Positions 1-11,955 of a stretch of 11,955 nucleotides of DNA are shown piece after piece. Source of the DNA: Candidatus Eiseniibacteriota bacterium (GTDB lineage Bacteria > Eisenbacteria > RBG-16-71-46); NCBI GenBank assembly GCA_041483195.1, contig JBGPFC010000060.1, positions 1-11,955 of the forward strand. The letters are read 5' to 3'. The position numbers were made by a program, and so were the translations under genes. Under the pieces are notes generated by a model that was not told the origin of the DNA, made no database searches, and was given only the letters and a program-made list of their open reading frames with translations. Position 1 is the first letter of the stretch, and each line of letters opens with the position of its first letter.

Positions 1-140
1 GTGTCCTCGATCGCGCGCAGGTCCAGCGTCGCCACCACCTCGCGGACGAACCGCGCCAGGTGGCCTTCGGGAAGCCACTCCTCGATGGAGGGCGGCAACA
101 GCAACTGCTGATCGGGCTGGTACGGGCGGAAGGTCTTCAT
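1..140 (-). CDS. IS1182-family transposase, N-terminal part (runs off the window edge)
   Basis: Not in the ORF track. Manual translation from the ATG at 140 gives MKTFRPYQPDQQLLLPPSIEEWLPEGHLARFVREVVATLDLRAIED, matching the typical IS1182 N-terminus (F+PY..DQ.LLLPPSL.EWLPE.HLA.FV..VV..LDL). Confidence 0.9.
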   Translation of the reverse strand, partial: MKTFRPYQPDQQLLLPPSIEEWLPEGHLARFVREVVATLDLRAIED

Positions 141-203
141 ATCCGCATCTTCCACACCGTCACCAGTCCACGCCAGAACTTTGACGAATACTCGGACAGG
201 CTC
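1..203 (-). mobile_element. IS1182-like insertion sequence, left end (partial); putative terminal IR about 189-203; candidate target site CTAG at 204-207
   Basis: The transposase starts 63 nt inside the boundary. The minus strand reads CTAG|GAGCCTGTCCGAGTA..., an IS-end-like sequence directly after the host gene stop. The other end is outside the window, so the IR and target duplication are unconfirmed. Confidence 0.7.
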
Positions 204-1646
204 CTAGCCAACGCTCGCGCCCTGCGAGTCGGGGAGCGCGATTTCCTTCTGAACGATGCGCACCCCGATGCGGCGGAGAAACTCGTAAGGAGGCTCGCCC
301 CCGATCCGGATCACCACCCAGTCGTTGGGCTGGATCCGCGACTGGCCGTTCACGTCGAGCACCACCACGTCCTTGCGAATCTCGCGCAGCTGGCTCTGGA
401 ACAGCGGCGTCACCCTGCCGCTCCGCACCGCGGCATCGAACTTGGTGCGATTGCGTTCCTTCACGCGACTCAGCGCATCGCCGCGATACGAGAGCACGAT
501 CTCGGTGCCCGGCTGGTTCGCGAGGCCGAGCGCCGATTCGACGGCGCTGTCGCCGCCGCCCACCACCAGCAGGCGCGCGTTCGCGAACTGCTCCATCTCG
601 ACGATGTCGAAGAACACCTTGTCCAGGTCCTCGCCCGGCACGCCGAGGCGTCGCGGCGTGCCGCGCCGCCCGATCGCGAGCACCACGCGCCGCGCGCGGA
701 AGCTGCCGCCGCCCGCCGTGACGTGGAACATCCCGCCTTCGCGCTCGATGCGCTCCACCCGCAGGCCGGTGCGGATGTGGAGCCCGGTGCGCGCGATGAT
801 CGCCTCCCACACGCGCAGCAACTCCTCCTTCGAGGAGTCGGCGACCCACAGGTCGCCGTAGAGCGGGACGCGCAGCGGCTCGGCGAGCAGCAGCTTGTGC
901 CGCGGATACTTCCGGATCGAATCCGCGAGCGTGCCCTGCTCGAGCACGGCGTAGCGCAGGCCCGAGCGGTGCGCCTCGAGCGCCGCGCTCAGCCCTGCCG
1001 GGCCGGAGCCCACGATCAGCAGGTCGAACGCCTCCGCGTCGCCGTCGGCGCGCGGCGCGTCCGGCGGCAGCGCGCGCGCGACGTCTTCGACCGCGATCTT
1101 GCCTTCGTTGATGGCGTTCTTGATGAGCCCGCGCCCGCCCAGCTCGCCCACCACGTAGAGTCCCGGAACGCTGCTCTCGAATCCCGCGTTCAGCTCCGGC
1201 ACCTCCACCTGCTGCACCGCATCGCCGGTCGTGAGCACGATCGCGCTCACCGGGCATGCCGCGACGCACTGGCCGTGGCCGACGCATGCCTCGCGGTTCA
1301 CGGACGCGATCTTGTCGCTGAGGCGGATCGCGCCCGGCTCGGGGCAGGCCGCGACGCACGTGCCGCAGCCGACGCACACGTCGGTGCGCACGATGGCGTG
1401 CGCAGGGCCGCTCGCGGCGGGCGCGCCGCCGGACGCGACCGGCGCGGCCACCATCTCGAACGCCTGCATCGGCACGCCGCAGCCCGGACAAAACGTCGCG
1501 CCTTCCGGCATCAGCGCCGAACAGCGCGGGCAGGGCGCGGCGGCGGCCTCGACCGTGTGGCGGCCGCGGCGGTTCGCGCGCGCGTGGCGGAACACCATGA
1601 AAGCTGTGAGCGCGACGAACGCGAGCGTGGTGAGGATCGAGTTCAT
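204..1646 (-). CDS. Membrane-anchored Zn-ribbon / 2x[4Fe-4S] ferredoxin / thioredoxin-reductase-like (YpdA/FNR-like) FAD-NAD(P)H oxidoreductase, 480 aa
   Basis: Start reassigned to the ATG at 1646 (MNSILTTLAFVALTAFMVF), which overlaps the upstream stop (TGATG). Motifs: N-terminal TM helix, CPRC..CPGC, CVGCGTCVAACP, CVGHGQCVAACP, IVGSGPAGLSAA (FAD), VVGGGDSAVE (NAD(P)H), VVLAIGRRG. Confidence 0.88.
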   Translation of the reverse strand: MNSILTTLAFVALTAFMVFRHARANRRGRHTVEAAAAPCPRCSALMPEGATFCPGCGVPMQAFEMVAAPVASGGAPAASGPAHAIVRTDVCVGCGTCVAACPEPGAIRLSDKIASVNREACVGHGQCVAACPVSAIVLTTGDAVQQVEVPELNAGFESSVPGLYVVGELGGRGLIKNAINEGKIAVEDVARALPPDAPRADGDAEAFDLLIVGSGPAGLSAALEAHRSGLRYAVLEQGTLADSIRKYPRHKLLLAEPLRVPLYGDLWVADSSKEELLRVWEAIIARTGLHIRTGLRVERIEREGGMFHVTAGGGSFRARRVVLAIGRRGTPRRLGVPGEDLDKVFFDIVEMEQFANARLLVVGGGDSAVESALGLANQPGTEIVLSYRGDALSRVKERNRTKFDAAVRSGRVTPLFQSQLREIRKDVVVLDVNGQSRIQPNDWVVIRIGGEPPYEFLRRIGVRIVQKEIALPDSQGASVG

Positions 1647-2644
1647 CAGCTGAGCCAGGTCATGCCGGTCGCGATCGCGACGCCGACGTGGATGAGCACC
1701 GCGATCAGCGCGGTCATCGCGAATGGACGGTGCGCGACGTGCCAGTAGCCGAACACCCGGCGGCCGGCGTCGAGCATGCGCACCTGCTGCGCGAGCGCGA
1801 TGTCGCGCTTCGCGAGCGCGAGCGCCTCGCCGAGCGCTTCGCGATCGAGCGGCGGCTTGCCAACGACCGGCCGTTCCCACTCGTGCCGGAGCGCGGCGAT
1901 CGCGCGGCGGCGCGACAGGTCGTCGAGCACCATGCGGCGCAGGATGCCGGTGACGCCGCTCGCCGGAACCGGCTCGACCGCCGCCATCAGCGAGCGTTCG
2001 ATCGCGTCGGGATCGCGCCCGGTGGTGAGCGCGATGCGCTTGATGAGGGTGCGCCGCTGCTCCGCCACCTCCTCGCGCGACAGTTCCGTGCCGGTCATGC
2101 TGCGCGGGATGTGCACGTAGAGGTAGCGCCCGACGATGCCGCTCAGCGCGACCGTGAGCATCGCCCAGTAACCGAGCCCGATGAGCCCGGTAAAGCGCCA
2201 CCCCGCGTGCACCGCGACCACCAGCGAGATGATGAGCCCCGCCACGGTGTGCACGCGCAGCCAGCTGCCGACGCGCCCGGTCCACGCGAGCCAGCGCACG
2301 CTCTTGCGCAGCGGGTAGAGCCACAGGAAGAGGAACAGCAGCAGGCCGAGGATGCCGGCCGACTGGCCGACGATGCCGGATGGTTTGAGCCAGGAATGAA
2401 GCGGGTGGCGCACCCGACCGCCGGTTCCGAGGACGTAATAGGGCATGCCCCATACCGTCACGGCGAGCGGGATCATGCTCGCCGCAATGAGGGCGATGCG
2501 ATCTGAGACAGGCTTCGCGCGGGCGGCTGGTTGCAAAAGGCGACTCCGGGTTGCGAAGACCGGCGTGTGCCCGGTCGATGGCGCTTGAGGACTGGCTACC
2601 CGCGGTGGGGGCGCGGGGACCGCACCCGTCAGGGCAAGCGGCAT
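1646..2644 (-). CDS. Polytopic membrane protein, ferric-reductase/cytochrome b-like (conserved His residues); start uncertain
   Basis: Several hydrophobic helices with WLRVH, HAG, SGIVGRYLYVHIPR, WHVAHRPF and LIHV motifs; coupled to the downstream flavoprotein. Start placed at ATG 2644 because a TATGAT -10 lies at 2674-2669; the track's 2680 start or a later start is possible. Confidence 0.8.
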   Translation of the reverse strand: MPLALTGAVPAPPPRVASPQAPSTGHTPVFATRSRLLQPAARAKPVSDRIALIAASMIPLAVTVWGMPYYVLGTGGRVRHPLHSWLKPSGIVGQSAGILGLLLFLFLWLYPLRKSVRWLAWTGRVGSWLRVHTVAGLIISLVVAVHAGWRFTGLIGLGYWAMLTVALSGIVGRYLYVHIPRSMTGTELSREEVAEQRRTLIKRIALTTGRDPDAIERSLMAAVEPVPASGVTGILRRMVLDDLSRRRAIAALRHEWERPVVGKPPLDREALGEALALAKRDIALAQQVRMLDAGRRVFGYWHVAHRPFAMTALIAVLIHVGVAIATGMTWLS

Positions 2645-2668
2645 GCCACCCGGTCGGTGACCTGAGGC

Positions 2669-2674
2669 ATCATA
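2669..2674 (-). promoter_or_regulatory. Putative -10 element (TATGAT) for the minus-strand redox gene pair
   Basis: 5/6 match to TATAAT in a very GC-rich context, about 25 nt upstream of ATG 2644. No convincing -35. Confidence 0.4.
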
Positions 2675-2725
2675 CCGCACGACCGCGCTTGGGGTTCCAG
2701 CGAATCCGGGCGGCTCGCGGATCGT

Positions 2726-2754
2726 TTGCCGCGACCCATCCTCCCCTATAGAGT
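2726..2754 (+). promoter_or_regulatory. Putative sigma70-type promoter for rocF (TTGCCG-17 bp-TAGAGT)
   Basis: -35-like 2726-2731, 17-nt spacer, TANNNT at 2749-2754, ending 9 nt before the rocF ATG. No Shine-Dalgarno in between. Confidence 0.45.
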
Positions 2755-2763
2755 GCAGCGCTT

Positions 2764-3684
2764 ATGGTCACCAGGAAACGCCAGATCGAGATCATCGGCG
2801 TGCCCGTGGACTTGGGCGCCGGCCGCCGCGGCGTCGACATGGGCCCCTCCGCGATTCGCATCGCCGACCTCGAGCCGCGTCTCGAGCAGCTGGGGCACAA
2901 GGTGCTCGACACCGGCGACATCGACGTGATGATCCCCGAGACTCAGAAAGTCGGGGCGGGAAAGCTCCGCTACAAGACGCCGGTGATGGCCGCGTGCGAG
3001 GAGCTGCGCAAGCGGGTGGAGAAGAGCCTCGGTGAGGGGCGGCTCCCGCTCGTGATCGGCGGCGACCACAGCATCGCGATCGGATCGGTCGCGGGCTCCA
3101 CCAATCACTACGCGCGCCAGAACGAGGGCCTCGGACTCATCTGGTTCGACGCGCACGGCGACGCCAACACGCCAGAGAGCACGCCGTCTGGAAACATCCA
3201 CGGCATGTCGCTCGCGGTCTCGCTCGGCCTCGGCGACTCGGATCTCGTGAACCTCGGCGAGCGCTCGCCCAAGGTGCTCGCGCGCAACACCGTGCTGATC
3301 GGCATCCGCGACCTCGACCCCGGCGAGCGCGAGATTCTGAAGAAGAGCGGCGTCACCGTGTACACCATGCGCGACGTGGACGAGCGCGGCATGCGCGACG
3401 TCGTGGACGAGGCGATCCGCCTCGCCGGCGACAACACCGCCGGCATCCACCTCTCGTTCGATCTCGACGTGGTCGACCCCGAGGACGCGCCCGGCACCGG
3501 AACGCCGGTGTGGGGCGGCATCACCTACCGCGAGGCCCACCTCGCGATGGAAATGCTGAGCGACCGCGCGCAGATCGTGGCGATCGACCTGGTCGAGGTG
3601 AACCCGGTGCTCGACACGCAGAACATGACCGGGATCCTCGCCGCCGAGCTCGCGCAGAGCGTGCTCGGGAAGCGAATTCTCTAG
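2764..3684 (+). CDS. rocF: Arginase, 306 aa
   Basis: GVPVDLGAGRRGVDMGPSAIR, GGDHS, DAHGD, SGNIHGM, SFDLDVVDP and EVNP arginase motifs with intact Mn-binding residues. Confidence 0.97.
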   Translation: MVTRKRQIEIIGVPVDLGAGRRGVDMGPSAIRIADLEPRLEQLGHKVLDTGDIDVMIPETQKVGAGKLRYKTPVMAACEELRKRVEKSLGEGRLPLVIGGDHSIAIGSVAGSTNHYARQNEGLGLIWFDAHGDANTPESTPSGNIHGMSLAVSLGLGDSDLVNLGERSPKVLARNTVLIGIRDLDPGEREILKKSGVTVYTMRDVDERGMRDVVDEAIRLAGDNTAGIHLSFDLDVVDPEDAPGTGTPVWGGITYREAHLAMEMLSDRAQIVAIDLVEVNPVLDTQNMTGILAAELAQSVLGKRIL

Positions 3685-3718
3685 GACGCGGGGAGGCGCG
3701 CGCCCGCGCGCCCCGGCC

Positions 3719-4189
3719 ATGCGCCGCATCGGAGTCGCGCTCGCCGGGTTGCTGATCGCGATCGTCGTCGCGGTGCTCGCCCCGCGCCCGACGCATCACG
3801 TTCCGCCGCCGTCGTCCGGGGCGGGCGGCGCGCCGGCGGCGCGAACGAGCGATGTGGCTCGTGCGCCCGGCGACGGCGCGGCGTCCGCGATCGCGCATCC
3901 CGAGATCGGTTTTCGCTCGCGCGAGCGTCTCGCCGAGCACTTCCGCAAGCACGGGCGGGAATTCGAAGCGCGCGACGAGTCGGACTACCTCGCGCTCGCG
4001 CAGGCGCTGCGCGATCGTGCTGCGGGAGGCGACGTGCTCGAAGCCGTGCGGAGCGACGGCGTGACCACGCGGTTCGATCGCGCGAGCGGCGCGTTCATCG
4101 CGTTCGACCGCGATCTGGTGATCCGCACCTGCTTCAAGCCGAACGACGGCGAGTCGTACTTCCGCCGCCAGCTCGAGCGCGAGCACTGA
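3719..4189 (+). CDS. Secreted or membrane-anchored protein with a polymorphic-toxin-like (putative RNase) C-terminal domain, 156 aa
   Basis: N-terminal MRR plus hydrophobic helix, a Pro/Ala linker, then HFRKHGREF...Y...A...FDRASGAF...D..IRTCFKP...YF..Q. This pattern is recalled from contact-dependent/Rhs/pyocin-like toxin tips; the function is inferred. Confidence 0.75.
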   Translation: MRRIGVALAGLLIAIVVAVLAPRPTHHVPPPSSGAGGAPAARTSDVARAPGDGAASAIAHPEIGFRSRERLAEHFRKHGREFEARDESDYLALAQALRDRAAGGDVLEAVRSDGVTTRFDRASGAFIAFDRDLVIRTCFKPNDGESYFRRQLEREH

Positions 4190-4191
4190 CG

Positions 4192-4680
4192 ATGAGCGAC
4201 GGCGACCCGCACGATTCCGGCACGCCGCAAGCTGGCGGCATTCGCGCGTTCCTGCGCGCGAGGGGCTGCGAGGATCGCATCGTGATCGGCGGGCTCGAGG
4301 GCCTGATCGCCGAGTGGGAGAGCATCGCGGAATCAGTCGAGGGCGGATATCCGCTCGACACGCTGGACGACTACCTCAACGACATGGACCTGCGCGAGCT
4401 GATCGAAGAGGCGCTCGCCGCGGTGCGGGGCCGGCACGACCCGCGCGCGGAAGCCGCCGGCGCGCTGCGCGCGGCGGGCGGCGCCGCGCTCGACGTGCGG
4501 CTCGCGTCGGCGGACGCGCGCATGCGTTCGGCGCTGGTCGCCGCGCGCGGCTGCCTGTGGGGCGAGGCGATCGGGGCGAAGCGCGGATGGAGCGCCGCGC
4601 GCGAGTGGTGGTACTTCATGCGCCCCGCACGCCCAGGTCCCGAGCTGCGCGCCGAGCTGGAAGCGCGGGGGCTCGCGTGA
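4192..4680 (+). CDS. Hypothetical cytoplasmic protein with acidic core; candidate immunity protein, 162 aa
   Basis: Starts 2 nt after the upstream stop, and its stop overlaps the next ATG. Contains an acidic segment W....ESVEGGY...LDDYLNDMDLR and a WWYFMRP motif. Confidence 0.75.
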   Translation: MSDGDPHDSGTPQAGGIRAFLRARGCEDRIVIGGLEGLIAEWESIAESVEGGYPLDTLDDYLNDMDLRELIEEALAAVRGRHDPRAEAAGALRAAGGAALDVRLASADARMRSALVAARGCLWGEAIGAKRGWSAAREWWYFMRPARPGPELRAELEARGLA

Positions 4681-5660
4681 TGGCGCTGCTGCTCGACGAG
4701 GCGGCGGTCGCGAGCGTGCTGCGGATGGCGCCCCTCATCGACCTCATGGAGCGCACGCTCGCGGACTTCTCGACCGGCCGCGCGCTCCAGCCGGTGCGCA
4801 CGGCGATGGCGCTCGAGCCCCACGGTTCGTTCCTCGCGAGCATGCCCGCGTACCTGCGAGAGAGCGGGGCACTCGCGGTCAAGCTCGTGACGCTCGCCGA
4901 GCAGAACTCGGAACGCGGCCTGCCGACCCACCTCGCCACCGTGCTGCTGTTCGATCCAGCGACCGGAGCGCTGCTCGCGCTGATGGACGGACGGCTCATC
5001 ACCGAGATGCGCACCGCTGCGGTCTCGGCCGCCGCGGCGCGCACCCTCGCGCGCGGCGACGCCGGGACGCTCGCGTTGCTGGGCTCGGGCGTCCAGGCGA
5101 AGAGCCATCTCGAGGCGTTCGCGCGGGTGCGCAAGCTGAAGCACGTGCGCGTGTGGAGCCCGACGCGCGAGCATCGCGAGGCGTTCGCGCGCGAGCAGTC
5201 GGCGCCGAGCGGGATCGCGGTCGATGCGGCGGGCTCGGCCGAAGAGGCGGTGCGCGGGGCCGACCTGGTGGTGGTCGCGACCGCGAGCCGCGATGCGGTG
5301 CTGCGCGGGGCGTGGCTCGCCGACGGCGCGCACGTCACCGGCGTCGGCGCGTTCCGCCCCGACCGACGCGAGCTGGACGCCGCGGCGGTCGCGCGCGCGA
5401 GCGTGTACGTGGACTCGCGGGCGGGCGCCGCCGCGGAGGCCGGGGATCTCATCCAGGCGCTCGCCGAGGGCGCCATCACCGCCGACCACGTGCGCGGCGA
5501 GATCGGCGAGGTGTTCGCGGGACGCATCGCGGGCCGGCGCGATCCGCGCGAGATCACGTTCTTCAAGTCGCTCGGCATGGCGGTCGAGGACGCGGCGACC
5601 GCGCAGCACGCGTATCGACTCGCGCGCGAGCGGGGGCTGGGGCGGGAGATCGCGCTCTAG
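4680..5660 (+). CDS. Ornithine cyclodeaminase / mu-crystallin family protein, 326 aa
   Basis: Start at ATG 4680 (TGATG overlap). Motifs MPAY, VKLV, LFDPATG..LALMDG..IT.MRTAAVS, LLGSGVQA, FKSLGMAVED. In the same operon as arginase. Confidence 0.93.
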   Translation: MALLLDEAAVASVLRMAPLIDLMERTLADFSTGRALQPVRTAMALEPHGSFLASMPAYLRESGALAVKLVTLAEQNSERGLPTHLATVLLFDPATGALLALMDGRLITEMRTAAVSAAAARTLARGDAGTLALLGSGVQAKSHLEAFARVRKLKHVRVWSPTREHREAFAREQSAPSGIAVDAAGSAEEAVRGADLVVVATASRDAVLRGAWLADGAHVTGVGAFRPDRRELDAAAVARASVYVDSRAGAAAEAGDLIQALAEGAITADHVRGEIGEVFAGRIAGRRDPREITFFKSLGMAVEDAATAQHAYRLARERGLGREIAL

Positions 5661-5699
5661 CGGGCTTCTGGAGAGGGACCGACAGCCAATCGCGGGGGC

Positions 5700-7529
5700 G
5701 TGACGCAGGCAGCGGGTCGCAGCGCGCGCATCGTGCACACGGTCGCCTCTGGGATGGTGGCGACCGGAGCACTCGAGGGGTTCGGGGCGACCTGGCCGTC
5801 GCGCCCGGCGGTGGCCGGGGCATGCCTCGCGGCGGCCGTGCTGCTCGTCGCATGGCGTGGCAATCCTCCGCCCTCGCGCGGGTGGGCGGAGGTGGGGCCG
5901 GAGGCTCTGCTGTTCGCGATCGCGGCCGCGCTCGCTCCCTCGCCGTGGCCGTGGTTGCTCGCCTGCCTGTCGCTGTGCGCGATCGCGCGATGGGAGCGCA
6001 TGCCGACTTTCGGAGCGGCCGCCGCGCTCGCGCGCGTGCTGCTCGCCATTCGCAACGTGCTGCTCGCGCACGTGCTGGTTTCGGGCACGATCGAGGGCCT
6101 CGGGATCCTCACGCCATCGTTCCGCCCCAGCTTCGTCGCCGGGGTGCCGCTCGACGCCACGCAAGGTGGTGTGTTCTTCGGCATCTCGATGTGGGTGGCG
6201 TGGCTGGCGCTCGCCCTGCTGGCCGAGCGCAAGCCCACCGGCCGCGAGGCCGGGTGGGTCGGCGCGGGCCTCGTGGTCATCGCGGCGATTCGATTCGGAG
6301 CCGTCGCCGCGCTCGCTCCCGCGTTGGCGCGCGAGCCGCACGCGCTCGAATGGACCGCTTCTCCGCCGCTGTCGATGGCCCTCTTCACCCTGCTGTGGCT
6401 CCCCGTGACGAGTCGCGACTTCGGCCCGCGGCCCCAGGAACATCCCGCGCGATGGGGATGGCGGTTCGGCGCCGCGCTCGCGCTCGTGATCGCCGTGATG
6501 AGGTTCCTGCTGTTCTTCGAGGAACCGGGAGTGCCCGGCGGCCGGCGGATGATCCTCGACGACGGCGTGACGTGGGCGATCGCGGGTTTCGGGCCTTCTC
6601 CGCGTCCCGGCGCGGCGCCTCGCGCGACATCGAGGCGTGATGTCGCGTCGCTCGATTCGGCGTCGGTGCTGGTCGTGCTTCGATCCGCCCGCGCGTACTC
6701 GGCGGAAGAACGCGTGGCCGTCGAGCGCTTCGTGCGCGCCGGAGGCGGCCTGCTGCTCGTCGCCGGACCGGCCACGGTGGCCGGCACGCATGCCGCGATC
6801 GACGTTCTCGCCCGGCACTTCGGTTTCGAGTTCGCGGACGACCGGCTGCAATCGCCGCTCGACCCCGGCGGCCAACGCTACGCCGCTCCCGGGATCGCCC
6901 GCCATCCGATCCTCGAAGCGGCCCGGACCTATCGCTTCCCACCCACGTGCTCGATCGTTCCACTCGCCGCGACCGTGCGAACGGTGGTTCGCACCGGCGG
7001 CTTGAGCGGCATGGCGGCGAGCGAGTCCGGCGACTTCGCGAGTGGGCGCGCCCCGCTGTCGGCGAGCACGGGGCCGCACGTCCAGCTCGTGGCGCGGCAC
7101 TGCGGGCGCGGCCGCATCGCCGGGCTCGCCACGGCGCAGCCGTGGACGCTGGCGCAGGCGGGCGCGCCCGATCCGCTCGCCGCCGGCCTCATGGAATGGC
7201 TCGCGCGCCGCAATCGGCTTCCCGACGCCTACACGTTCTCGCGGGTGGTCGTGATCGCGCTGCTGTTGTTCATCCCGGCGCTGCTGTGGCTGCGGCCGCG
7301 TCGGTCGGGGCTGATACTCGCGCTCGCCGCGGCGGCCAACCTCGTCGGCACCCGGACCGCCGACCACATGATGCGGAGGGCCTATTCGCACGGCCTTGCG
7401 GTTCGAGGGATCGAAGCGGAATCTCCGAGCGGGCGGCGGCAGGATCGGATTCGATACGTGGATCCCGGCGGCAGGATCGCGATGGCCGCGGCAGCGAACG
7501 ATGCAAGAACAGGAGGGTGCGTTCCATGA
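5700..7529 (+). CDS. Multi-pass membrane protein with a DUF4350/GldG/GATase1-like soluble domain, about 609 aa (start uncertain)
   Basis: Many hydrophobic segments in the N-terminal half and two near the C-terminus. The central YSAEERVAVERFVRAGGGLLLVAG...LARHFGFEFADD pattern is typical of DUF4350/GATase-like domains. The stop overlaps the next ATG (ATGA). Confidence 0.7.
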   Translation: MTQAAGRSARIVHTVASGMVATGALEGFGATWPSRPAVAGACLAAAVLLVAWRGNPPPSRGWAEVGPEALLFAIAAALAPSPWPWLLACLSLCAIARWERMPTFGAAAALARVLLAIRNVLLAHVLVSGTIEGLGILTPSFRPSFVAGVPLDATQGGVFFGISMWVAWLALALLAERKPTGREAGWVGAGLVVIAAIRFGAVAALAPALAREPHALEWTASPPLSMALFTLLWLPVTSRDFGPRPQEHPARWGWRFGAALALVIAVMRFLLFFEEPGVPGGRRMILDDGVTWAIAGFGPSPRPGAAPRATSRRDVASLDSASVLVVLRSARAYSAEERVAVERFVRAGGGLLLVAGPATVAGTHAAIDVLARHFGFEFADDRLQSPLDPGGQRYAAPGIARHPILEAARTYRFPPTCSIVPLAATVRTVVRTGGLSGMAASESGDFASGRAPLSASTGPHVQLVARHCGRGRIAGLATAQPWTLAQAGAPDPLAAGLMEWLARRNRLPDAYTFSRVVVIALLLFIPALLWLRPRRSGLILALAAAANLVGTRTADHMMRRAYSHGLAVRGIEAESPSGRRQDRIRYVDPGGRIAMAAAANDARTGGCVP

Positions 7530-8162
7530 ACCGTGATGTCGGGCGCCAGATCATCCTCGCGATTCTCGCGGTGTGGGCTGTCTCACTTTCGCCGATGCCG
7601 AGCGCCGCGCAGAAGCACATCGGAGGCGGCGGCGATGACGGCGGGAGCTGTCCGGGCCGGCTCGTTTCATCGGACGGGCCCAATCCAGGCAATCCGGGCT
7701 GTGGACCCTGGGCCGCCCCCTGCGGGGGGCTCGTATCTGGACACGCGCGCCGCCGACAGCGTCTACGAGTGCGTCGAGGAAATAAATGAGCCCTGCCAGG
7801 GCGGCGCATTCTTCGAATGGATATGGACATTCGTCGATGTGCAACCCGGTGCGCTGTATCTGACTTTCAAGGGACGCTCGGAAGGGCAGCGCTTTCAATT
7901 CATGTACAAGTTCTCAGACCCCGCGCTGCCCTGTCCTGTCCACGTATATACGCTGGTTCCGGACACGACGCTGGACACGACCACCGACCGACCGAACGGC
8001 ATCACGGTGCGTCTCCTGCCGTGGACGCCGGGCGGAAGGCTCTGCCTGCTCTTGCGAAGGATGGGCGGGGCGCGGCCGGTGGGTGAAGATTTCCCAGCGC
8101 AGGTGCGCATGGATTTCCTGAAGGTCACGACCGACCCGCTGGTTTCCTGCGCGCGACCGTAG
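7526..8162 (+). pseudogene. Secreted Cys-rich protein split by an apparent 1-nt frameshift near the G6 run at 7724-7729 (about 211 aa if repaired)
   Basis: ATG 7526 overlaps the upstream stop and encodes a signal peptide (MNRDVGRQIILAILAVWAVSLSPMPSAA). That frame turns into low-complexity Arg-rich sequence after ...AAPCGG and stops at 7789, while the +1 frame continues with globular sequence (GSYLDTRAADSVYECVEE...) to 8162. Confidence 0.65.
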
Positions 8163-8245
8163 TCGAGAGCGAGGCTTACCCGTCGCGGTTGGGAGAGGGA
8201 GCGGCAGAGGTCGCGTTCCGGCGGCGCGGAGTGCGCAGCGCCGCG

Positions 8246-8695
8246 CTACTTCTTTGTATGGTGCGAGCGCGACGACGACCTGGGCGGCCCGCGCTCCCAC
8301 TTGTCCTTCGCCTTCGCCTCTTCCGTCGTCTGCCACTGCATGTTGCTCGGCGAATCGGCGCCGCCGCGGCTCAACGGGACGATGTGGTCGACCACGTGCC
8401 CGGGCCAGCCGTTCGGATGCCCGGTCTGCTTCTCGAACGCGCGCTTCGCCTCGGGGTCCCGGGCGATGCGGCCGTGGGAATCGCGCTTCACGCCCGGGGT
8501 GTACGTGGAGCGATGCCCCGAATAGGAGTGCGAGGATCGGTGCGACGACCCGCCGCCGTGGTAGGCGCCCGCGCCGCGCCGCGCGTCGGCCGGCAGTACG
8601 AGGGAGAACAGCCCGAGGAGGGCGACGCCGATCGCCGCCGCACGCCGAAGGCGCGCGCGGATCTGCGGGCGGAGCGATGCCGAAGATGGGAGCAC
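8246..8695 (-). CDS. HNH-endonuclease-signature protein with predicted signal peptide (start uncertain)
   Basis: GHVVDHIVPLSRGGADSPSNMQWQ HNH-type motif; RRAAAIGVALLGLFSLVLPADA signal-peptide-like N-terminus; His/Ser/Gly-rich linker. Confidence 0.82.
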   Translation of the reverse strand: MLPSSASLRPQIRARLRRAAAIGVALLGLFSLVLPADARRGAGAYHGGGSSHRSSHSYSGHRSTYTPGVKRDSHGRIARDPEAKRAFEKQTGHPNGWPGHVVDHIVPLSRGGADSPSNMQWQTTEEAKAKDKWERGPPRSSSRSHHTKK

Positions 8696-8771
8696 GAGAG
8701 TGGTGAGCCGCGGGGATGATAAGACCGCGGGCCCGGGGTGGGGAAGGACGAAGCGCGGCGCACTTCAGGCC

Positions 8772-8801
8772 TTGACGCCGCCCGCCGCGGTCCGTCATCA
8801 T
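8772..8801 (+). promoter_or_regulatory. Putative promoter for the leader and sulfur operon (TTGACG-18 bp-CATCAT)
   Basis: 5/6 -35 match at 8772-8777 and 4/6 -10 match at 8796-8801, upstream of the leader ORF. Confidence 0.45.
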
Positions 8802-8866
8802 TCATCAGTTCTCGAAAGCCCGCCGGGCTCCCCGGCGGCTGCAGCCTCAAGAGGCACACCACCGTC

Positions 8867-8959
8867 ATGCAGCTTCGCAGCGTCCACGCAACGACGTGTT
8901 GTTGTCGAATGCTCCGCGGGGGCATGCGATGTCGGTGCGTTGGCGCACGGAGTGACTGA
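8867..8959 (+). CDS. Cys/Met-rich leader (attenuator) peptide MQLRSVHATTCCCRMLRGGMRCRCVGARSD, 30 aa
   Basis: ATG 8867 to TGA 8959. Five Cys codons including TGT-TGT-TGT at 8897-8905, and three Met. Weak SD-like GAGG at 8851-8854. Lies between a promoter-like element and a terminator hairpin upstream of a sulfur-scavenging operon. Confidence 0.7.
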   Translation: MQLRSVHATTCCCRMLRGGMRCRCVGARSD

Positions 8960-9002
8960 GATTCCCGGCCGATAGGCCAAGAACAGGCCCAACACACACC
9001 GC

Positions 9003-9041
9003 ACCGCGGCTCCCATCCATCGGGAGCCGCGGTCGTTTTGT
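9003..9041 (+). terminator. Intrinsic terminator-like hairpin (attenuator) in the 5' leader of the ssuE operon
   Basis: Perfect 12-bp stem ACCGCGGCTCCC (9003-9014) / GGGAGCCGCGGT (9022-9033), 7-nt loop, followed by CGTTTTGT. The tail ends 15 nt before the ssuE ATG. Confidence 0.8.
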
Positions 9042-9056
9042 ATCACGGAGGAACCC

Positions 9057-9674
9057 ATGAGTTTCATCGCGCAGGCGTCCATGCTTCAGGCGGCCGGCAT
9101 CTCGTCGAGTCCGAGCGGGAGGGAATCGAAGTCGCGCATGCTCTTGGACCACGCCCTCGCCCGGCTCGGCGCGCTCGGCATCGCCTGCGAGCGCATCGAT
9201 CTCTCGAGCCTGCCCGCCGACGCGCTGCTGGGGCGGGTGCGCGACGCCGCGCTCGAGCGCGCGCTCGCGGCCGCCGCTTCCGCGCGCATCGTGCTCGCCG
9301 CGACTCCGATCTATCGCGCTACCTACAGCGGGCTGCTCAAGGTGTTCTTCGATCTGTTCCCGCACGGCGCGCTCGCAGGGGCGATCGCGATTCCGATCGC
9401 GACCGGCGGCAGCCCGGGCCACCTGCTCGCGATCGATCACGGATTGCGCCCGCTGTTCTCGAGCCTGGGCGCGGTGGTGGTGCCGACCAACGTCTACGCG
9501 GCGGACGAGCAATTCGCCGACGGCGTGCCGAGCCGCGCGCTGCTCGAGCGCCTCGACCGCGCGGTCGCTGAGGCGATCGCCCTCGCGCTCGGCGCGCGCG
9601 GGGGTCTGGAGCCCGTCTCGGAATCCTATCTCACGCGTGAAACCCAGGCCGAGCAAAGGCAGGTGGCATCATGA
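9057..9674 (+). CDS. ssuE: NAD(P)H-dependent FMN reductase (SsuE/MsuE-like), 205 aa
   Basis: SSSPS...SKS, ATPIYRATYSGLLKVFFD and IPIATGGSPGHLLAIDHGLRPL match SsuE/MsuE-type flavodoxin-fold reductases. SD GGAGGA at 9047-9052. Confidence 0.9.
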   Translation: MSFIAQASMLQAAGISSSPSGRESKSRMLLDHALARLGALGIACERIDLSSLPADALLGRVRDAALERALAAAASARIVLAATPIYRATYSGLLKVFFDLFPHGALAGAIAIPIATGGSPGHLLAIDHGLRPLFSSLGAVVVPTNVYAADEQFADGVPSRALLERLDRAVAEAIALALGARGGLEPVSESYLTRETQAEQRQVAS

Positions 9675-10636
9675 ACGTCCATCCCGACCGGCCGATCGCG
9701 ATCTTCCACGAGCACCCGGACTGGTTTCGCCCGCTGTTCGAGGCGTTCGAGCGGCGCGGCACGCCCTACGTGCGGCTCGATGCGACGACGCATCGCTACG
9801 ACGCGGCCGCGCCGCGACCGCCCTACGCGCTGGTGTTCAACCGCATGAGCCCCTCGGCTTGGCTGCGCGGCAACGGCCACGGCATCTTCTACACGCTCCA
9901 GTACCTCGAGCATCTCGAACGCCTCGGCGTGCGCGTGGTGAACGGCTACGACGCGTTTCTCACAGAGACCTCGAAGGCCCGCCAGCTCTCGCTGCTCGAG
10001 CGGCTCGGGCTGCGGTACCCGCGGGCGCGCGTGATCCACGACGCCGCGCACGCGCCGGCCGCGGCGCATGGCCTGCGCTTCCCGGTTGTCGTGAAGCCCA
10101 ACATCGGAGGGAGCGGCGCGGGCGTGCGGCGGTTCGACACGATCGAGGCGTTGCGCGCGGCGGCGGCCGAGGCGTGGGATCTCGGCATCGACCAGACCGC
10201 GCTGGTGCAGGAATTCATCCCGGCGGAAGGCGGTCGCATCGTCCGCGTCGAGGTGCTGGGCGGCAAGTATCTCTACGCGATCCGCGTGTACCCAGACGGC
10301 GACCGCTACGACCTGTGCCCCGCCGACATCTGCCAGGGCGTGGACGGCGTCGAGCTGGCGCGCAGCGCGTGCCCGGTGGACGCTCCGAAGAACGGGCTCA
10401 AGGTCGAGGGCTACACGCCCCCGGCCGAGATCGTCTCCGAGGTGGAGCGCATCATGGCCGCTGCGCGGATCGACGTCGGCGGCGTCGAGTACATGATCGA
10501 CGCGCGCGACGGCACGCACTCGTACTACGACATCAACGCGCTCTCCAACTTCGTGGCCGACAGCCCGCGGGTGGTGGGATTCGACGCGTACGACCGGCTC
10601 GCCGAGTTCCTCGAGACCGAGGCGGTGCGCGCATGA
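9671..10636 (+). CDS. RimK/glutathione-synthetase-like ATP-grasp protein, 321 aa
   Basis: FNRMSPS, VVNG...SK, FPVVVKPNIGGSGAGV, LVQEFIP and YYDINALSNF ATP-grasp motifs. ATGA overlaps at both ends. Confidence 0.9.
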   Translation: MNVHPDRPIAIFHEHPDWFRPLFEAFERRGTPYVRLDATTHRYDAAAPRPPYALVFNRMSPSAWLRGNGHGIFYTLQYLEHLERLGVRVVNGYDAFLTETSKARQLSLLERLGLRYPRARVIHDAAHAPAAAHGLRFPVVVKPNIGGSGAGVRRFDTIEALRAAAAEAWDLGIDQTALVQEFIPAEGGRIVRVEVLGGKYLYAIRVYPDGDRYDLCPADICQGVDGVELARSACPVDAPKNGLKVEGYTPPAEIVSEVERIMAAARIDVGGVEYMIDARDGTHSYYDINALSNFVADSPRVVGFDAYDRLAEFLETEAVRA

Positions 10637-11748
10637 GATTCGGATACTGGCTTCCGGTGTTCGGCGGCTGGCTGCGCAACGTCGCCGACGAGCAGATGGA
10701 CGCGAGCTGGGACTACGTGCGCCGGCTCGCGCAGCGCAGCGAGGCGATCGGCTTCGACGTGACGCTGGTCGCCGAGCTCAACCTGAACGACATCAAGGGC
10801 GCGGACGCCCCGGCGCTCGACGCGTGGACCACGGCGGCGGCGCTCGCCGCCGTGACCGAGCGGCTCGAGATCATGATCGCGGTGCGGCCCACGTTCCATC
10901 CGCCCGCGCTGCTCGCGAAGCAGGCCGCGAACCTCGACCAGCTGAGCGGCGGGCGCGTGTCGCTCAACGTGGTGTCGTCGTGGTGGGAGGACGAGGCGCG
11001 CCAGTACGGCGTCGCGTTCGATCAGCACGATCAGCGTTACGCGCGCACCGGCGAATGGCTCGCGGTGGTGGACGGCATGTGGCGCGAGCCGCGCTTCAGC
11101 TACGCGGGGCGCTTCTACCGCGTCGATGGCGCGATCCTCGAGCCCAAGCCGATCGCGCGGCCGGTGCTGTACGCGGGCGGCGAGTCCGAGGCCGCGAAGG
11201 AGCTGATCGCGCGCTCCTGCGACGGCTACCTCATGCACGGCGATCCGCCCGAGCGCGTCGCGGGGAAGATCGCGGACCTGGGCGCGCGGCGCGCGCGATG
11301 GAGCCTGCCGCCGCTGCGATTCGGCGTAGCGGGCTACGTGGTGTGCCGCGACTCCGATGCGGAGGCGGAGGCCGAGCTCGCGCGCATCACCAAGCTGCGT
11401 CCGGGCGCTCCCGGCTTCGCCAACTTCGGGCAATGGGTGGCGGGCACGCAGCTCGAGCAGAGGCTCAAGCTCGAGGACTACGCCGTCTCGAACCGCGGCC
11501 TGCGCGCGGGGCTGGTCGGCACCCCCGACACCATCGCCGCGCGGATTCGCGAGTTCGAGCGCGCCGGGGTCGAGCTGCTGCTGCTCCAGTTCAGCCCGCA
11601 GCGCGAGGAGATGGAGCGCTTCGCCGCGGAGGTGATGCCGCGGGTGCGCGAATCGAATGGGAGCGTCCCGCGCCCCGCGGGCGGCAACGGAGCGCGCGCC
11701 GACCGGGCGGGCGCCCACCGGCCGCGGATCGAGATCCCGGCCCGGTGA
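10633..11748 (+). CDS. LLM-class (luciferase-like) FMNH2-dependent monooxygenase, SfnG/SsuD-like, 371 aa
   Basis: Start at ATG 10633 (ATGA overlap). MRFGYWLPVFGGW, AAALAAVTERLEIMIAVRP, AKQAANLDQLSGGRVSLNVVS, YAGGESEAA and LVGTPDTIA motifs. Confidence 0.93.
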   Translation: MRFGYWLPVFGGWLRNVADEQMDASWDYVRRLAQRSEAIGFDVTLVAELNLNDIKGADAPALDAWTTAAALAAVTERLEIMIAVRPTFHPPALLAKQAANLDQLSGGRVSLNVVSSWWEDEARQYGVAFDQHDQRYARTGEWLAVVDGMWREPRFSYAGRFYRVDGAILEPKPIARPVLYAGGESEAAKELIARSCDGYLMHGDPPERVAGKIADLGARRARWSLPPLRFGVAGYVVCRDSDAEAEAELARITKLRPGAPGFANFGQWVAGTQLEQRLKLEDYAVSNRGLRAGLVGTPDTIAARIREFERAGVELLLLQFSPQREEMERFAAEVMPRVRESNGSVPRPAGGNGARADRAGAHRPRIEIPAR

Positions 11749-11955
11749 CGCCGGAGGCCCGGAGCGCGAGCGGGGAAGACGACGCGCCGGGTCTCGTCCC
11801 GGGTCGCGAGAAAAGCTGTTGTTGGCAAGACTAAGTGACCGCTTTTGACACGACTATCTGTCCGCTTTCAGGCGGCAGCGCCGGAAGCCTCGATTCTGGC
11901 GCGTCCGCGAGGATCGAACACCCCCAGGCATCGGCGCCCCCACCAGACCGAGTGA

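Follow-up and report, generated by a model that had tools for sequence, protein, structure and literature searches.

The window analysed here is a stretch of 11,955 nucleotides from a Candidatus Eiseniibacteriota bacterium (assembly GCA_041483195.1, contig JBGPFC010000060.1, positions 1 to 11,955). It contains a three-gene operon that is separated by a gap of 361 nt from a small divergent gene on the minus strand (8246-8695). The gap holds a short ORF on the same strand as the operon with clustered Cys codons and, between this ORF and the first structural gene, an intrinsic terminator. These are the parts that are expected of an attenuator. The features of the gap and the operon are as follows.

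8772-8801, plus strand: promoter-like site, with a -35 hexamer (8772-8777), an 18-nt spacer and a -10 hexamer (8796-8801).
8817-8840, plus strand: G+C-rich hairpin in the predicted 5' untranslated region, seen in predicted folds and not followed by a T tract.
8849-8854, plus strand: purine-rich stretch resembling a Shine-Dalgarno (SD) sequence, 12 nt 5' of the leader ATG and predicted to lie in a small hairpin.
8867-8959, plus strand: leader ORF of 30 codons and a stop, starting at ATG 8867, with homologous ORFs in relatives.
8897-8905, plus strand: run of three Cys codons, all TGT, read from the sequence and conserved in relatives; proposed stall site.
8897-8937, plus strand: hairpin P1 (segments 1 and 2 paired), from the RNAalifold consensus, predicted at -17.8 kcal/mol.
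8918-8945, plus strand: putative antiterminator 5' strand (segment 2), from constrained folds, lying wholly within the leader ORF and 3' of the Cys run.
8988-9014, plus strand: putative antiterminator 3' strand (segment 3), comprising the terminator 5' arm and the 15 bases before that arm.
9003-9043, plus strand: intrinsic terminator (segments 3 and 4 paired), with a 12-bp stem (9003-9033), a 7-nt loop and a T-rich tail (9034-9043).
9047-9051, plus strand: SD sequence GGAGG of the first structural gene, five bases 5' of ATG 9057 and outside the terminator stem.
9057-9674, plus strand: SsuE-like NADPH-dependent FMN reductase, 205 aa (Pfam FMN_red, 6.4e-23).
9671-10636, plus strand: ATP-grasp ligase of the RimK/LysX type, 321 aa, whose start overlaps the ssuE stop.
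10633-11748, plus strand: luciferase-like monooxygenase related to SfnG and SsuD, 371 aa (Pfam, 9.7e-63), whose start overlaps the stop of the ATP-grasp gene.

The overlap is four bases at both junctions of the operon. The reductase scored 129.7 bits with the NCBIfam SsuE model, under the cut-off of 164.05, and the monooxygenase scored 247.9 bits with the SfnG model, under the cut-off of 382.95. As far as these scores can tell, the two proteins are related to SsuE and SfnG but form a distinct subfamily. The monooxygenase also matches PDB entry 3RAO at 1.4e-126, a structure without an assigned substrate, while the best PDB match of the ATP-grasp ligase is a probable alpha-L-glutamate ligase. 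Taken together, these enzymes most likely release sulfur from some organosulfur compound. The operon proteins are themselves only mildly poor in Cys plus Met (20th-35th percentile).

The initial annotation, made from the letters of the window, had proposed a promoter-like element, a Cys-rich ORF, a hairpin and an SD sequence in this order before ssuE, and each of these was located. The promoter-like element at 8772-8801 was the only sigma-70-like site found in 7800-9800 (9 of 12 matches), compared with 0.2 expected from shuffles, and it places the predicted transcript start near 8808, which is 59 nt 5' of the leader ATG. A comparable -35/-10 pair lies upstream of the leaders of some relatives, in a region that aligns poorly. 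The SD-like stretch of the leader is predicted to be paired and has a long spacing to the ATG; in four of six relatives inspected, SD-like stretches were found 8-13 nt upstream of the leader start. The leader frame is open upstream as far as GTG 8738, and the leader DNA is single copy in its own genome.

The 30-codon ORF reads as first described, with a CCC run, an RCRC stretch, five Cys and three Met. Three of the Cys codons form the run at 8897-8905 and the other two lie at 8930-8932 and 8936-8938. The leader continues for 17 codons beyond the run and ends 10 nt past segment 2. That the length of the leader, and not its sequence, is kept can be explained because the ORF extends past the Cys run to just beyond segment 2. 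The contrast in codon choice that had been pointed out also held: the leader uses TGT four times and TGC once, whereas the ATP-grasp gene has no TGT and three TGC. Seven genes of the window sum to 2 TGT and 22 TGC, and the long ORFs of the genome to 933 TGT and 7294 TGC. The excess of TGT in the leader may be there for G-U pairing in P1 or for slower decoding, and perhaps for the two together. The perfect 12-bp hairpin and T-rich tail were confirmed at 9003-9043, with 10 of the 12 pairs being G-C, six T in the ten bases of the tail and a predicted energy of -28.6 kcal/mol. The GGAGG and the SsuE-like gene follow directly, as had been described.

To see the leader in other genomes, the ATP-grasp protein was scanned for with one genome per species, which gave 80 loci from at least 134 confirmed stretches. 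By their record titles these loci belong to Eisenbacteria, Acidobacteriota, Gemmatimonadota, Bacteroidota and a few other phyla. The ATP-grasp and monooxygenase genes are adjacent in nearly all 80 loci; a minority also include the reductase gene. A strict rule was set for the module: an ORF no longer than 90 codons that has at least three Cys within eight residues, a hairpin with a T tract at most 130 nt after its stop, and a position at most 700 nt upstream of the first gene. Among the 73 of 80 loci that were usable (at least 350 nt of upstream DNA), 28 have the module. The same rule found none when applied to the opposite strand (0 of 73) or to a coding-region control (0 of 71). The remaining 45 loci had no module by this rule, including all 13 Gemmatimonadota loci in which ssuE comes first. 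Seven more loci had poly-Cys ORFs by eye and failed the terminator rule; four of these seven are Pontibacter or Sabulibacter loci, with ORFs that end in five to seven Cys codons. The Bacteroidota leaders before the same operon have no clear terminator.

Within the phylum of the window, the ATP-grasp gene has a scattered distribution: 13 of 206 genomes have it, and the three further genomes from the genus of the window lack it. The module is present in 10 of the 11 other genomes of the phylum with upstream DNA, the exception being a 38%-identical, paralogue-like match. Cys-rich ORFs upstream of orthologous operons, which the initial annotation had named as something to look for, are present together with a terminator in 28 of 73 loci overall and in nearly all of those in its own phylum. 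It is because of this comparison with other genomes, and not because of the window alone, that the feature can be said to be beyond chance. A loose scan of its own genome for a Cys-rich ORF with a terminator gave 31 matches in 4.17 Mb, nearly all of which are off-frame noise in DNA of 71% G+C. A scan of metagenomes with the hairpin-core pattern gave at least 120 stretches, and the 80 that were examined comprised 3 leaders and 77 chance matches. Of five genomes searched for a sulfite reductase gene, two had it, and no Cys-rich ORF was found in the DNA examined directly upstream of the gene itself.

Some single loci are recorded here as separate observations. One other real-looking locus was found in the own genome, on contig 15, before glycosyltransferase genes and not sulfur genes. 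In another genome, a similar poly-Cys leader with two tandem terminators precedes a TonB-dependent-receptor-like gene. For one relative, L086, a leaderless ORF is possible.

Leaders of different groups are unrelated in sequence, and those of different phyla in fold as well. What they have in common is only in-frame Cys/Met runs, a start, a stop and then a terminator. They are 19 to about 39 residues long and some stop directly after the Cys run. In 27 leaders, Cys makes up 16.1% and internal Met 7.7% of residues, where the long ORFs of the genome have a median Cys content of 1.05%. A Met lies within two residues of a Cys in 24 of these 27, which suggests that the Met codons beside the Cys run read methionine supply too. 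Across 29 leaders, both Cys codons are used (73 TGT and 65 TGC). A run of Cys that is kept in otherwise unlike leaders with both codons fits selection on decoding, and not on an RNA motif or a peptide product. By the strict rule, 27 of the 29 leaders have a terminator with a T tract in the stretch that separates the ORF from the gene.

Ten sequences make up the group to which the window belongs; seven of them come from genomes and the other three are on metagenome contigs. The Cys run is kept in all ten, as three to five Cys or interleaved with other residues. On the 3' side of the run, the bases are nearly invariant, including third codon positions, and it is the residues that vary. The RCRC pair is found in only some members of the group, with the underlying bases kept, and these bases pair with the Cys run or with the flank of the terminator. 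RCRC is therefore not a conserved sensor, as its codons vary among relatives while the bases stay.

In the RNAalifold consensus, the Cys codons together with the 11 bases after them form the 5' arm of P1 and 8919-8937 its 3' arm, so that the Cys codons make one strand of a conserved hairpin by way of G-U pairs. P1 is 87% paired over the ten sequences and the terminator helix 100%, each with two pairs changed on both sides. For the two helices together, 92.4% of cells are paired compared with 36-51% in slid controls, and their covariation score, with four pairs changed on both sides, was reached by none of 500 shuffles. The antiterminator core of 12 pairs is paired in 90.8% of cells compared with 40-53% in slid controls; seven of its 12 pairs are invariant and its covariation score, which 53 of 500 shuffles reach, is not significant. 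The antiterminator core is thus conserved but does not covary significantly. The covarying hairpins that had been anticipated by the initial annotation are found in P1 and the terminator but not in the antiterminator.

For the antiterminator, the Cys codons were masked by a ribosome footprint and the folded RNA ended just 5' of the terminator 3' arm; under these constraints 8918-8945 pairs with 8988-9014. The duplex in the window is predicted at -37.5 kcal/mol, which none of 300 shuffles equalled. The corresponding duplexes of all ten close relatives are predicted at between -30 and -39 kcal/mol. For nine relatives at most 9 of 300 dinucleotide shuffles were equally stable, and for the tenth 36 of 300. 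When the footprint was moved along the RNA without the terminator 3' arm, the terminator 5' arm was about 0.8 paired with the A site at or before the Cys run, and its pairing fell to 0.3-0.5 with the ribosome on codons 15-24. For the full-length leader at equilibrium, the terminator was kept under any codon mask, with a probability of at least 0.85 in 26 of 27 leaders. Since the terminator is always kept in the equilibrium folds, the switch must be kinetic, like that of the classical attenuators, which is beyond folding programs.

Other lineages of the phylum and other phyla have differing terminators, and in each the ORF has a segment that matches its own terminator arm. When cognate and non-cognate complementarity were compared over nine leader groups, the result was reached by 45 of 20000 permutations, with three of the nine groups (D2, F and G) ranking poorly. 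With the terminator arm alone as the target, the group of the window scored 0.66 for cognate compared with about 0.6 for non-cognate pairs, and the duplex test against only the terminator 5' arm gave modest z-scores.

The anatomy of this leader, its conservation and its pairing potential are direct observations, and from the comparison of genomes we regard the feature as real and conserved. Very probably, it acts as a leader-peptide transcription attenuator that senses cysteine. More specifically, it is likely that it works through the ribosome and senses charged tRNA-Cys, and probably also charged tRNA-Met. This reading is supported by the presence of the module before orthologous operons, by the conserved hairpin that contains the Cys codons and by the potential for antiterminator pairing that is kept in ten close relatives. 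A sulfur signal fits because the reductase is SsuE-like and the monooxygenase SfnG/SsuD-like. A search for RNA runs that cover 8600-10600 found none. We infer leader translation, stalling, termination and the physiological signal from these features, and they could be combined in the following way.

Transcription would start near 8808 and the leader ORF at 8867-8959 would be translated. When Cys-tRNA is plentiful, the ribosome would pass the three Cys codons and occupy or unwind segment 2 (8918-8945). With segment 2 occupied while the polymerase makes segment 3 and the terminator 3' arm, the terminator at 9003-9033 would form and most transcripts would end near 9040. When Cys-tRNA is scarce, the ribosome would stall with a Cys codon (8897-8905) in the A site, covering only segment 1. 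The free segment 2 could then capture segment 3 (8988-9014) before segment 4 is made, which would give the antiterminator and allow the polymerase to go on and transcribe the three structural genes (FMN reductase, ATP-grasp ligase and SfnG-like monooxygenase). Readthrough may also be the outcome for an untranslated leader, given the greater predicted stability of the antiterminator relative to P1. The idea that stalling at Cys codons permits readthrough into the operon had been put forward in the initial annotation, and it gains from the conserved module, the hairpin and the antiterminator pairing, with RCRC set aside as a conserved sensor.

The most serious rival is a cluster for a modified peptide, in which the ORF would encode a functional Cys-rich peptide, either a RiPP-like precursor or a metal-binding peptide, and the hairpin would be a leaky terminator setting the ratio of peptide to enzyme. 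Peptide-modification clusters can include ATP-grasp enzymes and luciferase-like monooxygenases, a terminator after the precursor gene is common in them, and the ORF here always adjoins the ATP-grasp/monooxygenase pair. The ATP-grasp protein does match TIGR04187, a model of ATP-grasp peptide maturases, but weakly, at 28 bits and far under the cut-off of 350, and its best matches are RimK/LysX-type ligases; neither a peptide-maturase ATP-grasp nor a conserved precursor core, as in RiPP or graspetide-type clusters, was found. The peptides have only Cys and Met in common over their range of lengths, and some end directly after the Cys run. That relatives keep bases, third positions included, over residues on the 3' side of the run also argues against a peptide product, as does the segment of the ORF that is complementary to its own terminator, which would be needless in a plain precursor gene. 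At the four loci examined downstream of the operon, no protease or exporter gene and nothing else informative was found. The similar leader before the unrelated outer-membrane gene, and the sulfonate- or sulfone-cleaving type of the reductase and monooxygenase, are also difficult to reconcile with a precursor gene, and we consider this explanation distinctly unlikely.

Two further explanations keep the sulfur signal and place the control elsewhere. Cysteine could be sensed by stalling that acts on translation of the first gene or through Rho-dependent polarity, with the hairpin being a constitutive partial terminator. The experimentally studied poly-Cys class of mycobacteria acts on translation without termination, according to the available text of that study (10.1101/834739), and the absence of a clear terminator from the Bacteroidota leaders and the retention of the terminator in all equilibrium folds are in line with this route. 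In the window, however, the ssuE SD lies outside the terminator stem and stays unpaired in all folds, in which the Cys codons pair with 8933-8937 within the leader and never with the SD. The strong terminator with a T tract that separates ORF and gene in nearly all leaders, and the predicted antiterminator overlapping the terminator 5' arm in all ten close relatives, also speak against it. This route is therefore unlikely for the window, while a translational or Rho-mediated mode is more likely for the leader form of the Bacteroidota. The other explanation is that the region is an RNA switch that acts untranslated, as a riboswitch or as a leader bound by a protein, with a terminator of its own, and that the Cys codons are a by-product of a U/G-rich helix strand. 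Sulfur metabolism is frequently under riboswitch control, the Cys codons do make a strand of the conserved hairpin by G-U pairs, and the SD of the leader in the window is weak. An Rfam search of 8600-9150 with E up to 10 nevertheless gave only noise (best 20 bits, against a gathering score of 55), and what the phyla share is in-frame Cys/Met runs with a start, a stop and a terminator and not a sequence or fold. With the module also absent from the opposite strand at all 73 loci, an RNA switch is highly improbable.

The preferred reading, a transcription attenuator that is set by the ribosome, can be compared with known systems. Classical leader-peptide attenuators are those of the trp, his, leu, thr, pheA and ilv operons of enterobacteria. 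Like them, the leader described here has a short ORF rich in the codons that would be sensed. It is also predicted to have four pairing segments, in which a terminator would compete with a putative antiterminator that takes its 5' strand from the leader ORF, so that the position of the ribosome would decide between the two. Unlike them, it would sense Cys, often with Met adjacent, and it stands before genes that scavenge sulfur and not before genes of amino-acid synthesis. The predicted antiterminator is also stronger than both P1 and the terminator and, unlike in trp-type super-attenuation, an untranslated leader would be predicted to read through. The taxa are Eisenbacteria, Acidobacteriota and Gemmatimonadota, and not enterobacteria.

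The ssu, msu and sfn operons respond to sulfur starvation under CysB, Cbl or SfnR. The operon described here resembles them in its two-component pair of FMN reductase and luciferase-like monooxygenase, which in those operons is expressed once preferred sulfur is exhausted. It differs in having a leader and a terminator and, as far as is visible, no transcription factor; in addition, an ATP-grasp ligase accompanies the monooxygenase as an obligate partner, and the equivalog cut-offs of SsuE and SfnG are missed.

The nearest terminator-type design found in print is the uORFC-8-2 motif, described in the available text of its source (PMC8632094) as a uORF predicted to precede cysS in Rhodobacterales. 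It has two Cys codons in tandem; stem 1 holds these codons, and stem 2 with a U run is read as an intrinsic terminator. The tandem Cys codons in the first stem, the terminator and the logic of stalling leading to readthrough are shared with the leader in the window (PMC8632094). As far as that text goes, the motif has two Cys codons and is limited to cysS and one alphaproteobacterial order, whereas three to seven Cys are found here (PMC8632094). No sequence relation between the two was seen. Like the leader in the window, the motif is a prediction (PMC8632094). The locus in the window falls outside the motif, with ssuE-like, ATP-grasp and luciferase-like monooxygenase genes downstream and with Eisenbacteria MAGs as its relatives.

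In mycobacteria, leaderless polycysteine sORFs form a 'Cys ribulon' through which several operons respond together, as set out in the available text (10.1101/834739). There, base pairing joins the Cys tract to the SD of the gene that follows, regulation is at the level of translation, and transcription past the leader is insensitive to cysteine (10.1101/834739). The authors of that study state that uORF-mediated cysteine attenuation was previously undescribed (10.1101/834739). The use of consecutive Cys codons in a short upstream ORF as a cysteine sensor is common to both systems, to judge from the same text (10.1101/834739). In contrast to the leaderless mycobacterial sORFs, the leader here has a transcript start predicted 59 nt before the ATG, as well as a terminator and an unpaired SD; folds of the window gave no SD pairing of the mycobacterial type that would point to translational control.

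A 2010 survey of terminators mentions, in its available text, that bacilli have an attenuator before a sulfonate transporter, which it leaves unexplained and for which it names no leader peptide (PMC2965389). A 2026 paper, in its available text, cites only the mycobacterial case (PMC13236596). Literature searches for phrases such as cysteine leader peptide or attenuator gave no match, with most subscription journals lying outside the search, and a search for ATP-grasp together with luciferase-like monooxygenase and sulfur starvation found nothing relevant. The initial annotation had considered a Cys leader acting through an intrinsic terminator to be undescribed for this type of operon. This holds for the operon, which is new, and has to be narrowed for the design, as the cysS prediction in Rhodobacterales exists in the available record (PMC8632094).

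What is new here is the sulfur-scavenging operon, the taxa and the mixed Met/Cys runs. To our knowledge, cysteine was long the missing amino acid of leader-peptide attenuation. The tested cysteine case, in mycobacteria, is translational, and the terminator-type precedent that was found in print, in the text available, is the cysS prediction from a single order. The leader described here would extend the terminator-type design to three or more phyla of soil and sediment that have been little studied, with a related form in Bacteroidota that has no terminator, and would tie the design to a conserved ATP-grasp/monooxygenase pair and not to cysteine synthesis.

More tentatively, these leaders could possibly belong to a cross-phylum 'sulfur amino-acid' class that reads the charging of both tRNA-Cys and tRNA-Met through interleaved codons, and in which termination needs translation through the antiterminator. 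Such a class might mark a two-enzyme pathway, of a RimK-type ATP-grasp ligase and an SfnG-like monooxygenase, for a widespread recovery of sulfur from an organosulfur compound in soil bacteria, with operon and leader apparently having spread together between phyla. We put this forward as a conjecture that is somewhat more doubtful than not.

For the gene pair itself, which is unannotated and present in at least 134 genome stretches, the leader would provide a functional label, namely induction when Cys or Met is short. The leader would be a compact Cys-responsive switch and, as Met codons frequently adjoin the Cys run, it could act as a dual sensor. In these phyla, sensing of sulfur by the ribosome may therefore replace the control of sulfur scavenging by transcription factors.

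The ATP-grasp operon was found in 13 of the 206 genomes of the window's phylum and was absent from the other members of the window's genus (0/3 genomes) in the same phylum-wide search. ATP-grasp proteins at 60-86% identity were present in other phyla and this, together with the patchy presence within the phylum, suggests that the operon has spread horizontally. At the locus of the closest ATP-grasp relative (L002, 86% identity), the reductase gene is shortened, and the remaining ORF retains the initial residues of the SsuE-like protein encoded in the window; the start of the contig is too near for any leader to be visible.

Variant Cys-rich leaders were detected at other ATP-grasp loci. These, and the shortened reductase gene, are located as follows (positions local to each locus):

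L002:70-183, shortened reductase gene, ORF of about 38 codons
L040, L043, L045, L052 and L053, Pontibacter and Sabulibacter leaders of 34-39 codons, roughly 240-280 nt 5' of the ATP-grasp gene
L063:2481-2699, 1.1 kb 5' of the ATP-grasp gene, ORF with five alternating Cys-Met pairs, followed by a hairpin (long, imperfect) and a T tract

In the Pontibacter and Sabulibacter leaders, five to seven Cys codons lie immediately 5' of the stop codon, at the very end of the ORF. As no clear terminator was seen 3' of these five leaders, their mode of action may be different. At L063, the Cys-Met ORF precedes another ORF with a signal-peptide-like start, and an extra gene may be the first in the operon at this locus.

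Cys-rich short ORFs followed by terminators were also found upstream of other kinds of genes, including one in the window's own genome:

L100:437-523 (own genome, contig 15, 3236-3322), plus strand, second Cys-rich short ORF of 28 codons, with 5 Cys within 8 residues
L230:1-180 and L225 (genome G211), poly-Cys leader with a tandem pair of terminators, ahead of a TonB-dependent-receptor-like gene

The ORF on contig 15 has a 14-bp terminator on its 3' side, and is followed by PMT_2 glycosyltransferase, UDP-glucose dehydrogenase and GT4 genes; no sulfur gene is among them. The receptor-like gene in G211, a genome that also houses an ATP-grasp locus (L016), consists of CarboxypepD_reg and an outer-membrane barrel.

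Two further features were noted in the window:

8246-8695, minus strand, divergent neighbour encoding a 149-aa protein with only weak matches, to HNH (2e-4) and peptidase M7 (4.7e-4)
2764-5660, plus strand, adjoining arginase and ornithine cyclodeaminase genes

The adjoining position of the latter two genes suggests an arginine-to-proline route. The sulfite/nitrite reductase family (PF01077) had no match in the window's own genome, which is rated 96.8% complete, and sulfate assimilation may be absent from the organism. If so, an organosulfur route would be worth more to it.
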